64,000 nt of DNA from Nitrosopumilus sp. Its GTDB lineage: Archaea; Thermoproteota; Nitrososphaeria; Nitrososphaerales; Nitrosopumilaceae. The stretch covers positions 672,001-736,000 of the forward strand of contig OZ242041.1 of assembly GCA_965205215.1 (NCBI GenBank), read 5' to 3'. The notes under the pieces are model-generated. The model was given only the letters and a program-made list of their open reading frames with translations, was not told where the DNA came from and did not search any database. Position 1 is the stretch's first letter. Each line of letters begins with the position of its first letter. Below, in pieces: positions 1 to 64,000 of the stretch. Made by a program: the position numbers and the translations under genes.

Positions 1-1
1 G

Positions 2-334
2 CTGATCAAGGGCGCGCGCGACATCATCGCAATCCCGGGTACCGACGAGCACCCCCCATATCTCATAGACCTCAAGACAAGGCGCGCCTCCATAGTGGAT
101 GACCGCAAGACGGTCACGGTCCTCAGGGACGCGGACCCCGAGGGCGCCGGCGCCGCCATGACGTACCTGTTCCCGAGTGAGGCGGGCCGGTGGCTGGGGC
201 TCTCGGGCGGCAAGGGGGACGGTTCGGACGTGGAGATGATGCAGTTTGACGCCGCCGCGAACCTCGCGGAGTTTGCGCAAAAGCACCGCGATACGCGCGG
301 GGTAGTGTTCTACAGGAGGAGGGGGAGGGCCTGA
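2..334 (+). CDS. 5'-truncated hypothetical protein of the integrated element
   Basis: Frame open from base 2 (LIKGARDIIAIP...) to TGA at 332-334, which overlaps the next ATG (TGATG); no family recognised. Confidence 0.55.
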   Translation: MIKGARDIIAIPGTDEHPPYLIDLKTRRASIVDDRKTVTVLRDADPEGAGAAMTYLFPSEAGRWLGLSGGKGDGSDVEMMQFDAAANLAEFAQKHRDTRGVVFYRRRGRA

Positions 335-969
335 TGCCGCAATCCGGCGGCCGCGACGCCGCGTCAGTCATACGCGGGCTGTCCAGGCGCTCGCACTCTA
401 CGAGGGCCGTCAAGCTGGGGATGATGCGGGGCGGCATGCCGTGGCCCGTGGGCCCGAGGCGCATAGCCCACATGCACGCGGCCGTGCGCCGCCGCACGCG
501 GGTCGGCAGCATGGGGCCGGACGACATGAGGCGCATGGAAAACGCGGGACTGATACGATATTCGGGTGACGGCAGGCCTACAGTCACGCGGGTGGGCCGC
601 TGGTCGGCCACGGCGTCCGGGCTGGGCATATCGTTCCTTGAGATGTGTGTGCTGGCAAAGGTGTACGGGGTTGCGCGCAGTATGGAGGGCGCGGGGAGGG
701 GAGGGGCAGACGGGAGCCCGGCGCGCATAGTTACAATCCCCCTCAAGACCGTCCAGTACTTTTTTGAGGACTGGCCCGCCTACCCGGGACGCGTCCAGCA
801 CGCGCTGTCCCGTCTGCGCGGCCGCGGGCTGATCCCAAGGTCGCGCCCCCGGAGGGTCGCGTGCGACATGTCCCGGTTGGACGCCATACGCGCGGAGCTC
901 TCGGAGGTGGGCAGGTGGGTCGACGACACGGGGGAGGAGATACGCCGCGTACTCTTACATGGATACTGA
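334..969 (+). CDS. hypothetical protein, possibly winged-helix DNA-binding
   Basis: 211-aa ORF overlapping both neighbours; basic segments such as HALSRLRGRGLI resemble wHTH. Confidence 0.5.
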   Translation: MPQSGGRDAASVIRGLSRRSHSTRAVKLGMMRGGMPWPVGPRRIAHMHAAVRRRTRVGSMGPDDMRRMENAGLIRYSGDGRPTVTRVGRWSATASGLGISFLEMCVLAKVYGVARSMEGAGRGGADGSPARIVTIPLKTVQYFFEDWPAYPGRVQHALSRLRGRGLIPRSRPRRVACDMSRLDAIRAELSEVGRWVDDTGEEIRRVLLHGY

Positions 970-1648
970 GCTGATCCGGCTGCTCATGGTGCTGGGCGTG
1001 CTGGCGGCAAACTCGTACACGGACGTCAGGTACAGGACTGTGCTTGGGGGCGACCGCCACTATGCGCTGGTGGGCGGCGCCGGGCTGGTTTTGTTCCTGC
1101 TGGACGGCGGCTGGGCGGACGCGGGCGCCCTGTTCGGGATGGCGGCGGGTGTCACGCTCGCCCTAGTGCTGTACAGGTGCAGGGGGGCGGCCTTTGGGGA
1201 CTGCATAATACTGCTGGTCGTATCGGCCACCCTGCCCACAGCGTTTGGCGTGCCGTTTCTGCCCGTCCTAGCCGGCCTGCTCGGAATTACCATACTGGCA
1301 TTTGCGGTAATGGGATACAACGTGGCGCTGAACGCGTCGCATGCGGCCGGGCTGTACCGGCATCCGGCCGCGGGACGCCTGCCATTCTCCGCGTGCGGGG
1401 ACACAGGCACCCTCAAAAAGGCGGCCGCGTTCTTTGCGGCGCACCACCGGAGGAGGTGGGAGAGACACATGGTCCGCATTGACGACGGGCGTGGCGGTTT
1501 TTCGCTGCGCGCGACGCCCGTGGGCACGAGAATATGGAAAAAGGGCGACGGGGAGGGGCGGCCTGTGATGGTGGCCGCCCCCGTGGTACCGTTTCTGCTG
1601 GCGGGCCTGGTCCTGCTACTAACACTGCCTCCGGCGTTCTCGGCCTAG
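959..1648 (+). CDS. A24-family prepilin/preflagellin peptidase (PibD/FlaK-like)
   Basis: Multi-TM protein; N-terminal SYTDVRYRTV Asp, GAAFGD (GxGD-like) motif, C-terminal PVVPFLLAG. Confidence 0.8.
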   Translation: MDTELIRLLMVLGVLAANSYTDVRYRTVLGGDRHYALVGGAGLVLFLLDGGWADAGALFGMAAGVTLALVLYRCRGAAFGDCIILLVVSATLPTAFGVPFLPVLAGLLGITILAFAVMGYNVALNASHAAGLYRHPAAGRLPFSACGDTGTLKKAAAFFAAHHRRRWERHMVRIDDGRGGFSLRATPVGTRIWKKGDGEGRPVMVAAPVVPFLLAGLVLLLTLPPAFSA

Positions 1649-1722
1649 CCTCCCCCCATTCCTAGAAATCAATTGTAAGAACGTCTTCCACCGGGATCTC
1701 GGGGTTTTGGTCGATTTTCAGG

Positions 1723-2097
1723 CTATTCCGGCTGATCTAGATTCTCACTTTTTCTGATAAAGTATAGATTGAACATTTTGCGGAGAAGGCAACACCCGCG
1801 GTCGATTTTTTCTTGGTCGTAATCAGGTTCCAATATCAATACCTTGTATGTTCCCTTTTTCAAACCTACCCGTGGATTGTATTCGGAATCAATTCTAGGC
1901 CTGAGTATTACGGTGTACCCGTGAGGACCGTATTTGGAATTCAGGTCATCTTCATATGTCTCGCTGATGTCATGTGGATAGAATACGAAGCTTTTGGTGT
2001 CGGGGATTCCCCATAGCTGGGCATGCCATTCTATCCAGTTCGGTTTTTCTACACTATGTGATTTTTCAAGAATCTGGCTATAATTCAGTCCGTCCAT
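1723..2097 (-). CDS. AT-rich hypothetical protein
   Basis: 124-aa ORF in an AT-rich patch with TATA-like sequence upstream (~2122-2129). Confidence 0.55.
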   Translation of the reverse strand: MDGLNYSQILEKSHSVEKPNWIEWHAQLWGIPDTKSFVFYPHDISETYEDDLNSKYGPHGYTVILRPRIDSEYNPRVGLKKGTYKVLILEPDYDQEKIDRGCCLLRKMFNLYFIRKSENLDQPE

Positions 2098-2261
2098 TAA
2101 AACATCTTAACGAATCTCACCTTATATATCTACAATGGCCGGTAGTGTACACCCTCAAAAAAATTTGAAGAGGTGTAGCTTCTGTAGTTTATGGAAGAGG
2201 GCACGTCCCATGCAGACGGCCCCATCACATCCGCTTAAAAGCCGCACGGCGCACCGTACGC

Positions 2262-4112
2262 GTGGAGATCATACGAGAGCGCCTCTTTGGCGGGCCGCCC
2301 AAACGGGTATACGGGCACGCGTACTCGATAACCCCCACCAACTTCCGCATACTGCCGGAGGAAAAGAGGCGGCGCAGGCTCGCAGAGTTCTTTGAGATGC
2401 TCAAGATGCTGGAGCGCGCGGCCGTCATCACACTTGAGCGCGTTCCCATAACAGTCAGGGGGGAAGGGAGCCGGGCGGGCGGCACTAGGATGGACGTTCT
2501 GCGCGTCATGCTTGACTCGGCGGAGCCGCTTGACGACATACTGGAGAGATTGAACTTTTCATACACCATCGACGAGCCCCACAACGCGCCGGCGGTCACG
2601 GCGCAGGGGGTCCGGGACTTTGCGTGCGTCGTGGACGGCCTGCCCCTGTACGGGAGGGCGTACACCGTATATGGCGCCCCCGCGGTCCTGCCGCCCGCGT
2701 GGGTACACGACGTGTTCGGCACGTTCCACCGGCTCCAGATACACGTGGCGCCTATACGCCCCGACGACGCCCTGCGCAAGATGGAGAACCGCGAGCTGCT
2801 CTACAGCGGGGTGCGCACAAGCAGGGCAGATATCCAGAAAAAGCTCCGTGACATACGCGCCCTCAAGCGGGAGCTCGAACTGGGCAACACGTCGGCGTTC
2901 GCGTTTACTGTCAACGGGTTCGTGTTTGCCGCGTCCCGGAAAAAGCTCCGCGAACTGCACCGCACAGTCAAGCGCAACACGTCCGCGATGAACGTCAGGG
3001 TCACGACGTCGCTTGGCAGGCAAAAGCACATCGTCTCGGGCGGCGGGGCCTCGTGGCTGGGCGCCATACACAGCATGCACGTGCTCTACCCGTTCGTGTC
3101 ATCCGACATGCTCGAGGTCCCAAACGGCATCATGCTCGGCAGAAACCTCGACACGCAGGGCCCCGTCATATATGATGTCAACCTGCGCAAGAACCACAAC
3201 GTCTTCACAGCGGGGACCACGGGCTCCGGCAAGTCGTTTACAAACAAGATACTGCTAAAGCGGTTTCTCGAAAAGCGCCCGGACATCATGTGTATCGTGA
3301 TAGACCCGCAGGGCGAGTACGCGGAGCACGCAGAATACTTTGGGCTTGACAGGGTGGAGATGGCGCCCGGACAGGAGTACGGACTGGACCCGTTTGCCAT
3401 GCTCGGCTCCGCGGTGGAGGCGGCCGACCTGCTGGGGGCGGCCACCAACGCGCCAAACCAGACGAGGAGGGAGTGGAGGAGCATCTGCGATACCGTACAT
3501 TCCATAGACGGGCTGTACGAGGCGAGCTCCGAGGACTCGAAAAAATATCTGGCCGACCTGGTCCGCGGCGGCGTCTCCCGCGTATTTCGCGGCAGCCCCA
3601 GATTCTCGGACAGAATGGTGGTGTCGCTGAGGAATACTGACGGGCAGGAGTACGAGGGGCTGCTGATACTGCTGGTTTTGGCGTACGCGTGGAGGCGCGT
3701 AAACGAGCTGCCCGCCAAGCGGTGGAAGTTCGTCCTGCTTGACGAGGCGTGGCGCATGACCAAGATCAACCACAGCATACGAAAGATAGGCGAGATGGCG
3801 CGGCAGGGCCGCAAGCGCTCATTGATATTCGCCGTGTCCACGCAGCAGTTCTCCGACATGGACCGCGCGCTCGACGACGAGTCCCGGCTCACCGAGCTGT
3901 TCGACACCAAGGTAATAATGCAGATGTCGCAGTCGGCCGCGCGCGCCATGGGCGCGGCCTTGGGGCTGACCGGGGCGGAGATGGAGCGCGTCACGAACTT
4001 TCGGGCCGGGACGGGGCTGCTCCAGACAAGCGACAACGCCGTATACCTCAGGTTCGAGGCCACGGGCGACGAGGCAAAGCGGTACTTTAACACAAAGGCG
4101 GTGCAGGAGTGA
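2262..4112 (+). CDS. virB4: VirB4-like conjugal transfer ATPase
   Basis: Walker A GTTGSGKS, VIDPQGEY, Walker B LLDEAW, RQGRKR..STQ motif. Confidence 0.85.
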   Translation: MEIIRERLFGGPPKRVYGHAYSITPTNFRILPEEKRRRRLAEFFEMLKMLERAAVITLERVPITVRGEGSRAGGTRMDVLRVMLDSAEPLDDILERLNFSYTIDEPHNAPAVTAQGVRDFACVVDGLPLYGRAYTVYGAPAVLPPAWVHDVFGTFHRLQIHVAPIRPDDALRKMENRELLYSGVRTSRADIQKKLRDIRALKRELELGNTSAFAFTVNGFVFAASRKKLRELHRTVKRNTSAMNVRVTTSLGRQKHIVSGGGASWLGAIHSMHVLYPFVSSDMLEVPNGIMLGRNLDTQGPVIYDVNLRKNHNVFTAGTTGSGKSFTNKILLKRFLEKRPDIMCIVIDPQGEYAEHAEYFGLDRVEMAPGQEYGLDPFAMLGSAVEAADLLGAATNAPNQTRREWRSICDTVHSIDGLYEASSEDSKKYLADLVRGGVSRVFRGSPRFSDRMVVSLRNTDGQEYEGLLILLVLAYAWRRVNELPAKRWKFVLLDEAWRMTKINHSIRKIGEMARQGRKRSLIFAVSTQQFSDMDRALDDESRLTELFDTKVIMQMSQSAARAMGAALGLTGAEMERVTNFRAGTGLLQTSDNAVYLRFEATGDEAKRYFNTKAVQE

Positions 4113-4519
4113 CGCGGCAGGAGCGGCGCGCGGCATCCGGGATGATCGAGGTCCTGATCCTAGTCTCGGTGGCTGTCGTGGGCGCCGGCGCCCTTGCCGC
4201 GTGGTTCTCCGGATCGTACGACGTGCTGCAGGAAACAGGGTGCACCGCGTGGATGGATGCACACGAGATATCCGACGGCTCGTACTGGATCCAGGCTACC
4301 ATACGGAACACGGGCGACCACCCCATACGCGAGTACCACGTCATGGTGGGCGACGGCGACGCGCCGGCCGCGTCGTCCCATGCAGTCTGGGAGCCGGGCC
4401 AGACCGCGGTGCTGGAGTTCGTAGTGGCGGGCGCCGGCGACGGGTCACACCTGCTGCCTGCAAGGGTGACGGCCCGGGGCGGAGGGGGCAGCGCGCTCTG
4501 TGGGGTGGTCACGCCGTGA
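4109..4519 (+). CDS. archaeal type IV pilin-like protein
   Basis: Class III signal-like N-terminus RRAASGMIEVLILVSVAVVG followed by an Ig-like IRNTG strand. Confidence 0.7.
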   Translation: MTRQERRAASGMIEVLILVSVAVVGAGALAAWFSGSYDVLQETGCTAWMDAHEISDGSYWIQATIRNTGDHPIREYHVMVGDGDAPAASSHAVWEPGQTAVLEFVVAGAGDGSHLLPARVTARGGGGSALCGVVTP

Positions 4520-4914
4520 ACCAGATCATACAGTATGTTCTGATATTCGGCGTGGTCGGTGTCTTTTTTGCGGCGCTGTACCAGGGCGCTACGGACGACG
4601 TCGGGGACAGGATCGCGTCGTACGGCGACAGGCTCGACCTGTACAAGGCGCAGGCAGCAGAGCACCTCAGGCTGGTGGAGATTACGGATGCCGAGCCGGC
4701 CACGATAGACCTGGTAAATACCGGCGCAAGGGACGTCAGGATAAGGCACCTGTACGTGGACGGCGCCAGGGACGACGCGTACACGATCAGGGACGGGGAC
4801 GGGCCCGCCGACGGGCTGCGCGCGGGCAGCTTGGCGCGCGTCGTCTCGGCCCTTGACGGCGGCACGGTCTCCATTGTTACAGAGAGCGGCAGGGTCTTTA
4901 GGTTCGGCCAGTGA
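4516..4914 (+). CDS. pilin/archaellin-accessory-like membrane-anchored protein
   Basis: GTG start overlaps upstream stop (GTGA); N-terminal hydrophobic helix; LVNTG..VRIRHLYVDG motif typical of pilin/ArlF-G-like folds. Confidence 0.6.
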   Translation: MNQIIQYVLIFGVVGVFFAALYQGATDDVGDRIASYGDRLDLYKAQAAEHLRLVEITDAEPATIDLVNTGARDVRIRHLYVDGARDDAYTIRDGDGPADGLRAGSLARVVSALDGGTVSIVTESGRVFRFGQ

Positions 4915-5196
4915 CTATGATGATAGTGACGACGCGGCAGACATGATCTCTCCAAACATGGAGGCGCAGCTCTCGGAGGTCAGAGAAACCTGCACCAGTG
5001 AGTCCGCGTCACCGTTGTGAAAAAAGTTGAGCAGTACGGTGTCGTGCGACACCTGCTCTGCAAGCAGCAGATCGCGGAGGGTCACCTCAAAATGGCTTGC
5101 CGCGCCGCCGCCTCTGGCGCAGATAATCGTCCCGTTCTCGGCGACCTCCAGCTCGGCCCTCGTCTTTCCGTATATCTTGACCCTGTAGATGCCCAT
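4915..5196 (-). CDS. small hypothetical protein (93 aa)
   Basis: ATG at 5196 directly after the prgI-like stop; normal composition, unlike the upstream extension in the ORF track. Confidence 0.5.
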   Translation of the reverse strand: MGIYRVKIYGKTRAELEVAENGTIICARGGGAASHFEVTLRDLLLAEQVSHDTVLLNFFHNGDADSLVQVSLTSESCASMFGEIMSAASSLSS

Positions 5197-5201
5197 TCCA
5201 A

Positions 5202-5936
5202 TCACCTGTTGCTGCCGGTCCCGGCGCGGCGCACAAACCGCACCGTCCTGCGCAGTAGGACCGCGCCGCCCGCGTGCTCCCGTATGGCAAGGGTTCTGTA
5301 GCCCTCGCGCTCGGGCCTGACATGCAGCACAAGCGCGCCCTCCGCGGACGTCCGTAGCGCGTCTATCAGCTCGTCGTCCAAGTAGCACCTGACGAGCCTG
5401 TTGCCCAGCACGGAGCCGTCGCCGCCGTGTATGGTGACGCGTATGGACTTTAGCTCCTCCAGATCGGCGCACGAAATCTCTAGGACGCGCTCGGCCTTCT
5501 GCGCCACGTCCGTGTCAAGCCGCCGCGGGAACCCCAGCACCCTGGACTTTCTGCGCGTCCCCGCCCCGCCCCGCCCTTTGCGCATCTTGCGCATCAGGCC
5601 GCCGTAACCCGTCCTTTCCCGTAGGCGTGTAGCGAGCAGCGACAGCAGGGCGAGCAATACAACGTCCGCCGTCCCGTACGGCGTCTTTATGATGCCTAAC
5701 ACCGCGCCCGCCCCGAGCGGTAGGAGGGCCGCGCAGATCGGCGCCCAGTCCCGCGTTATCTCCATGTTGTCGGGCACCACGGCCCCGTAAAGCGCGGCGG
5801 ACGCCAGGCCAAAGACGCCCAGCACCGCCAAGTTGCGCAGCGACATGAACCCGAACGGGGTGGTCAGCGCGGGCTCCTCCCAGCCCGAATAGTCCCGGAA
5901 AATCAACACTTCGGAAGGCTCTGCCAACTTATGCAC
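5202..5936 (-). CDS. PrgI/VirB3-like conjugation membrane protein with C-terminal Ig-like domain
   Basis: IFRDYSGWEEP...PFGFMSLRNL followed by two TM helices, PrgI-like pattern; start GTG 5936 or TTG 5927. Confidence 0.6.
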   Translation of the reverse strand: MHKLAEPSEVLIFRDYSGWEEPALTTPFGFMSLRNLAVLGVFGLASAALYGAVVPDNMEITRDWAPICAALLPLGAGAVLGIIKTPYGTADVVLLALLSLLATRLRERTGYGGLMRKMRKGRGGAGTRRKSRVLGFPRRLDTDVAQKAERVLEISCADLEELKSIRVTIHGGDGSVLGNRLVRCYLDDELIDALRTSAEGALVLHVRPEREGYRTLAIREHAGGAVLLRRTVRFVRRAGTGSNR

Positions 5937-6101
5937 CCCACGCGTCCTTGCGGCATCCAAATCCGACCAGATACATCGCACGATGGCGCCCGGAAGGACC
6001 CGTCGCCCTCGCCTCAAGACACATACAAGTCACCACGTGTAATCGCGCGCGTTTTGTTTTAAGCCGGCCTTCTTGATATCTATTCTTACATGCGACACGA
6101 A
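5883..6101 (+). repeat. direct repeat copy 1 (prgI-like 5' end plus upstream region)
   Basis: About 82% identical by manual alignment to 29741-29957. Confidence 0.85.
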
Positions 6102-6209
6102 CGTATCAGTAAACCTAACAGAGTGCAGTAGTCAGGTCACCGACTTTCCAGAGGATCTCAGATCACCATAAATTGTCAGCCCCGTCAAGCGGGCACTTGG
6201 GAAGCTCTA

Positions 6210-6638
6210 CTATGGCGCATGCACGTCGGATTCGTATATGCTGTTCGGAAACATGGACGGAAACAGCCACTGTACGGTCCTGCTCACGGGGTCGGTGCAC
6301 TCCACGTGGTACGATCCGTAGAGAACCTTGGGTTCGGGGACGACGATCCCACCCTCGTTAATCCAGAACAGCAGGGCGCCAAGCGCGCTGTCCGGCGGAT
6401 CATTGACGACGATCACCTCGCTCTCCTCGAGGCTCGAGAAGACCTTCTTCAAGATCCTCGGGTTGCCGTCTTGATCTAAGGCAAAACGCAGAACGTCAGG
6501 CTTGATAGGAGAGTTGGTGGGCAGGGGAACCGTGTGCAGATAGTTCTGCATCACAAAACACTCCGTAGGCGTGAGCATCAGTACCAAAGCCGCAACGGCC
6601 ACCGCGCCTACGATTCCCAAGGGCAGGTATGAAATCAT
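6210..6638 (-). CDS. membrane-anchored hypothetical protein downstream of protease
   Basis: ATG overlaps protease stop (ATGA); N-terminal TM helix. Confidence 0.6.
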   Translation of the reverse strand: MISYLPLGIVGAVAVAALVLMLTPTECFVMQNYLHTVPLPTNSPIKPDVLRFALDQDGNPRILKKVFSSLEESEVIVVNDPPDSALGALLFWINEGGIVVPEPKVLYGSYHVECTDPVSRTVQWLFPSMFPNSIYESDVHAP

Positions 6639-8470
6639 TGCATATCTAGCGCCGGCTTTACGTTCTCCCACGGATTGAAGGCCTTGTAGTAATAGGAGTA
6701 GTTCACGTCATCGCACCAGATTGTCGAGGTCACGTTTATTGTACGCGACAGGTATTCTGACGGCGAGGTGAATACGCATACACCTCCCGAATGCAGGCCT
6801 ATCAGGTTGTGCGATCCGCTGGCATTGTGGTGAATTACCGGGGCGCCGCTGTCTCCCCTTATGCTATCATAGCTGGAAATTCCCATGTTGGTAAGCGTGT
6901 TCGTGCCAGACCCGAGAGTTGCATTCTTGTACCGTAGCCATCCGTCATCGTTGGTAAATGCGCCATAGATGTTCACCTTTGACCACCGAGGGACGTCCGA
7001 AAGATTCCCATATGTGACGTTCATCACGGTTCCGTTCAACATCTGGACCTTGTTGCCTATGATTATGTTCGGATCCTCGATCGGAACGAAAGCCACATCC
7101 GCATCAACAGTGTTATGCCGTGCATCAGGATTTCGGTTTAAAATCACATAATCGTTGCCCACGGTGTGGTTGTGAAACACCTACGTGGCAGGATCAAGTG
7201 CGACATTGTGTCCTGCAGTTATGATGCCTTTGACTCCGGTGCTGGCGTTTGTCGCTCCTATCGCCATCGTGCCTGTATACCCGTATGGTCCGCTTGAATC
7301 GGCCAAGAATATCGTATAGTTGTTTCCACCATAGAACTCCAGCACTCTGGATATCATCACGTCGTCTATCCCGACATCCTCAGATGACGAACTCATGTGC
7401 GCCACGAACCTCGCTTGGAACGAGTCCGATATGTACGGGGTGATGTCGAGCCTTTCAAAGTGCCACAGGCCGTCGTCGTCCCCAGAGTTTCCGGCCCATT
7501 CTGCCAGCCGGGCCCATGTTCCGTTGCCCGTAGTCACCTCGACCCGGAGGTATTCCCCGCTGTCAAGGGTCTGGTCGACGTACCTGTAGAACGAGAGCGC
7601 CGCGCGGCCTTCAGAGGAGAGGTCGACGGAGGCCCTGGTGGCGAGCACGCACTGCGTGGTGCACCTGTCGGCCGACGCAACGCTGTTGGTATCGTTGTAC
7701 CCCGGAGGATGGACATTATCGTCAAAACTGCCAGCCTCCCACTTGTATCTGCCGGAGTTGGTCCAGTTGCCCAGCCTGTCGGTCTCAAAGTCATCCAAAA
7801 AGACGGTGGTCGACAACGTGGCGTGGGCCGGTGCGGGGGCCGGCGCCGGTGCGGGCTCCGGTTCGGGCGCCGCGCCCGGGGGCTGCCACTCGTTGTCGGA
7901 GTCCAGCACGTAGTGGTTCTGGGTTGCCAGGTTGAAGAACAGCGCCTTGCACAGGCTGCTTGCGGTGGGCGAGTCGCACCTCGAGTCATACAGCGATATC
8001 CACGGGTCTGTCTGGGACTTGGGCGACGGCGACGTGTGGCCGTCCGGGACGAATACCCCGTACTTTACGTCCATCCTTTCCCCGCCGATCTCCAGAAGGG
8101 GCGCAATGTCGGCCTCGCTATAGTCAAATCCCAATGTCGGCAGTATCGAGTCGAGTATGACGTGCAGCTTTTCCTCATCCTCGTCAACGAACGTCATGGT
8201 GAACACGATGTCGCCTGCCCGGGAATAGTCGTGTTCTGAGTGATCGATCATGATGTCGGTAATGGTGCTGTGGGCCTCGTACAGCTCGCTTACGGTGCCG
8301 ACTGGCCCGACCGCGTCGTCCTCGGGGTTCAGGCCCCCGGACACTGCAGGCCCGCCCGCCCCGCCCCCGCCGGCCGTGCCCGCGTGTGAAGTGGAATCGG
8401 CGACCGTCGCGCGCAGCGCCATCGCAGCCACGGACACGAGAAGGACGGCCGGGGCGGCAAACAGCACCAC
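6635..8470 (-). pseudogene. secreted trypsin-like (S1) serine protease with jelly-roll (MAM/cleaved-adhesin-like) domain, interrupted by in-frame TAG at 7181-7183
   Basis: ORFs 7181-8470 and 6635-7180 are contiguous in one frame; triad TAGH / DADVA / GDSGAP is split by the stop. Confidence 0.8.
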
Positions 8471-8638
8471 TCTTGGACATCCCGGACTGCTGTCTTGTGA
8501 CGCGTATTAAACGTTGACAAGAACGGGTTGTATGGACTCACCTATGTTAACCCTCGTGCGTAGTTGGCGTGTCTGTGTCGTTGCACTTCCATTCCGTGCG
8601 TGATTGGGTGGCCGGCGGTTTATAGCTTACGCTGGGGG

Positions 8639-10023
8639 TAGTTAGTTGCGCAACCCTGCCTAGAATTTCGAGATACGCCACTTTTGTGAGCTGTTTTGTG
8701 CCCCCAAGTAGAATCTTCTTCACACCGCGTCTTATGTGTGCATGACGTGATGCCCCATCAGCGATCAAGAAGATGGGGCTAACACATCAGCAACAGCATG
8801 TGCTCTCGGAGCGCGAATTTAAGCGGATTGCCGCACCGGCCGGTCCCCGTGCCCGCCTGCGGGGGAGGGCGCGCGGTTGACCTGCGGGGACGGCGGGGCG
8901 ATGAAGCGGAAGCGGAGGTCGCGGCCCGGGATGCCGCACGCGCAGAACGACGCCAGGTACGTGGCGACGGGGCGCGCGCTGGCGCTCGTCACAAGCCCGG
9001 ATGCGGGGGCGGAGCTGAGGCGTATGAACAGGGGGAAGAACGGCCGCCCGTACAAGTATCCGGAATCGCTCATAATGACGCTGGCGGGGTTCAGGAGCTA
9101 CTGCAGGCTCTCGTTTCGCGTATGCGAGGGATTTGCAGGGGGGCAGCTGGGCGGGGGGAGCGTGCCGCACTTTACCCAGATATGGAGGAGGATGAACGCG
9201 CTCGACGTCTCGGTCGGGGCCCGCGCCGTGTCGGTGCGCGGCAGGAACGGCGTGCTGAACCTGTCCATAGACGGCACCGGAATGAGCCCCAGCGGGCGCA
9301 GCGAGTACATCCGGTTCAGGCACAGGGTGGAGCACGGGTTCATCAGGTTCGTCATGGTGGTGGATACGGACACTAGGGAGATCCTCTCGTTCAGCATAAC
9401 GGACGAGACCACCGGCGAGGCGCCGCAGTTCAGGGATCTCACGCTCGAGGCCCTGGAGAACGCCGGGGTCGGCGCGGGCGCGGCAGGCCGGGTGGGGCGG
9501 GGGCCGGGGCCGGGGGCCACACCACGCGGCGGAGGGCCCGAGATAGTGATGAGGGCCGACGGCGGGTTCGACTCGCGCCCCATATTCGCATTCTGCGACA
9601 GGCTCGGGATCATACCGTACATCAGGGTGGGCATAAGCTCGGCCACGCGCTCGCGCGGCGTAAACAGGGCCAGGACCCGCGCCGTCCTCGACCAGCTCGG
9701 GGGAGGCATGCGCGATCCCCGGGAATTTGCAGAACTGACCAGGGACGAGAAGGAGGCAAACCGCAAAAAGTGGAAGAAGAGGGTCGGTTACGGCAAAAGA
9801 TGGCTGGTTGAGATTGTGATCTCGTCGTTCAAGAGGCTGTTCGGGGACTCCGTGCGTGCGGTACGCTGGAAGTACATCGCGCGGGAGATGACGCTCAAGG
9901 TGAACCTCTACAACATGATGCTGAGGGTCCAGAGGGAGGCAATGGCAGTGACATAGGGACAGTGCACCTGAACGCAATCATGGGATATGGGCATGCGGGA
10001 TGAGGGAGTTGCGCAACTAACTA
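8639..10023 (+). mobile_element. IS5-family element copy 1 (1385 bp)
   Basis: 16-bp TIR TAGTTAGTTGCGCAAC; 8-bp TSD GCTGGGGG at 8631-8638 and 10024-10031. Confidence 0.92.
8877..9956 (+). CDS. IS5-family DDE transposase
   Basis: GRPYKYP, SIDGTG, ADGGFDS, GYGKRWLVEIVISSFKRLFG motifs; start may be ATG 8901. Confidence 0.9.
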   Translation: MTCGDGGAMKRKRRSRPGMPHAQNDARYVATGRALALVTSPDAGAELRRMNRGKNGRPYKYPESLIMTLAGFRSYCRLSFRVCEGFAGGQLGGGSVPHFTQIWRRMNALDVSVGARAVSVRGRNGVLNLSIDGTGMSPSGRSEYIRFRHRVEHGFIRFVMVVDTDTREILSFSITDETTGEAPQFRDLTLEALENAGVGAGAAGRVGRGPGPGATPRGGGPEIVMRADGGFDSRPIFAFCDRLGIIPYIRVGISSATRSRGVNRARTRAVLDQLGGGMRDPREFAELTRDEKEANRKKWKKRVGYGKRWLVEIVISSFKRLFGDSVRAVRWKYIAREMTLKVNLYNMMLRVQREAMAVT

Positions 10024-10063
10024 GCTGGGGGTGGCAGCTGCCAAGACCGGGCATCCCGTAGGA

Positions 10064-11179
10064 TTACTGCCGCTTCCGGCCTGCCTTCTTGATCTTGTTC
10101 AGCTTGCGCTGGTACATTGCCTCGTTGCGTGACTTGTACGGTGTCTGGGTGCTCAGCATATGCCACATTATTGTGACCATCTTGTGCGCCACTGCCACTA
10201 TGCCGAGCGCATGCTTGTCCGCGTGCCGCCGCTTGACGGCCTCGTATACGAGTGCCATCTTCGGGTCGTGCATCACGGCCACCTGCGCGGCCTCGCACAT
10301 GGCCCAGTTTACCAAGCGGTTGGTGTTCTGCTTTTTGATGCGGTTCATCCGCGTCGAGTCGCCGGACTCGCGTACCATCGGGCAGAATCCCGCCATGGAG
10401 ACCAGCTTTTTCGGGCCCTTGAACCGCGTTATGCCGTCTATCTCCACTGCCATCAGCAGCGCGACGAACGGCCCGACGCCGGGCATGCTCATCAGCAGCC
10501 TGGCATCTTTGTTCTGCTCTGTCTCTGCAGTGAGGTGCCTGTCAGTATCCGACAGTGACTCTGTAAGGTACTGCATCTGCCTGACGTGCTTTTGCAGCAC
10601 GAACGTCTCGTTTGCGGTTCCGAGCTCGGTCGCCTCCAGCTGCCTGATGCCCTTGAGCGAGTACAGGTTTTTCGCCCCGATGCTTACGTTGTAGGCGTCA
10701 AGGATGCCGCGGATCCTGTTTATCACCTTGGTCCGGTCCTGGGTCAGCCTGACGTGGTGCCGTATCAGGGTCCTGATGCCGCGGACGTGCTTGGTCGGCA
10801 CGTGGCACGCGTCTATCATGCCGGACCGGAGGAGCACTGCAAGCTTGTGCGCATCCTCCCTGTCCGTCTTTTTTGCGCTCTTGGTGATCATCTTCAGCTT
10901 GTACGGGCTGGCCAGGAAGATGCGGACTCCAGCGTCCTCAAACGCCTCGTACGTGGTTCTCCACATGTTGGCGGTGGATTCGCAGACTGCACTGCATTCA
11001 CCCTTTTCCGCGCCGTACTTGCGCGCCATCTCCCGTGCGGCCTCCCTTGCGTCCCGTATCATGTTGGGGTACTGTCCCCTCTCGGCGACCTCCCCCATGG
11101 GATCCAGGACGCAGTAGTCACACTTTTTCTTACTGATGTCGATTCCTATGCTTGTGGTTGCTGTCATGTGTGTGTCCAT
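10064..11179 (-). CDS. IS110-family DEDD recombinase/transposase
   Basis: GIDISK, CESTA, KTDREDA (RuvC-like DEDD); PGVG and RESG catalytic Ser region. Confidence 0.95.
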   Translation of the reverse strand: MDTHMTATTSIGIDISKKKCDYCVLDPMGEVAERGQYPNMIRDAREAAREMARKYGAEKGECSAVCESTANMWRTTYEAFEDAGVRIFLASPYKLKMITKSAKKTDREDAHKLAVLLRSGMIDACHVPTKHVRGIRTLIRHHVRLTQDRTKVINRIRGILDAYNVSIGAKNLYSLKGIRQLEATELGTANETFVLQKHVRQMQYLTESLSDTDRHLTAETEQNKDARLLMSMPGVGPFVALLMAVEIDGITRFKGPKKLVSMAGFCPMVRESGDSTRMNRIKKQNTNRLVNWAMCEAAQVAVMHDPKMALVYEAVKRRHADKHALGIVAVAHKMVTIMWHMLSTQTPYKSRNEAMYQRKLNKIKKAGRKRQ

Positions 11180-11386
11180 TTTTTGTTCTCACCTCCTTTC
11201 GGATGTCTGGTTTTGACGGAACGGAAGCTGCAGTCACCTATCGGGGCGCGCAGCCCAGTTATACAGCAGCTCGGATTGCCCCATTCAGGTCGAAGAGTGC
11301 GCGGTCTGATTGTATTCCGTGTCCCATGAGTACAGAGGGGTCGCTCCATCACGCCCGTCACGACTAGAAGGGTTATCATCCAATCA
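11180..11386 (-). ncRNA. putative bridge/seek RNA region of IS110 copy A
   Basis: Reverse complement of 13033-13239, with the same target and donor matches. Confidence 0.6.
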
Positions 11387-11428
11387 GGTCGCCACATCTC
11401 ACGATTCGAGCGTATGCGAAGAACCGTC

Positions 11429-12963
11429 TCAGCATGCGGCGGCAGAAGGCGCCGCCGCTGCGGCCCGCACCGGCCGCTCGGCGCGTTCCGGGCAGTCGGG
11501 CGGCTTGAATATGCGCCAGTCGGGATCCTCGATCATGCGCTCCACCGCCATGCGCGGGAACATGCCCATCTTCTGGCACGTGCGCGCGACGGACACCAGC
11601 ACGGAGAACACGTGGCGTCCCTCGGGTTCTGACAGCTGGTGGCGCACGTTGCGGTGCAGCACTACGGTATCGCGTATCTCCAGCTCGGCGGCGTTGTTGT
11701 GGGGCGGCATGCCCGGATACCTCAGGAACGTGAACAGGTGCGGGGCGGCGCCCTCCAGCGTCTCGCGGAACCCGTGCCCTTTTTTGTAGCCCGACGCTAT
11801 GCGCAGCGCGGCCTTTTCGAGGTTCAGGCACTCGGTACTGTCAGCCGACTTGCGGTCCTTGATCCTCCCGTACAGGGAGAGCAGCCTGCGGTAGCACGAC
11901 AGGTCGTCCCCGCCGTTTCTTACGGCGTATTTCTCGGCCTCGCGCAGTATGTGGGCCCAGCAGCGCTGCCGGACCGGCAGCATGCCGTATACCGCATACC
12001 CGTCGGTGACGGCCGGCATGCCGAGCAGGCCGCCAAAGTGCAGCTCCAGCACGGCCGCGGCCCTGCTCGGGGCCGCCACGATATACGTGGCGTCCCCCGC
12101 CGTCGCCAGCCACACGTACCCGCGTTTGCCGTTCATCCTGACGACCGACTCGTCGAACTGCACGAACGCGGCGCGCGAGATACGCTCCAGGATGCCGCTG
12201 TACGCGGATCTGAGCAGGCCTCCCAGCGCCCTGCGCGCGTTCCAGACGGCGTTTGCCGACACCGAAAAGCCGTAGAGCGCCCGGAAATAGTACGATATGG
12301 TCGCGTCAGTCGACCTCTTGGCGTAGTATTCCAGTATGAACCCCAGGGCCCCCGGGCCGAACGACGTGCCGGGCAGCAGCCCGGGGGCCGGGGCGGTGCT
12401 GACCGCGCCGCACCTCCTGCAGAACCCGCGCTCCAGCACGTACGCGACCGTCTCGACGCGCCTGCTGCTTTCGTCCGGAAAGTCGTTTACGATTCTTGTG
12501 ACGGGGGCCGCGTACGCGAGGTGGCCGCGCCCGCAGTTCCGGCACCGGTACAGGCGCAGTCTCATCCTCCTAGAGGGCCTGTTGCCGTGGGACGCGCCCG
12601 CGTGCCCCTCCGGGGGCCCCTGCGCCTGCCCGCCGAACGCCCCTCCGGTTCAGGTCCGTCTTTCGCGCCGCCGTCCCCTCCGCGCCCCTCCTCTTCTGCA
12701 AGCCTCTTCCGGAACGCGTCGCGCTCCGCATTGTACATGGAACCCGTGGAGGACGGCGCGTTCGGATTCTCGTATTTGGCCAGCCTCCTGTCCTGTTCTT
12801 CAATGGTCTCCATAAGCAGGTCTATCTGCTCCTCAAGGCCTGCCCTTATCCTGTCACGCTCGGCCTCCACACGGGCGACCGCATCCTGCAGCCTCTTGAT
12901 CTCCGCCATCATCTTGGCCATCTCCCGGCGCAGCAGCGCCGTCTCGGAATCGCCCATGGACAA
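11429..12963 (-). pseudogene. IS66 transposase split by a frameshift at the G5 run 12612-12616
   Basis: Coiled coil plus NPNAPSS; after the shift PEGHAG, zinc finger, QFDES, TDGY, QRCWAHILR, NNAAELEIR. Confidence 0.88.
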
Positions 12964-13032
12964 TTCGCAGAATATATGATCTATAAGCTTGTCGGCCTAC
13001 CAAAACGACCAACAGAGTCACAGGCACGGACC

Positions 13033-13239
13033 TGATTGGATGATAACCCTTCTAGTCGTGACGGGCGTGATGGAGCGACCCCTCTGTACTCATGGGACAC
13101 GGAATACAATCAGACCGCGCACTCTTCGACCTGAATGGGGCAATCCGAGCTGCTGTATAACTGGGCTGCGCGCCCCGATAGGTGACTGCAGCTTCCGTTC
13201 CGTCAAAACCAGACATCCGAAAGGAGGTGAGAACAAAAA
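13033..13239 (+). ncRNA. putative bridge/seek RNA region of IS110 copy B
   Basis: Contains TGTACTCA (13085-92), CAATCA (13107-12), CGACCTGA (13127-34), ATAGGTGA (13178-85), matching target and donor halves; enclosing stem 13060-77/13191-204. Confidence 0.65.
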
Positions 13240-14355
13240 ATGGACACACACATGACAGCAACCACAAGCATAGGAATCGACATCAGTAAGAAAAAGTGTG
13301 ACTACTGCGTCCTGGATCCCATGGGGGAGGTCGCCGAGAGGGGACAGTACCCCAACATGATACGGGACGCAAGGGAGGCCGCACGGGAGATGGCGCGCAA
13401 GTACGGCGCGGAAAAGGGTGAATGCAGTGCAGTCTGCGAATCCACCGCCAACATGTGGAGAACCACGTACGAGGCGTTTGAGGACGCTGGAGTCCGCATC
13501 TTCCTGGCCAGCCCGTACAAGCTGAAGATGATCACCAAGAGCGCAAAAAAGACGGACAGGGAGGATGCGCACAAGCTTGCAGTGCTCCTCCGGTCCGGCA
13601 TGATAGACGCGTGCCACGTGCCGACCAAGCACGTCCGCGGCATCAGGACCCTGATACGGCACCACGTCAGGCTGACCCAGGACCGGACCAAGGTGATAAA
13701 CAGGATCCGCGGCATCCTTGACGCCTACAACGTAAGCATCGGGGCGAAAAACCTGTACTCGCTCAAGGGCATCAGGCAGCTGGAGGCGACCGAGCTCGGA
13801 ACCGCAAACGAGACGTTCGTGCTGCAAAAGCACGTCAGGCAGATGCAGTACCTTACAGAGTCACTGTCGGATACTGACAGGCACCTCACTGCAGAGACAG
13901 AGCAGAACAAAGATGCCAGGCTGCTGATGAGCATGCCCGGCGTCGGGCCGTTCGTCGCGCTGCTGATGGCAGTGGAGATAGACGGCATAACGCGGTTCAA
14001 GGGCCCGAAAAAGCTGGTCTCCATGGCGGGATTCTGCCCGATGGTACGCGAGTCCGGCGACTCGACGCGGATGAACCGCATCAAAAAGCAGAACACCAAC
14101 CGCTTGGTAAACTGGGCCATGTGCGAGGCCGCGCAGGTGGCCGTGATGCACGACCCGAAGATGGCACTCGTATACGAGGCCGTCAAGCGGCGGCACGCGG
14201 ACAAGCATGCGCTCGGCATAGTGGCAGTGGCGCACAAGATGGTCACAATAATGTGGCATATGCTGAGCACCCAGACACCGTACAAGTCACGCAACGAGGC
14301 AATGTACCAGCGCAAGCTGAACAAGATCAAGAAGGCAGGCCGGAAGCGGCAGTAA
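13240..14355 (+). CDS. IS110-family DEDD recombinase/transposase
   Basis: Identical protein to 10064-11179; GGAGGTGA RBS upstream. Confidence 0.95.
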   Translation: MDTHMTATTSIGIDISKKKCDYCVLDPMGEVAERGQYPNMIRDAREAAREMARKYGAEKGECSAVCESTANMWRTTYEAFEDAGVRIFLASPYKLKMITKSAKKTDREDAHKLAVLLRSGMIDACHVPTKHVRGIRTLIRHHVRLTQDRTKVINRIRGILDAYNVSIGAKNLYSLKGIRQLEATELGTANETFVLQKHVRQMQYLTESLSDTDRHLTAETEQNKDARLLMSMPGVGPFVALLMAVEIDGITRFKGPKKLVSMAGFCPMVRESGDSTRMNRIKKQNTNRLVNWAMCEAAQVAVMHDPKMALVYEAVKRRHADKHALGIVAVAHKMVTIMWHMLSTQTPYKSRNEAMYQRKLNKIKKAGRKRQ

Positions 14356-14395
14356 TCCTACGGGATGCCCGGTCTTGGCAGCTGCCACCCCCAGC

Positions 14396-15780
14396 TAGTT
14401 AGTTGCGCAACCCTGCCTAGAATTTCGAGATACGCCACTTTTGTGAGCTGTTTTGTGCCCCCAAGTAGAATCTTCTTCACACCGCGTCTTATGTGTGCAT
14501 GACGTGATGCCCCATCAGCGATCAAGAAGATGGGGCTAACACATCAGCAACAGCATGTGCTCTCGGAGCGCGAATTTAAGCGGATTGCCGCACCGGCCGG
14601 TCCCCGTGCCCGCCTGCGGGGGAGGGCGCGCGGTTGACCTGCGGGGACGGCGGGGCGATGAAGCGGAAGCGGAGGTCGCGGCCCGGGATGCCGCACGCGC
14701 AGAACGACGCCAGGTACGTGGCGACGGGGCGCGCGCTGGCGCTCGTCACAAGCCCGGATGCGGGGGCGGAGCTGAGGCGTATGAACAGGGGGAAGAACGG
14801 CCGCCCGTACAAGTATCCGGAATCGCTCATAATGACGCTGGCGGGGTTCAGGAGCTACTGCAGGCTCTCGTTTCGCGTATGCGAGGGATTTGCAGGGGGG
14901 CAGCTGGGCGGGGGGAGCGTGCCGCACTTTACCCAGATATGGAGGAGGATGAACGCGCTCGACGTCTCGGTCGGGGCCCGCGCCGTGTCGGTGCGCGGCA
15001 GGAACGGCGTGCTGAACCTGTCCATAGACGGCACCGGAATGAGCCCCAGCGGGCGCAGCGAGTACATCCGGTTCAGGCACAGGGTGGAGCACGGGTTCAT
15101 CAGGTTCGTCATGGTGGTGGATACGGACACTAGGGAGATCCTCTCGTTCAGCATAACGGACGAGACCACCGGCGAGGCGCCGCAGTTCAGGGATCTCACG
15201 CTCGAGGCCCTGGAGAACGCCGGGGTCGGCGCGGGCGCGGCAGGCCGGGTGGGGCGGGGGCCGGGGCCGGGGGCCACACCACGCGGCGGAGGGCCCGAGA
15301 TAGTGATGAGGGCCGACGGCGGGTTCGACTCGCGCCCCATATTCGCATTCTGCGACAGGCTCGGGATCATACCGTACATCAGGGTGGGCATAAGCTCGGC
15401 CACGCGCTCGCGCGGCGTAAACAGGGCCAGGACCCGCGCCGTCCTCGACCAGCTCGGGGGAGGCATGCGCGATCCCCGGGAATTTGCAGAACTGACCAGG
15501 GACGAGAAGGAGGCAAACCGCAAAAAGTGGAAGAAGAGGGTCGGTTACGGCAAAAGATGGCTGGTTGAGATTGTGATCTCGTCGTTCAAGAGGCTGTTCG
15601 GGGACTCCGTGCGTGCGGTACGCTGGAAGTACATCGCGCGGGAGATGACGCTCAAGGTGAACCTCTACAACATGATGCTGAGGGTCCAGAGGGAGGCAAT
15701 GGCAGTGACATAGGGACAGTGCACCTGAACGCAATCATGGGATATGGGCATGCGGGATGAGGGAGTTGCGCAACTAACTA
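14396..15780 (+). mobile_element. IS5-family element copy 2 (1385 bp)
   Basis: Same TIRs; TSD CCCCCAGC at 14388-14395 and 15781-15788. Confidence 0.92.
14634..15713 (+). CDS. IS5-family DDE transposase
   Basis: Identical protein to 8877-9956. Confidence 0.9.
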   Translation: MTCGDGGAMKRKRRSRPGMPHAQNDARYVATGRALALVTSPDAGAELRRMNRGKNGRPYKYPESLIMTLAGFRSYCRLSFRVCEGFAGGQLGGGSVPHFTQIWRRMNALDVSVGARAVSVRGRNGVLNLSIDGTGMSPSGRSEYIRFRHRVEHGFIRFVMVVDTDTREILSFSITDETTGEAPQFRDLTLEALENAGVGAGAAGRVGRGPGPGATPRGGGPEIVMRADGGFDSRPIFAFCDRLGIIPYIRVGISSATRSRGVNRARTRAVLDQLGGGMRDPREFAELTRDEKEANRKKWKKRVGYGKRWLVEIVISSFKRLFGDSVRAVRWKYIAREMTLKVNLYNMMLRVQREAMAVT

Positions 15781-15893
15781 CCCCCAGCGTAAGCTATAAA
15801 CCGCCGGCCACCCAATCACGCACGGAATGGAAGTGCAACGACACAGACACGCCAACTACGCACGAGGGTTAACATAGGTGAGTACATACAACG

Positions 15894-15978
15894 GGTTCCG
15901 TTGCTAATTCGTGACTCCTTTCAAAAAACAATCAGTTTCCATCCTTACCTGCGGAGGTCACAAATTCGCAACGGAACC
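15894..15978. mobile_element. 85-bp MITE with IS6-like terminal inverted repeats
   Basis: ~25-bp imperfect TIR GGTTCCGTTGC(T/G)AATT(C/T)GTGAC; resembles IS6-family GGTTCTGTTGC ends. Confidence 0.6.
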
Positions 15979-16025
15979 ACCTATCGCGGGAGCCGTGCAG
16001 GGCCGTGCCCTTGAGTCCCTCCGGC

Positions 16026-18323
16026 CTAGTGACAATAGCACCTGGCCGCGGCTACCTCTAGTACCTCTTTGGTCGTGAGTTCCCCGTCAACATAGTCTTG
16101 CATTGCGACATGCCACTCGCCTTCCTGTATCGCGCCGTCGCCGTTGCTGTCATACCGCTCTACCGGGGTACGCGGGTCGGGCTCGGGCTCGTCGCTTTCG
16201 GCTACCAGGCAGAACTGTTCGGTACATTCGATGACCCAGTCATCGCCGTACGTGGCTCTGTTCTTGTCATCTTTGGGTTTTTCCTGCTGCGCCTCCGCGG
16301 GCTCTGGCGCGACTACCGTGACCGTCCTGTTCTGCTGGACGGCCTGGGTGCCCGAGCTGTCGGCCACCCTGTAGTGCAGCGAGTACTCAGCGGCCACTGA
16401 CGTGTCCACGGTACCCGTGACGGTCACGTTGGCGGTTATGTTGCGGCCCGCGTGGTCGGTGGCCGCGTAGCCGGGCTCCTCCCACGCCGAGCCGAGCTGT
16501 ATGGTCATGTCGGGCGAGCCGGCCAGTGTGATCACCGGGGGCTGCGGCGGGTTCGGCGTGACTGTCTTTTGCTGCTGCTCCTCCTCCGCGGGCTCTGGCG
16601 CGACTACCGTGACCGTCCTGTTCTGCTGGACGGCCTGGGTGCCCGAGCTGTCGGCCACCCTGTAGTGCAGCGAGTACTCAGCGGCCACTGACGTGTCCAC
16701 GGTACCCGTGACGGTCACGTTGGCGGTTATGTTGCGGCCCGCGTGGTCGGTGGCCGCGTAGCCGGGCTCCTCCCACGCCGAGCCGAGCTGTATGGTCATG
16801 TCGGGCGAGCCGGCCAGTGTGATCACCGGGGGCTGCGGCGGGTTCGGCGTGACTGTCTTTTGCTGCTGCTCCTCCTCCGCGGGCTCTGGCGCGACTACCG
16901 TGACCGTCCTGTTCTGCTGGACGGCCTGGGTGCCCGAGCTGTCGGCCACCCTGTAGTGCAGCGAGTACTCAGCGGCCACTGACGTGTCCACGGTACCCGT
17001 GACGGTCACGTTGGCGGTTATGTTGCGGCCCGCGTGGTCGGTGGCCGCGTAGCCGGGCTCCTCCCACGCCGAGCCGAGCTGTATGGTCATGTCGGGCGAG
17101 CCGGCCAGTGTGATCACCGGGGGCTGCGGCGGGTTCGGCGTGACTGTCTTTTGCTGCTGCTCCTCCTCCGCGGGCTCTGGCGCGACTACCGTGACCGTCC
17201 TGTTCTGCTGGACGGCCTGGGTGCCCGAGCTGTCGGCCACCCTGTAGTGCAGCGAGTACTCAGCGGCCACTGACGTGTCCACGGTACCCGTGACGGTCAC
17301 GTTGGCGGTTATGTTGCGGCCCGCGTGGTCGGTGGCCGCGTAGCCGGGCTCCTCCCACGCCGAGCCGAGCTGTATGGTCATGTCGGGCGAGCCGGCCAGT
17401 GTGATCACCGGGGGCTGCGGCGGGTTCGGCGTGACTGTCTTTTGCTGCTGCTCCTCCTCCGCGGGCTCTGGCGCGACTACCGTGACCGTCCTGTTCTGCT
17501 GGACGGCCTGGGTGCCCGAGCTGTCGGCCACCCTGTAGTGCAGCGAGTACTCAGCGGCCACTGACGTGTCCACGGTACCCGTGACGGTCACGTTGGCGGT
17601 TATGTTGCGGCCCGCGTGGTCGGTGGCCGCGTAGCCGGGCTCCTCCCACGCCGAGCCGAGCTGTATGGTCATGTCGGGCGAGCCGGCCAGTGTGATCACC
17701 GGGGGCTGCGGCGGGTTCGGCGTGACTGTCTTTTGCTGCTGCTGCTGCTGCTGCTGCGCCTCCGCGGGCTCTGGCGCGACCACCTTGGGCTGCGGCGACT
17801 CCGCGGGAGGCGCGACGATGCACGCTTGGACGGTATCGGTCTGTGACCAGTCCATATCGGTGGCCTTCCAGTGCGCAGCCCTGCCGGGGCTGTCGGAGAA
17901 GGGAAACCTGTCGGCGCCAAAGACAAGCTCCAGGCCGTGTCGGTTCTGGATGGGCGTCTCGGTTGCAAATATCAGGTAATCCAGATCCATGTCGAGGTAC
18001 AGGTACTCTACGCCATAGTTGGCGCCCTCATAGTTAATGTGGCGGGGGGTGAGCCACTGGATGCAGGCGGCATCGTACCAGTACCAGCAGCCATGCGAGT
18101 TGCCCGCCTCGTACGTCACAAGGGTGGCGTTCCAGACGACGTCAAAGGCGCGGCCGTCGTCGGTGACGGGCACGCTGCAGGCGAAATTGCCGCTTTGAGC
18201 CGTTGGCGGGCCGTCCGAGTCACCGTCCGATTGCGCAAAGGCGTCCTCGACGGCCGTGACATTCGACAGGCCGTACGCCGCGACTGCCAAAAGGACGATC
18301 ATCGCACAGAGCCCGGGCTTCAT
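16026..18323 (-). CDS. secreted surface protein with five DUF5011/Ig-like repeats and C-terminal EF-hand/dockerin-like domain
   Basis: Signal peptide ending AFA; PVITLAG..WEEPGYAATD..G.VDTS...YSLHYRVADSSG repeats; YDSNGDGAIQ; ends ARCYCH. Confidence 0.85.
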   Translation of the reverse strand: MKPGLCAMIVLLAVAAYGLSNVTAVEDAFAQSDGDSDGPPTAQSGNFACSVPVTDDGRAFDVVWNATLVTYEAGNSHGCWYWYDAACIQWLTPRHINYEGANYGVEYLYLDMDLDYLIFATETPIQNRHGLELVFGADRFPFSDSPGRAAHWKATDMDWSQTDTVQACIVAPPAESPQPKVVAPEPAEAQQQQQQQQKTVTPNPPQPPVITLAGSPDMTIQLGSAWEEPGYAATDHAGRNITANVTVTGTVDTSVAAEYSLHYRVADSSGTQAVQQNRTVTVVAPEPAEEEQQQKTVTPNPPQPPVITLAGSPDMTIQLGSAWEEPGYAATDHAGRNITANVTVTGTVDTSVAAEYSLHYRVADSSGTQAVQQNRTVTVVAPEPAEEEQQQKTVTPNPPQPPVITLAGSPDMTIQLGSAWEEPGYAATDHAGRNITANVTVTGTVDTSVAAEYSLHYRVADSSGTQAVQQNRTVTVVAPEPAEEEQQQKTVTPNPPQPPVITLAGSPDMTIQLGSAWEEPGYAATDHAGRNITANVTVTGTVDTSVAAEYSLHYRVADSSGTQAVQQNRTVTVVAPEPAEEEQQQKTVTPNPPQPPVITLAGSPDMTIQLGSAWEEPGYAATDHAGRNITANVTVTGTVDTSVAAEYSLHYRVADSSGTQAVQQNRTVTVVAPEPAEAQQEKPKDDKNRATYGDDWVIECTEQFCLVAESDEPEPDPRTPVERYDSNGDGAIQEGEWHVAMQDYVDGELTTKEVLEVAAARCYCH
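16292..17779. repeat. 291-bp tandem repeat, five near-perfect copies
   Basis: Units recur at 16299, 16590, 16881, 17172, 17463; (CAG)n poly-Q linker. Confidence 0.95.
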
Positions 18324-18334
18324 CGGTGTTCGAC

Positions 18335-18355
18335 GGGGGGGGGGGGGTATAATAA
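18335..18355 (-). promoter_or_regulatory. TATA box followed by a C13 tract upstream of the surface protein gene
   Basis: Minus strand reads TTATTATA-C13-GTCGAACACCG-ATG; TATA about 24 nt from ATG. Confidence 0.55.
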
Positions 18356-18662
18356 CCTTAACCAATAATTCGAGAAAATATGTACAAACATTAACTATTG
18401 GACAGATCAAATTGGCATATGTTTGGCAGCCTTTCTGCCGGGTACCGGGTGGGTTCTGGCCCCGAATGGGGATTTTTTGGATTACAAGGCGGCCGGATCT
18501 GCGGGTGTTGGCCGGTCCGGGGCCCTGCCGGTGCCCGGGCGCCCGACACCCGCGAGGCGCCCGCCGCGGGCGGCCTGCCGTGCGCCCCGGTTTTCACGGT
18601 ACATGGCAACCCCCCCACCGTCCTTCGGGAACGGTGCCGGATTCGGCATGATCCTGTCCGCT

Positions 18663-19064
18663 TCACGCGTCCGGCGGGCGAAGGAAAATCTGCTCGCGGA
18701 GCACCTGCCAGCGCCCGTCTTCGAAACGCCACTCGATGTTGCACAGGAGCTGCATCTCCTCGCCGCTCATTCCGCTGTGCCTTCGGGTCAGCACGCAGAC
18801 CGCGGTGTCGCCCAGGACATGGAAGTCGTGCCAGTCCGCCCACGTATTGAGCCGCGTCCTGCCCTCTTCGGCCTGCTTGCGGAAATGGGCGATGAATCCC
18901 CCCTTGTCATAGGTGGTTACGGTGCCGTCGGGCATCACCAGGGTCGTATGAAAGTCCCTGTGGTAGATGGCCTCCAGCGCGCCGACGTCGAAGTTGGTCG
19001 CGCGATCGATAAGGCGGTCCATTGCCGCGCGGATCGCCCCTGCCGTGTGGGTGGCGTCTGTCAT
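18663..19064 (-). CDS. NTF2-like/SnoaL (DUF4440) protein
   Basis: DVGALEAIYHRDF, GDTAV, W..EDGRWQVLRE pattern. Confidence 0.8.
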   Translation of the reverse strand: MTDATHTAGAIRAAMDRLIDRATNFDVGALEAIYHRDFHTTLVMPDGTVTTYDKGGFIAHFRKQAEEGRTRLNTWADWHDFHVLGDTAVCVLTRRHSGMSGEEMQLLCNIEWRFEDGRWQVLREQIFLRPPDA

Positions 19065-19584
19065 GGCGTCAGTTCCCGCGGATCGCGGGCGCCGTATGAA
19101 AGTATCGACGCCCGGGCCGGCCGCGGCAGCTCCCCGCCGCGAGGATCCGTGCCCTTTTGGCGGGATCCCACGCCATCCCGGCTGCCTCGCCTGTCTCGCT
19201 CTTCGGCCCGGCGACGGTGCCCCTGAAGCATCCCCGGCATGCCCGCTCCGGGGGGCGGGGCGGGGGCGGGGCGGGGGCGGGGCGGGGGCGTCTGCAGCCC
19301 CCTGGCCGCATCGTCCGCCATCCGGCAGGTCTTCTGGGCCTCCGGCAACAGGTAGTCCGTCTCGGGGGCCGCTACGTCGGTGTATGTCCTGCGGAGCCAC
19401 TCAAACTCGGCCGGCCGGCCGGGATACGGCCGCGGGGGCCCGCTTCCGGACAGCATGGCGGTGCCCGCCCTCATCTCAGCCATGGCCGGGTCGACGGATG
19501 GGCGCCGAGTTCGTGCTTAATGCCTCTCTGAGACGGGGGCCGTTATTGGTTAGGTTGGGCACAAGGCCAAACTTTCTAGATCGC

Positions 19585-20426
19585 CACTTGTGTAACCCCT
19601 CAGACATGATTGGCGCGACTGTCGCCGCACTTCCATTCCGTGCGCGGTTGGGTGGCCGGCGGTTTGTGGATTACACGGGGGGGGGGGGTGGCAGCTGCCG
19701 GGATCGGGCATCCCGCAGGATTGCCGCCGCCCCCGGCCCGCCCCCTTGATCTTGTTCAGCTTGCGCCGGTACATTGCCCCGTTGCGTGGCCCGTACGGTG
19801 TCCCGGTGCCGCGGACGCGCCCGGTCGGCACGCGGCACGCGTCTATCATGCCGGACCGGAGGGGCACCGCAAGCCTGCGCGCGTCCTCCCCGTCCGTCTT
19901 TTTTGCGCTCCCTGTGATCATCTTCAGCCTGTACGGGCTGGCCGGGGGATGCGCGCCCCCGCGTCCCCAAACGCCTCGTGCGTGGCACGCCACATGCCGG
20001 CGGCGGACACACAGACTGCCCCGCATCCTCCATTTTTCGCGCCGTACCTGCGCGCCATCCCCCGCGCCGCCCGTCCCGCGCCCCGCATCGCGTTGTGGTA
20101 CCGCCCACTCTCGACGGCCACCCCCCCCGGGATCCGGGGCGCAACAGTCGCGCTTTTTCTTGCTGATGTCGATTCCTGTGCTTGCGGTTGCTGCCATGCG
20201 CGCGTGTCCATTTTTTGTCCTCGCCTCCCCTAGAATGCCTGGTTTTAACTGAACGGAAGCTGCGGCCACCTATCGGGGGCGCGCAGCCCTGCCATGCAGC
20301 AGCCCGGATTGCCCCATTCGGGTCCGGGAGTGCGCGGCCTGGCCGTATTCCGTGCCCCGTGAGTCCGGAGGGGTCGCTCCACCACGCCCGTCACGACGGG
20401 GGGGGGGGGAGGTTGTCATCCAATCA
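19585..20426 (-). mobile_element. decayed, internally deleted IS110 copy lacking the IS5 insertion
   Basis: Aligns to both ends of copy A; about 630 bp of the transposase missing; frameshifts. Confidence 0.9.
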
Positions 20427-20495
20427 GGTCCACGCCCGTCAAATCTCAAAATACCGACAAGCGGGCACGAGTTTTCGAGGGGCCTGAGCGCATAC
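20427..20495. mobile_element. IS66-derived miniature element whose left TIR was hit by the decayed IS110
   Basis: Starts GGTCC like the inner TIR half, shares CCGACAAGC with the IS66 5' end, ends GGCCTGAGCGCATAC. Confidence 0.6.
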
Positions 20496-20503
20496 CGTGC
20501 GCG

Positions 20504-20731
20504 GTATGGTCTCACGTCGGCACGTCTCGCGAATCGAGCGCATGCTAAGAACCGCCCCGGCATGTCGCGGCGGCAGCGGCGGCAGCAGAAGGCGCCGCCG
20601 CTGCAGCCCGCACCGGCCGCTCGGCGCCCCCCGGGCAGTCGTCGGGCGGCTTGAACATGTGCCAGTTCGGATCCTCGATCATGCGCTCCGCCGCCATGCG
20701 CGGGAGCATGCCCATCTTCTGGCACGTGCGC
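20504..20731 (-). mobile_element. IS66 3'-end remnant with uninterrupted TIR
   Basis: GTATGGTCTCACGTCGGCAC, then homology to 11391-11585. Confidence 0.85.
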
Positions 20732-20877
20732 AATCTAATTTATAAACATGTGAAATGGTTATTTGCTATGTTGCAGCGGAATGCAGTTTTTAGCCCTGCC
20801 TCTCCATGCGCGGCCGGCCATCCCGGCCCGCGTGCCATGCGCAGTGAGGCCTCTCGGGGGGGGGGGGGTGACTCCAT

Positions 20878-23800
20878 GTGACGGGCCGCGCCCATCATAT
20901 ACGGATTGCGGCGGCGGTGGTGGCCGCCGCGATGGCCGTTGCCGCCTCGGGGATCGCCGCCAACGACGCCTTTGCCGAGCCGGAGATAGATCTTGTCCCG
21001 CGGGACAGCGTGGCCGACAGCGACTTTACGTATCTTCAGGGGGCAAACCAGGTGGAGGTCTTTGTCCAAGGGAACAAGAGATACGCGGTGGTGGCCTCCA
21101 CCGACGAAAGCATACACCTGCTTGACATCACCGACCCTGCCAACATCAACGAGCTGCGCCACCCGAACCGGCAGCAGCAGAGCGGCAACAACAACTTCAA
21201 CAACGCCATCGGCGGCGAAACGGCCACCACGTACGTGGCCAACGACGGCAACCTCTACATCGTGCTGTCCTGGAGCACCAGTGACGCCATCCAGACGTTC
21301 CACATCCACGAGAACGGGCGGCTGGACGAGCTGGCCCATGTGGTGGACAGCTCCAAGATGGACCTCGCCACGGACCTGTTCGTATATTCGGTGGGGGGCA
21401 AGCATTACGCCGCCGTCGCGGCGAGCCTCTCGAACTCCCTCCGTATAGTGGACGTGACCGACCCGCGCAGCCTCGGCACCGCAGCCCTCAGGGGCCAGAT
21501 CACCGACAATGACGACATACTGCTTCAGGGCCCGTCGGGCGTCGCGCACTACCAGAAGGATGACCGGCACTACGCGGTGGTGGTGACAGATTCAGAGGAC
21601 AGCGTTCAGATTATCGACGTTACCAACCCGAACAGCCCCACCGCCGCCGGCAGCCTGAGGGACAACGGCGATCTCGAACTGAACGGGGCCGAGGACGTTG
21701 CCATATACGCGGTGGGGGACCGCACCTACGCCGTGGTGACCGGCAACACCGACGACGGCATCCAGATTGTGGACATCACCAACCCGAACAGCATCTTCCC
21801 CGCCGGCCAGCTGGAGGACGACCACAGCCTACTGCTGGACAACCCCCGGGGCGTGGCCGTCCATGCAATAGGTGACCGCCACTACGCGGTGGTGGCCTCC
21901 AGCGGCGACCACGGCATCCTGGTGGTGGACATCACCAACCCGCACAACCCCGTACCCAAGGCGAGCCTCGGCGACGGCCAAAGAGGCGCCGACGAGCTTT
22001 ATACCGCAACCGGCGTGGACACCTTCTCGATAGGAAACCGCCACTATGCAATAGTCGCGGCCAACAACGACAACGGCGTGCAGATGGTGGAGATGACCGA
22101 GGTGACCGCCGACGCCCGAGAAAGCCAGGCGGTGAGGGCCGGCCAAGCCGTCGTCCTGGACGGTTCGGCATCCGCCGTCTCCTCCGGCATGCCGCCCACG
22201 TACCAGTGGACCCAGACGGCCGGACCCACTGTCACCCTGCAGGACACCAACGCGGCGCGGCTCAACTTTACGGCCCCGAGCGGCCCCTCGACGCTAGTCT
22301 TTCAGCTGGCCGTAACGCACGGCGGCACCACCTCCACCGATGTCGTAACGGTGTCCGTCGCCCCGGACGCTGCCACACCGGTGGACAACACGGCGGTGGG
22401 CCTCACGCCGCGGGACAGCGTGGCCGACAGCGACTTTACGTATCTTCAGGGGGCAAACCAGGTGGAGGTCTTTGTCCAAGGGAACAAGAGATACGCGGTG
22501 GTGGCCTCCACCGACGAAAGCATACACCTGCTTGACATCACCGACCCTGCCAACATCAACGAGCTGCGCCACCCGAACCGGCAGCAGCAGAGCGGCAACA
22601 ACAACTTCAACAACGCCATCGGCGGCGAAACGGCCACCACGTACGTGGCCAACGACGGCAACCTCTACATCGTGCTGTCCTGGAGCACCAGTGACGCCAT
22701 CCAGACGTTCCACATCCACGAGAACGGGCGGCTGGACGAGCTGGCCCATGTGGTGGACAGCTCCAAGATGGACCTCGCCACGGACCTGTTCGTATATTCG
22801 GTGGGGGGCAAGCATTACGCCGCCGTCGCGGCGAGCCTCTCGAACTCCCTCCGTATAGTGGACGTGACCGACCCGCGCAGCCTCGGCACCGCAGCCCTCA
22901 GGGGCCAGATCACCGACAATGACGACATACTGCTTCAGGGCCCGTCGGGCGTCGCGCACTACCAGAAGGATGACCGGCACTACGCGGTGGTGGTGACAGA
23001 TTCAGAGGACAGCGTTCAGATTATCGACGTTACCAACCCGAACAGCCCCACCGCCGCCGGCAGCCTGAGGGACAACGGCGATCTCGAACTGAACGGGGCC
23101 GAGGACGTTGCCATATACGCGGTGGGGGACCGCACCTACGCCGTGGTGACCGGCAACACCGACGACGGCATCCAGATTGTGGACATCACCGACCCGCACG
23201 ACATCTTCCCCGCCGGCCAGCTGGAGGACACCCTCGCATCCGACATCCGGCTGGACAACCCCCGGGGCGTGGCCGTCCATGCAATAGGTGACCGCCACTA
23301 CGCGGTGGTGGCCTCCAGCGGCGACCACGGCATCCTGGTGGTGGACATCACCAACCCGCACAACCCCGTACCCAAGGCGAGCCTCGGCGACGGCCAAAGA
23401 GGCGCCGACGAGCTTTATACCGCGACCGGCGTGGACACCTTCTCGATAGGAAACCGCCACTATGCAATAGTCGCGGCCAACAACGACAACGGCGTGCAGA
23501 TGGTGGAGATGACCGAGGTGACCGCCGACGCCCGAGAAAGCCAGGCGGTGAGGGCCGGCCAAGCCGTCGTCCTGGACGGTTCGGCATCCGCCGTCTCCTC
23601 CGGCATGCCGCCCACGTACCAGTGGACCCAGACGGCCGGATCCACTGTCACCCTGCAGGACGCCAACACGGCGCGGCTCAACTTTACGGCCCCGAGCGGC
23701 CCCTCGACGCTAGTCTTTCAGCTGGCCGTAACGCACGGCGGCGCCACCTCCACCGATGTCGTAACGGTGTCCGTCGCCCCGGACGCTGCCACGTCGACGG

Positions 23801-26800
23801 GCGAGACGGCGGTGGGCCTCACGCCGCGGGACAGCGTGGCCGACAGCGACTTTACGTATCTTCAGGGGGCAAACCAGGTGGAGGTCTTTGTCCAAGGGAA
23901 CAAGAGATACGCGGTGGTGGCCTCCACCGACGAAAGCATACACCTGCTTGACATCACCGACCCTGCCAACATCAACGAGCTGCGCCACCCGAACCGGCAG
24001 CAGCAGAGCGGCAACAACAACTTCAACAACGCCATCGGCGGCGAAACGGCCACCACATACGTGGCCAACGACGGCAACCTCTACATCGTGCTGTCCTGGA
24101 GCACCAGTGACGCCATCCAGACGTTCCACATCCACGAGAACGGGCGGCTGGACGAGCTGGCCCATGTGGTGGACAGCTCCAAGATGGACCTCGCCACGGA
24201 CCTGTTCGTATATTCGGTGGGGGGCAAGCATTACGCCGCCGTCGCGGCGAGCCTCTCGAACTCCCTCCGTATAGTGGACGTGACCGACCCGCGCAGCCTC
24301 GGCACCGCAGCCCTCAGGGGCCAGATCACCGACAATGACGACATACTGCTTCAGGGCCCGTCGGGCGTCGCGCACTACCAGAAGGATGACCGGCACTACG
24401 CGGTGGTGGTGACAGATTCAGAGGACAGCGTTCAGATTATCGACGTTACCAACCCGAACAGCCCCTTCCCCGCCGGCAGCCTGAGGGACAACGGCGATCT
24501 CGAACTGAACGGGGCCGAGGACGTTGCCATATACGCGGTGGGGGACCGCACCTACGCCGTGGTGACCGGCAACACCGACGACGGCATCCAGATTGTGGAC
24601 ATCACCGACCCGCACGACATCTTCCCCGCCGGCCAGCTGGAGGACACCCTCGCATCCGACATCCGGCTGGACAACCCCCGGGGCGTGGCCGTCCATGCAA
24701 TAGGTGACCGCCACTACGCGGTGGTGGCCTCCAGCGGCGACCACGGCATCCTGGTGGTGGACATCACCAACCCGCACAACCCCGTACCCAAGGCGAGCCT
24801 CGGCGACGGCCAAAGAGGCGCCGACGAGCTTTATACCGCGACCGGCGTGGACACCTTCTCGATAGGAAACCGCCACTATGCAATAGTCGCGGCCAACAAC
24901 GACAACGGCGTGCAGATGGTGGAGATGACCGAGGTGACCGCCGACGCCGGAGGCGACAGGGCGGTGAGGGCCGGCCAAGCCGTCATCCTGGACGGTTCGA
25001 CATCCACCGCCTCCTCCGGCGCGACCCCCGCATACCAGTGGACCCAGACGGCCGGATCCACTGTCACCCTGCAGGACGCCAACACGGCGCGGCTCTTCTT
25101 TACGGCCCCGAACAGCCCCCTGACGCTAGTCTTTCAGCTGGCCGTAACGCACGGCGGCGCCACCTCCACCGATGTCGTAACGGTGTCCGTCGCCCCGGAC
25201 GCTGCCACGTCGACGGGCGAGACGGCGGTGGGCCTCACGCCGCGGGACAGCGTGGCCGACAGCGACTTTACGTATCTTCAGGGGGCAAACCAGGTGGAGG
25301 TCTTTGTCCAAGGGAACAAGAGATACGCGGTGGTGGCCTCCACCGACGAAAGCATACACCTGCTTGACATCACCGACCCTGCCAACATCAACGAGCTGCG
25401 CCACCCGAACCGGCAGCAGCAGAGCGGCAACAACAACTTCAACAACGCCATCGGCGGCGAAACGGCCACCACATACGTGGCCAACGACGGCAACCTCTAC
25501 ATCGTGCTGTCCTGGAGCACCAGTGACGCCATCCAGACGTTCCACATCCACGAGAACGGGCGGCTGGACGAGCTGGCCAGTGTGGTGGACAGCTCCAAGA
25601 TGGACCTCGCCACGGACCTGTTCGTATATTCGGTGGGGGGCAAGCATTACGCCGCCGTCGCGGCGAGCCTCTCGAACTCCCTCCGTATAGTGGACGTGAC
25701 CGACCCGCGCAGCCTCGGCACCGCAGCCCTCAGGGGCCAGATCACCGACAATGACGACATACTGCTTCAGGGCCCGTCGGGCGTCGCGCACTACCAGAAG
25801 GATGACCGGCACTACGCGGTGGTGGTGACAGATTCAGAGGACAGCGTTCAGATTATCGACGTTACCAACCCGAACAGCCCCACCGCCGCCGGCAGCCTGA
25901 GGGACAACGGCGATCTCGAACTGAACGGGGCCGAGGACGTTGCCATATACGCGGTGGGGGACCGCACCTACGCCGTGGTGACCGGCAACACCGACGACGG
26001 CATCCAGATTGTGGACATCACCAACCCGAACAGCATCTTCCCCGCCGGCCAGCTGGAGGACGACCACAGCCTACTGCTGGACAACCCCCGGGGCGTGGCC
26101 GTCCATGCAATAGGTGACCGCCACTACGCGGTGGTGGCCTCCAGCGGCGACCACGGCATCCTGGTGGTGGACATCACCAACCCGCACAACCCCGTACCCA
26201 AGGCGAGCCTCGGCGACGGCCAAAGAGGCGCCGACGAGCTTTATACCGCAACCGGCGTGGACACCTTCTCGATAGGAAACCGCCACTATGCAATAGTCGC
26301 GGCCAACAACGACAACGGCGTGCAGATGGTGGAGATGACCACCGTGACCGCCGACGCCCGAGAAAGCCATACGGTGAGGATCAACCAAGCCGTCGTCCTG
26401 GACGGTTCGGCATCCGCCGTCTCCTCCGGCGCGACCCCCGCGTACCAATGGAACCAGACGGCCGGACCCACTGTCACCCTGCAGGACACCAACGCGGCGC
26501 GGCTCTTCTTTACGGCCCCGAGCGGCCCCTCGACGCTAGTCTTTCAGCTGGCCGTAACGCACGGCGGCGCCACCTCCACCGATATCGTAACGGTGTCCGT
26601 CGCCCCGGACGCTGCCACACCGGTGGACAACACGGCGGTGGAACTTACGCCGCGGGACAGCGTGGCCGACAGCGACTTTACGTATCTTCAGGGGGCAAAC
26701 CAGGTGGAGGTCTTTGTCCAAGGGAACAAGAGATACGCGGTGGTGGCCTCCACCGACGAAAGCATACACCTGCTTGACATCACCGACCCTGCCAACATCA

Positions 26801-29166
26801 ACGAGCTGCGCCACCCGAACCGGCAGCAGCAGAGCGGCAACAACAACTTCAACAACGCCATCGGCGGCGAAACGGCCACCACATACGTGGCCAACGACGG
26901 CAACCTCTACATCGTGCTGTCCTGGAGCACCAGTGACGCCATCCAGACGTTCCACATCCACGAGAACGGGCGGCTGGACGAGCTGGCCCATGTGGTGGAC
27001 AGCTCCAAGATGGACCTCGCCACGGACCTGTTCGTCTATACCGTTCAGGAGGGAACCTGCAAGACGCATACCGGCTGCAAGGTGTCTCCGGGCGATTCGG
27101 GCCTGGTCGTGAACCGGGGTGATCCCATTTACAAACAGTACGCCGCCGTCGCGGCGAGCCTCTCGAACTCCCTCCGTATAGTGGACGTGACCGACCCGCG
27201 CAGCCTCGGCACCGCAGCCCTCAGGGGCCAGATCACCGACAATGACGACATACTGCTTCAGGGCCCGTCGGGCGTCGCGCACTACCAGAAGGATGACCGG
27301 CACTACGCGGTGGTGGTGACAGATTCAGAGGACAGCGTTCAGATTATCGACGTTACCAACCCGAACAGCCCCACCGCCGCCGGCAGCCTGAGGGACAACG
27401 GCGATCTCGAACTGAACGGGGCCGAGGACGTTGCCATATACGCGGTGGGGGACCGCTCGTATGCGGTGGTGACCGGCAACACCGACGACGGCATCCAGAT
27501 TGTGGACATCACCAACCCGAACAGCATCTTCCCCGCCGGCCAGCTGGAGGACGACCACAGCCTACTGCTGGACAACCCCCGGGGCGTGGCCGTCCATGCA
27601 ATAGGTGACCGCCACTACGCGGTGGTGGCCTCCAGCGGCGACCACGGCATCCTGGTGGTGGACATCACCAACCCGCACAACCCCGTACCCAAGGCGAGCC
27701 TCGGCGACGGCCAAAGAGGCGCCGGCGAGCTTTATACCGCAACCGGCGTGGACACCTTCTCGATAGGAAACCGCCACTATGCAATAGTCGCGGCCAACAA
27801 CGACAACGGCGTGCAGATGGTGGAGATGGAAGTCCTGACCGCCGACGCCGGAGGCGACAGGGCGGTACCGGGCAGAATAGACAAAGTCGCCCTGGACGGT
27901 TCGGGATCCACCGTGTCCTCCGGCGCGACCCCCGCGTACCAGTGGACCCAGACGGCAGGGCCGCCCGTCACCCTGAACAGCGCCACTATAGCAAACCCCA
28001 ACTTTGTACCGCCCACCGCCCCCCAGACCCTCTCATTCCTGCTTACGGTATCGCACGGGATGAACGCCAGCGCCGTCGACACCGTCACCATAACCCTAGA
28101 GGGTGACCCGTCTGCCGATATTGAGAGCTTTGGCGGGCAGATAGCCGGCGACGTTACTGTCGGGACCGTCAACGACCCCGTTGGCAGCAGCAACAGCACC
28201 TCCCAATACATCTCCATGCACTTTGCCGGCGAGGGCGAGTCCAAATCCTTCACGTACCACCTGCTGGAGGCGACCAGCAGTACCGTCACCGTAGAGTTCA
28301 TGATGGCTATGGGTCCAGAGGGGTCAGGCATACCGGGCTATGCGTGGGACTTGCAGGCAGTATCCGTCTCGCCCCAGACGCTCACCTTCAACGGGACAAA
28401 CTGGTACACACCCAAGGCCGTGACCGTCACCCCCCAGACAGACGGGGACGACACATCCGAGCAGGTGATCATAGTAATCGTGTCTTCCGTCCCGGACAGC
28501 TACAGCGGCATCCACGTGACCGTCGATGACAGCGCCTCGCCCGTTGGCAACGTGGCCGGCGCGTCAGGCGGCCCGTTCGCCTTCGAGTCGCCGGGGCTAC
28601 CCGTCATCACCCTGTCGGGCCCCACCATAATGGACGTGCCGCTCAACTCCGCATGGACGGATCCCGGCTACACGGCGACCGACGCCGACGGCAACGACAT
28701 TACCGCCAGCGTCACCGTCACCGGGGCGGTGGACACCTCGCAGGAGGGAACCTACCTGCTGTACTACCAGGTGGCCGACGCATACGGCACCCCGGCCACC
28801 CCGCAGATCAGGACGGTCAACGTCGCGGCGCCCCCGCCCCAGTATCAGGCGCCCCCGCCCGGGCCCGAACCGGAGCAGCAGCCGCAGCAGGAGCAGCCGC
28901 AGCAGGGCTACGAGCCGGAGCCCGAGCCCGAGCCCGCGGAGCAGCCGCAGCAGGGCTACGAGCCGGAGCCCGAGCCCGAGCCCGCGGAGCAGCCGCAGCA
29001 GGGCTACGAGCCGGAGCCACGTACCCCGGTAGAGCGGTATGACAGCAACGGCGACGGCGCGATACAGCAAGGCGAGTGGAGCATCGCAATGTCCGACTAT
29101 GTTGACGGGGAACTCACGACCAAGGAGATCAAGGAGATAGCCGCGGCCAGGTGCTATTGTCACTAG
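20878..29166 (+). CDS. giant secreted adhesin-like protein: 5 x (LVIVD-type beta-propeller + PKD/Ig), DUF5011, PEQ linker, EF-hand/dockerin-like C-terminus
   Basis: Signal peptide ending AFA; recurring YAVV..D.IQIVDITNP blades; ADAG....LDGS...YQWTQTAG PKD motif; ends ARCYCH. Confidence 0.9.
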   Translation: MTGRAHHIRIAAAVVAAAMAVAASGIAANDAFAEPEIDLVPRDSVADSDFTYLQGANQVEVFVQGNKRYAVVASTDESIHLLDITDPANINELRHPNRQQQSGNNNFNNAIGGETATTYVANDGNLYIVLSWSTSDAIQTFHIHENGRLDELAHVVDSSKMDLATDLFVYSVGGKHYAAVAASLSNSLRIVDVTDPRSLGTAALRGQITDNDDILLQGPSGVAHYQKDDRHYAVVVTDSEDSVQIIDVTNPNSPTAAGSLRDNGDLELNGAEDVAIYAVGDRTYAVVTGNTDDGIQIVDITNPNSIFPAGQLEDDHSLLLDNPRGVAVHAIGDRHYAVVASSGDHGILVVDITNPHNPVPKASLGDGQRGADELYTATGVDTFSIGNRHYAIVAANNDNGVQMVEMTEVTADARESQAVRAGQAVVLDGSASAVSSGMPPTYQWTQTAGPTVTLQDTNAARLNFTAPSGPSTLVFQLAVTHGGTTSTDVVTVSVAPDAATPVDNTAVGLTPRDSVADSDFTYLQGANQVEVFVQGNKRYAVVASTDESIHLLDITDPANINELRHPNRQQQSGNNNFNNAIGGETATTYVANDGNLYIVLSWSTSDAIQTFHIHENGRLDELAHVVDSSKMDLATDLFVYSVGGKHYAAVAASLSNSLRIVDVTDPRSLGTAALRGQITDNDDILLQGPSGVAHYQKDDRHYAVVVTDSEDSVQIIDVTNPNSPTAAGSLRDNGDLELNGAEDVAIYAVGDRTYAVVTGNTDDGIQIVDITDPHDIFPAGQLEDTLASDIRLDNPRGVAVHAIGDRHYAVVASSGDHGILVVDITNPHNPVPKASLGDGQRGADELYTATGVDTFSIGNRHYAIVAANNDNGVQMVEMTEVTADARESQAVRAGQAVVLDGSASAVSSGMPPTYQWTQTAGSTVTLQDANTARLNFTAPSGPSTLVFQLAVTHGGATSTDVVTVSVAPDAATSTGETAVGLTPRDSVADSDFTYLQGANQVEVFVQGNKRYAVVASTDESIHLLDITDPANINELRHPNRQQQSGNNNFNNAIGGETATTYVANDGNLYIVLSWSTSDAIQTFHIHENGRLDELAHVVDSSKMDLATDLFVYSVGGKHYAAVAASLSNSLRIVDVTDPRSLGTAALRGQITDNDDILLQGPSGVAHYQKDDRHYAVVVTDSEDSVQIIDVTNPNSPFPAGSLRDNGDLELNGAEDVAIYAVGDRTYAVVTGNTDDGIQIVDITDPHDIFPAGQLEDTLASDIRLDNPRGVAVHAIGDRHYAVVASSGDHGILVVDITNPHNPVPKASLGDGQRGADELYTATGVDTFSIGNRHYAIVAANNDNGVQMVEMTEVTADAGGDRAVRAGQAVILDGSTSTASSGATPAYQWTQTAGSTVTLQDANTARLFFTAPNSPLTLVFQLAVTHGGATSTDVVTVSVAPDAATSTGETAVGLTPRDSVADSDFTYLQGANQVEVFVQGNKRYAVVASTDESIHLLDITDPANINELRHPNRQQQSGNNNFNNAIGGETATTYVANDGNLYIVLSWSTSDAIQTFHIHENGRLDELASVVDSSKMDLATDLFVYSVGGKHYAAVAASLSNSLRIVDVTDPRSLGTAALRGQITDNDDILLQGPSGVAHYQKDDRHYAVVVTDSEDSVQIIDVTNPNSPTAAGSLRDNGDLELNGAEDVAIYAVGDRTYAVVTGNTDDGIQIVDITNPNSIFPAGQLEDDHSLLLDNPRGVAVHAIGDRHYAVVASSGDHGILVVDITNPHNPVPKASLGDGQRGADELYTATGVDTFSIGNRHYAIVAANNDNGVQMVEMTTVTADARESHTVRINQAVVLDGSASAVSSGATPAYQWNQTAGPTVTLQDTNAARLFFTAPSGPSTLVFQLAVTHGGATSTDIVTVSVAPDAATPVDNTAVELTPRDSVADSDFTYLQGANQVEVFVQGNKRYAVVASTDESIHLLDITDPANINELRHPNRQQQSGNNNFNNAIGGETATTYVANDGNLYIVLSWSTSDAIQTFHIHENGRLDELAHVVDSSKMDLATDLFVYTVQEGTCKTHTGCKVSPGDSGLVVNRGDPIYKQYAAVAASLSNSLRIVDVTDPRSLGTAALRGQITDNDDILLQGPSGVAHYQKDDRHYAVVVTDSEDSVQIIDVTNPNSPTAAGSLRDNGDLELNGAEDVAIYAVGDRSYAVVTGNTDDGIQIVDITNPNSIFPAGQLEDDHSLLLDNPRGVAVHAIGDRHYAVVASSGDHGILVVDITNPHNPVPKASLGDGQRGAGELYTATGVDTFSIGNRHYAIVAANNDNGVQMVEMEVLTADAGGDRAVPGRIDKVALDGSGSTVSSGATPAYQWTQTAGPPVTLNSATIANPNFVPPTAPQTLSFLLTVSHGMNASAVDTVTITLEGDPSADIESFGGQIAGDVTVGTVNDPVGSSNSTSQYISMHFAGEGESKSFTYHLLEATSSTVTVEFMMAMGPEGSGIPGYAWDLQAVSVSPQTLTFNGTNWYTPKAVTVTPQTDGDDTSEQVIIVIVSSVPDSYSGIHVTVDDSASPVGNVAGASGGPFAFESPGLPVITLSGPTIMDVPLNSAWTDPGYTATDADGNDITASVTVTGAVDTSQEGTYLLYYQVADAYGTPATPQIRTVNVAAPPPQYQAPPPGPEPEQQPQQEQPQQGYEPEPEPEPAEQPQQGYEPEPEPEPAEQPQQGYEPEPRTPVERYDSNGDGAIQQGEWSIAMSDYVDGELTTKEIKEIAAARCYCH
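20998..28095 (+). repeat. ~1410-1416 bp tandem repeat, five copies
   Basis: Units start at 20998, 22408, 23824, 25240, 26650. Confidence 0.95.
28891..29018 (+). repeat. 48-bp tandem repeat encoding EQPQQGYEPEPEPEPA
   Basis: About 2.7 copies visible. Confidence 0.85.
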
Positions 29167-29740
29167 GCCGGACGGACTCAAAGGCACGGCCCCGGGCGGC
29201 TCCCGCGAATCAGGCTGCCGCATTACAAAGGGGAAGCGGCGCCGCCCGCAACCTTCCGAGTACGCCGGGAGGCGCCGTGCTAGCGGCATGGCACCGCGTG
29301 ACAAACTCGCCGGGACAGCCTACGGCGGGACGAGCGCTTCGCGGGCGCAATTCCTTCCGAGCAACCCCCGGCGACGACATCGTTTGGGATACTCCCGGGC
29401 CGCCGGACATGCAGGCACGGACCGGCGCGGTCCCGCCTGCCCCGTGATCTCCCCGGGGATGTTCCCCGGCGCGGCAAGACCGGGCTGCACCCCTGCAGGA
29501 TCCCCCCCCCTCCACCCCGCCGGCGCCTCCCGTGCATCCTCCATGGGCCAGATCGCTCGTGGGACGGATCCAAAGGCCGCGCCTTGATCTTGGCCCGTTC
29601 GCTCATTTTCCTACGTTGTCCGGGTTCGACCTGGGCCCGTACACGATCACGCCTGCCGCCCAACGGACCCGCATTCAGCGTCACGGGACGTAGCACCGGG
29701 ACTCCTAGGATCCACGCTTCGCGGAATTCGAATCGGGCCG

Positions 29741-29957
29741 GCCCGAACAGTCCCGGAAAATCAGCGCCTCGGAAGGATCCGTCAACCTATGCACCCCGCG
29801 CGGCCTTGCGGCACGCGGCTCCGACCAGATACATCGCACGGTGGCGCCCGGATGGATCCGCCGCCCCCGCCTCAGGACACATGCAAGTCACCGCGCGTAA
29901 TCGCGCGTTTTGCTTCAAGCCGGCCTTTGCGGCGTCTGCTCCTGCATGCGGCGCGAA
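29741..29957 (+). repeat. direct repeat copy 2 (decayed prgI-like 5' end plus upstream region)
   Basis: Aligns to 5883-6101. Confidence 0.85.
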
Positions 29958-30089
29958 AAGCCGGAAGGGCCACATATGATATCGTGGCGAATCCAAGCCC
30001 GGCAGTGAATCAGGACAGGGCCGCAGTAGACATTAGTATTCACGCCATCGACGACGCGGGGATTGTGCCCCCCTCCACACAACGAACCG

Positions 30090-31538
30090 TCACGCATGCA
30101 CGGCCCTGCGCCTGATCAGGAATTTTCCGTCCGGCATGTCCTTTACCAGGTCCCACCCGTATGCGACGCTTGAGAGCAGCTCCTCACGCGAGATCATCCT
30201 TGTCTGGTATGGCGGCGCCCCGCGCGGGCCGTCCTGCGGCAGCTCCGGGTCTTGCGGCACCGCGACGGCCGGCGCCGGTTCGGGGACGGCGCCCCGCTCC
30301 TGCCCGGTTGTCCCTGCGCCGCCGCCGCCGCCCCCCGCCTGCATCCTTATGCTGGACGGGTCTATCCCGTACGCCCTGGCCTGCTGCCGCAGCGACTGCA
30401 GGAACATCTCCCTCCTGTGCCTGGCATCGTCCACGCTGCCCGCGCTCAGAAACGGCTCGCTCCTTGCAAAGGCGGCACGCATGTCCTCGATCATCTGCTC
30501 CGTCAGCCTTCCCTTGTTGGTGGTATACCTGGCCTCCATGTCGCCCGTGTGCCCCATGAAGAACTGCCTGTACGCGTGCGTCATGCACCCGCTGCTCTCG
30601 GCCATGAGGAGCTGCGTGTCAAAGTACGCGCGGAGCACGTAGGGCCTCGCCTTGATGGCGCTCCTGATTGCGGCCCTTATCGGGAACGTCACGGCCTTTG
30701 TGGTTATGAACTCCCGCCCGCCGCCCGCCCGCCGGCCCGTCATCCTCTTCCTGCATATCAGGGGCGAGTCCGGCCCTATCTTCTCGCCCGCGGCGGCGCG
30801 GCCGCGCAGGTACCCGAGGAGGTACGAGCATCCCTGGGACGTGAGGAACGTAAAGTACCTGTGGCCCGCCTTGCTTATCTGAGGCCTTATCGTAACCATT
30901 GCCGGCGTCCTTTCAAGCGAGACCGTACCCTTTCCGTCGCCGTCCGCGCGCAGGCCCTCCACGTCCGAGACGCGCAGCCCGTCGGTCCCGTCGTGGCTGC
31001 CTATCACCTGCGGCCGCACGCCGGCAAAGGCCATCAGGGACATGCAGGCGCGCGTGCGCGAATCCGCGGCGTTCATGATCGACTCGAGCTGCGCCGGGGT
31101 GGGCACCTGCTCGTCCTCCAGCGTCACGGGAATCCTGGCGTTTGCCACCTTTATCTTGCGCCGTATGTCGACATAGTTGTACGACAGCCACGACTTGAGC
31201 GCCTTTACCACGTCCTCTATGTATCCCGGCGCGTACTTTTGCGCCTCCATCCACGTCACATAATCGAGTATCGTGTCCTCGGCCCTCATGCTGTCCTCCT
31301 TTCCCGTCGCGACCATCTCGGCGGGGGTTATCCCGGTGTTCTTGTAGAACATGTTGAGCCGTCTTATGCGCGAGTCGGCGGTGAGCTGGCTTGAGCGCGC
31401 AAGGTTCGCGTGCCACCTTGCGACATTCTCGTCTGATTCCAACAGGCTCCTGGAAGATCCGCCCAACTTCTCCTCCAAGATCCCCAGTCTCGATTTAAGG
31501 CCGCTGGCGCCGGACTGTAATATATTCACATTATCCAT
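30090..31538 (-). CDS. tyrosine recombinase (site-specific integrase)
   Basis: AGVR, SK, YVLR (HxxR variant), FMGH, RY; adjacent to tRNA 3' end; likely start ATG 31538. Confidence 0.9.
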   Translation of the reverse strand: MDNVNILQSGASGLKSRLGILEEKLGGSSRSLLESDENVARWHANLARSSQLTADSRIRRLNMFYKNTGITPAEMVATGKEDSMRAEDTILDYVTWMEAQKYAPGYIEDVVKALKSWLSYNYVDIRRKIKVANARIPVTLEDEQVPTPAQLESIMNAADSRTRACMSLMAFAGVRPQVIGSHDGTDGLRVSDVEGLRADGDGKGTVSLERTPAMVTIRPQISKAGHRYFTFLTSQGCSYLLGYLRGRAAAGEKIGPDSPLICRKRMTGRRAGGGREFITTKAVTFPIRAAIRSAIKARPYVLRAYFDTQLLMAESSGCMTHAYRQFFMGHTGDMEARYTTNKGRLTEQMIEDMRAAFARSEPFLSAGSVDDARHRREMFLQSLRQQARAYGIDPSSIRMQAGGGGGGAGTTGQERGAVPEPAPAVAVPQDPELPQDGPRGAPPYQTRMISREELLSSVAYGWDLVKDMPDGKFLIRRRAVHA

Positions 31539-31688
31539 GCGGCAGAACCTCGCACGCATGCAGAGGTTCTGTAACTTCGGACCGCAACGTCGGGCTGACC
31601 CCGCCGCATTCACCCCGCATGGAGATCCCGGCGCCCGTTGCATGTGGCACAACCCCGAAGCTGCTTCCTCTAATGTGATCAGAAAAAG

Positions 31689-31762
31689 CGGGTCTAGAGG
31701 GATTCGAACCCACGACAGCAGGATTAAGAGTCCTGAGCGCTACCTGGCTGCGCCATAGACCC
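31689..31762 (-). tRNA. tRNA-Lys(CTT)
   Basis: Cloverleaf GGGTCTA...CAGGA CTCTTAA TCCTG...GTTCGAATC...TAGACCCG; T-rich tail. Confidence 0.95.
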
Positions 31763-31889
31763 ACCGTTACAACCGGCGCAAAATTACTATTATAATCTTC
31801 AGATCCGCCTGGGCGCGGGGCCCCGTACCGGGACATGCGTGCAGGCGGCTAATATTCAGGATCTGGAAGCTGCAAAAGCACGGCGTTGC

Positions 31890-32501
31890 CTATCCTGTGA
31901 CGGCAAGCTCTTTCTGCTCTATCTGGTTGTACTTTTGTATGATGGCCGTCAGCGCGGTGGAGACCGGCACGTCGTTCATCTTTTTCTTCTCCTCGAGCAG
32001 CTTTTGGTACGCGTCAAGCGTGATGTATACGGGAATCGAGCCGTTGCCCTCCAAGAGTCCGCGGACGCTGTACAGGGCCGTCTCCATGCCCCTCTCGGCG
32101 GATTTTGCAAACTTTGCCTTGTTCAGGATGGCTCCCAGCGGGCCAAAGGGCATCTCATAGTCCACTGACATGGTAACCCTGGTCAGGTTGGCCCCCAGCT
32201 CCTCGAACTCGTTCGTGATGGCCCACTTCTTGAACGGGCCCTCCGTCTGCTCTGCGGATATCCTCTTGTTGCGCACAAACTCGGTGGTCTCGCAGTCCCA
32301 TTCCAGCCGCTTGCCCCCAAAGTCGCCTATAATCCGAAACGTGGTTCCGACCCCCATCCCCTCCTTGATGTCCATGGGGATTACGGTCATGCCCACCGTC
32401 TCGCTCTTCATCTGATCCGAGACGTGCTCGGGCCGCGCGAAATAGGTAAAGACGCTATCTACTGGCACCTTTATCTCGGTGGACTTTGTGACAAGTGTCA
32501 A
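31890..32501 (-). CDS. SRPBCC/polyketide cyclase family protein
   Basis: START-like pattern GVGTTF, EGPFKKW, TRVTMSVDYEMPFGPLG; likely TTG start. Confidence 0.85.
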   Translation of the reverse strand: MTLVTKSTEIKVPVDSVFTYFARPEHVSDQMKSETVGMTVIPMDIKEGMGVGTTFRIIGDFGGKRLEWDCETTEFVRNKRISAEQTEGPFKKWAITNEFEELGANLTRVTMSVDYEMPFGPLGAILNKAKFAKSAERGMETALYSVRGLLEGNGSIPVYITLDAYQKLLEEKKKMNDVPVSTALTAIIQKYNQIEQKELAVTG

Positions 32502-32554
32502 CGATCCGACTCTCGCCAATAAGGATTTAAAGCTTTTGAAGACGATCCCAGAGT

Positions 32555-33175
32555 ATGATGACAAAACCGGCGGGAAAGCGGGGGAAGGCCCCGGGATCCG
32601 CCCGCGTCCGGGGCATGGCCGCGATCGCTCTGCTGTGCGCGGCGTGCGCCCTGGTGCCGGGCGCGCAGGAGGCGTCGGGGCACTCCATGTTCAACTCGGC
32701 CGAGGAGTTTATGGCGGGGTACAGGGTGCAGGTTGCGACGGCCCCCGAGTTTCCCCAGATCGACGAGCAGTCGATGTTTCTGGTCAGGGTGACCGACACG
32801 GACTTTGAGGAGGTCGACAGGTTTACGATGGGGATCCGGTTCTTTTACAACGGACAGCAGGTGGACGCGGTCCCGCCCACGGCCATTGAGGGGGGGCACT
32901 GGGACTTTGGGCACACGTGGCGGTACCAGGGAAACCACATCGTAAAGGTGGATCTCTATGACATGGTGGACAAGCCCGGGGTCACTACGTATACGTTCAA
33001 CATGGGCACGCAGAGCCCGTTTGGGTACATCTTTATCATCTCAATTACCGTCGGGGCGTTCTGCTTTGCAGGCGTGATGGCGTACGTCTACCTTCCAAAG
33101 ATGCGGCGGCGATGGAGTCGTCGGGAGGGGGGAGACGGCGCTACAGACAGCAGGAATCCACCGTTTGGCCGGTGA
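32555..33175 (+). CDS. conserved exported membrane-anchored hypothetical protein
   Basis: Signal peptide, mature N-terminal His, C-terminal TM; beside cox cluster. Confidence 0.75.
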   Translation: MMTKPAGKRGKAPGSARVRGMAAIALLCAACALVPGAQEASGHSMFNSAEEFMAGYRVQVATAPEFPQIDEQSMFLVRVTDTDFEEVDRFTMGIRFFYNGQQVDAVPPTAIEGGHWDFGHTWRYQGNHIVKVDLYDMVDKPGVTTYTFNMGTQSPFGYIFIISITVGAFCFAGVMAYVYLPKMRRRWSRREGGDGATDSRNPPFGR

Positions 33176-33215
33176 TCTGGTGCGCTGCAGGCGGCGCTCC
33201 TTCGCCGTGACCTGG

Positions 33216-33806
33216 TCAGTGCGCGACGTCCGCGGCCGTTGCGGTATCCTGAATCATTTCGGCGCCGTCGTGGTTCCGACGACGTCCGCGGCCGTTGCGG
33301 CTGGCGCCGCTGTTGCCGTCACTATTGTTTCTGTTGCTGTCACCGTCGTTGCCGCCGCCGCGGCCGTGCGCCACGGCCTTTGCGGACGGTATGCGGAACG
33401 CGAACAGCGTCGTCATCAGCACCATTGCAAACAGCAGTATCCCTATCCCCAGGTGTATCGCGACCAGGACTGCGTGCAGCTTTAGGTCTATGACGAGCGC
33501 CCCGAGCGTGATCTGCACGATGACAAAGACGGTCGCAAGCGAGCTTGTGACCCTGATCTTGGCGTCGGCCCTTTTGTGCAGAAAGCTCGCGATCATGGTG
33601 GCGACCACTAGCGCGCCCGTGGTGGCGGCGGCCAGCCTGTGTATCCACTCTATCAGGTACTCTTCGGAGGGCATTATGCCGTCCGGGCACAGCGGCCACT
33701 CCGGGCACGTGAGCCCCAAACCCGCGGCGGATATGTACCCGCCAAGGAACATGAGCGAGTACAGCACGATCATGCTGGATAGTGCAAGGTACTTTATGGC
33801 AGCCAA
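33216..33806 (-). CDS. ctaA: heme A synthase (short COX15/CtaA type)
   Basis: GLTCPEWPLC, EWIHR, QITLG, HL motifs. Confidence 0.85.
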   Translation of the reverse strand: MAAIKYLALSSMIVLYSLMFLGGYISAAGLGLTCPEWPLCPDGIMPSEEYLIEWIHRLAAATTGALVVATMIASFLHKRADAKIRVTSSLATVFVIVQITLGALVIDLKLHAVLVAIHLGIGILLFAMVLMTTLFAFRIPSAKAVAHGRGGGNDGDSNRNNSDGNSGASRNGRGRRRNHDGAEMIQDTATAADVAH

Positions 33807-33808
33807 GG

Positions 33809-34834
33809 CTACTCGACGATCAGGGTCCCCTGCATCCCCTGCAGGGCGTGGCCTGGGACGGTGCAGATGTAGTAATACTTGCCCGGCGCCCCGGCCGTGA
33901 ACGTGACGGAGCCACTCTCGCCGTTCTTAAGCGGGCTTGTCATGGACCCTATCTCCGATTCCCACAGCACGTTTGCAAAGTCGGCGGGGTCTGCCACCAC
34001 CCCGAAGGAGTGGAACGAGACTCCCACGTTGACCGTGGTGACGGTAATCTCGTCGCCGGAGTTGACCACAATGTCGGGGTTTGCGCCCTCCTCGCCCTCC
34101 AGCCCGTTGAACCCGAACGTCCTAAAATCGTCGGATTCCACAAAGTCAAAATCAAACTCGTGCGACACGCCGGTCGGGGGGGCCGCCTCTCCGCCTCCAC
34201 CACCGCTGCCCCCGGACTCGGACTCGGGCGCGGGGCCCACCACAATGGTGCCCTCCATGCCCTGGACCCTGTGTCCCGGAACTGTGCATATGTAATAGTA
34301 GGTGCCCTCCTCGCCGGCCACGAACTCGGAGGTGCCGCTGTCACCCTTCAGCATCGGGCTGTTGGGGCTGCCGATCTCGGTGCCGGGTATGATGCCCGCG
34401 GTGCCCTCCTCATCCTGCGTGACGCCAAACGCGTGCAGCGAGATGCCGTCGCTTGCCACGTTGAACACAACCTTGTCGCCCACGTTCATGTTTATAGTCG
34501 GGTTGTTGCCCTCCTCGCCGGGCAGCGCGTTGAATGCCATCGTAATAAAGTCGTCGCTCTCTATGAATACCAGATCCGAGGTTATGGTCTGGCCCGTCTG
34601 CTCCGCCTGCTCCGCGACGGGCGCCGCGGTGGAGGCCGCCATTATTGCCACGATCGGGGCCGGCTCGGATATCCAGTAGTCCCACATCCCGAAGAAGATG
34701 GCGCCGCCTACAATGCATATGCCCAGCATTATGGCCATCATCTTGCCCGTCCTGGCCGGCGAGGTCCTGTACACCTGATGCTGCGTCCCTCCACTTCTGT
34801 TGTCGCCGCTGTTATTGCTACTTCCGTACCCCAT
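33809..34834 (-). CDS. membrane-anchored two-domain blue copper (cupredoxin) protein of the complex IV cluster
   Basis: Two YYYICTVPGH..QGM type-1 Cu motifs. Confidence 0.9.
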   Translation of the reverse strand: MGYGSSNNSGDNRSGGTQHQVYRTSPARTGKMMAIMLGICIVGGAIFFGMWDYWISEPAPIVAIMAASTAAPVAEQAEQTGQTITSDLVFIESDDFITMAFNALPGEEGNNPTINMNVGDKVVFNVASDGISLHAFGVTQDEEGTAGIIPGTEIGSPNSPMLKGDSGTSEFVAGEEGTYYYICTVPGHRVQGMEGTIVVGPAPESESGGSGGGGGEAAPPTGVSHEFDFDFVESDDFRTFGFNGLEGEEGANPDIVVNSGDEITVTTVNVGVSFHSFGVVADPADFANVLWESEIGSMTSPLKNGESGSVTFTAGAPGKYYYICTVPGHALQGMQGTLIVE

Positions 34835-34849
34835 CTGTCATCACCATGC

Positions 34850-36376
34850 TCAATGCGAGGGGTTCTTCGCCTCAAACGGGTAATAGTACCTGCCGCCCAC
34901 GCCGAACGGGTCGTCCGTGTTTGCCGGCTCGCCCTTTGCGGAGCTGTGTATCATGTTTGCCAGGAACACCACCATGCTGACCCCGATTATCATCGCCCCT
35001 ATCGACGCGATCTGGTTCATCGCGATCCACTCCGGTATGGGCGGGTAGTCAAATATGCGCCGCGGCATGCCGTACAGCCCGAGCACGTGCTGCGTAAAGA
35101 ACACCAAGACGGTGCCGATGAACGACATTACAAAGTGTATCTTGCCCATGGTCTCGTTGTACATCCTTCCGGTCACGTACGGGAACATGTAGTAGAGGTA
35201 CCCGATGGACCCGAACGCTATGGTCCCCATCACGAAGAGGTGGAAGTGCCCGACCACCCAGTAGGTGTCGTGCGTGGTAAAGTCCAGCGGCATTGCGCTG
35301 TTGACGACGCCGCCGGCGCCCGCCGAGAAGAAGAGCGCGATTCCGCCGACTGCCCACATCATGGGGGTGGAGAACCTGATGCGGCCGTTCCACATCGTGG
35401 CGATAAAGTTGAACACGTGCATGGCAGACGCGGGAACCGCCGCCAGCGTTCCGACCATGAACACGGTCTTTTCAGTAAACGACATGCCCGTCGCGTACAT
35501 GTGGTGGGCCCACGAGGAGAACCCGACTATCGACAGAAGGACGAACGCGAACACCCCGGAGCCGTAGCTGTAGATCGGCCTCCTGGAGAACCTCGGTATT
35601 ATCTCGTACATCATACCGATCGCCGGAATCACCAGCACGTACACCTCTGGGTGGAACGTGAACCAGAACAGGTGCGCGTACGCTATCGGGTCGCCGCCGA
35701 GCGCGGGGTTGAAGAAGCCGCTCACGCCGAGGCGGTCGGTGAGCAGCATCAGCAGCGCGGCCGCAAAGGTCGGGATTGCGACCAGTATGATGAGCGACGA
35801 GGAGAGGAAGGACCACGCCAGCAGCGGGACCTGCCCTATGGACATGTCCGGATGCTTGCACTTTAGTATGGTGACGACGAAGTTTATCGCGCCCAGCACG
35901 GAGGAGACGCCCAGGATCTTGAGGCCGAATATCCACATGTCAGCTGCCGGCCCCGGCGCGCTGATTATCGAGTAGGGGGGCGTCGCGTACCACGTAAAGT
36001 CCGCAAAGCCGAGCCATATCAGGGCGCCGGAGGGGGGTATCATCCAGAACGCGATCGCGTTGAGCTTTGGGTACGCCATGTCCTTGTACCTGACCATTAT
36101 CGGGACAAAGTAGTTGCCGACTGCCGACGCGAAGGGTATGATGAACAGGAAGATCAGCGTGGTGCCGTGGACCGTGAATATGCGGTTGAACGTCATCGCG
36201 TCGCCTATGATCTGGGCCCCCGGCAGGAACAGCTCCGCCCTGATTGCGAGCGCAAGCGCGCCGCCCAGGAACAGGAACGCCAGGGACGTTATGAGGTACA
36301 GGAGCCCCACGTCAGTGTGGTGGGTCGAGAACATTATCTGCCATATGGGGCGCGGCTTTTGCAGCTCTAGAACCAT
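34850..36376 (-). CDS. coxA: heme-copper oxidase subunit I
   Basis: HPEVY, WAHH, HFH motifs. Confidence 0.97.
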   Translation of the reverse strand: MVLELQKPRPIWQIMFSTHHTDVGLLYLITSLAFLFLGGALALAIRAELFLPGAQIIGDAMTFNRIFTVHGTTLIFLFIIPFASAVGNYFVPIMVRYKDMAYPKLNAIAFWMIPPSGALIWLGFADFTWYATPPYSIISAPGPAADMWIFGLKILGVSSVLGAINFVVTILKCKHPDMSIGQVPLLAWSFLSSSLIILVAIPTFAAALLMLLTDRLGVSGFFNPALGGDPIAYAHLFWFTFHPEVYVLVIPAIGMMYEIIPRFSRRPIYSYGSGVFAFVLLSIVGFSSWAHHMYATGMSFTEKTVFMVGTLAAVPASAMHVFNFIATMWNGRIRFSTPMMWAVGGIALFFSAGAGGVVNSAMPLDFTTHDTYWVVGHFHLFVMGTIAFGSIGYLYYMFPYVTGRMYNETMGKIHFVMSFIGTVLVFFTQHVLGLYGMPRRIFDYPPIPEWIAMNQIASIGAMIIGVSMVVFLANMIHSSAKGEPANTDDPFGVGGRYYYPFEAKNPSH

Positions 36377-36493
36377 GATGCGTGTGCACCTCCCGCCACA
36401 TTATAATCGGTGGCATCAGCCGGACGCCCGGCCCGTACTGCTGTTATGATAATCGTTATGTCCATGCCCGTCTCCATCCCACATCCCCTCGCG

Positions 36494-36928
36494 TCAGGAC
36501 GACGGCTCCTCCACGTACAGCGTGCCGCGCATGTTGTAGTGTATCAGCCCGCAGTACTCGCGGCACTGTATGTCGTGCACGCCAGGCTGGTCGGGCGCAA
36601 ACCATACCGTGTTCACCCTTCCCGGGACCGCGTCTATCAGAACCACGTAGTCGTGTATGTTAAACGAGTGTATGACGTCAGTGGCCATAACCTCGAACTT
36701 GTAGGCCTTGCCCGCCTCAAGGTGCAGCTCGCCTATCTCCTTTGTGCCGTCCTCGTGCTCAAAGGTCCAGAACCACTGCTGCCCCGTCACCTTTATGATC
36801 TCCGCGTCGGCCGGGACGTGCTCGATGAGGCGCTCGACCTCCCAGGCCTCGGCCCCGACCCACGTCATGAGCGCCACCACGATCCCGATGTATATCCACT
36901 CGGGCCAGTTTGAGTGATGTCCGGCCAT
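36494..36928 (-). CDS. coxB: heme-copper oxidase subunit II (CuA domain)
   Basis: QWFW, DVIHSF, CREYCGLIHYNM. Confidence 0.95.
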   Translation of the reverse strand: MAGHHSNWPEWIYIGIVVALMTWVGAEAWEVERLIEHVPADAEIIKVTGQQWFWTFEHEDGTKEIGELHLEAGKAYKFEVMATDVIHSFNIHDYVVLIDAVPGRVNTVWFAPDQPGVHDIQCREYCGLIHYNMRGTLYVEEPSS

Positions 36929-37216
36929 CTACCAATCAGTCCCCTCGTACGGAGTAGGCTTTGCCTTGGGGTGCGACTCGCGGAAGCGCCACACCTGCCA
37001 GATTATGGTGCCGGATACGACCGCCCCGACCGTAAACGCGACTGTCATCATCCTGAAGAACAGGTTCCAGATGAGCACGCGGCGGTCGATGTACTCGCCG
37101 GGCTCGTCGCCGGCCGCAAGCGCGACGCCGGCGGCCGGTATGATCGCCACTGCCGCCGCTACTGCTATCAGTACCAAGGATATTCCAAGCATGCCCCTCA
37201 TCAGTAATTGAATCAC
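36929..37216 (-). CDS. small membrane protein of the cox operon (subunit II N-terminal TM-like)
   Basis: Signal plus TM helix ending WRFRES; abuts coxB; start uncertain. Confidence 0.7.
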   Translation of the reverse strand: MIQLLMRGMLGISLVLIAVAAAVAIIPAAGVALAAGDEPGEYIDRRVLIWNLFFRMMTVAFTVGAVVSGTIIWQVWRFRESHPKAKPTPYEGTDW

Positions 37217-37600
37217 GTGGTTTCAGATTTCTATTTAAGGGTTTAGCGGTCGGGTTTTGGTACAAACGTCAAATAATTGCGGCGCGGGGCGGATTTGGGC
37301 GCGCATGCGGCTCCGCCCGGGGGTTTCGTTGCCGGCTGCGCGTGCGCGCCGTCCGGGGACGGCCCGGGACATGCTGCGCGCGCCGGGCGCCGCCGCGATG
37401 CCCCCTGTCGCCGCGGCCCGCGCTTGCGAATCGTGGGGGAGTGAAGTCGCCGACGGCGCCGCTTGCCTGTTACTGTCTTGGTACGCCGGCCGATGCCGGC
37501 GCCGGGCTGCCAGTCCCGTGGGTTATGGCATGGCAGGAGAACGGCTTTTGGAATAACCCGTACTCAATAATTATAAGATAGCGTTGTCGTACCACTGTGA

Positions 37601-38170
37601 ATGATAGGCAAGATCATAATAGGACTCGCAGCGGTTGCTATAATTGGCGTCATGGTGTTGGCGTCCAACCTGTCGGACTACGATGAGCACAGATCCGATA
37701 TCAAGCGGTTCATAATGGACAACCCGCTGTCGGACGCTGTGAGGGGCGACTCGGAGCAGCCGGACGAGCCAGAGGAGGTCTGGAACACGGCAGGCGCCTT
37801 TGGAATCAACAAGGACACATACCGGCTCGGCGAGGACGTGTTCTTTGCAGGGACGCTGACACCGGGCCAGCAGGCGATAATCAGGGTGGCAAGCCCGGAG
37901 GGCAAGATCTTTTTGGAGAGGGCGTACGACGGGTCCGAGCGCGAGGTGGCAAAGTTTTACTTCAGGCCGGACACGTCTGCAATCAAGGGCCTCTACGAGA
38001 AGGACCAGCTGGTGGGGCAGTGGATGATATGGTTTGAGGGAATAAACAACGACGAGATATACTTCGAGGTGACCGACGAGTTCGTCCCCGGCGCCGAGAA
38101 GGACATCGTGGACTTGCATGGTCCGCCGGCCGCCGACAGTAGCGGCACCTCTCCCGAACCGGGGCAATAG
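37601..38170 (+). CDS. membrane-anchored hypothetical protein
   Basis: N-terminal TM, Ig-like DTYRLGEDVF; TATA-like sequence upstream. Confidence 0.75.
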   Translation: MIGKIIIGLAAVAIIGVMVLASNLSDYDEHRSDIKRFIMDNPLSDAVRGDSEQPDEPEEVWNTAGAFGINKDTYRLGEDVFFAGTLTPGQQAIIRVASPEGKIFLERAYDGSEREVAKFYFRPDTSAIKGLYEKDQLVGQWMIWFEGINNDEIYFEVTDEFVPGAEKDIVDLHGPPAADSSGTSPEPGQ

Positions 38171-38233
38171 CCCGGGTGCGGCCCCCTGGACTCGGCAGGT
38201 ATACGATACACGCCCCCTGCGCGCCCTAGGCCG

Positions 38234-38578
38234 CTACTTGCCTGCAAGCCTGTTGTGAAAGCACGCGCGCTCCCCCTTGTGGCACGCGGGCCCCGCCGGC
38301 TTGACCAGGTATATGATCGCGTCAGAGTCGCAGTCCACCAGTATCTCCCTGACGTCTTGGACGTTTCCCGACTCCTCGCCCTTCATCCAGAGCTTGTCCC
38401 TCGAGCGGCTGTAGAACCACGACCTGCCCGTGCTGGCCGCGAGCCCGAGCGACTCGCGGTTTGCGTATGCAAGGGTCAGCACCTCCCGCGTGTCCGCGTC
38501 CTGGACTATAACGGGGACGAGCCCGCCGCCCTTCTCAAAGTCGATTGCGTCAATGTCGATCTGGGCCACTGCGCCCAC
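38234..38578 (-). CDS. hisI: phosphoribosyl-AMP cyclohydrolase
   Basis: SRSR..LWMKGEESG, DCDSD, ACH. Confidence 0.95.
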   Translation of the reverse strand: MGAVAQIDIDAIDFEKGGGLVPVIVQDADTREVLTLAYANRESLGLAASTGRSWFYSRSRDKLWMKGEESGNVQDVREILVDCDSDAIIYLVKPAGPACHKGERACFHNRLAGK

Positions 38579-38592
38579 GCGGCGTGCGCATC

Positions 38593-39456
38593 TTATAACC
38601 TTACAGGAACGCCCCTGTCCCTGAGTATGCGCTTTACGCCGGACACGCCGTACTCCTGGTAGTGGAATATGGAGGCGGCCAGCGCCGCGTCCACGCCGGT
38701 TGCCTCAAAGACGCCTGCCATGTCGTCTGGATGCCCGCAGCCGCCGGACGCTATCACGGGAATGGAGACCGCGTCCACCACGCGCTTGGTAAGCGCGTGG
38801 TCGTAGCCGTCCTTTGTGCCGTCCCTGTCCATGCTGGTCAGCAGTATCTCGCCTGCGCCGAGCCTCTGGGCCCTTCTTGCCCACCGTATGGCGTCCACGC
38901 CGGTGCCCTTCTTGCCCCCGTACGTGTGCACCTCAAACCAGAACCGGCGGCCGCTGCCGTCCTCCTCTTCCAGCATGACCGGCGAGTCGTCCCCGTCCCC
39001 GTCCCCGGCGCCGCCCTCGTCGCTGCGCCCGCGGTCCGCGGGCGTCCCGTAGTTTCTCTTCGCGTCTATTGCGACCACGACACACTGCCGCCCGAACAGG
39101 CCCATCATCTCGGTTAGGATCGGCGGGTTGTTTATGGCGCCCGTGTTGATCCCGACCTTGTCTGCGCCGCTCAGCAGTATGTTGCGGGCGTCCTCCATAG
39201 TCGAGACGCCGCCGCCGACGGTAAACGGGATGTCTATTACGGACGCCACCCCGCGCACCAGCTCCCGGATGGTCTTGCGCCTCTCGTCTGACGCGGTGAT
39301 GTCCAGGAACACGAGCTCGTCGGCCCCCTCGTCGCTGTACCGCTTGGCCAGCGCGACCGGGTCGCCCGCGTCCCTGATCTCCACGAACCTGGTCCCCTTT
39401 ACCACCCTGCCGTCCTTGACGTCAAGGCACGGGATTACGCGCTTTGTCAGGGCCGT
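38593..39456 (-). CDS. hisF: imidazole glycerol phosphate synthase cyclase subunit (non-canonical start)
   Basis: [19 protein letters not shown] continues upstream of the ORF-track start; [20 protein letters not shown]. Confidence 0.93.
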
Positions 39457-40265
39457 TGCGGATCGCCCTCCTCCTCACTATTTCCGTCCGCTGCGGGGCC
39501 GCGCCGCGCCATCCTCTTGGCGGCCGGTATGGTTATCTTTCCGTCGTACAGCGCGCGCCCCAGTATGACGCCCCACGCCCCCGCGTCCCCCACGGCCTCG
39601 ACGTCGCGCTCGTGCGATATGCCGCCGCTTGCAATGACATCGATGCCGCCGGATATCTGGCAGGCCCTGCCCATGTACGACGTGTCGGGGCCCTGCAGCG
39701 TGCCGTCCCGGCCGACGCTTGTCAGCAGGTACTGGGTGACCCCGACCTCGCGATGCAGCGACGCGACGGACTCGATCATGTCAAGCCCCGTGTTGCTCTG
39801 CCATCCGCGCGTTACGATGCGGCCGTCCAGGTGATCCGCGGAGACCACCACGCGCTGCGGGCCCAGCTCCCGCACCAGCGCGGCAAGCGACTTCCTGTCG
39901 GAGAACGCAAGCGTCCCGACCACTATCCGGTCGGCGCCGGCCTCGGCCGCGTCCACTGCGGCCCGCACGGTGCGCAGTCCCCCTGCCACCTGCACGGGTA
40001 TGGAGACCGCGTCCACGACGCCGCGGACGGCGTCCGCGTTGCTCCCGGAGCCCAGCGTGGCGTCCAGGTCCACCACGTGCAGCATGTCGGCGCCCTCCGA
40101 CTCCCACCGGCGCGCAGCCTCGGCCGGGCTGTCGCCGTATACGGTCTTCTTGCTCGGGTCGCCCTTGTAGAGCCTGACCACCTTGCCGCCCATGATGTCG
40201 ACTGCCGGGATCACCTTTATGGCGTGCTGCCGCCGCCCCCCTGCCGCCGCGGGACTGTCGGCCAT
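39447..40265 (-). CDS. hisA: ProFAR isomerase
   Basis: [33 protein letters not shown]. Confidence 0.95.
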
Positions 40266-40966
40266 TACCTGCGGCACACCCCCAGAAAGTTCCGGATCAT
40301 CTGCCTTCCGACGGGGCCCGACTTTTCGGGGTGGAACTGCGTCCCGAGGTAGTTCCTGTACTCGACGGCGGCCGGTATTATGACGTCGTTGTACGAGGAC
40401 TCGGCAGTCACCACGTCGCCGGCAGACCCTCCCGGAGGGGGCGTCTCCGGCAGCCTGGCCATGTACGAGTGCACAAAGTACACCCACGCGCCGTCCTCCA
40501 CGCCCTCCAGCAGGCGGCCCCTCCTCCTTATCTGGAGGCTGTTCCACCCCATGTGCGGCACCTTCATCGTGTCAGGCAGGGAGGCCACATCGCCGGACAT
40601 GACGCCAAGCCCGGACTCGGATCCCTCCTGGCTCCGTGCAAAGAACATCTCCATCCCGAGGCATATCCCGAGGACGGGCATGCCGTGCCCCACGTAGTCT
40701 GAAAACTTGCTGTCCGGGTCGCGGGTGACCGCCTTCATTGCGGGGTCAAAGTTTCCGACGCCGGGAAGCAGCAGCCCGTCGTAGCGCCGGGCGGCGTCGT
40801 TGATGCCGTTGCCGTTGCTATCGCCACCGCGACGACGGTCACCGTCCCCCCCGGGCCGCGTTGCAAAGTCGCGTATGACGTCCACCGCTGCGCCCTCGCG
40901 CTCTAGCGAGTTTTTCAGGCTGAATATGTTGCCTGCCCCGTAGTCGAATATGGCGACGCGCGTCAT
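40265..40966 (-). CDS. hisH: imidazole glycerol phosphate synthase glutaminase subunit
   Basis: DYGAGN, GICLGM, VPHMGWN, QFHPEKS. Confidence 0.95.
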   Translation of the reverse strand: MTRVAIFDYGAGNIFSLKNSLEREGAAVDVIRDFATRPGGDGDRRRGGDSNGNGINDAARRYDGLLLPGVGNFDPAMKAVTRDPDSKFSDYVGHGMPVLGICLGMEMFFARSQEGSESGLGVMSGDVASLPDTMKVPHMGWNSLQIRRRGRLLEGVEDGAWVYFVHSYMARLPETPPPGGSAGDVVTAESSYNDVIIPAAVEYRNYLGTQFHPEKSGPVGRQMIRNFLGVCRR

Positions 40967-41623
40967 CTACATGGAACCCTTCGTGCTTGGCGCCCTTCCG
41001 GCCCGTTTTGTATCTATTGCCAGCGCGGCCCTGAGCGAGACGGCCAGCGACTTGACGGCGGCCTCGGCCTTGTGGTGGTCGTTTTGGCCGTATCTGACGT
41101 CCAAGTGTATGCAGGCCGCCATGTTATCTAGCAGCGACTGGAAAAAGTGCTCGACGTCCTCCTGCGGCATGTCCTCGATTGCGGGGTTTTGGCCCGACGG
41201 CTTTAGCGCAAGCGACACCCTCACGTACGGGCGGCGCACCAAGTCTATGGTGGACTCGGCAAGCGACTCGTCAAGCGGGACCGACGCGTGGCCGAAGCGC
41301 GCTATGCCGGCCCTGTCCCCCAGGGCCTTGTCTATTGCCGCGCCGACAGTTATGGCCGTGTCCTCTACAAGGTGGTGCTTTATGCCGTCAAGCGACTCGG
41401 CTTTTACTGTCATGTCGATCATGGAGTGCTTTGCAAGGGATACAAGCAGGTGGTCAAGAAAGCTGAGCCCGGTGCTGACCGAAGCGGCGCCGTCCCCGTC
41501 CAGGCTGACTGAGGCGGATACGCGGGTCTCCCCCGTGGCGCGCTCCTCGGTGGCGCTTCTTACTGTCGTCGTCGTTGCGCCGCCGTCATTATCATTGTTA
41601 TCGGCGCCTTCAGCGGTGGGCAT
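40967..41623 (-). CDS. hisB: imidazoleglycerol-phosphate dehydratase
   Basis: [23 protein letters not shown]. Confidence 0.95.
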
Positions 41624-41634
41624 TACACCTGTAT

Positions 41635-42699
41635 CTACCCCCTCTCTAGATTTAATGCCTTTGGAATCTCCAGTACGGAGCCAAGCGTAAAGTGCGGGAC
41701 CCCCGCCCCGGCCGCGCGCTCCAGGATCCTGCGCCGCTCATCGGGATTGACGCTTGTCCCCGTGATGCCGCAGAATACGACGTCGGACTCGGCGTCCCTT
41801 GCCATCGCCGCGTCCTCGGCGGAGTCCCCCACGTATATGGCCCTTTTGCAGCCCATGCCCCTTATGCAGTCGTCGAGCCTCTCCGGGTTGGGCTTTGCGT
41901 GATCCCGCGGCTCGTCCTCAAGAAAGGCAGAGTTCCCCAGGTCGAACCATCCCATGACGGGCTCAAGCGTGTACCTGGCCGCCTGCAGCCCGCGGCCCGT
42001 CACCATCGATATCCTCTTGCCAAACCTGCCTGACAGCGCCTCCATGACCGCGTCCGTCACGATGACGTCGTCGCACCTGATGTGTCCTGTCTCGTCTCCG
42101 AGCAGCGGCCTGCCCCCGCGCCCCTCGTATATGTACGAGCCGTAGAACTTCTCGTCAAAGACGCGGCACAGCAGCCCCTTTCTGTCCGGCGACGGGTGGT
42201 CCAGGAGATCCGCGGCGCGGGACATTCCCGCATAGTCCCGCATGTGCCTAATGACTGAGGCGATCCCGTCGGGACCGGAGTTTTTTACTGCCATGTCGAT
42301 TGCCGACTCGTACGTGCAGCCTCCTGCCAGGTGCGGCATTACGGCCGCCAGTGTTATGGCGCACGACACGTCGGTCTCGTCGTTGAAGAGCCCCGTGTTC
42401 TTGAGCCTTTCCACCGTGTGCCTTGACACCGCGCGGTGCGCGGGCATGTCGGGGATGGCAAGCTCCGAGGCTATCCTGCCGGTCATGTATTCTACAGTCT
42501 GCTGTATGGCGCGGTGGTAGGAGCCCGACACGTCCACCAGCACCCCGTCGCAGTCAAACACGATGCAGTCGGCGTCCCGGGTCACGTCCCGTATGGCGTC
42601 ATAGTCGGCCGGCGCCGTCTTGGTGGCCGTGCTGCCGTTGCCACTGTTGCCGTCGCCGTCCCCCGCCAACGAATCACTCCAGCAGGTCGCGGATTGCAA
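41635..42699 (-). CDS. HAD-family hydrolase (probable histidinol phosphatase)
   Basis: [23 protein letters not shown]; within his operon. Confidence 0.85.
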
Positions 42700-43897
42700 T
42701 CAGGAACCTGGAGTTCATCTCGCGCGTGCCGACCGTCACGCGCAGGCACCCCTGCCGCCCCGCAACCCTCCCAAGGCGGCGCACCGATATGCCCTGCTCT
42801 GCCAGGGCCGCATGCACGCGCTTGTAGGCCCCCTTTACGTCAAACAGGACAAAGTTCGCGTCAGAGTCGAACACGTCAAAGGCGTCGTGCTTCCTCAGGG
42901 CCTCTATGATGCGGGCGCGCTCGGACTTTACGGCCTTGGCCGTCTCGCGTATCTGGTCGGAGCGGCGCAGCGCCTCCAAGCCCGCCTCGATTGAGATCGT
43001 GCTGAGCGGGTACGGGTACTGCACCACGTCCGTAAACGCGCCGGCAAGGCGCCTGTCGGCTATCATGTAGCCCAGCCGCAGTCCGGCGAGGCCGAACGAC
43101 TTTGAGAGCGTGCGCACCACCGCCAGGTTCGGGTGCCTCCTTGCCATGCCTGATACCGTATACCTGCCAAACTCGCCGTACGCCTCGTCAATTATCACCA
43201 GGCCGTCGAACTTGGATATTATCCTCTGCAGATCGGACTTGGCAAACTGGAAGCCGGTCGGGTTGTTCGGGGAGTCCAGGTATAGGACGTCGGCCCCTTG
43301 CGCCCTCTCCAGAAACGCCGACGCGTCAAGCGTCATGTCGTCTGAGAACGGCACCCCGTCCACCTGCATGCCGTACAGCCGGCACCTGTCCTCGAAGAAT
43401 CCGAAGGTGGGGTCAGACGTCAGTATGCGCACTCCTCCTCCTTCCCTGCCTTGCTTCGCGCCCGCCGCCGCGGGGCCGCCGCGCCCGCCGCCGGCCACAT
43501 GCGCAAGCAGCATGTCCAGTATCTGGTCAGACCCGTTTCCGACTGCAATCATGGACGCCGGCATCTTGGTGAACCTTGAGAGGGCCGCCAACAGCCGCTC
43601 GGTCCCGCCAAGCGGGTACTCCCGCACGTCGGCGTTCCTGCGGGCCGCGATTATTGCGTCTATCTGGAACTGCTTTGGGACCGTATAGTTCTCGTTGGAG
43701 TCGAGCTTTAGCGCGCCGGACAGCATCTCGGGCTTTTGGTAGCCGCCCACCCTGGATATGGCGTCAAGACGGTCTGCAAGCAGCCTTGTCTTGGGTCCTG
43801 CGCGGGGGTGTTTGGGTGATGATTTGGGTGATGATTTGGGTGATGATTTGGGTGATGATGATGGCGACGCTGACGAGTTTGATGCGCGCCTTCCCAT
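42674..43897 (-). CDS. hisC: histidinol-phosphate aminotransferase
   Basis: LDSNEN, GNGSD, SPNNPTG, DEAY, RTLSKSFGLAGLRLG. Confidence 0.95.
   Translation of the reverse strand: MGRRASNSSASPSSSPKSSPKSSPKSSPKHPRAGPKTRLLADRLDAISRVGGYQKPEMLSGALKLDSNENYTVPKQFQIDAIIAARRNADVREYPLGGTERLLAALSRFTKMPASMIAVGNGSDQILDMLLAHVAGGGRGGPAAAGAKQGREGGGVRILTSDPTFGFFEDRCRLYGMQVDGVPFSDDMTLDASAFLERAQGADVLYLDSPNNPTGFQFAKSDLQRIISKFDGLVIIDEAYGEFGRYTVSGMARRHPNLAVVRTLSKSFGLAGLRLGYMIADRRLAGAFTDVVQYPYPLSTISIEAGLEALRRSDQIRETAKAVKSERARIIEALRKHDAFDVFDSDANFVLFDVKGAYKRVHAALAEQGISVRRLGRVAGRQGCLRVTVGTREMNSRFLIAIRDLLE
43811..43858. repeat. 12-bp tandem repeat TTTGGGTGATGA x4 in hisC N-terminus (SSPK)n
   Basis: Directly visible. 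Confidence 0.9.
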
Positions 43898-43996
43898 AAT
43901 CGTCCCGTTTTTTTGCTCTATTATGATGTTTCTGCAATGCTGCCGCTTGCTGCCGTCATCATCATCATCATCACCACCACCACCACAATGCCGCCG

Positions 43997-45421
43997 TCAT
44001 GCGTGCCGACGCCGGCGCCTTGCCCCCGCACCCTCGCGCTTTAGCCTGCCGCGCACGGCCTCGTAGTGGTTGACCAGCCCCTCTGCGTGCGTAAGCTCCC
44101 TCATCATGCCGTCAATCCCGCGGAGCGCGCCCCTCGTGGACCTGACTGTGGTGTGCACCTTGAGATAGTCAAGCACCGAGAGGGAGCCGCGTACTGCCCC
44201 GGTCCGGTTGGTCGGCAGGACGTGGTTTGAGCCAAGCAGGTAGTCGCTTGCAGCAGACGGCGAGTTGCGCCCGACCAGCACCAGCCCCGGCGACGTAACA
44301 ACAGACTCGGCCCGGGCCGCGCCCTTGGACATCATTATCTCCAGGTGCTCCGGCGCCAGCGCGTGGGCCACTGCGGCCCCGTCCTCCATGCTTCTCACCA
44401 CTGCAATGAACCCGTTTCTCGACAGGCTCTTTGATATCAGCGGGCCGCGCTCGAGGCCCGGCACCAGGCCATCTAGGATGCCGTTGACGCGGCGCGCCAG
44501 TGCGGCAGAATCGGTTATCAAATAGCACTGCGTATCCTCGCTGTGCTCGGCCTGTGACACGAGGTCCAGGGCGACTAGCCGCGGCGGCGCGTCCGCGTCT
44601 GCCAGTATGCCAAGCTCGGTGGGCCCTGCCAGCATGTCGATCCCCACGTCTGCTGAGACCAGCGACTTTGCGGCGGTCACGTACGCGCCGCCGGGGCCCA
44701 CTATCTTGTCCACGCGGGGGATGGACTCCGTACCGTACGCAAGGGCCGCCACCGCCTGGGCGCCCCCCGCGCGGTATATCTCCGTGGCCCCGCACATGTC
44801 GGCGGCCACCACCGTAAGCGGGTCGATCATGCGGCCGGCCGCCGCGGGCGCCCCGCCGTGCGGGGGCGTGGGGTCCGAGGCGGAGTCGGAAGGAGGCGGC
44901 GGGAAGGAGGACATGGGCGAGACTGCGACTATCCTCGGCACGCCTGCCACGGCGGCGGGCACTATTGACATTACCGCCGAGGACGGGTACCTTGCAAGTC
45001 CGCCTGGTATGTAGCACCCCACGCTGTCGATGGGGGCAAACCTGCGCGACACCGTGGCGCTGGCCGGGGGCCGCCCGTGGACCGTCTCGACCTTCTTGAG
45101 CGTCCTCATGGTGCGCCTCTCCAGCGCGGCCAGCCGCGCGGCCGCCTCCCTTATCGCCGCGTGCTGTGGCTTGGATACCATCCCGTATGCGGATCTGATC
45201 TCCGACTCCGAGAGCCGGAGGGGCACGCTGCCGTCTGAGAGCCCGCCGAACCTCCTCTCGTGGCGGTAGAGCGCCGCGTCGCCTCCCTCCCGTACGCTTC
45301 GCACTATGGAGCGCACGCGCGCGAGGTCGGGCCCCGCGCGGCGCCCCTTCCCGTCCCGCGCGAGCCGGGCCGCGAACCCCGCCGGGTCCGCCCCCTTTCG
45401 TTGTGTGATGACGCGGATCAA
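43997..45421 (-). CDS. hisD: histidinol dehydrogenase
   Basis: GCYIPGG, GGAQA, IDMLAGPTE, QAEH, APEHL, NHVLPT. Confidence 0.95.
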   Translation of the reverse strand: MIRVITQRKGADPAGFAARLARDGKGRRAGPDLARVRSIVRSVREGGDAALYRHERRFGGLSDGSVPLRLSESEIRSAYGMVSKPQHAAIREAAARLAALERRTMRTLKKVETVHGRPPASATVSRRFAPIDSVGCYIPGGLARYPSSAVMSIVPAAVAGVPRIVAVSPMSSFPPPPSDSASDPTPPHGGAPAAAGRMIDPLTVVAADMCGATEIYRAGGAQAVAALAYGTESIPRVDKIVGPGGAYVTAAKSLVSADVGIDMLAGPTELGILADADAPPRLVALDLVSQAEHSEDTQCYLITDSAALARRVNGILDGLVPGLERGPLISKSLSRNGFIAVVRSMEDGAAVAHALAPEHLEIMMSKGAARAESVVTSPGLVLVGRNSPSAASDYLLGSNHVLPTNRTGAVRGSLSVLDYLKVHTTVRSTRGALRGIDGMMRELTHAEGLVNHYEAVRGRLKREGAGARRRRRHA

Positions 45422-46410
45422 TTCTCCTCATCGCGCTTTATCTCTTCGAGCTCCAGTATCTGGCGCGGCTCGTGGACCACCAGCCCCTGAGCCGTCCTTC
45501 TGAGGACCGGTATCAGCCTGTGGAACTCTTCTTTTGGTATTATGGTGTTGATTCCAAACCACCCCGGCTCGCTCAGGCTGCTGACAGTCGGCTTTTTGAG
45601 CGACGGCATCTCCCCGAGCAGCCTCTTCAGGTTCTTCTCCTCGACGTTGAGGTACAGGTGCAGGTACTTTACGCCGTGCACCGCCCCCCGCAGAAGCGTG
45701 ATGATGTCGTATATCTTCTCCCGCTTTGCCGCGTCGGCAAGCGAGTCCCTGTTTGCAATCAGGTGCGCCGACGACGTCAGTATCTCGTCGGCAATCTTTA
45801 GCTTGTTCTGGCGCAGGGTCGTGCCGGTCTCGGTCACGTCGATTATGCAGTCCATCTCCTCCGGCGGCTTTGCCTCCGTCGCCCCGAACGACAGGTGTAT
45901 CTGCACCATGTGGTTGGATCCGAGCCGGACCCACGGGGTGACCACGAGCGGCCTCTTTGAGCCGTAGTGCTTTTTGTACGAGGGGAGCCTCCTGATGAAC
46001 TCGGACGCCGTGGTGAGGTACTCGGAGGATATGCGCAGCGTCCTCTTCTTCCTGGCATAGTCTGCCACCATGGCGTCGAGCGTCGCGTAGCGGTACTTGT
46101 CTGGAAACGCCACCACGAGCCTGATGCGGCCGTACTCGAGGTCGAGCACGGGATCCACGTCCGAGTCGGTCTCCCCCACCCAGTCGCGGCCGGTTATGCC
46201 CACGTCGTAGAGCCCCTCTGCCACCATGTTTGGGATCTCCTGGGGCCTGAGCATCTTGACTATGATGCCGGGGTCGTCAAGATAGACGCGGTACGTGCGG
46301 TCCTTGCGGTTGACCTTGGTCCAGGCCCTCTCGAGCAGCTTGAACGTGGCCGCCTCAAGCGAGCCCTTTGGAATCGCAAAGCGCACCTGCGCGGCCTTCC
46401 TTGGCGCCAT
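45418..46410 (-). CDS. hisG: ATP phosphoribosyltransferase
   Basis: AIPKGSL, RPQEIP, GATE, DVTETGTTL. Confidence 0.95.
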   Translation of the reverse strand: MAPRKAAQVRFAIPKGSLEAATFKLLERAWTKVNRKDRTYRVYLDDPGIIVKMLRPQEIPNMVAEGLYDVGITGRDWVGETDSDVDPVLDLEYGRIRLVVAFPDKYRYATLDAMVADYARKKRTLRISSEYLTTASEFIRRLPSYKKHYGSKRPLVVTPWVRLGSNHMVQIHLSFGATEAKPPEEMDCIIDVTETGTTLRQNKLKIADEILTSSAHLIANRDSLADAAKREKIYDIITLLRGAVHGVKYLHLYLNVEEKNLKRLLGEMPSLKKPTVSSLSEPGWFGINTIIPKEEFHRLIPVLRRTAQGLVVHEPRQILELEEIKRDEEN

Positions 46411-46508
46411 GCGTGGTATCCCATGCGGGCGCTTATAATCTAGTAGCTTTCCCTGCGACCGCGCGCGCCGTGCGGTGGAAACTGTTGCTGCCGCTGCCGC
46501 TGCCACCG

Positions 46509-47942
46509 TCACTCCGCGGCCCGCCGCTCCGAGCCGAGTATGTCCCTTGCCCCCTGCATCGAGACCGTGCCCTCTGACACCATCTTGCGGACAACCCGGT
46601 CCACCTCGCCCGGACCGGCCCCTGCGGCGACTGCCAGGTTCCTTGCATGCAGCCGCATGTGCCCCTTTTGTATGCCGTCGGTGGCAAGCGCCCGCATGGC
46701 CGCATAGTTCTGGGCCAGCCCCGCGGACGCCATTATGCAGGCAAGCTCGCCGGCCGACCCTGCCCCCAGTATGCGCATGCACGCCCTTGCTACGGGGTGC
46801 ACGGTAACCACGCCGCCCACCACGCCGACTGACATGGGCAGCTCTATCGTGCCGACCAGGTCGCCGCTGCCGTTCCTGCCCCACTGCGTGATCGAGCGGT
46901 ACCTGCCCGTCCTGCACGCGTACGCGTGGGCGGCCGCCTCTATCGCCCTGCCGTCCTGCCCCGTCGCGTTTGCGACTGCTGTGATGCCGTTCATCACGCC
47001 CTTGTTGTGCGTGACGGCGCGGTACACGTCGCAGTCTGCAAACTCAAAGGCCGATATCATGTCGCCTACCACCCCGGGGCCCCCCACTACATCCTGCGGG
47101 AACGTGGCCTGGGCCCTGACCGTGCGGCGCGTGGAGTAGTTTGAGAGTATGCGCAGCAGGGCGCGTGCGCCCCTGTCCCCGTTTTTGTCCCCGCATATGT
47201 CCTCCAAGAGCGGCGCCACTGCCTCGCACATGCTGTTTGTAACGTTGGCGCCCATCGCGTCCCCCGCGTCTATCAGCAGCTCGGCAATCAGCATCCTTCC
47301 CGACGGCGCGTCCACAACGCGGCACGACACCTCCTTTGCGCCGCGGCCCATCTTGGAGAGGGTCGAGCTCTTCGTGTTTGCGAGCGCGATTATGTCCTCC
47401 GACCTCTCGGCTATCCTGCCGGCGGCCGCGTCCGTGTCGGCCACGTCCAAGAGCTGTATCTGGCCTATGCTGTATGCCTCTGACGCGGTTGCGCGAAACC
47501 CGCCGCCCCCGCGGGCCGCCTTTGCCCCCTTTGACGCGGCGGCGATCACGGAGGGCTCCTCTATGGCCATCGGGACCAGGACGTCCCTGCCGTTTACCAC
47601 GAAGTTGGTGGCGACCCCCAGGGGCGTGGCAAGCGTGCCGATGGCGTTCTCCACCATGTTGTCGGCCTGCTCGAAGGCGAGGCCGCCGGACGCGTCCCTT
47701 AGGGCCTCGATGTCCTCGGCGCCGAGGCCGGCGGCGTCGGATATTGCGCCCAGCCGCTCGTCGCGCGTCTTTTCAAAGAATCTTGGTATGGCCGATGATG
47801 ATGATGATGGTGACGATGACGACGCTGTTGTTGGCGATGACGACGCTGTTGTTGACGATGACGCTGACTGTGACGACGTTGGTAGTGACGACGGCGGCGA
47901 GCCGGAGCTCTCCTCCTCTCCTCTTCCCATGCAGGCCATCAC
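46509..47942 (-). CDS. hmgA: class II HMG-CoA reductase
   Basis: ENAIG, EEPSVIAA, DAMGAN, THNKG, GIQKGHM. Confidence 0.93.
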   Translation of the reverse strand: MMACMGRGEEESSGSPPSSLPTSSQSASSSTTASSSPTTASSSSPSSSSSAIPRFFEKTRDERLGAISDAAGLGAEDIEALRDASGGLAFEQADNMVENAIGTLATPLGVATNFVVNGRDVLVPMAIEEPSVIAAASKGAKAARGGGGFRATASEAYSIGQIQLLDVADTDAAAGRIAERSEDIIALANTKSSTLSKMGRGAKEVSCRVVDAPSGRMLIAELLIDAGDAMGANVTNSMCEAVAPLLEDICGDKNGDRGARALLRILSNYSTRRTVRAQATFPQDVVGGPGVVGDMISAFEFADCDVYRAVTHNKGVMNGITAVANATGQDGRAIEAAAHAYACRTGRYRSITQWGRNGSGDLVGTIELPMSVGVVGGVVTVHPVARACMRILGAGSAGELACIMASAGLAQNYAAMRALATDGIQKGHMRLHARNLAVAAGAGPGEVDRVVRKMVSEGTVSMQGARDILGSERRAAE

Positions 47943-49099
47943 CTCTTGATATGTATAAGCCTGTCATCGTCGGGGCCTGCAAATCCCTTGCCGTCCGTGT
48001 TTGACGTTATTACGTACACGCTGCCGTCTTCCGGGTGCACCGCGACGTCCCTTATGCGCCCCGCGCCGCTCAGTATGGTCTGCTGGGACGGCAGCCCCTC
48101 CTCAAAGTCGATCTGGTACAGGTTGGACGCCCTCAGCGACGTCATCACAAACGGCTGGTCCAGCCCCAGCCTGTCGTGGTCGTAAAACGCGATTCCGCCC
48201 GGCTCTATGCTCGGGTCGTAGCACAGGACGGCCGCGCCCGCGCCGTCCTCGCCACCGGAGCACTCGCGGTCGGGCCACCCGTAGTCGGCGCCGGGTATGA
48301 TTATGTTGATCTCGTCGTTCTTCTCGGGCCCGTGCTCTGCGACGTACATGACCCCGTCGCCGTCCCACGCGATCCCCTGCGGGTTGCGGTGCCCCACCGA
48401 GTACACGGCCGAGTCCGGGCCAAACGGGTTGTCCTCCGGTATGGTCCCGTCGTCGTTTATGCGCAGTATCTTGCCGGCAAGCGAGCCGGTGTCGCGCGGC
48501 AGGTGGGACGCGTCAGATACGGTGCCCGTCCCGACGTACAGCTTGCCGTCGGGGCCGAACTTTACAAAGCCGCCGTTTGTGAACTTTGAGCCGGGGATGC
48601 CGTCGATTATGTCCGTCGCGTCGGCCAGCCTGCTGTCGGCCTCTGTGATGCGCACCACCTTGTTCCACAGCGTGGCGGCGCCGTCCTGCTCCCCGGCGCC
48701 GTCCTGCCGTACGTACGTGAGGTACACGTACAGGTAGTGGTTCTCGTCAAAGTCGGGGTGCGCGGCAATCCCGAGCAGCCCCCCGTCAAAGGTGTCGGCC
48801 GCGCGGAACGCGGCAAGCGGCTGCTCCAGAAGGGTGCCGTTCTGCACGACGCGGACTGCGCCCGCCTTTTCGGTCACAAATACGCGGTCCCCGTGTACGG
48901 CAATGGCGCGTGGCTTTTCGAGGCCGGTTGCAAGCGTGGATACGGACGACGCGGCCGACACTGACAGCGCGTCGCCGTCTTCCCGCCCCGACATTGCGGC
49001 CGGATCCGGCAGCGGCAGCGGGTCGGCCGGGGACGAGAGCACCATTACGGAGAACGCGATTGACCCGGCAACTGCCGCGATCTGGATCCTTTTGTCCAT
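47939..49099 (-). CDS. PQQ-dependent glucose/sorbosone dehydrogenase family protein
   Basis: GLLGIAAHPDF, FGPDGKLY, GHRNPQG, DEIN, GRIRDV. Confidence 0.9.
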   Translation of the reverse strand: MDKRIQIAAVAGSIAFSVMVLSSPADPLPLPDPAAMSGREDGDALSVSAASSVSTLATGLEKPRAIAVHGDRVFVTEKAGAVRVVQNGTLLEQPLAAFRAADTFDGGLLGIAAHPDFDENHYLYVYLTYVRQDGAGEQDGAATLWNKVVRITEADSRLADATDIIDGIPGSKFTNGGFVKFGPDGKLYVGTGTVSDASHLPRDTGSLAGKILRINDDGTIPEDNPFGPDSAVYSVGHRNPQGIAWDGDGVMYVAEHGPEKNDEINIIIPGADYGWPDRECSGGEDGAGAAVLCYDPSIEPGGIAFYDHDRLGLDQPFVMTSLRASNLYQIDFEEGLPSQQTILSGAGRIRDVAVHPEDGSVYVITSNTDGKGFAGPDDDRLIHIKR

Positions 49100-49150
49100 T
49101 ACAGCTGCAGATCGTGCCTGCTAATTATCTCTTGGTTGGGAATGCCCGCA

Positions 49151-49471
49151 CTACCGTCTGGCCGCCTTGGGCCTCTTCTTTGTCCGGCGGCGGCCGTTGC
49201 CGCTGCCGCTGCTGCCGCCTGCGCCCTTCTTGGCCCCCTCTGACTTTGCAGCAGAGGTGAGCCTTGCTATGTCCGCCTTTAGCTCCTTGCGCCTGGCCTG
49301 CAGCTCCTTGACTGACTTTGCCGTCTGCTTCATCTCCAACTTTGCGGCCTTTAGCTTTGCGTCGGTCCGGTGGGCGGGGCCGCAGTACACCACGATCCTG
49401 TCGCTCTTCTGGTAGTGCGTATAGTACAGGTACTTTTTGCCGTTTACCGTCCTGACCTCCTGCTTTGCCAC
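49151..49471 (-). CDS. small basic hypothetical protein with coiled coil
   Basis: 106-aa ORF, VNGKKYLY...VYCG, TATA-like sequence upstream. Confidence 0.65.
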   Translation of the reverse strand: MAKQEVRTVNGKKYLYYTHYQKSDRIVVYCGPAHRTDAKLKAAKLEMKQTAKSVKELQARRKELKADIARLTSAAKSEGAKKGAGGSSGSGNGRRRTKKRPKAARR

Positions 49472-49812
49472 GTGGTATGTTACGCTTCATTCTCTTTTAA
49501 CTTGTCGGTTGCAGCCGCCCCGGCGCCGCCCCACGGCCTTGTGGCAGAATGGCACAAATGCTTGCCGCAGGCATCGAACCGCCGGGGGCTTGGCAGACCT
49601 GCCAGCTTGTCTCCTGCGCAGTTCATGAGGCGGGCGGTGCGGGATGGCTGCTTGGGGGTCCGGGCGGTTCTGCGCGCCGTCGCTGCCCTGCTGCTACCGC
49701 TGCTGCTGCAGTCGGGCACGCCTGCTGGCGGATCCCCAGTGTGTGCACAAACTCCGGGCCGCGGACACTCGTATTGAAAGGCGTATATACGGCGCGGGTG
49801 CCGCCATTCTCT

Positions 49813-49902
49813 AGCGGGGTGGGGAAGTCAGACACTTGAGGGCTAGGTCATCCCGGCGGGCTCATAACCCGCAGATCAGTAGTTCAAGTCTACTCCCCGC
49901 TA
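49813..49902 (+). tRNA. initiator tRNA-Met(CAT) with 15-nt D-loop intron (49832-49846)
   Basis: A1:U72 pair, GGG/CCC anticodon stem, CTCATAA loop; BHB-like motif AGTC-AGA/GGCT-AGG. Confidence 0.9.
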
Positions 49903-51260
49903 TTATCATAAACGTGGAGCCACTCGAGGCCGCGGTCGGGCGCCCCCGCGCGGTTCCGCCTCCCCAGCCTCTGTGCGGGCCTGGTCAGGTGGCGCTGGGC
50001 TCCCGCGTCCGGAATGTACAGCCCGGTCCTCACCGCGCGGTCCCTTCTCACCTCCACCTTTGACGCCGCGCGGCTGTCCTCGCACCTGGCGCACTCGAAT
50101 CCCTGGCCCACCCCCTTTGACTTCATCCTCTTGCCGCATGCGGGGCACGCGGGGTTTGCGAGGTACGAGTCGTCGGCAAGCGATATGACCTCGATGTACT
50201 CTGCGTTGAGCACCCTCTGGTGGCCCTTTGAGGCCTTCCGGACGCCGCCTCCCACGCGCACCTCGTCGCCGGCCGCGAGGCGGCGGGCCACGCCCGTCAT
50301 CCCGGTGGGCTTGTACACGGCGCACCTGACTCTCGGCAGTCGCTGCTGTTGCTGTTGCTGCTGCCCCCCCGACTCCACCTCGAAGAACACGTGCCCGCCG
50401 CGCTCCGCTATGGGACTGTCGGTCACCGTGCCGCGTATCCACCCGGACGCAAAGGGCCTCATGGACTCTCCCGTCAGCTCGTTGCGCAGGTGCGCGCCCG
50501 TCCCCTGGTTCGTTCGGAAGACCATGTACCCCAGCGGGGACTCGTCGCTCCTGATCATCCGCGAGGCGGCCACAAGCGAGGCGGCGTCCTCGCCGCGTAT
50601 CCCGTAAAACACGGGGTCCGGCCCCCGCGGCGTGATCAGCACCCGGCCGCTTCCCTCGTCATAGCTGTTGAACGTGCTGGGAAACGTGCGATCCTGCATA
50701 CTTTTTACGCTTGCAGGCGACACGACGCGCCTGGTCCCACACATCTCGGCGCGGCGGTACGAGAGCAGCTCCATCGTGTGGTCGTCCCACTGGTATCCGG
50801 TGGCGCCGATGGCCCCGACCAGCCCCTGGCCGTTCCCCATGTAGTGGATCTCCAGGCCGTTGTCCCTTGCAAAGCCCCTGGCGTCAGCCCTGCCTATGAG
50901 CTGCCAGAGCGCCAGCCGGCCGAACCCGGCAAGCGGCTCCGGCACGTCATCCCCCTCCCAGAACACCAGTCCGGGGTTTGCGCCGCGCGCGACGTCCGCG
51001 CGCTCGAAGACGGTCCTGCGTATCTCGTCCTTGACGCGCCCGGGATCGCCTGTCCTGATGCGCATGGACACCGCGCCGTTTCCCCGCGTCTTCCACGGGA
51101 CGTTGGGGTTGAACCTGACCAGCCTCGGATAGTCAAGAAACTCTGCCGCGCCCCCCCTCCGGAGCGACCCCGCAATCACGTACGCAAGGTACGTGGTGCA
51201 CATCCCCGCGCGCGAGTCCGTGTCGTCAAACCCCACGTTGAGAGTGACATCCGAGCCCAT
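49890..51260 (-). CDS. tiaS: tRNA(Ile2) agmatinylcytidine synthase
   Basis: GFDDTDS..GMCTTY, NPNVPWKTRGN, PDPVFYGIRG, TNQGT, C-terminal zinc ribbon. Confidence 0.95.
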   Translation of the reverse strand: MGSDVTLNVGFDDTDSRAGMCTTYLAYVIAGSLRRGGAAEFLDYPRLVRFNPNVPWKTRGNGAVSMRIRTGDPGRVKDEIRRTVFERADVARGANPGLVFWEGDDVPEPLAGFGRLALWQLIGRADARGFARDNGLEIHYMGNGQGLVGAIGATGYQWDDHTMELLSYRRAEMCGTRRVVSPASVKSMQDRTFPSTFNSYDEGSGRVLITPRGPDPVFYGIRGEDAASLVAASRMIRSDESPLGYMVFRTNQGTGAHLRNELTGESMRPFASGWIRGTVTDSPIAERGGHVFFEVESGGQQQQQQQRLPRVRCAVYKPTGMTGVARRLAAGDEVRVGGGVRKASKGHQRVLNAEYIEVISLADDSYLANPACPACGKRMKSKGVGQGFECARCEDSRAASKVEVRRDRAVRTGLYIPDAGAQRHLTRPAQRLGRRNRAGAPDRGLEWLHVYDNSGE

Positions 51261-51365
51261 CGCCAGAGCTTGGGGAGGCGCATCATTTAGGTTGTTGTGG
51301 CAATGGCGGCAGCCGCAGCAGCGACCGCGGCATTCCTTTAAATTAATACGGGCGGTGCGTACCGC

Positions 51366-52376
51366 ATGATATCCGTAGACCTCGACAGGATCTTCCGCGT
51401 AATACGGGACAGGCGCCCCGCGTCGGTCTCGCTGAACGGCCCCGACGGTATGCTGCCGCAGGTGCAGGACGCCGCGGAGCGCATAGCAGCGGAGTTTGGC
51501 ATACCCGCGTACGTCATGGCCGACACCACGTGGGGCACCTGCGACCTGAACTCCAACGGGGCAAGGACGCTCGGCGCCGAGATCCACTTTAACATCGGGC
51601 ACACGATAAACTCCGAGACCATTCCGGGCAGCGAGAACACCGTGCTGATAGACGCGTTTGACGACGTATCGTTTGATGCTGTCGCCTCCAAATGCGCCGA
51701 GAAGCTGCGGGGCATGACCGCATCCCTCGTGACGGACAGCCAGCACCTGCGCCAGCTGGGCCGCGTCAAGAAGATACTCGAGGAGGGCGGCGTCGGCGTG
51801 GTGATCGGCGGGGGCTCCGGGCAGCTCAACGACGGCCAGGTGTTCGGGTGCGAGTTCTATCCTGCCCGAGAGGCGGCCGCGGACGGCGCAGCGGACGCGC
51901 ACGTGTTCCTGGGGCAGAGCAACTTTCACGCGGCGGGAATCGCGCTTGCCACCGGGCTGCCCACCTACGTGCTTGACCCGTACTTTGGCGAGGTGCGTGA
52001 GGTGTCCGAGTTTGCCCAGAAACTGAAGCGCAGGGCGACCCTAGCCGTGTACAAGGCCGCCGAGGCCAAAACGTTCGGGGTCATAGTGGGCCTCAAGGAG
52101 GGGCAGCTCTCAAAGACGTTCGCGCTGAAGATCAAGAGGGAGCTGGAGGGCGAGGGCAGGAAGGTGCACCTGTTTGCCATGACCGACATCACAAACGAGC
52201 GGCTGGCCAACATACGGGGGGTGGACGCGTTCGTGCAGGTGGCCTGCCCCCGCATATCGACTGACAACAAGTTTGACAGGCCCGTCCTGTCCACCCCGCA
52301 GGCCAGGATGCTGCTCCGGGTGATCCGCGGCGGGCAGGCCGACGAGAACTACATGCAGATTCCGCACTGGCTGTGA
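51366..52376 (+). CDS. dph2: diphthamide biosynthesis protein Dph2
   Basis: WGTCD, GQVFGC, ACPRI. Confidence 0.93.
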   Translation: MISVDLDRIFRVIRDRRPASVSLNGPDGMLPQVQDAAERIAAEFGIPAYVMADTTWGTCDLNSNGARTLGAEIHFNIGHTINSETIPGSENTVLIDAFDDVSFDAVASKCAEKLRGMTASLVTDSQHLRQLGRVKKILEEGGVGVVIGGGSGQLNDGQVFGCEFYPAREAAADGAADAHVFLGQSNFHAAGIALATGLPTYVLDPYFGEVREVSEFAQKLKRRATLAVYKAAEAKTFGVIVGLKEGQLSKTFALKIKRELEGEGRKVHLFAMTDITNERLANIRGVDAFVQVACPRISTDNKFDRPVLSTPQARMLLRVIRGGQADENYMQIPHWL

Positions 52377-52416
52377 CGCCGCAGTCGTTCCGGCGCGAGC
52401 CTGCTGACAAGTCCGG

Positions 52417-53529
52417 CTAGCCGCCGGACTCGGGCTCGGGGCTGGGCGCTTGGCGCATGTGTGGCTTTATCAGGATCTTTCCAAACAGCCCCCTGCCCTC
52501 CAGCATCCTCCGGTGCGCGCTGGCCGCGTCGTCGAGCGGAAACACAGAGTCTATCATCGAGCGTATCTTTTTCCTGGACATCCAGTACAGCCCCCGCTCA
52601 AGCTCGGCCCTGGTCCCCTGCGTCGAGCCCAGTATGCTTATCCCCTTGAAGAATATGTGCCTCAGGTCCGTCGGCGCGTCGTACCCTGTGGTGGCCCCCG
52701 TGGTGACTATGGTCCCCCCGTAGTTGAGCAGCCCGAGCTCCTTTTTCCAGTGCGAGCCCCCGACGTGCTCGAATATCACGTCGACTCCCGGCGGCTCCCC
52801 GTTCTGCTTTGGCATGCCGCCCGCGATGCGGCGCACCTCCCTGTGCCAGTCCTCCCTGCGGTGGTCCACCGCGTGGTCGGCCCCGAGCTCCAGGAGCCTG
52901 CCGAGCTTCTCGGCGCTTGCAGTCGCAATGACGCGGCATCCGAACAGCTTTGCGATCTGTATGCCGTAGCTTCCGACCCCCGAGGCCCCGCCCATCACCA
53001 GCACTATCTGGCCCGGGCGCACTGCCGCCCTGCCCACCAGCATGTGCCACGAGGTCAGGAGCGTCATCGAGGCCGCGGCCGCGTCGTCGTACGTGACGCC
53101 GTCCGGTATCGGGACCGCGTTTGACTCCGGCAGCCTAGAGTACTCGCAGTACCCGCCCCACAGCGGGCCGGTCTCAAAGCCCCAGATGCGCCTGTTCCTG
53201 CAGTCGTACTCCCTTCCGCTCGTGCACCTTCTGCAGGTGCGGCACGACAGGTTCCCGTGCGAGACTATCCTGTCCCCCGGCTTTACGGTTGTGACGTCGG
53301 GGCCCACCGCCGTCACCCTGCCCGCCGCGTCGCTGCCTGATATGTGGGGCAGCGGCACTGCCAGGGGCTTGCCCCTCATGCCCCATATGTCGTCGTAGTT
53401 GAGGGCGGCCGCCTCCACCCTGAACACCACGTCGCGGGGGCCCGGCTCCGGGTCGGGGACGTCCCTGACGTTGAGGATCGACGCAAAGTCGTCATTCTCG
53501 GCGTACCTGTCGTATACGAGGGCCCTCAT
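52417..53529 (-). CDS. zinc-binding alcohol dehydrogenase/quinone oxidoreductase
   Basis: CRTCRRC..C structural Zn site, GGASGVG, GKILI. Confidence 0.9.
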   Translation of the reverse strand: MRALVYDRYAENDDFASILNVRDVPDPEPGPRDVVFRVEAAALNYDDIWGMRGKPLAVPLPHISGSDAAGRVTAVGPDVTTVKPGDRIVSHGNLSCRTCRRCTSGREYDCRNRRIWGFETGPLWGGYCEYSRLPESNAVPIPDGVTYDDAAAASMTLLTSWHMLVGRAAVRPGQIVLVMGGASGVGSYGIQIAKLFGCRVIATASAEKLGRLLELGADHAVDHRREDWHREVRRIAGGMPKQNGEPPGVDVIFEHVGGSHWKKELGLLNYGGTIVTTGATTGYDAPTDLRHIFFKGISILGSTQGTRAELERGLYWMSRKKIRSMIDSVFPLDDAASAHRRMLEGRGLFGKILIKPHMRQAPSPEPESGG

Positions 53530-53654
53530 GACTCGTCTCGTATGTATGCCGATTATATGGATTCTGAGGCCTGCTAGAGGCCCTTGGGCGGGCCCGGGGC
53601 CGGTTCGCCCCGTCGCCGACAAACAATTATAATCATACTGTCCCAAGCGGCCGC

Positions 53655-54284
53655 ATGGCTGCAGCGGCAACTACGGCGGGGAGCGCATCTGTGATACTTC
53701 CCGGCGACGGCATAGCCTCCATAGAGGAGTACGAGGCCGGCGCGAACACGTTTGATGACGGCGACATGGTAAGGGCCGCCACGGTCGGCGAAAAGATCAT
53801 AGACCGCGAGACGTGGACGGCAAGCATCAGGCACCCCAGGGTGTTCTCCGTTCCCAGGAAGGGCGATGCCGTGATAGGCACGGTAGCGGCCGTGATGTCC
53901 TCCATGATGGCAATCCGCATCGACTACATCAACGGCAAGCCGACGACCTCAAAGGTCGAGTGCATATGCTCCACGCGCAACATACGCAGAAAGAACGTGG
54001 CGCTCGTGGGAGACGTGGTTGCCCTGAAGATACTCGGAAGCCTCAACGGCGCCATACACAGCACTATGAGCGCGCCCGAGCTCGGCGTCGTGTTTACAAA
54101 GTGCCGCAAGTGCGGCGGCTCCGTCGTGCCGCTTCGGGACGTAATCAAATGTACTGAATGCTCGTGGATAGACGAGCGCAAGCTCTCAAACAGGCTCAAC
54201 AACGGTGACTTTGTAAGCCCGGAGCTGGCAGCCGACCCCGCCGCCCCGCGCGACGCAAAGAGCGGCAGCGATGCCTCGGGGTGA
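53655..54284 (+). CDS. csl4: exosome RNA-binding protein Csl4
   Basis: VILPGD..IEEY, S1 domain, LGVV..C..C, E.RKLS. Confidence 0.9.
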   Translation: MAAAATTAGSASVILPGDGIASIEEYEAGANTFDDGDMVRAATVGEKIIDRETWTASIRHPRVFSVPRKGDAVIGTVAAVMSSMMAIRIDYINGKPTTSKVECICSTRNIRRKNVALVGDVVALKILGSLNGAIHSTMSAPELGVVFTKCRKCGGSVVPLRDVIKCTECSWIDERKLSNRLNNGDFVSPELAADPAAPRDAKSGSDASG

Positions 54285-55185
54285 GCGCGCCACGTCACCC
54301 GCCACCGATGACGGCGACAGCGACACGATCCGGGTCTCGTTCCCGGGCGAGCATGGCGCGTACAGCGAGGCGGCAGCAACATCATTCTTTGCGGGAAAGA
54401 AGGTGGTGGAAACCGTGCCACACCTCACCTTTGCGGCGGCGATAAGCGGCACGGTGGACGGCGACACGGACTATACCATACTGCCGGTGGAGAACTCGAT
54501 AGAGGGAAGCGTCGGCGAGAGCTACGACCTGCTCACCTCCACCCCGCTCGTGGCCGCCGGCGAGATGCACCACCGGATAAGGCACTGCCTCATAGGGTAC
54601 GGCCGGATCTCCGACGTAAGGCAGGTGTGGTCGCACCCGCAGGCCCTGGGGCAGTGCCGGAGGTTCCTTGAGGGGCGCGGGATGAGGGCGGTCCCCGCGT
54701 ACGACACGGCGGGCAGCATCAAGAACGTCAGGGATACAAAGGACCGGGAGGTTGCCGGGATCGCAAGCAAGGAGGCGGCCGAGCTGTACGGGGTGCCCGT
54801 AATCGCGGAGGACATCGCGGACAACTCGAGCAACTACACGAGGTTCCTGATACTGGCCGCGCGGGGCCGTGACACGTCGGGCCTGGCGCCCCCGCCAGGT
54901 GCGGGCGGCACCGCCGCGTACAAGACCTCGATAATACTCTCCCTAAAGCACGAGCCGGGCTCGCTCTACCGCGTCATCAAGAACTTTTACGAGAACGACG
55001 TCAACATGACGAAGATAGAGTCGAGGCCCACACGCGGAAACGCGTGGGAGTACAACTTTTACGTCGACTTTGAGGGGCATGCGGAGGACCCCCGGATAGC
55101 CGGCATGCTGGAGAGGATATGCAGCGACTCGTCCGTGCGCGTGCTCGGGTCGTACCCGTCCGCCGCGCCGCCCCCCGTCGAGTGA
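54271..55185 (+). CDS. pheA: prephenate dehydratase
   Basis: GAYSE, PVENSIEG, SHPQAL.QC, NYTRF, IESRP. Confidence 0.95.
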   Translation: MPRGERATSPATDDGDSDTIRVSFPGEHGAYSEAAATSFFAGKKVVETVPHLTFAAAISGTVDGDTDYTILPVENSIEGSVGESYDLLTSTPLVAAGEMHHRIRHCLIGYGRISDVRQVWSHPQALGQCRRFLEGRGMRAVPAYDTAGSIKNVRDTKDREVAGIASKEAAELYGVPVIAEDIADNSSNYTRFLILAARGRDTSGLAPPPGAGGTAAYKTSIILSLKHEPGSLYRVIKNFYENDVNMTKIESRPTRGNAWEYNFYVDFEGHAEDPRIAGMLERICSDSSVRVLGSYPSAAPPPVE

Positions 55186-55653
55186 TCAGAACCCCTTGGG
55201 CCTTCTGGCCGCAAAGCCCATGCTGAACCCTATGATTATGATCCCGGATATGATCACCATGAAGTCGAACGCGATCCATATGGGGTCCGAGCTTCTCACG
55301 ATGACCGGGTTTATCTGCAGGTCGCCGCCGCCGGTGTTCTTGATGCGTATGGTGGTGTCGCCGGACTCTGCGTGCGTCCACGACAGGGTGGTAGGGCCGC
55401 GGTATTCCGCGTTTGGAATCTGCAGCCCGCCGCCGGGGCTCGACAGCGTGACGTTGAAGCGGTCGCCGGTTATGCCCATAGTCTGGGCCGTGTTCTCGGG
55501 CGCCGGTATGAGATACGACACTGACTCGCCTGGCAGGACGGTGTACTCCTCCGTAACCGTGATGGGGCCCAGGTGCATGACGAGGGCCGTGGCGCCTATC
55601 CCTATGATTACGCTGCCGACTACCACGCCGATGATCGTAATCTTTGACCACAT
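55186..55653 (-). CDS. conserved membrane protein
   Basis: N- and C-terminal TM helices around a beta domain. Confidence 0.75.
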   Translation of the reverse strand: MWSKITIIGVVVGSVIIGIGATALVMHLGPITVTEEYTVLPGESVSYLIPAPENTAQTMGITGDRFNVTLSSPGGGLQIPNAEYRGPTTLSWTHAESGDTTIRIKNTGGGDLQINPVIVRSSDPIWIAFDFMVIISGIIIIGFSMGFAARRPKGF

Positions 55654-55763
55654 GCGTGTGATCCGGCCGCTTCAAGATAAAAAGATTGGCAGGCGCCGGA
55701 GCCCGGCTCCCGGCATCGCGGTACCCTGTGCGGGCTGCCGCCTCCACCCCTCGTATCCGGGCA

Positions 55764-57200
55764 TCACATAAGCGAGACGTCGTGCGGGTTGCTCTCCGCA
55801 AACCCGGCCCTTGACATCTTGACGAACTCGGCGTTCTGCTGCATCTGCGGTATGGTGTGCGCCCCGCAGTAGCTCAGCCCGGAGCGCAGCCCACCTGCAA
55901 GCTGCTTTAGTATGTCCGTGACGCCCCCCTTGTAGGGCACCATCGCCTCCACGCCCTCCGCCACGTAGTCGTTGAGGTCGTCGTCAAGCGACACGTATCC
56001 TGTCTCCTTTGACTTGCGCCCTATGGACGCGGCGAGCGACGCCATGCCCCTGTACACCTTGAACCTCTTGCCGTTCTTTGTCAGTACCGTCCCCGGGGAC
56101 TCGTCGGTTCCGCCCAGCATGCTGCCCACCATCACGGAAGAGGCCCCGGCCGCGAGCGCCTTTGTGGCGTCGCCGGACGTGCGGGTGCCCCCGTCTGATA
56201 TTATCGGAACGTCGTTCTCCCGGCCCACCTTGGCGCAGTCGATCACCGCGGTCAGCTGCGGCACGCCGGATCCCGTAATCACCCTGGTGATGCATATCGA
56301 GCCGGAGCCCACCCCGACCTTTACGGCGTCGACGCCGGCCTTTATCAGGTCCTGTGTGCCCTGCGCGGTGGCCACGTTCCCCGCGATCAGCTCGCAGTCG
56401 GGGAACGCCTTTTTGATGTTGCGCACCGTGCCCATCGCGTTCTCGCTGTGGCCGTGCGCTATGTCCACCACCAGGACGTCGGCGCCCGCCTCTAGCAGGG
56501 CCTCGCTCCTCTCCATAAAGTCGCCCTTTACGCCGACTGCCGCCCCGACGAGGGGCCTGCCCTTGCCGTCGACTGACATGTTGGGATAGTCCGACGTGTT
56601 GATTATGTCGCGGGACGTGACAAGCCCGCACACTGTACCCTTCTCGTCCAGTATGGGGAGCTTTTCTATGCGGTTGTCGTGGAGTATCCTCTTTGCCTCG
56701 TCCAACCCCACCCCGGGGCCCGCCGTCACCACGTCCTTGGTCATCACGTCGCGGACACTGTCGGCAGGATCCGCAAAGAGGATGTCGCGCCCCGTGATGA
56801 TGCCCTCCAGCCTCCCCGTGCCCTTGTCAAGGACGAGCAGCCCGGACACCTGCTTGTCCTCCGAGTACTCGCGGGCTTCTTGCACCGTCCTGTCGGCCGA
56901 TATCGTGTAGGGGTGCTCTATCATGACACTGCCTGAGCGCTTTGCCCTGAGCACCTCTTCTGTCTGGTCCGCTATGGACAGGAAGCGGTGTATTATCCCT
57001 ATCCCGCCCGCCCTGGACATGGCGACTGCCATTGCAGACTCCGTTACGGTGTCCATGTTGGCGCTCACAAACGGCATGTTCAGCGTTATGTTGCGCGAGA
57101 GCTTGGTGGTAAGGTCGGTCTGCGACCTGCTTGTTATGTCAGAGTACTTGGGAACCAGCAGGACGTCGTCAAATGTCAGTCCCTCCCTGAACTCCGCCAA
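55764..57200 (-). CDS. guaB: IMP dehydrogenase
   Basis: LTFDDVLL, MDTVTE, CBS pair, GSGSICITR, YRGMAS. Confidence 0.97.
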   Translation of the reverse strand: MAEFREGLTFDDVLLVPKYSDITSRSQTDLTTKLSRNITLNMPFVSANMDTVTESAMAVAMSRAGGIGIIHRFLSIADQTEEVLRAKRSGSVMIEHPYTISADRTVQEAREYSEDKQVSGLLVLDKGTGRLEGIITGRDILFADPADSVRDVMTKDVVTAGPGVGLDEAKRILHDNRIEKLPILDEKGTVCGLVTSRDIINTSDYPNMSVDGKGRPLVGAAVGVKGDFMERSEALLEAGADVLVVDIAHGHSENAMGTVRNIKKAFPDCELIAGNVATAQGTQDLIKAGVDAVKVGVGSGSICITRVITGSGVPQLTAVIDCAKVGRENDVPIISDGGTRTSGDATKALAAGASSVMVGSMLGGTDESPGTVLTKNGKRFKVYRGMASLAASIGRKSKETGYVSLDDDLNDYVAEGVEAMVPYKGGVTDILKQLAGGLRSGLSYCGAHTIPQMQQNAEFVKMSRAGFAESNPHDVSLM

Positions 57201-57307
57201 TGAAACCCTGCTTGGATGCCTTGGATGCGATTATAAGTTTTGTGAGTTGCCTGCGCCTGCATATGCCGCGATAATGGCGGCGGGATCAACACGTTGTGCG
57301 CGGCGGG

Positions 57308-58417
57308 TCAGATCTTGCCTATCTTGTACAGCATCTCTGCCAGCAGGACGGCCCCCTTGCCTGACCCCATCTTTTTGTTGTGCGAGAACAGCATATACTT
57401 TAGGCCGTTCTCGAACAGCTCCTCCTTCTCGACCCTGCCGACGGTGGTGGTCATGCCGCCTCCCACCGAGCGCTCCATGCGGGGCTGCGGCCTGGTGGGA
57501 TCCTCGTGGAACGCATAGTACTCGTCGGGCGCCGACGGCAACCCCTCCGTTGACACGCTCCTGTTGTAGTCCTCGTATGCCTGCTTTGCGCGCTGGGGGT
57601 CGATCTCGCTCTTGGTCTCCACGAACACGGACTCCGTGTGACCGTCGACTACGGGCACCCTGGTGCACGTGCAGCTTATCCTGATGTCCGCGTCCTCTAT
57701 CCTCTCCCCGTTGAGGGTGCCCAGTATCTTGCGGGTCTCGAGCTTTACCTTTCCCTCCTCCTTGGGGATCCACGGCAGGATGTTGTCGGTGATGCCCATC
57801 GCCGAGACGCCGGTCTTGCCGCCGCCGGATATGGCCTGCATCGAGGTCATCATGACGCGGTCGACGCCGTACTTGTCATATAGCGGCTTTAGCGTGATTG
57901 CCAGACCCGTGGTGGTGCAGTTGGGAAGCGGGGCCACCCATCCGTTCCAGCCGCGGTTCTTGCTCTGCACCTCGAGCAGGTCGGCCTGGGCGTCGTTGAT
58001 GCCAGGTATGAGTATGGGAACGTCCTCCTCGTACCTGTACGCCGAGCTGGTCGATATGACCGGCAGCAGGGCCGCCATCTTGGTCTCGATGTCGCGGGCA
58101 GCCTGCGACTCTACTGCGGAGAATACCAGGTCAAGGCTTGACGTGTCGATCTCGTCTATGGAGCGCACCGTCATCGACTTGATGTACTCCGGTATCGGGC
58201 CCTCGACGTCCCACGCTATGATGCCGCCCGCGTTCCTTATGGCGTCCAGATAGTTCTTGCCCGCGGAGCGCTCTGACGCGGCAATCTGCGTGACCTCAAA
58301 CCACGGGTGGTTCTCTAGGGACTGGACGAACTCCTGTCCGACCGAGCCCGTGACGCCTATTATGGCTACCCGCTTCTTTCCGCCATTAGGGGACTGCTGC
58401 CGCTGCTGCTCTTCCAT
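57308..58417 (-). CDS. asd: aspartate-semialdehyde dehydrogenase
   Basis: GVTGSVG, PNCTT, QAISGGG, CTRVPVVDGH. Confidence 0.95.
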   Translation of the reverse strand: MEEQQRQQSPNGGKKRVAIIGVTGSVGQEFVQSLENHPWFEVTQIAASERSAGKNYLDAIRNAGGIIAWDVEGPIPEYIKSMTVRSIDEIDTSSLDLVFSAVESQAARDIETKMAALLPVISTSSAYRYEEDVPILIPGINDAQADLLEVQSKNRGWNGWVAPLPNCTTTGLAITLKPLYDKYGVDRVMMTSMQAISGGGKTGVSAMGITDNILPWIPKEEGKVKLETRKILGTLNGERIEDADIRISCTCTRVPVVDGHTESVFVETKSEIDPQRAKQAYEDYNRSVSTEGLPSAPDEYYAFHEDPTRPQPRMERSVGGGMTTTVGRVEKEELFENGLKYMLFSHNKKMGSGKGAVLLAEMLYKIGKI

Positions 58418-58509
58418 GTGTGCACGGGGATATTTTCTTTTAATAATCCTTTAGCCGTCCATATGCCCGCACTCCAAAAGACACTATACCATCCACGCCG
58501 CCACAATGG

Positions 58510-59623
58510 CATGGGCCGCGTACCACCCCGCATAGCCGGACACGTTGCTGTCAGGCACGGTGGCCGGCTGGCGTACGGGGCGGGATCCGGCATGGTAGAT
58601 TACAGCTCTAGCATCACGCCGCTTGGGACCCCGCCCGCGGTGGTGCGCGCGATCAGGGGGGCCGCCGGCACGGTCTCCGAGTACCCCGATCCCGGATCCG
58701 GCGCCCTGCTGGGGGCCCTGTCGCGGTATACGGGGCTGCCGCGCTCGAATTTGGTGGCCGGAAGCGGCGCGGTGGAGCTGATCTACGCCGCCGCGCACGC
58801 CTTTGGCGGGGGGAGGACGCTCGTGTGCGCCCCGACCTTTGGCGAGTACGAGGCGGCGGTGCGCATGTACCACGGCGGCTCGGGGATCGTGCGCCACGCG
58901 GGGAAGAAGAAGAAGAAGGATGCGTGGCTGTCCCCCACCGACATTGACGGGCTCGTAAGAAGGGTGCCGGACAACGGCATGGTGTTCCTGTGCAACCCCA
59001 ACAATCCCACCGGGGAGCTGCTGACGAGGAGGCAGGTGCGTGAGATACTTGACGCGGCGGCCTCCGCGGGCTCATGCCACGTGCTGGTCGACGAGTGTTT
59101 CATCGAGATGTCCCGGAGCCCGCGCGAGTCAGTCATGCCGTACGTGCGTAAGGAAAAGTATGGCAACCTCGTGGTGCTGCGCTCACTGACAAAGTCGTTC
59201 GGACTGCCCGGCATACGCGTCGGATACGCGGCCGCCGGCCGCGACGTGGCAGACATCATACGAAAGACGACGGTGCCGTGGAGCGTCAGCTGTCTGGCCG
59301 AGGCGGCCGGCGTGGCGGCCCTGAGGGACGCGCATACCATTCTCAGGAGGACGCGCGACGCGGTGCGGGCCGAGCTGCGGTATATGCAGGGGAGGCTGTC
59401 AAAGATACCGGGCGTCGAGTGCCGCGACACGGACGCGAACTTTGTCCTGGTGAAAACGAGGCTCGGGGCGCCGCGCCTGCAGAAACTGCTTGCCGGGAGG
59501 GGAATGCTCGTGAGGGACTGCTCTGACTTTGCAGGCCTTGACGGCCGCCACGTCAGGATCGCCATAAAGAGGCGCAGGGAGAACAGGATGCTTGCCGACG
59601 CGCTGGAGGATATCCTGCGATGA
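58510..59623 (+). CDS. cobD: L-threonine-O-3-phosphate decarboxylase
   Basis: HGG, DYSSSITP, NPNNPTG, DECF, RSLTKSFGLPGIRVG; leads cobalamin cluster; start uncertain. Confidence 0.85.
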
Positions 59624-60483
59624 AAAACATAATGGTGCAGGGAACCTCGTCGGGCGCGGGCAAGAGCGTGATTGCGGCCGCGCTGTGCAGGATACTCTCC
59701 GACATGGGGTACGCGGTGGCCCCGTTCAAGTCGCAGAACATGTCGCGGTACTCGTATGTGGCGCCCGGCGGGCGCCTGGAGGTCGCGTCGGCGCAGGCCG
59801 TGCAGGCGGCCGCGGCCCGCTGCGACATCACGCACGAGATGAACCCGATACTGCTCAAGCCCAGGGGGGACGGCACGAGCGCCGTGTACGTCAACGGCAC
59901 GATGCGCGACGTGATGGACGCATCCTCGTACTATGACGGGTTTGCCCTCGGCGACGGGCTGGCGGCCGCGTCAAGGGCGCTGCGGTCCCTGATGGAGAGG
60001 TTCGAGGTGGTGGTGCTAGAGGGCGCGGGATCCCCCGCCGAGGTCAACCTTGCCAAGTATGACATTGCGAACATGAGGATGGCCCACATGGCAGGCGACG
60101 CGCCCGTGCTGATCACGTGCGACGTGGACAGGGGGGGCGCGTTTGCATCGCTTGCCGGGACCATGCGCCTGCTGCCCGAGGACGATGCCCGGCTGGTCCG
60201 CGGGTTCATACTCAACAAGTTCCGCGGCGACGCGTCCATACTGGAGCCCGGGTACGCCGTCCTCCGCGACGTGACCGGCGTGCCGGTCGTGGGCACCGTC
60301 CCGATGATTGACGACATGGGCATACCCGACGAGGACTCGCTTGACAGGCGCCCCGGATCCCCCCGGTGGGACTCGGGGGAGCCACCGCCCGGGCTTCAGG
60401 CGGAGCTGGACAGGCTCGCGGGCCACGTAAGGGACAGCGTGGATGTGGACGCGGTAGTTAAGATGATATCTGAGGGGAAGTGA
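59620..60483 (+). CDS. cobQ: cobyric acid synthase, synthetase domain only
   Basis: QGTSSGAGKS, PFKSQNM, EGAGSPAEVN, NKFRGD, DEDS; ends before the GATase domain. Confidence 0.9.
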   Translation: MKNIMVQGTSSGAGKSVIAAALCRILSDMGYAVAPFKSQNMSRYSYVAPGGRLEVASAQAVQAAAARCDITHEMNPILLKPRGDGTSAVYVNGTMRDVMDASSYYDGFALGDGLAAASRALRSLMERFEVVVLEGAGSPAEVNLAKYDIANMRMAHMAGDAPVLITCDVDRGGAFASLAGTMRLLPEDDARLVRGFILNKFRGDASILEPGYAVLRDVTGVPVVGTVPMIDDMGIPDEDSLDRRPGSPRWDSGEPPPGLQAELDRLAGHVRDSVDVDAVVKMISEGK

Positions 60484-60502
60484 CAGGCGGGGTGGCGGGG
60501 TT

Positions 60503-61558
60503 ATGATGGAGTATGTGGTGCTGCACCTCGGGCTTGTCGTGTTCGGAGCCGTTGCAATCGACATGGTGCTGGGGGATCCAAGGAACCGGTACCACCCCAC
60601 CGCCTGGGTAGGCGGCCTGATGGCAAGGATGATCTCGTTTTCTGCCGGACGCGGGTTTTGGGCCCAGAGGCTCGGGGGCGTGGCGGCAGTGGCGGCGCCC
60701 GCGTGCGCCGCCGTGGCGCTGCTCTTGCCGCTGCACTATGCGGCGGGGCACGCATTTGCGGCCCTTGGCTGGGGCGGCGCCGCCGCCGTGGCTGCTGGAG
60801 CTGCTGCGGATCCCGTGCAGTACGTATATGCGGCCGTGCTCGCGGCGGCGTGCTGCGTGCTCTTAAAGTGCACCATCGCGGTGCGCGGCATGCAGGAGCA
60901 CGCCTATGCCGTAGTCGAGTCGCTTGAGGGCGAGGGTGGGGTGGCGGGCGCGAGGTCCAGCCTGTCGATGATAGTGAAGAGGAAGACGGGATCGCTTGAC
61001 GAGGAGCATGTCATATCGGGGGTGCTTGAGAGCATCGGCGAGAACACTGTCGACGGCGCGACGGGCTCGCTGTTCTATTACGGGCTGTTCGGGCTGCCCG
61101 GCGCGTTTGCGCACCGCATAGTAAACACCGCGGACTCGATGGCCGGGTACCGGGGCGAGATGCTCGGCAGGCTCGGGTGGTTTGCGGCCCACGCCGACAC
61201 CGTACTGAACTATGTTCCCGCCCGGCTCACCGGCATCGCGATGGTGGTCGCGTCCGCGGCGCTCGGATATGACTGGAGGGGGGCCCTCCGGTCGATGGGC
61301 CGAGACGGCGGCTCGACTGCAAGCAGGAACTCCGGATACCCCATGGCAGCCCTTGCCGGGGCGCTGAACGTCCGGCTCGAAAAGGAGGGGCACTACGTCC
61401 TGTGCAGCGGCGGGCGGGCCCCAAGCACCCGCGACGTGAGGCGCGCCGTGTCGCTCATGAAGGCAACCGTCCTAGTGTTTGCTGCCGGGGTGGTCGTCCC
61501 GGCCGGGGTGGCGTCGGGCGCCGTGTCGCTCATGATACTTGGCGCGAATGGGGCGTGA
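60503..61558 (+). CDS. cbiB: adenosylcobinamide-phosphate synthase
   Basis: GDP...HP, ESIGENTVD, NTADSMAGY, NYVPARL, NSGYP. Confidence 0.93.
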   Translation: MMEYVVLHLGLVVFGAVAIDMVLGDPRNRYHPTAWVGGLMARMISFSAGRGFWAQRLGGVAAVAAPACAAVALLLPLHYAAGHAFAALGWGGAAAVAAGAAADPVQYVYAAVLAAACCVLLKCTIAVRGMQEHAYAVVESLEGEGGVAGARSSLSMIVKRKTGSLDEEHVISGVLESIGENTVDGATGSLFYYGLFGLPGAFAHRIVNTADSMAGYRGEMLGRLGWFAAHADTVLNYVPARLTGIAMVVASAALGYDWRGALRSMGRDGGSTASRNSGYPMAALAGALNVRLEKEGHYVLCSGGRAPSTRDVRRAVSLMKATVLVFAAGVVVPAGVASGAVSLMILGANGA

Positions 61559-61741
61559 TGCGGGCATGATTATGAAGGGTCTGTTGGGGCATGCGGCGGA
61601 GGGCCGCGGTGATCACGGCAGCGGCGGTGGTTGCATAGGCGGTGGTTACGTAGACTATGGTGATATCGACAGCAATGACGCCTGCGGCATTCTCGGCGGC
61701 CGCGGCATCAGTATGATGCGGGGGCGCGGTGACGGTTTGTA

Positions 61742-62554
61742 ATGACTGCCTCGGCTACGAGCACGGCGGGCGGGCTTGCGTCCGTCTTTGCGTTTCTGAG
61801 CATAATTCCGGCGCGCCCGGGCGGGCGCGCAGACGGGGCGGCCTCCGCGCACGCCGGCCTGTACGGCGCGGCAAGAAGCATGCACCTGTTCCCGGTTGCC
61901 GGCTGCGTGATCGGGCTGCTTGCGGGGCTGCTTGCGTGGGTACTGCTTGCGGTTGCCGGGCTGGAGCCGCTGCTCGCCGGACTCGTGACCGCGGCCGCGC
62001 TGCTCGTCATAACGGGCCTGCACCACACGGACGGGCTGGCCGACTTTGCAGACGGGCTGATGGCAAGGGGGACACACAGCCGCCGGCGGGACGCAATGAA
62101 GGACAAGTCCACCGGGACGGCCGGGACGGCCGCAATAGTGCTGTGCGTGGCAGGCCTGATAATCACGATATCGATGCTTGGCGGCGGCATGGGGGACGAT
62201 GGCGGCATGCATATAGTGATCGGCATTATACTTGCAGAGGTCGCCGCAAAGTTCTCGATGGTCGTAATGGCGTATGCGGGGCGCCCCGCCCCGGGCGGCG
62301 GCTCGGGCGCCATCTTTGCCGAGGCCATGAAGGACGGGCGCAAGGTGGCCGCGTCGGCGGCCATGACAGTCCCGATACTTGTCATACTGGGTGGGCTGGT
62401 GCCTGGGCTTGCCATGCTTGCCGTGTGCGTGCTGGCGCCCGTGGCCATGGCGAGGCTTGCCGGGCGCAGCTTTGGCGGTGTGACGGGGGACGTGTTTGGG
62501 GCCGCAAACGACATAGTCAGGATAGCCTCGCTGGCGGTGTTCGTGTCGCTATGA
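61742..62554 (+). CDS. cobS: cobalamin 5'-phosphate synthase
   Basis: TGLHHTDGLADFADG, MKD, GGVTGDVFGA. Confidence 0.95.
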   Translation: MTASATSTAGGLASVFAFLSIIPARPGGRADGAASAHAGLYGAARSMHLFPVAGCVIGLLAGLLAWVLLAVAGLEPLLAGLVTAAALLVITGLHHTDGLADFADGLMARGTHSRRRDAMKDKSTGTAGTAAIVLCVAGLIITISMLGGGMGDDGGMHIVIGIILAEVAAKFSMVVMAYAGRPAPGGGSGAIFAEAMKDGRKVAASAAMTVPILVILGGLVPGLAMLAVCVLAPVAMARLAGRSFGGVTGDVFGAANDIVRIASLAVFVSL

Positions 62555-63360
62555 TTGGGATGGTGATGGCCGGAGGCAGGGGCAGCCGGATGGCTGCCTC
62601 AGCTGCTGCTGCCGTTGCCGCCAAAAACGATGAGTCCCTACCGGAATCATCGCCGCATGCGGCCGACCGCGCTGCATGGGACGAAAAGCTGTTGCTTCCT
62701 GTCGTCCCGTCCACCGCGTCCGATACAGGGGCGCCAAAGCCCGTGGTCTCGCACGTGATAGACGTGCTGCTGGGCTCCGACCAGATAGACACTGTAGTCG
62801 CGGTGGTGTCTCAGGGCAACGCCCCCCTCACAAGAAGGATGTTGTGGGATAAATACCATAACAGCAGCAGTGACGCCGATGATGATGGCGACGACGACGA
62901 CAACGACGACAATTCCATACGCATAGTGGACTCTGCCGGGGCCGGATACTCTGAGGATCTGGGTTCCGCCATGCGCCACGTACTGCAGAACCGATATCGC
63001 GGAATCCATGACGGCGTACTCGTGGTATCCGGAGACATGCCGCTCTTGGATCGCGGCGTCGTCGCATCCGTATCCGCCCGCTATGCACGCGGCGCCTGGA
63101 CCAGCATAGTAACGTCAAGGGAGTACGCCGGACTGTGGGGAATGAGCCTCGAGTACGAGGTTGTGGTGGACGGCACCGTGTGCTGCTATACCGGGGTCTC
63201 GCTGGTCGACCCTGCCGTCATGGGGCCGGGCGTGCACGGCGCGGTCCCGCAGCGGCACGCCATAGTGGACGACCACCGCATCGCGTTCACGCTGAATACC
63301 ATACAGGACTATGATCGTCTGGCGCAGCACATGCGGCGGTCGGGCATCGCGATGCCGTGA
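62551..63360 (+). CDS. cobY: GTP:adenosylcobinamide-phosphate guanylyltransferase
   Basis: MAGGRGSRM, EK, GYSEDL, GDMP, NT..D; ATGA overlap with cobS. Confidence 0.85.
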   Translation: MIGMVMAGGRGSRMAASAAAAVAAKNDESLPESSPHAADRAAWDEKLLLPVVPSTASDTGAPKPVVSHVIDVLLGSDQIDTVVAVVSQGNAPLTRRMLWDKYHNSSSDADDDGDDDDNDDNSIRIVDSAGAGYSEDLGSAMRHVLQNRYRGIHDGVLVVSGDMPLLDRGVVASVSARYARGAWTSIVTSREYAGLWGMSLEYEVVVDGTVCCYTGVSLVDPAVMGPGVHGAVPQRHAIVDDHRIAFTLNTIQDYDRLAQHMRRSGIAMP

Positions 63361-63361
63361 C

Positions 63362-63610
63362 TCACTTGGATGCCGGCTCTGCCCCGGCCGCGGCCGGGAT
63401 CTCGGCGACGTGGTCGACTGCCCCCTTTACGTGCCCCCCCTCGATGCGCGCCTTTGAGCCTGACGACGACGCAAGCGGGTTGCCGCACTGGTTGCAGAAC
63501 ACGCGGGTGGTTGCGTGCGAGTATACCACCTGCTGCTCGTCGCAGTCGATGCATTCGACCTTGTAAAACCTGCTGGAGGGCGCCGGTATGTCTACGTGAT
63601 CCTTTTTCAT
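63362..63610 (-). CDS. rps27e: 30S ribosomal protein S27e
   Basis: PSSRFYKVEC..C..QQVVYSHA..C..CG. Confidence 0.93.
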   Translation of the reverse strand: MKKDHVDIPAPSSRFYKVECIDCDEQQVVYSHATTRVFCNQCGNPLASSSGSKARIEGGHVKGAVDHVAEIPAAAGAEPASK

Positions 63611-63891
63611 TATGCCGCCACCAACTCGAATTTCTTGATGCGTATGCCTGGCTTGTTGAATTTCTTCTTGCATGTGGTGCACATCAGTATGGGAGTGACC
63701 TTTTTTGTCACCTTGGCAGGCTTTGCCAGCTTGGGGAACTTCTGGCCCCCGTACCCCCGCTTCCGCTCGGCGTGCCTGCGCTCGCCCCTTGCCGAACCGC
63801 GCCTCTTGCCCGCCTTGTATATGGAGACCTTTTGCTCCGTGTGCGTCTTGCACTTGGCGCAGTACTTGCGAATCACCTTGGGGATGTTCAT
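63610..63891 (-). CDS. rpl44e: 50S ribosomal protein L44e
   Basis: YCAKCKTHTE, GYGGQKFP, KVTKK, C..C. Confidence 0.96.
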   Translation of the reverse strand: MNIPKVIRKYCAKCKTHTEQKVSIYKAGKRRGSARGERRHAERKRGYGGQKFPKLAKPAKVTKKVTPILMCTTCKKKFNKPGIRIKKFELVAA

Positions 63892-64000
63892 GCAGGTGCG
63901 CCTCCTCGCCCGTAATTTAAGCATTGGATCGCCATGCGCGGCGGGGGCGGCGGCGACGCGACGGCGCCATGCGTATTGAAAATAAATAGATGCGGCGCGC

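Follow-up and report, generated by a model that had tools for sequence, protein, structure and literature searches.

An IS66 element of Nitrosopumilus sp. with an IS110/IS1111-type element, predicted to encode a guide RNA, in both of its TIRs

Positions 8522 to 15897 of the analysed DNA of Nitrosopumilus sp. (the window, 64,000 nucleotides) are very probably best explained as an IS66 element that inserted into the chromosome and whose two TIRs were then taken by one guide-RNA-bearing element of the IS110/IS1111 type, with an IS5-family element in each of the two copies. The left end of the IS110 element is predicted to encode a two-loop bridge/seek RNA, a feature newly recognised in this analysis. 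The nest consists of the following parts:

8522-8529, no strand: left copy of the IS66 target-site duplication AACGGGTT, from the sequence and an X11 contig with the empty site and one copy
15890-15897, no strand: right-hand counterpart of this duplication (AACGGGTT, 8 bp), from the sequence and the X11 contig
8530-8540, plus strand: 11-bp tip of the left TIR of IS66 (GTATGGACTCA), separated by IS110 copy A from the remainder of that TIR
15879-15889, minus strand: 11-bp tip of the right TIR of IS66 (GTATGTACTCA, read on the minus strand), from the sequence
11387-13032, minus strand: IS66 core, 1646 bp, transposase split by a frameshift
8541-11386, minus strand: IS110 copy A (1453 bp of IS110, 1385 bp of IS5, 8-bp duplication), inverted and 100% identical to copy B
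13033-15878, plus strand: IS110 copy B including IS5 copy 2, from the sequence and the alignment of relatives
8639-10023, plus strand: IS5 copy 1 with an ORF at 8877-9956, 16-bp TIRs TAGTTAGTTGCGCAAC and the duplication GCTGGGGG at 8631-8638 and 10024-10031
14396-15780, plus strand: IS5 copy 2, inverted relative to its IS110 host, with the duplication CCCCCAGC at 14388-14395 and 15781-15788

Pfam assigned the three transposases of the nest to IS66, IS110 and DDE_Tnp_1/IS5, and NCBIfam agreed for IS110 and IS5. Both IS110 units measure 2846 bp; their IS110 parts are identical and mirrored, the arms 10008-11390 and 13029-14411 being inverted and 100% complementary. The preliminary description, which had called the nest symmetric, was right in this respect but not with regard to the IS5 copies, which both lie on the plus strand. 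The duplication it had reported around the block was found at both ends, and removal of the IS110 units indeed rebuilds an IS66 of 1668 bp (1646 bp of core and 11 bp at each end) with the TIRs GTATG(G/T)ACTCAGGTC. The mirrored insertion position within the TIRs also stands, whereas the distance of 11 bp from the tip given for it is ambiguous by 2 nt (9-11 bp), because a CA dinucleotide is present on both sides of the IS110 (ACT[CA]CCTATG...CCAAT[CA]GGTC).

Perfect inverted repeats of 1383 bp and direct repeats of 1385 bp make such a locus difficult to assemble, and a mis-joining of repeated IS copies into a symmetric block had been named in the preliminary description as the case against it. 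Such an artefact is extremely unlikely. The genome was assembled as one 2.1-Mb contig, and the depths in run X8 agree with the structure as assembled: unitigs of IS110 and of IS5 reach about 90x, the junction bridges (records 21 and 23) and the outer-flank contigs (records 25 and 26) about 48-53x, which fits two copies. A contig from a separate study (X10) covers 14434-16000, including IS5, IS110 end, IS66 tip and flank, without any difference. In a related strain (X11), record 18 joins ...AAACGCTGACAAG straight to position 15890 and thereby represents the empty chromosomal site, while records 12 and 13 extend out of the IS66 interior as far as 13035 and go on with GTCCATAC, i.e. LT-TG-RT without IS110. 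This strain thus contains an IS66 of the nest type with an uninterrupted right end. The nest is therefore a real structure, neither chance nor mis-join.

The nested IS66 transposase is split by the frameshift into an ORF of 133 aa with a coiled coil (12562-12963) and one of 378 aa with DDE_Tnp_IS66 (11429-12565), whereas five IS66 relatives in the genome (90% identity) each carry one intact ORF of 505 aa. Its membership of the family is indicated by PF03050 (1.7e-22), by the 8-bp duplication, which also flanks the other five copies, and by TIRs starting with GTA(A/T)G; the NF033517 score of 151 bits stays under the cutoff of 180 on account of the split gene. An 8-bp duplication and GTAAG tips are typical of IS66. 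The accessory tnpA and tnpB ORFs of canonical IS66 were absent from the nested and the sister copies, which contain one transposase frame in 1650-1668 bp and, judged by this coding content, appear to represent a single-ORF type of the IS66 family.

The ends of the IS110 element were set with an alignment of 27-33 relatives and with the X11 sequence in which the TIR is uninterrupted. It comprises the following features:

10064-11179, minus strand: DEDD transposase of copy A, 371 aa (PF01548, PF02371; NF033542)
13240-14355, plus strand: DEDD transposase of copy B (Pfam, NCBIfam)
13040-13050, plus strand: left subterminal inverted repeat ATGATAACCCT, with the 7-bp extension TGATTGG ahead of it
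15865-15875: right subterminal repeat AGGGTTAACAT, partner of ATGATAACCCT, followed by AGG (right-end alignment)
15793-15802, plus strand: conserved TATA-like motif GCTATAAACC in the right end, immediately downstream of where the IS5 inserted (right-end alignment)
8617-8626, minus strand: counterpart of the GCTATAAACC motif in copy A (right-end alignment)

The transposase contains the domains PF01548 (4.3e-26) and PF02371 (6.6e-21) and scores 227.8 bits against NF033542, “IS110 family RNA-guided transposase” (cutoff 140). It can be aligned with the ISCro4 and IS621 chains; residues of the DEDD region and of G--P----SG, to which its GFCPMVRESG corresponds, align with ISCro4. The DEDD and Transposase_20 domains, guides matching the flanks and a site-specific insertion that duplicates the core place the element in the IS110/IS1111 superfamily; CA/TG is present at both junctions, and the uninterrupted site in X11 reads ..GGACC-TG-AGTCCATAC. 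With regard to the subgroup, the repeats ATGATAACCCT and AGGGTTAACAT, complementary at 10 of 11 positions, and their extensions agree with the ends of IS1111 members, for which the accessible part of PMC11187229 gives subterminal repeats of 11-13 bp and extensions of 7 bp on the left and 3 bp on the right. A guide RNA downstream of tnp, also characteristic of that subgroup, is not what we found: the 207 non-coding bp upstream contain both target guides as well as the LDG, and no target-matching segment was found in the conserved downstream region of about 138 bp. Nor does the element resemble the IS110 subgroup in the sense of IS621 (repeats absent or of 2-3 bp, LTG before RTG), since it has an 11-bp repeat and its RTG (13084-13092) is located ahead of the LTG (13125-13133). 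The GCTATAAACC motif may act as a promoter.

The predicted guide RNA was delimited as follows, with LTG and RTG assigned by the rules described in the accessible part of PMC11208160:

11216-11342, minus strand: bridge/seek RNA scaffold of copy A, with RTG at 11327-11335, LTG at 11286-11294 and LDG at 11234-11242
13077-13203, plus strand: scaffold of copy B, based on guide-flank covariation and consensus structure
13084-13092, plus strand: RTG CTGTACTCA in the target loop of copy B (RNA scaffold)
13125-13133, plus strand: LTG TTCGACCTG in the target loop of copy B (RNA scaffold)
13177-13185, plus strand: LDG GATAGGTGA in the donor loop of copy B (RNA scaffold)

In the left-end alignment of the relatives the scaffold is conserved and two 9-mers are variable. 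The LTG and its own left flank are identical at 4.6 of 5 positions beside the core, compared with 1.68 of 5 in cross pairs (30 elements, 17 distinct guides), and in 10000 permutations the value seen was not reached once; the core dinucleotides TG/AG agree for all 30 LTGs. The signal of the RTG is weaker (3.74 of 7 positions with its own flank versus 2.25 of 7; 27 elements, 19 distinct guides), again with 0 of 10000 permutations as high. In the consensus two-loop structure 94.4% of the cells are paired as opposed to 28-61% in slid controls, and four pairs show compensatory changes. The single sequence folded no better than its shuffles (z = 0.23), and an Rfam search gave no match. The LDG GATAGGTGA equals right end, core and first left-end base. 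A convincing right-donor guide was sought for the nest element and not found; its left-end start ATTGGA does not match the loop segment with which most relatives agree.

The combined guides of the nest read TGTACT-CA-GGTCG, which corresponds to the stretch located 3-15 bp inward of the IS66 tip. They match each of the two TIRs at 12 of 13 positions, with one mismatch per TIR, so that neither match is perfect. Only one other site with at most one mismatch exists in the intact genome, where about two are expected. Five intact IS66 copies without IS110, although their left TIR differs from the guides by only two mismatches, argue against guided targeting. For the closest relative, L001, the left flank is as predicted (..AGACC/TG), and the right flank agrees with the RTG at 3 of 7 positions, which is no match. 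The guide RNA is presumably both made and used by the IS110.

The nest very probably arose as follows. A single-ORF IS66 of 1668 bp would have inserted between two genes and generated the 8-bp duplication AACGGGTT, and both of its TIRs would then have been occupied by one IS110/IS1111-type element with a DEDD transposase and its own guide RNA. The RTG CTGTACTCA, the reverse complement of core and right flank, and the LTG (..CGACCTG), corresponding to left flank and core, would jointly specify the target within the TIR. Since the IS66 TIRs are inverted copies of this target, it would be hit twice and the IS110 copies would be mirrored. Each insertion strands only 11 bp of TIR at the IS66 tip, and an IS5-family element with an 8-bp duplication also resides in each IS110. 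The insertions presumably occurred in this order. Given the 11-bp tips and the frameshifted transposase, this IS66 copy is most likely immobilised until the IS110 excises.

Alternatively, the outer 11-bp tips could suffice for an IS66 transposase acting in trans, so that the whole nest would hitchhike. The AACGGGTT duplication encloses the entire nest, and the five intact 505-aa genes could supply such a transposase. However, the duplication is equally explained by an IS66 that inserted first, X11 has an IS66 of this type whose right end is uninterrupted, and the IS110 right end beside the tip is unlike the lost part of the TIR. Furthermore, the 7.4-kb block occurs once in the genome; a search of the genome and of 40 other genomes for a second unit, which the preliminary description had proposed to look for with other 8-bp duplications, found none, and the 40 genomes queried with the whole block contained no IS110 or IS5 DNA above about 83% identity. 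A mobile block therefore seems improbable. Of the two fates considered previously, immobilisation or hitchhiking, the data lean towards immobilisation, as the block is single-copy, the transposase is frameshifted in comparison with its five intact relatives and no further 7.4-kb unit was found.

The IS5 copies are identical at 1385 of 1385 positions and are direct repeats, so that they have opposite orientations within the IS110 copies and the 2846-bp units are not mirror images. The element belongs to IS5 according to PF01609, PF13737 and NF033579 (154.4 bits, cutoff 140) and has perfect 16-bp TIRs and an 8-bp duplication. Both copies, the only ones in the genome, occupy the same site of the IS110 with the same duplication, between the transposase stop and the TATA-like motif, leaving transposase, guide RNA and IS110 ends intact. 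The opposite orientation has no explanation under the guided-insertion account. Neither it nor the RNA-guided mechanism had figured in the preliminary description.

Independent insertions at the GCTGGGGG site, one per orientation, in a hot spot beside the palindrome TGGCAGCTGCCA are a possibility we hold with some reserve. The shared position and duplication and the lack of further copies in the genome are in agreement with it, as is an X11 IS5 apparently flanked by (T/C)CCCATGC, similar to CCCCCAGC (loose ends at 14394 and 15784). However, X11 contains the same IS5, distinguished from the nest IS5 by five letters and a 6-nt insertion across about 1389 nt, with at least three different flanks outside IS110, one of which (...CGCGACAGAA) is unlike the nest site. 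The site is unoccupied in L001 and in a relic IS110, and a very strong preference would be needed to bring two insertions to a single site with none at others. It is likewise conceivable, though short of probable, that the second TIR received a copy of an IS110::IS5 composite, after which one of the two IS5 elements was turned around at its site, by recombination between its 16-bp TIRs or by excision and re-insertion, and that flipping may continue in the population. This would account for two copies sharing one site with none elsewhere and is in line with the 100% identity of both IS110 and IS5 between the copies. The X8 bridges are equally deep (48x and 47.5x, records 21 and 23) with alternative branches at 14411 and 15765, which is compatible with a fixed arrangement or with fast flipping. 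On the other hand, 16 bp are short for homologous recombination, and the X10 contig has copy B in the orientation of the assembly, which weakly favours a fixed state. To our knowledge there is no known mechanism for the in-place inversion of an IS5-family element.

Two further features of the window belong to these lineages:

19590-20426, minus strand: degraded third IS110 copy without IS5, at 82-86% identity and lacking about 600 bp internally
20506-20731, plus strand: left end, truncated, of a further IS66 copy (GTATGGTCTCACGTCGGCACG...), from sequence comparison within the genome

The left end of the relic IS110 adjoins ...CCAATCA/GGTCCACGCC, which is IS66 right-end interior, and CGGACTCA at its RTG position fits the G-variant tip. 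All three copies of the lineage in the genome thus adjoin an IS66 end, each at one and the same TIR position (...CCAATCA/GGTC). Relatives in other Thaumarchaeota were detected in IS5-like, IS66-like or MITE TIRs, one locus having both TIRs occupied, and 41 of the 42 related loci belong to records labelled as Thaumarchaeota. These flanks, whose inspection had been proposed previously, together with guides that spell the TIR, bear out the earlier idea of an archaeal IS110 homing on IS66 TIRs in the manner of IS4321/IS5075.

More speculatively, and with considerable doubt, the thaumarchaeal IS1111-like clade might form a guild of TIR-homing hyperparasites with guide loops diversified to track co-resident IS66-like, IS5-like and MITE ends, in which occupation of both ends would be usual, the host transposon reversibly silenced and the relation between IS5 and IS110 two-way. 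If so, a single fixed site in the IS110 right end is where an IS5-type element resides or flips, and IS110 relatives elsewhere enter IS5-type TIRs with the same GT-TG-CGCAAC motif.

The nest is very probably a natural and clean example, in an ammonia-oxidising archaeon, of a known mechanism, the IS4321/IS5075-like targeting of TIRs by a seekRNA; the mechanism as such is not new. According to the accessible parts of the sources, the targeting of insertion sequences by IS110/IS1111 elements is already documented for IS4321/IS5075 and ISEc21. IS4321/IS5075 (IS1111 family; Partridge & Hall 2003) likewise encode a DEDD transposase, have subterminal inverted repeats and, as described there, insert at one position and in one orientation in the TIRs of another transposon family, so that both TIRs can be occupied in mirrored fashion as in the nest. 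They differ in their bacterial host and in their target, a 38-bp Tn21-family TIR instead of the IS66 TIR of a thaumarchaeon, and in typical IS1111 members the guide-RNA region is described as lying downstream of tnp, whereas the nest IS110 has its guides upstream.

In the available text of PMC11187229, ISEc21 of the IS110 family is also seekRNA-guided, has an upstream non-coding region and finds its natural target within other insertion sequences. This target consists of the codons surrounding the DDE's second D in IS3-family transposase genes and not of a TIR, and, unlike the nest IS110, ISEc21 is described as being without long subterminal inverted repeats. The same text names as exceptions the IS1111-like ISMtsp17, with a long non-coding region upstream, and ISHvo10 and ISAcp5, with such a region on both sides; by this description they are comparable to the nest element with its 207 bp upstream and about 138 bp downstream.

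IS621, as far as described in the accessible part of PMC11208160, resembles the nest IS110 in a left-end RNA with target and donor loops, in an LTG that equals the top-strand left target and core, in an RTG complementary to core and right target, and in a core dinucleotide duplicated at both junctions. The transposases share only distant similarity (PDB 8wt6, E = 5.7e-11 over the N-terminal domain), the core is TG/AG here compared with CT in IS621, and the 11-bp subterminal repeats of the nest IS110 are not a feature of IS621. Also unlike IS621, the nest IS110 has the top-strand-complementary guide first, an order that PMC11187229, in its accessible part, gives for IS1111-type seekRNAs, the likeness assuming the same definition of the top strand.

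The genome of this Nitrosopumilus sp. (one contig of 2.098 Mb with 60% G+C) harbours an IS66-family element in which both terminal inverted repeats (TIRs) are occupied by the same IS110-family element, copy A on the left and copy B on the right, each carrying one IS5-family element. The following features were identified in the sequence of the nest and its neighbourhood:

8522-8529 and 15890-15897: 8-bp duplication of the IS66, AACGGGTT
8530-8540: left IS66 tip, GTATGGACTCA
15879-15889: right IS66 tip, GTATGTACTCA on the other strand
8541-11386 and 13033-15878: two units of 2846 bp
between both units: IS66 core of 1646 bp
11429-12565, minus strand: ORF with DDE_Tnp_IS66 (Pfam)
10064-11179, minus strand, and 13240-14355, plus strand: ORFs with DEDD_Tnp_IS110 and Transposase_20 (Pfam)
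8877-9956, plus strand: ORF with DDE_Tnp_1 (Pfam)
19590-20426: relic, a degraded third IS110 copy (82-86% identity) with an internal deletion and without IS5

The positions of the duplication, the tips and the 2846-bp units in the preliminary description were thereby borne out. In NCBIfam the DEDD ORFs matched the model for the IS110 family RNA-guided transposase at 227.8 bits and the DDE_Tnp_1 ORF that for the IS5 family transposase at 154.4 bits (cutoff 140 for both); the split IS66 gene reached 151 bits and thereby stayed under its cutoff of 180. The repeat finder returned a perfectly matching inverted pair of 1383 nt (10008-11390 / 13029-14411, 100%), an outer inverted pair of 134 nt and a direct repeat whose copies are spaced 5757 nt apart; an Rfam scan of 8000-16500 at E <= 1 was without match. 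The nest is adjoined on its right by a 794-aa ORF (16026-18410, minus strand) with five Bact_surface_Ig-like repeats (E = 3e-102), which probably encodes a symbiont cell-surface protein.

That the block is genuine and not mis-joined was supported by Logan contigs of four sequencing runs from four studies (X1, X8, X10 and X11), which were compared with 12900-16000. In X8 the IS110 unitig (13029-14411) and the IS5 unitig had depths of 89.8 and 92.7, compared to 48 and 47.5 for two 44-nt junction bridges and 48.8 and 53 for two outer-flank contigs, and the loose ends at 14411 and 15765 were exactly the junctions of copy A, which fits two copies per element and one copy per junction. A contig of X10 covered 14434-16000 with zero differences. 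X11 seems to derive from a related strain: in one of its contigs (3338 nt) ...GTATTAAACGCTGACAAG is joined straight to 15890, which represents the empty chromosomal site and confirms the 8-bp IS66 duplication. Two further X11 contigs follow the IS66 interior up to 13035 and continue with GTCCATAC, so that in this run the right TIR of the same IS66 type is uninterrupted (..GGACC-TG-AGTCCATAC), which fixes the IS110 boundaries and a single core dinucleotide. The X11 IS5, differing by 5 letters and one 6-nt insertion, is located at other flanks. The contigs of X10, X11 and X1 are without cover over the IS110 body (13212-14355), a gap that does not equal absence of the IS110.

The nest had been described as a symmetric mirror structure, which holds for the IS110 parts, being inverted at 100% identity, but not for the IS5, the only point at which that description of the nest fails. 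The 1385-bp IS5 occurs twice in the genome with 100% identity and both times on the plus strand (BLAST), so that its orientation relative to its own IS110 is opposite in A and B and the block is not a perfect mirror. Its 8-bp duplication is found at the mirror-equivalent IS110 site (GCTGGGGG in A, the complement CCCCCAGC in B), 40 bp after the transposase stop codon, adjoining the palindrome TGGCAGCTGCCA and directly upstream (IS110 sense) of the clade-wide conserved motif ..AGCG(T)TAGCTATAAA... The insertion leaves transposase gene, guides and ends of the IS110 intact.

Copying of an IS110::IS5 composite cannot yield opposite relative orientations in A and B. Homologous recombination between the inverted copies could be ruled out by reasoning, since every crossover only flips the segment in between and keeps the orientation of the IS5 within its own IS110. 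A composite transposon (IS5-4.4 kb-IS5) was likewise rejected, its outer flanks GCTGGGGG and CCCCCAGC being reverse complements and not direct repeats. Independent insertions at the same site and one in-place inversion seem about equally probable; the former would imply a very site-specific IS5-family element, the latter an in-place inversion of an insertion sequence, and both would be worth knowing.

BLAST searches detected this IS110 in the genome only as the two nest copies and the relic, and the IS5 only as the two nest copies besides two distant (70%) relatives. The left end of the relic (...CATCCAATCA|GGTCCACGCCCGTC...) abuts the interior of an IS66 right end, so that 3/3 copies of this IS110 lineage adjoin an IS66 end at the same position. 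Five further IS66 copies (90% identity) are flanked by 8-bp duplications, have the TIRs GTATAGACTCAGGTCGCC (left) and GTATGGACTCACGTCCATGCC (right), and encode one transposase of 505 aa; in none of the five was an IS110 found. The IS66 of the nest is frameshifted into 133 + 378 aa. Two IS66 copies lie head-to-tail in tandem outside the window (C1:870572-873858) with the 8 bp ACTGATTA at the left, between the copies and at the right; the arrangement is that of an IS dimer, as known for transposition intermediates or products. Four IS66-type TIR sequences (GTATGCACTCAG.. / GTATGGACTCACGTCC..), likewise outside the window (C1:169879-170274), form two close pairs about 60-75 bp apart without IS110 and look like miniature IS66 derivatives.

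With respect to the fate of the nested IS66, the preliminary description had left the choice between immobilisation and hitchhiking of the whole 7.4-kb unit. Each tip retains only 11 bp of outer TIR, and the IS110 right end next to it shows no sequence resemblance to the part of the TIR that was lost. By BLAST the genome has one copy of the block, and a search of 40 other genomes with the entire block gave no close IS110 or IS5 DNA. Taking furthermore the frameshift into account, it seems likelier that the IS66 is immobilised, reversibly by IS110 excision only; hitchhiking is improbable, as nothing in these data supports it, and no further copy of the 7.4-kb unit turned up in these searches.

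The basis of the insertion specificity was sought in the IS110 left end. A scan of genome contigs with the IS110 transposase of the nest gave 42 loci with related elements (numbered L001 onwards), 41 from Nitrosopumilaceae, Nitrosopumilus, Cenarchaeum, Nitrososphaerales or Thaumarchaeota records and one from Gemmatimonadales. Aligning the 280 nt upstream of the transposase gene revealed a conserved scaffold with variable 9-mers (...GACCCCT-N9-TGGG...CC-TT-N9-AATGGGG...AGCTGCTG...GATAGGTG...GCAGCTT...). According to the rule published for bridge RNAs (PMC11208160), the left target guide (LTG) equals the top-strand left target plus core, and the right target guide (RTG) the reverse complement of core plus right target. 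Each variable segment was therefore compared with its own flanks and with cross pairs. For the LTG (5 nt next to the core) the own flank matched at 4.6/5 and cross pairs at 1.68/5 (30 elements, 17 distinct guides); for the RTG the values were 3.74/7 and 2.25/7 (27 elements, 19 distinct guides), and for neither guide did any of 10000 permutations reach the observed match (0/10000 each). In 30/30 elements the core portion of the LTG, either TG or AG, is identical to the flank. These counts leave out L021, L024, L031 and L034 (no guides or flanks extracted) and the relic (without flank), and the left flank of L002 was taken from the upstream-region alignment instead of the automatic extraction.

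In the RNAalifold structure of 19 sequences RTG and LTG face each other across an internal loop with the closing helix CCCC/GGGG, and a second loop, closed by AGCUGC/GCAGCU, holds GAUAGGUGA, which equals the right end, the core and the first left-end base. In a four-helix structure proposed here 94.4% of cells pair, compared to 28-61% with the partners slid, and compensatory changes occur in 4 pairs; the left-end fold of the single sequence was uninformative (z = 0.23). The following segments of the nest copies are concerned:

13084-13092: RTG of copy B, CTGTACTCA
13125-13133: LTG of copy B, TTCGACCTG
15822-15833 with 13192-13203 (copy B) and 8586-8597 with 11216-11227 (copy A): complementary pair of right and left end

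Both guides jointly specify TGTACT-CA-GGTCG, which matches the left TIR (..TGGACTCAGGTCG..) and the right TIR (..TGTACTCAGGTCC..) of the nest at 12/13 positions each. Besides these TIRs, a single site with <=1 mismatch exists in the intact genome, about 2 being expected by composition, and in the other IS66 copies the left TIRs have 2 and the right TIRs 3 mismatches, one of them adjoining the core. The RTG position of the relic reads CGGACTCA, matching the G-variant tip. The guide RNA predicted for the nest element thus appears to spell the IS66 TIR.

The complementary pair consists of ACGGAATGGAAG in the right end and CTTCCGTTCCGT in the left end, the latter directly following the donor loop. 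It covaries in relatives (e.g. AUGAGACGG / CCGUUUCAU in L004), and RNAalifold pairs both segments on modelled right-end-to-left-end junction transcripts. In combination with the TATA-like motif that is conserved in the right end, this pairing suggests that a guide-RNA precursor might be transcribed across the circle junction.

Of 151 genomes that were sampled from the taxonomic family, 29 contain homologues (E <= 1e-20), the present one counted. A tblastn search with the IS66 and IS5 proteins of the nest detected an IS66- or IS5-type gene in the 3-kb flanks of 16/42 loci. When the IS110 was removed in silico, 5/27 scored loci (L002, L007, L010, L015, L025) had a clear inverted partner of the target at a distance of 125-1943 bp, a score of at least 18/26 being taken as clear against a background of 14-17/26; L009 (16) and L022 (17), each with 12 contiguous matches, were borderline. 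L007, L010 and L029 are inserted in ..TAGTCTGT-TG-CACAACT, and L015, L016 and L020 in ..TTGT-TG-C(G/C)CAACTCA, IS5-type TIRs which share the motif GT-TG-CGCAAC with the TIR of the nest's own IS5 (TAGTTAGT-TG-CGCAAC). At L016, from a Nitrososphaerales record, two mirror-oriented IS110 copies occupy both TIRs of one IS5-like element, which makes it a second double-end nest.

No recognisable TIR was found at the insertions of L004/L032, L011, L014, L018 and a second intact IS110-family element of the present Nitrosopumilus genome, unrelated to the nest lineage (43% aa identity; C1:1053193-1054251, outside the window). The latter has (GCT)n(GTT)n tandem repeats on one side and (TGTGGTTG)n tandem repeats on the other, flanks which are not a TIR and which its own guides (..TTGTTGT-TG; RTG ACCCACACA) match. 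TIR homing is thus common in the clade and not universal: the expectation that every IS110 flank is an IS66 TIR holds for the three copies of the nest lineage in this genome; relatives are also found in IS5-type TIRs or at sites without a recognisable TIR. Scanning the 42 loci with the exact end and tip motifs of the nest, a query too strict to be informative, gave only 2 matches. A metagenome scan with the transposase gave 15 loci, mostly on contigs of 1.2-3 kb ending at the element, with a best identity of 69% and no further copy of the nest lineage.

On the contig common to L001 and L002 (L002:4215-6900) an IS66-like gene (36% aa) adjoins the IS110 of L002. At the partner TIR, at a distance of 1943 bp, a further IS110 right end forms a junction (..CATAGG-TG-TCCAACCCC), followed by fragments 73-93% identical to the IS66 of the nest in mixed orientation. 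This region represents another IS110/IS66 nest, now decayed, from a different Nitrosopumilaceae MAG. An 85-nt element at 15894-15978, the first 4 nt of which are overlapped by the IS66 duplication, has inverted arms of 22 nt (GGTTCCGTTGC...GCAACGGAACC) and recurs as a 93% copy at C1:1107678-1107763. Its arm GTCACAAATTCGCAAC resembles the target of the lineage L022 (GTCACGAATTCGCAAC-AG), and due to this likeness it may be a MITE on which another IS110 lineage homes.

For the decay of the relic, 19791-20426 was compared with 13033-13659 and, for polarisation, L001:2794-3425, using only the collinear 625 nt. The decay is strongly directed towards GC: the relic branch comprises 80 changes, 63 from AT to GC (A>G 39, T>C 23, IS110 sense) and 12 from GC to AT, corresponding to conversion of about 27% of AT sites versus 3.6% of GC sites; the bias of the nest branch is opposite (21/24 GC to AT). 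The G+C content is 67% in the relic, 58% in the live copy and 60% in the genome. As a neutral record, the decay might reflect an unusual AT to GC mutation or conversion bias in this high-GC thaumarchaeon. The genome also contains 62 homopolymer runs of G or C (10-17 nt), four of them in the window (18335-18347, 19677-19688, 20398-20409, 20856-20868); three of these are located within or next to the IS110/IS66 relic, at positions where the sequence of the live copy is mixed. Read on the plus strand, the runs consist of C from 62 to 411 kb, of G from 482 to 1476 kb and again of C from 1534 to 2013 kb, apart from three runs of 10 nt, as if the double strand switch were tied to replication direction.

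The value of the nest lies in readable guide/target pairs, the archaeal setting, the recurrent double-end occupation and the IS5 orientation puzzle. It provides a natural programming of bridge/seek RNAs in Archaea that can be read from sequence, and the diversified relatives are ready guide/target pairs with TG or AG cores, including 17 distinct LTGs in 30 elements. Since guide, target, and the empty and occupied target are all in public data, targeting rules become testable beyond a few bacterial model elements. The nested IS66 would be doubly disabled, given the inferred immobilisation, with five sister copies intact; transposons in small symbiont genomes can thus be held in check by other transposons.

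That IS110/IS1111 elements are guided to their targets by RNA has been published (PMC11208160, PMC11187229), and the same sources describe the homing of IS4321/IS5075 into Tn21 TIRs and of ISEc21 into IS3-family genes. Full-text searches found neither a description of IS110-family insertion into IS66 or IS5 TIRs nor a paper on IS110 targeting in Thaumarchaeota, cases that the supplementary target tables of the two 2024 papers on bridge RNA and seekRNA may list. The nest IS110 has 11-bp subterminal inverted repeats (ATGATAACCCT / AGGGTTAACAT) with extensions of 7 bp (TGATTGG) and 3 bp (AGG), exactly the hallmark described for IS1111 (PMC11187229). Its order of guides, with the one complementary to the top strand first, is also that of IS1111 as given there, provided that 'top strand' is defined in the same way. 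In contrast, the position of the guides upstream of the transposase gene corresponds to the IS110-type arrangement (PMC11187229, PMC11208160) and not to the downstream non-coding region of IS1111; exceptions named in PMC11187229 are ISMtsp17 as well as ISHvo10 and ISAcp5, the last two having non-coding regions on both sides. Based on its IS1111-type ends and upstream guides the nest element belongs to the IS110/IS1111 superfamily, being IS1111-like in its ends.

Follow-up and report, generated by a model that had tools for sequence, protein, structure and literature searches.

The left non-coding end of an IS110/IS1111-family element from the archaeon Nitrosopumilus very probably specifies a bridge (seek) RNA, roughly 140 nt long, that reads both a target sequence and the element's own joined ends, with the adjacent recombinase acting by analogy to IS621 and ISEc11. 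Bridge/seek RNAs form a class of guides for programmable recombination that was recognized only recently, and functional work on them has, to our knowledge, been almost entirely devoted to bacterial IS621-like elements and a few IS1111-like ones. The evidence comes from a 64,000-nt stretch of a single genome (hereafter referred to as the window) and from relatives of the element, and it consists of a conserved RNA structure together with guide segments that covary with the flanks and ends of the element. This is in line with the initial annotation of the window, which had proposed that the leader of the recombinase gene holds a bispecific guide RNA. Coordinates refer to the window, and features lie on its plus strand unless the minus strand is named.

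The element and its IS66 host

A single IS66 element carries the IS110/IS1111-family element twice, with one copy in each of its terminal repeats and the two in mirror orientation. Copy B has its left end (LE) at 13035..13239 (205 nt), with the start placed where the 100% inverted repeat meets the IS66 homology and the end placed at the recombinase ATG. Copy A (8541..11384, minus strand; 1383-nt inverted repeat, 100% identity) contains the same intruding IS (8639-10023), a recombinase gene (10064-11179) and a bridge RNA (11212-11352). The body of the IS66-family host lies at 11385..13032 on the minus strand with its transposase at 11429-12565 (PF03050). Each of the two identical copies is inserted 9 bp plus the TG core from an IS66 tip. 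The target is the IS66 terminal repeat, as had been annotated. Five IS66 relatives (90% identity) elsewhere in the genome are uninterrupted and have a single TG(A) at the insertion place, and the tips of intact IS66 relatives read ...GACGTGAGTCCATAC.

The junctions stated in the initial annotation were recovered when the sequences of copies A and B were read at both ends. Copy B joins its host as ...ACGGACC-TGA-TTGGATG on the left (13026-13042) and as ...AACATAGG-TGA-GTACATAC on the right (15871-15889), and copy A, on the minus strand, as GGCGACC-TGA-TTGG and CATAGG-TGA-GTCCATAC. Comparison of the junctions of eight multi-copy families places the core dinucleotide TG of the left junction of copy B at 13033..13034, with the A at 13035 as the first base of the element. 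A core of up to 3 nt (TGA) had been suggested; the core is 2 nt long, most relatives have TG there and the three lineages F2, L113 and L170 have AG, and the third base A is merely common to the first base of the element and the target. The TG stands at 13033-34 and 15879-80 but once in intact IS66 ends, with no other duplication. The second core and the last 9 bp of the IS66 element on its right side (AGTACATAC) occupy 15879..15889, followed by the IS66 element's own duplication AACGGGTT, which is intact at 15890-97.

The right end (RE) of copy B becomes visible only when a 1385-bp IS is removed, because this intruder (14396..15780, with a DDE_Tnp_1 transposase at 14634-15713) splits it. Part one (14356..14395, 40 nt) runs up to the intruding IS, and part two (15789..15878, 90 nt), which was aligned to the uninterrupted relative L105, ends in ATAGG and includes AGGGTTAACAT, the subterminal repeat of this side (15865-75), for a total of 130 nt vs. 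205 nt in the LE. The intruder lies outside the bridge system, has 16-bp terminal repeats and is flanked by an 8-bp duplication, CCCCCAGC, at 14388-95 and 15781-88; it is absent in the relatives from sequencing runs X3/X4, which align across a joint from 14386 to 15780 with 1393 nt skipped. The left subterminal inverted repeat ATGATAACCCT (13040..13050) is complementary to 15865-15875 at 10 of 11 positions and is kept as ATG(A/T)TAA.. in relatives. Lying approximately 25 nt before helix P1 of the RNA, it may possibly double as an A/T-rich promoter box.

The recombinase gene (13240..14355) encodes 371 aa with a DEDD RuvC-like domain (PF01548, 4e-26) and a Tnp domain (PF02371, 7e-21), and the protein scores 227.8 bits against NF033542, “IS110 family RNA-guided transposase” (cut-off 140). 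Its residues D14, E67, D106, D109 and S272-G273, within the motifs IGID, CES, KKTDxxDA and ESG, correspond in the alignment to conserved positions of IS621 and ISCro4, and we take them to be the catalytic residues. Judged by its sequence, the protein is a candidate programmable recombinase. The motif GL-P----S(T)G, proposed for IS1111 in passages of PMC11187229, is contained in the family consensus, and we dropped it as a marker of that group: the IS621 and ISCro4 chains also read AGLTP....ESG, and the window protein itself has GFCP.

A third, decayed copy (19590..20425, minus strand) retains a bridge RNA at 20244-20385, with the right target guide CGGACTCA and the left target guide GGACCCGA; its left flank GTGGACC-TG matches its own left target guide at 5/7 positions. 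A point against the guide-RNA reading is that sites close to the cognate one stand unoccupied elsewhere in this genome, among them the five IS66 left repeats (GCGACC-TG-AGTCTATAC), CGACCTGAGTAC (genome position 1835372) and GACCTGAGTAC (29562 in the same numbering). The analysis accounts for a three-level nest of transposons in this genome.

Bridge RNA structure and guide covariation

A covariance-model match of 141 nt (cmsearch, 112.8 bits) places the bridge RNA at 13067..13207, with five helices and two loops. The consensus structure was obtained with RNAalifold on 29 leaders together with pair counts, and consists of P1 (13070-77/13196-203), P2 (13079-82/13137-40), P3 (13094-96.../13121-24, enlarged in the window element), P4 (13147-53/13188-95) and P5 (13163-66/13172-75). 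Compensatory changes occur in 18 of the 27 consensus base pairs, and 95.4% of cells are paired vs. 84.1% in shuffles, with none of 500 shuffles as high and slid controls at 33-51%. The outer stem that had been annotated at 13060-77/13191-204 is partly right, with P1 as the conserved and covarying helix.

Searched against 95 sources, the covariance model, R1, matches at 84 places, all three window copies among them, and in the window's own genome it has 5 matches. Within the order, matches at E ≤ 1e-6 occur in 18 of 151 genomes, where the E-values are rough because calibration of the model was shortened. The RNA is upstream of the gene in 29/29 rows of the window clade with an R1 match, and in more distant recombinase relatives (29-32% identity) an RNA of this family lies on the downstream side.

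The guides follow the order RTG-LTG and RDG-LDG in two separate loops. The right target guide (RTG) is the 5' strand of the target loop (TCTGTACTCAT, 13083..13093), the reverse complement of TG-AGTACA(GA), and it matches the copy B flank at 7/8 positions and the copy A flank at 6/8. The left target guide (LTG) is the 3' strand of the same loop, TTCGACC-TG-AAT (13125..13136), which reads in the sense of the left flank followed by the core and matches the copy A flank at 5/7 positions and the copy B flank at 4/7. In the donor loop, the 3' strand CGATAGG-TG-ACT (13176..13187) is the left donor guide (LDG), which reads in the sense of the right end (...ATAGG) followed by the core and matches it at 5/5 positions. 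The 5' strand TGTATAACT (13154..13162) holds the family's right donor guide (RDG) position and matches the window element's own left end at 2/5 positions, the lowest of 34 distinct combinations. The strings singled out in the initial annotation are all present, namely TGTACTCA (13085-92), CGACCTGA (13127-34), ATAGGTGA (13178-85), CAATCA (13107-12) and CAATC (13141-45), and its assignment of the first three to the right target, the left target and the left donor agrees with the homologous guide positions.

To assess chance, the leader (13036-13239, 204 nt) was shuffled 20,000 times with its dinucleotide composition preserved, and core-anchored matches were counted. The observed match was reached in 529 shuffles for the left target 8-mer, 162 for the right target 8-mer, 40 for the left donor 8-mer and 784 (approximately 4%) for the right donor 6-mer CAATCA, and no shuffle held the three 8-mers jointly. 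The three 8-mers together are therefore far beyond chance, and CAATCA alone is not.

Covariation between guides and targets across homologues, which the initial annotation had named as decisive, came out positive across relatives; on the donor side it holds for LDG in both the family and the window element, and for RDG in the family but not in the window element. Guides fit their own sites better than those of mismatched pairs, at 4.5 vs. 2.0 of 7 positions for LTG and left target, 4.9 vs. 2.3 of 8 for RTG and right target, 4.0 vs. 3.0 of 5 for RDG and right donor family-wide, and 4.85 vs. 4.2 of 5 for LDG, and none of 10,000 permutations reached the observed value in any of the four tests, which covered 22-48 distinct guides and counted related elements as independent units. 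Part of this covariation, particularly on the donor side, could reflect shared descent. Individual changes can be followed as well. In the AG-core lineages, the change is present together in LTG, LDG and both junctions, and LDG and right end change together in relatives to give ATAGA-TG, ATGGA-TG and ATAGG-AG. Natural retargeting is seen in an X3/X4 relative of approximately 94% identity that differs at 5/10 RTG positions and at one LTG position, where the change C>T at 13130 matches its own left flank ...AAGATC; the decayed copy in the window shows a guide change of the same kind. The flanks of some relatives misfit RTG, as in L105 (3/8, with AG for TG at the right junction). For seven relatives with a downstream RNA, an exact-match test, which is a weak one, found, in the sequence that follows the RNA, an RTG match of at least 6 nt at the expected place in 3/7 (9 nt in L062) and an 8-9-nt match of LDG to the right end in 7/7. 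Compared by eye, the three LDG-strand positions that follow the core showed no consistent pattern relative to the starts of the right target or right donor.

Proposed mechanism and alternative readings

In the mechanism that we favor, the leader would be transcribed into an RNA with two internal loops inside an outer helix, P1. The first, loop 1, closed by P2 and carrying hairpin P3, would read the target, with its 5' strand (13083-93) predicted to pair with the top strand right of the core and its 3' strand (13125-36) with the bottom strand left of the core. Loop 2, closed by P4 and carrying hairpin P5, would read the element's own joined ends, where the 3' strand (13176-87) would pair with the right end plus core and the 5' strand, in the family, with the bases that open the left end. 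On the model of IS621 and ISEc11, the bridge RNA would be bound by the DEDD/serine recombinase, whose gene directly follows, and strand exchange would take place at the shared TG between a circular RE-TG-LE form and CGACC-TG-AGTACA. In this genome one IS66 variant has this site as its terminal repeat, so both repeats were struck in mirror orientation. The joined ends of the putative circle are predicted to read ...AACATAGG-TG-ATTGGATGATAACCC..., and no such RE-LE joint was found in the contigs of four runs, a form of data that drops rare forms. The element may be active at present; its mobility today is uncertain because a foreign IS sits in the right end of both intact copies.

It could be argued that the leader serves the transposase gene only in cis, as a 5' UTR or as DNA to which a protein binds, and that its short identities to flanks and ends arise by chance or from end repeats at the DNA level. 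The conserved GGAGGTGA before the ATG does put the leader in the mRNA region, its folding energy gives no signal (MFE −60.2 kcal/mol, z = −0.12, with an MFE structure that differs from the comparative one), and no Rfam family matches, since a search of Rfam 15 at E ≤ 10 over 9000-16000 returned only chance matches to SNORA76 and PYLIS_2, both inside the IS66 gene. Neither a UTR nor DNA repeats, however, can account for two hypervariable loop strands that track the host DNA next to independent insertions, or for a TG to AG change of the core that appears in both loops and at both junctions. The helices are, moreover, maintained through compensatory changes, and in the relatives where the same RNA lies downstream of the gene a 5' UTR is impossible. 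This explanation is already disfavoured, and we give it hardly any chance of being correct.

A second alternative concerns the right donor guide alone. The initial annotation had proposed CAATCA for this role, which would make the order interleaved (RTG-RDG-LTG-LDG), with the CAATC at 13141-45 as a weaker candidate. CAATCA is complementary to TG-ATTG, i.e., the core and the first four bases of the left end, and lies in the 12-nt apical loop AAUACAAUCAGA of the enlarged P3 hairpin, where an insertion at 13097..13120 distinguishes the clade from 26 of the 29 aligned leaders. If it were the true guide, the order would be interleaved or the enlarged P3 would form a third DNA-reading site. This loop insertion is confined to the sub-clade in which the canonical RDG no longer fits the left end, and L105 retains AATCA opposite its end TGATTAG. 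Against this, a 6-mer of this type is common in the shuffled leaders, the G>A change in the left end of L105 is uncompensated, P3 is a short hairpin without room for a guide in the remaining 26/29 leaders, and L106 (a 65%-identical relative) has the same poor RDG fit, yet a different P3 insertion that lacks CAATCA. Such matches also arise easily: the better 7-mer CCAATCA in the right end (15811-17) might have acted as right donor guide if a transcript spanned the junction, but this was rejected, since the sequence differs at this place in L105 and in the decayed copy and their left ends show no corresponding changes. The CAATC at 13141-45, for its part, belongs to the linker GGGGCAATCCGAGC, which is kept in the family whatever the donor end. 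Because CAATCA falls in a clade-specific enlargement of P3, outside the family's right donor position, and CAATC in a conserved linker, the interleaved order is rejected in favor of one target loop and one donor loop, and we consider it unlikely that CAATCA is the true right donor guide. It is similarly doubtful that the bridge RNA changed sides (downstream in distant relatives, upstream in the thaumarchaeal clade, with IS1111-type order and repeats kept), that the RDG of the sub-clade decayed, and that CAAUCA in the enlarged target-loop hairpin took over the left end. If true, the change in the sub-clade would amount to a bridge RNA with a third DNA-reading site.

Relation to known IS110 and IS1111 systems

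Elements of both the IS110 and the IS1111 group use bridge/seek RNAs, with the order of top- and bottom-strand matches reversed between the groups, as described in passages of PMC11208160 and PMC11187229. The lineage presented here is IS1111-like in guide order and subterminal repeats, but has its RNA on the left side, a combination of IS1111-type ends with an upstream RNA that the initial annotation had recognized. With the IS1111 group (ISEc11, ISKpn4, ISPa11; IS4321/IS5075) it shares subterminal repeats (7-17 bp in the group, 11 bp in the window), a top-strand-complementary guide 5' of the bottom-strand-complementary guide (passages of PMC11187229) and the lack of target duplication beyond the core. 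A further IS1111-type likeness is that another transposon's terminal repeats are struck in mirror orientation. IS4321 and IS5075 target the terminal repeats of Tn21-family transposons, and Partridge & Hall are said to have described in 2003 how insertion into another transposon's terminal inverted repeat at a fixed position and orientation gives mirror orientation in the two repeats.

IS1111 elements have their RNA downstream, as do the distant relatives of the window recombinase, whereas the window element has its RNA and its longer non-coding end upstream and resides in a thaumarchaeon. The IS4321 transposase is 23% identical to that of the window over residues 80-348. Siddiquee et al. list, without a characterisation of the RNAs, a few upstream-type exceptions, ISMtsp17 and, with two long ends, ISHvo10 and ISAcp5 (PMC11187229).

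The likeness to IS621 and ISCro4 lies in an RNA in the left end upstream of the recombinase, two internal loops of which the first is for the target and the second for the donor, a dinucleotide core included in the guides, and a DEDD RuvC-like domain with a serine-bearing Tnp domain. The loops of IS621 have the L guide 5' and the R guide 3' (passages of PMC11208160), whereas those of the window are reversed, with R 5' and L 3'; the core is TG rather than CT, and the subterminal repeat is 11 bp rather than 2-3 bp. Protein similarity to IS621/ISCro4 is weak (E 1e-11 to 1e-12, mainly over residues 11-182).

The closest named relatives in the plasmid collection are haloarchaeal IS110 transposases of the ISHvo9/ISHvo10 type (32-34% identity), and R1 has no match in the ISHvo9 locus L185. 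An unrooted recombinase tree of 64 rows, which holds no IS621-type row, has the upstream-RNA rows on one side and the downstream-RNA rows together with IS4321 (on a very long branch) on the other; ISHvo9 falls among rows lacking an R1 match, on the side opposite the window's clade. Of 184 loci, the tree omits 57 that lack a nearly complete ORF, as well as L001, which duplicates L012, and members at least 80% identical to a kept row. A literature search for bridge RNAs in Nitrosopumilus-type archaea found no paper, and Supplementary Table 5/Data 2 of Durrant et al. or the 86 covariance models of a 2026 preprint may already contain the family.

The known mechanism is unchanged by this archaeal variant. 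What the comparison documents, from sequence alone and with strong comparative support, is a whole clade of bridge RNAs in archaea of the ammonia-oxidiser type (MAGs labelled Nitrosopumilaceae, Cenarchaeum and Nitrososphaerales), with guides that are directly readable, natural re-targeting that is visible, and an architecture that blends two described subgroups. That a single RNA family occurs upstream in this clade and downstream in its relatives agrees with the proposal by Durrant et al. of a past move of the RNA between element ends, and it provides matched natural pairs for asking what effect the position of the RNA has, for example on expression from the circle junction or on coupling to recombinase translation. 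The clade also offers mesophilic archaeal orthologues as candidates for tools.

The recombinase and the predicted leader RNA

The gene at 13240-14355 encodes a recombinase (PF01548 and PF02371) that passes the NCBIfam model NF033542, "IS110 family RNA-guided transposase", at 227.8 bits (cut-off 140), and its IGID, CES, KKTDxxDA and ESG motifs line up with IS621 and ISCro4 in an alignment. The NCBIfam model of the TIGR-Tas RNA-guided endonuclease family is matched weakly, below its threshold (24 bits, E 3e-5, over residues 136-333), in keeping with the reported kinship of Nop-like domains. We gathered 183 related loci, the named ones mostly MAGs labelled Nitrosopumilaceae, Nitrosopumilus, Cenarchaeum or Nitrososphaerales, with recombinase identities graded from 90% down to ~30% and with element ends defined by the copies of multi-copy families in several genomes.

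The leaders of these relatives are plainly homologous to the window leader and share the scaffold GATGGATCG-ACCCC-T(8 variable)A-hairpin-T(7 variable)TGAAT-GGGG-CAATCC-GAGCTGC-(9 nt)-hairpin, which continues after the second hairpin as TGATAG(G/A)TG(3 nt)-GCAGCTTC-CGATCCGTC. The folding energy of the window leader is uninformative against shuffles (z = -0.12), and an Rfam search gave no fitting family for it. RNAalifold on 29 leaders yields 27 pairs in five helices, and compensatory changes occur in 18 of these pairs. Paired cells make up 95.4% of this alignment; column shuffles give 84.1%, none of 500 reaching the real value, and sliding the partners by 1-3 columns lowers the share to 33-51%. 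The helices are P1 (13070-77/13196-203), P2 (13079-82/13137-40), P3 (13094-96/13121-24, with a clade-specific enlargement in between), P4 (13147-53/13188-95), which is almost invariant and hence neutral as structural evidence, and P5 (13163-66/13172-75). They leave two internal loops, at 13083-93 with 13125-36 and at 13154-62 with 13176-87, the same two-loop architecture that has been described for bridge RNAs (PMC11208160).

We built a covariance model, R1, from the 29 leaders. It has 84 matches across 95 sources, all three copies in the window among them. Of 151 sampled genomes of the order, 18 contain the RNA at E<=1e-6, as do 13 of the 103 good-quality ones. Five matches fall in the window's own genome (G000). 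At the fifth and weaker one (71 bits; C1:1576774-1576895, minus strand), BLAST gave only a short stretch of similarity to the element and a complete recombinase match was not reported; this site could be an orphan or a remnant. One related locus (L124:2316-2456) has a bridge RNA that is normal except for a G run and a GA-rich insertion of ~18 nt, placed in the linker that joins its two loops.

Guides, junctions and the core

The four loop strands were read from the R1 alignment, element ends were located independently via subterminal repeat motifs, and guides were then compared with flanks. The left target guide (LTG; loop 1, 3' strand) matches the 7 nt left of the core at 4.5 positions on average, vs. 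2.0 for guides of other families (48 distinct guides), and the right target guide (RTG; loop 1, 5' strand, reverse complement) matches the 8 nt right of it at 4.9 vs. 2.3 (42 distinct). On the donor side, the left guide (LDG; loop 2, 3' strand) matches the last 5 nt of the right end at 4.85 vs. 4.2 (22 distinct), and the right guide (RDG; first 5 nt of the loop 2 5' strand) matches left-end positions 2-6 at 4.0 of 5 vs. 3.0 (29 distinct). None of 10,000 permutations gave a mean as high for any of the guides, which bears out the covariation of guides with target sites that the initial annotation had proposed to look for in homologues. The flank matches are the stronger evidence since insertions are independent, whereas shared descent may inflate the donor-side figures. 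Striking single cases are L133 (RTG TGTCTTCCCA, flank TG-GGAAGACT), L165 (TATCGGATCA, TG-ATCCGATC), L163 (TACCTAAACA, TG-TTTAGGTC) and, for the LTG, L017 (TTGTTGTTG-TG, flank TTGTTGTTGT-TG).

The five strings that had been picked out in the window leader are all present at their positions, and the three assigned to RTG, LTG and LDG sit at the homologous guide positions of the R1 alignment. Among 20,000 dinucleotide-preserving shuffles of the leader, matches as good are reached by 529 for the left-target 8-mer, 162 for the right-target 8-mer, 40 for the left-donor 8-mer and none for the three jointly. The window RTG, TCTGTACTCA (13083-92), fits 7 of 8 flank positions at the plus-strand IS110 copy (B) and 6 of 8 at its mirror copy (A), the LTG, TTCGACC-TG (13125-33), fits 4 and 5 of 7, respectively, and the LDG, ATAGG-TG (13178-84), fits 5 of 5.

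The right donor guide is a different matter. CAATCA, which had been assigned this role, is reached by 784 of the 20,000 shuffles and lies off the family RDG position, in a 12-nt loop of a P3 enlargement common only to the window, L105 and the decayed third IS110 copy (19590-20425, minus strand); L106 has a different P3 enlargement without any such motif. The family position in the window, TGTAT (13154-58), matches its own left end TTGGA at 2 of 5, the lowest of 34 distinct combinations (L105, L106 and the decayed copy reach 3). A simple match count at the family RDG position is possibly misleading, because the IS621 RDG is reported to pair discontiguously (PMC11208160). The CAATCA loop is a minority candidate for recognising the left end in this sub-clade. 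The weaker CAATC at 13141-45 is not supported as a guide, being part of the conserved linker GGGGCAATCC that is kept regardless of the left end.

The proposed TGA core of up to 3 nt has to be shortened. The core is TG in most families and AG in the multi-copy family F2, L113 and L170, where LTG (..TAGA), LDG (..GGAG) and both junctions are altered in concert, and this joint switch identifies the core as a dinucleotide. The A of the apparent TGA in the window is the first base of the element and, by coincidence, also that of the right half of the target. Two copies of a related element (L127 and L132, about 2300-2320) lack the first 8 left-end nt (AACACATG), apparently through deletion between two TG, so that the right-donor sequence is gone while the bridge RNA is intact.

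The transposon nest and natural re-targeting

The elements form a three-level nest, in which an IS66-family element (body 11385-13032; transposase 11429-12565, PF03050), flanked by the 8-bp duplication AACGGGTT (8522-29 and 15890-97), carries an IS110 copy in each terminal repeat and each of these holds a 1385-bp IS. The two IS110 copies (A, 8541-11384; B, 13035 onward) are mutually inverted and 100% identical across 1383 nt. Without its intruder, copy B reads ACGGACC-TG-[ATTGGATGATAACCC ... GAGGGTTAACATAGG]-TG-AGTACATAC, and the junctions of copy A read GGCGACC-TG-[...]-TG-AGTCCATAC. Five IS66 relatives without the insertion (90% identical) have right ends in ...GGACGTGAGTCCATAC, with TG(A) once at the insertion point; the insertion site of IS110 is thus separated from the IS66 tip by the core and a further 9 bp, and no other duplication was made. 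Beyond the nest, a 794-aa ORF (16026-18410, minus strand) contains five or more almost identical ~97-aa tandem repeats, with linkers rich in Pro, Glu and Gln between them; it probably encodes a secreted surface protein.

The intruding IS (DDE_Tnp_1 transposase; 14396-15780 and 8639-10023) splits the right end of both IS110 copies and is identical in the two, with 16-bp terminal repeats and the duplication CCCCCAGC. That the genome's only two intruder copies are those within the intact IS110 copies would point to transposition of the composite in one piece, but the intruders, at the same IS110 nucleotide and with the same 8-bp duplication, are oriented oppositely relative to IS110. This is probably not an assembly error, because in unitig ends from two further sequencing runs (X1 and X2) both orientations adjoin the IS110 right end. 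Neither copying of the composite nor recombination between inverted repeats accounts for the pattern.

Changes of guide are seen in two relatives. The decayed copy has the RTG CGGACTCA and the LTG GGACC(C)GA, and its left flank, GTGGACC-TG, is a better fit to this LTG than to that of the intact copies. Most of its differences from these are A/T to G/C changes, and C/G runs are expanded (e.g., 12 C at ~20400), which suggests that dead DNA decays with a strong directional bias in this genome. Contigs of the public runs X3 and X4 (one sample, another organism) hold a relative ~94% identical that lacks the intruding IS, its joint from 14386 to 15780 skipping 1393 nt. Its RTG differs from the window at 5 of 10 positions (13084, 86, 88, 89, 90), and its LTG has C>T at 13130, agreeing with its own left flank ...AAGATC-TG, the flank covered by the comparison. 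This is how programmable guides would be expected to vary while their scaffold stays fixed.

Unoccupied sites that fit the guides occur in the window's genome at 406340, 872196, 873855, 1628106, 1655733, 169941/170204, 1835372 and 29562. Five are IS66 left repeats (GCGACC-TG-AGTCTATAC), one consists of two IS66-like ends separated by ~280 bp (GGACC-TG-AGTGCATAC) and may be a MITE, and two are non-IS sites with 11-12 contiguous matching bases. Since such good matches stand empty, transposition appears to be rare or to have ceased. A look-up of RNA runs found none that covers the stretch, and no circle junction was seen in the contigs of four sequencing runs, in which rare forms tend to be lost. 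A recurring IS110-IS66 association is suggested by another MAG, where an uninterrupted end of IS66 type (GTATGGACTCAGGTCGCC; L152:1700-1760) stands ~60 nt upstream of a related IS110 element.

The side of the RNA

As initially annotated, the element combines IS1111-type ends with an upstream RNA. Like IS1111 it has 11-bp subterminal inverted repeats (13040-50/15865-75, 10 of 11 positions), and like IS1111-family seekRNAs it places the R guide before the L guide within each loop (PMC11187229), the reverse of the order in ISEc21 (PMC11187229) and IS621; like the IS110 type, it has the RNA and the longer non-coding end upstream (left end 205 nt, right end 130 nt). Siddiquee et al. name such exceptions (ISMtsp17; ISHvo10, ISAcp5), whose RNAs are not analysed there (PMC11187229).

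R1 also matches eight metagenome loci at E<=0.002, plus two weakly, with recombinases 29-32% identical to that of the window (a truncated match in L087, at 39%, is not counted in this range). Here R1 matches immediately after the gene, on its downstream side, and a search with filters off confirmed 7 of 7. In all seven, 8-9 nt of the LDG strand recur in the same sense in the right end, and in three the RTG has an exact match of at least 6 nt at the expected place. In an unrooted recombinase tree (64 rows, quick IQ-TREE), one branch separates all 29 upstream-RNA rows and four match-less rows, three of the latter cut by contig ends, from the seven downstream rows, 24 match-less rows, ISHvo9 and IS4321, whose own branch is very long. 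The upstream position was thus gained or lost once in this sample, the unrooted tree being compatible with either direction.

The RNA-guided mechanism has been known since 2024, the protein family is already named "RNA-guided" by NCBI, and a 2026 preprint (10.64898/2026.10.21.760802) reports 32,190 bridge RNAs predicted with 86 models across bacterial and archaeal intergenic DNA. Among the main articles searched, we found no description of this thaumarchaeal bridge RNA family or of an IS1111-order RNA in the left end. Comparative evidence supports the family solidly. What makes it interesting is chiefly the switch of the RNA from one side of the gene to the other, along with the archaeal orthologues it offers for testing.
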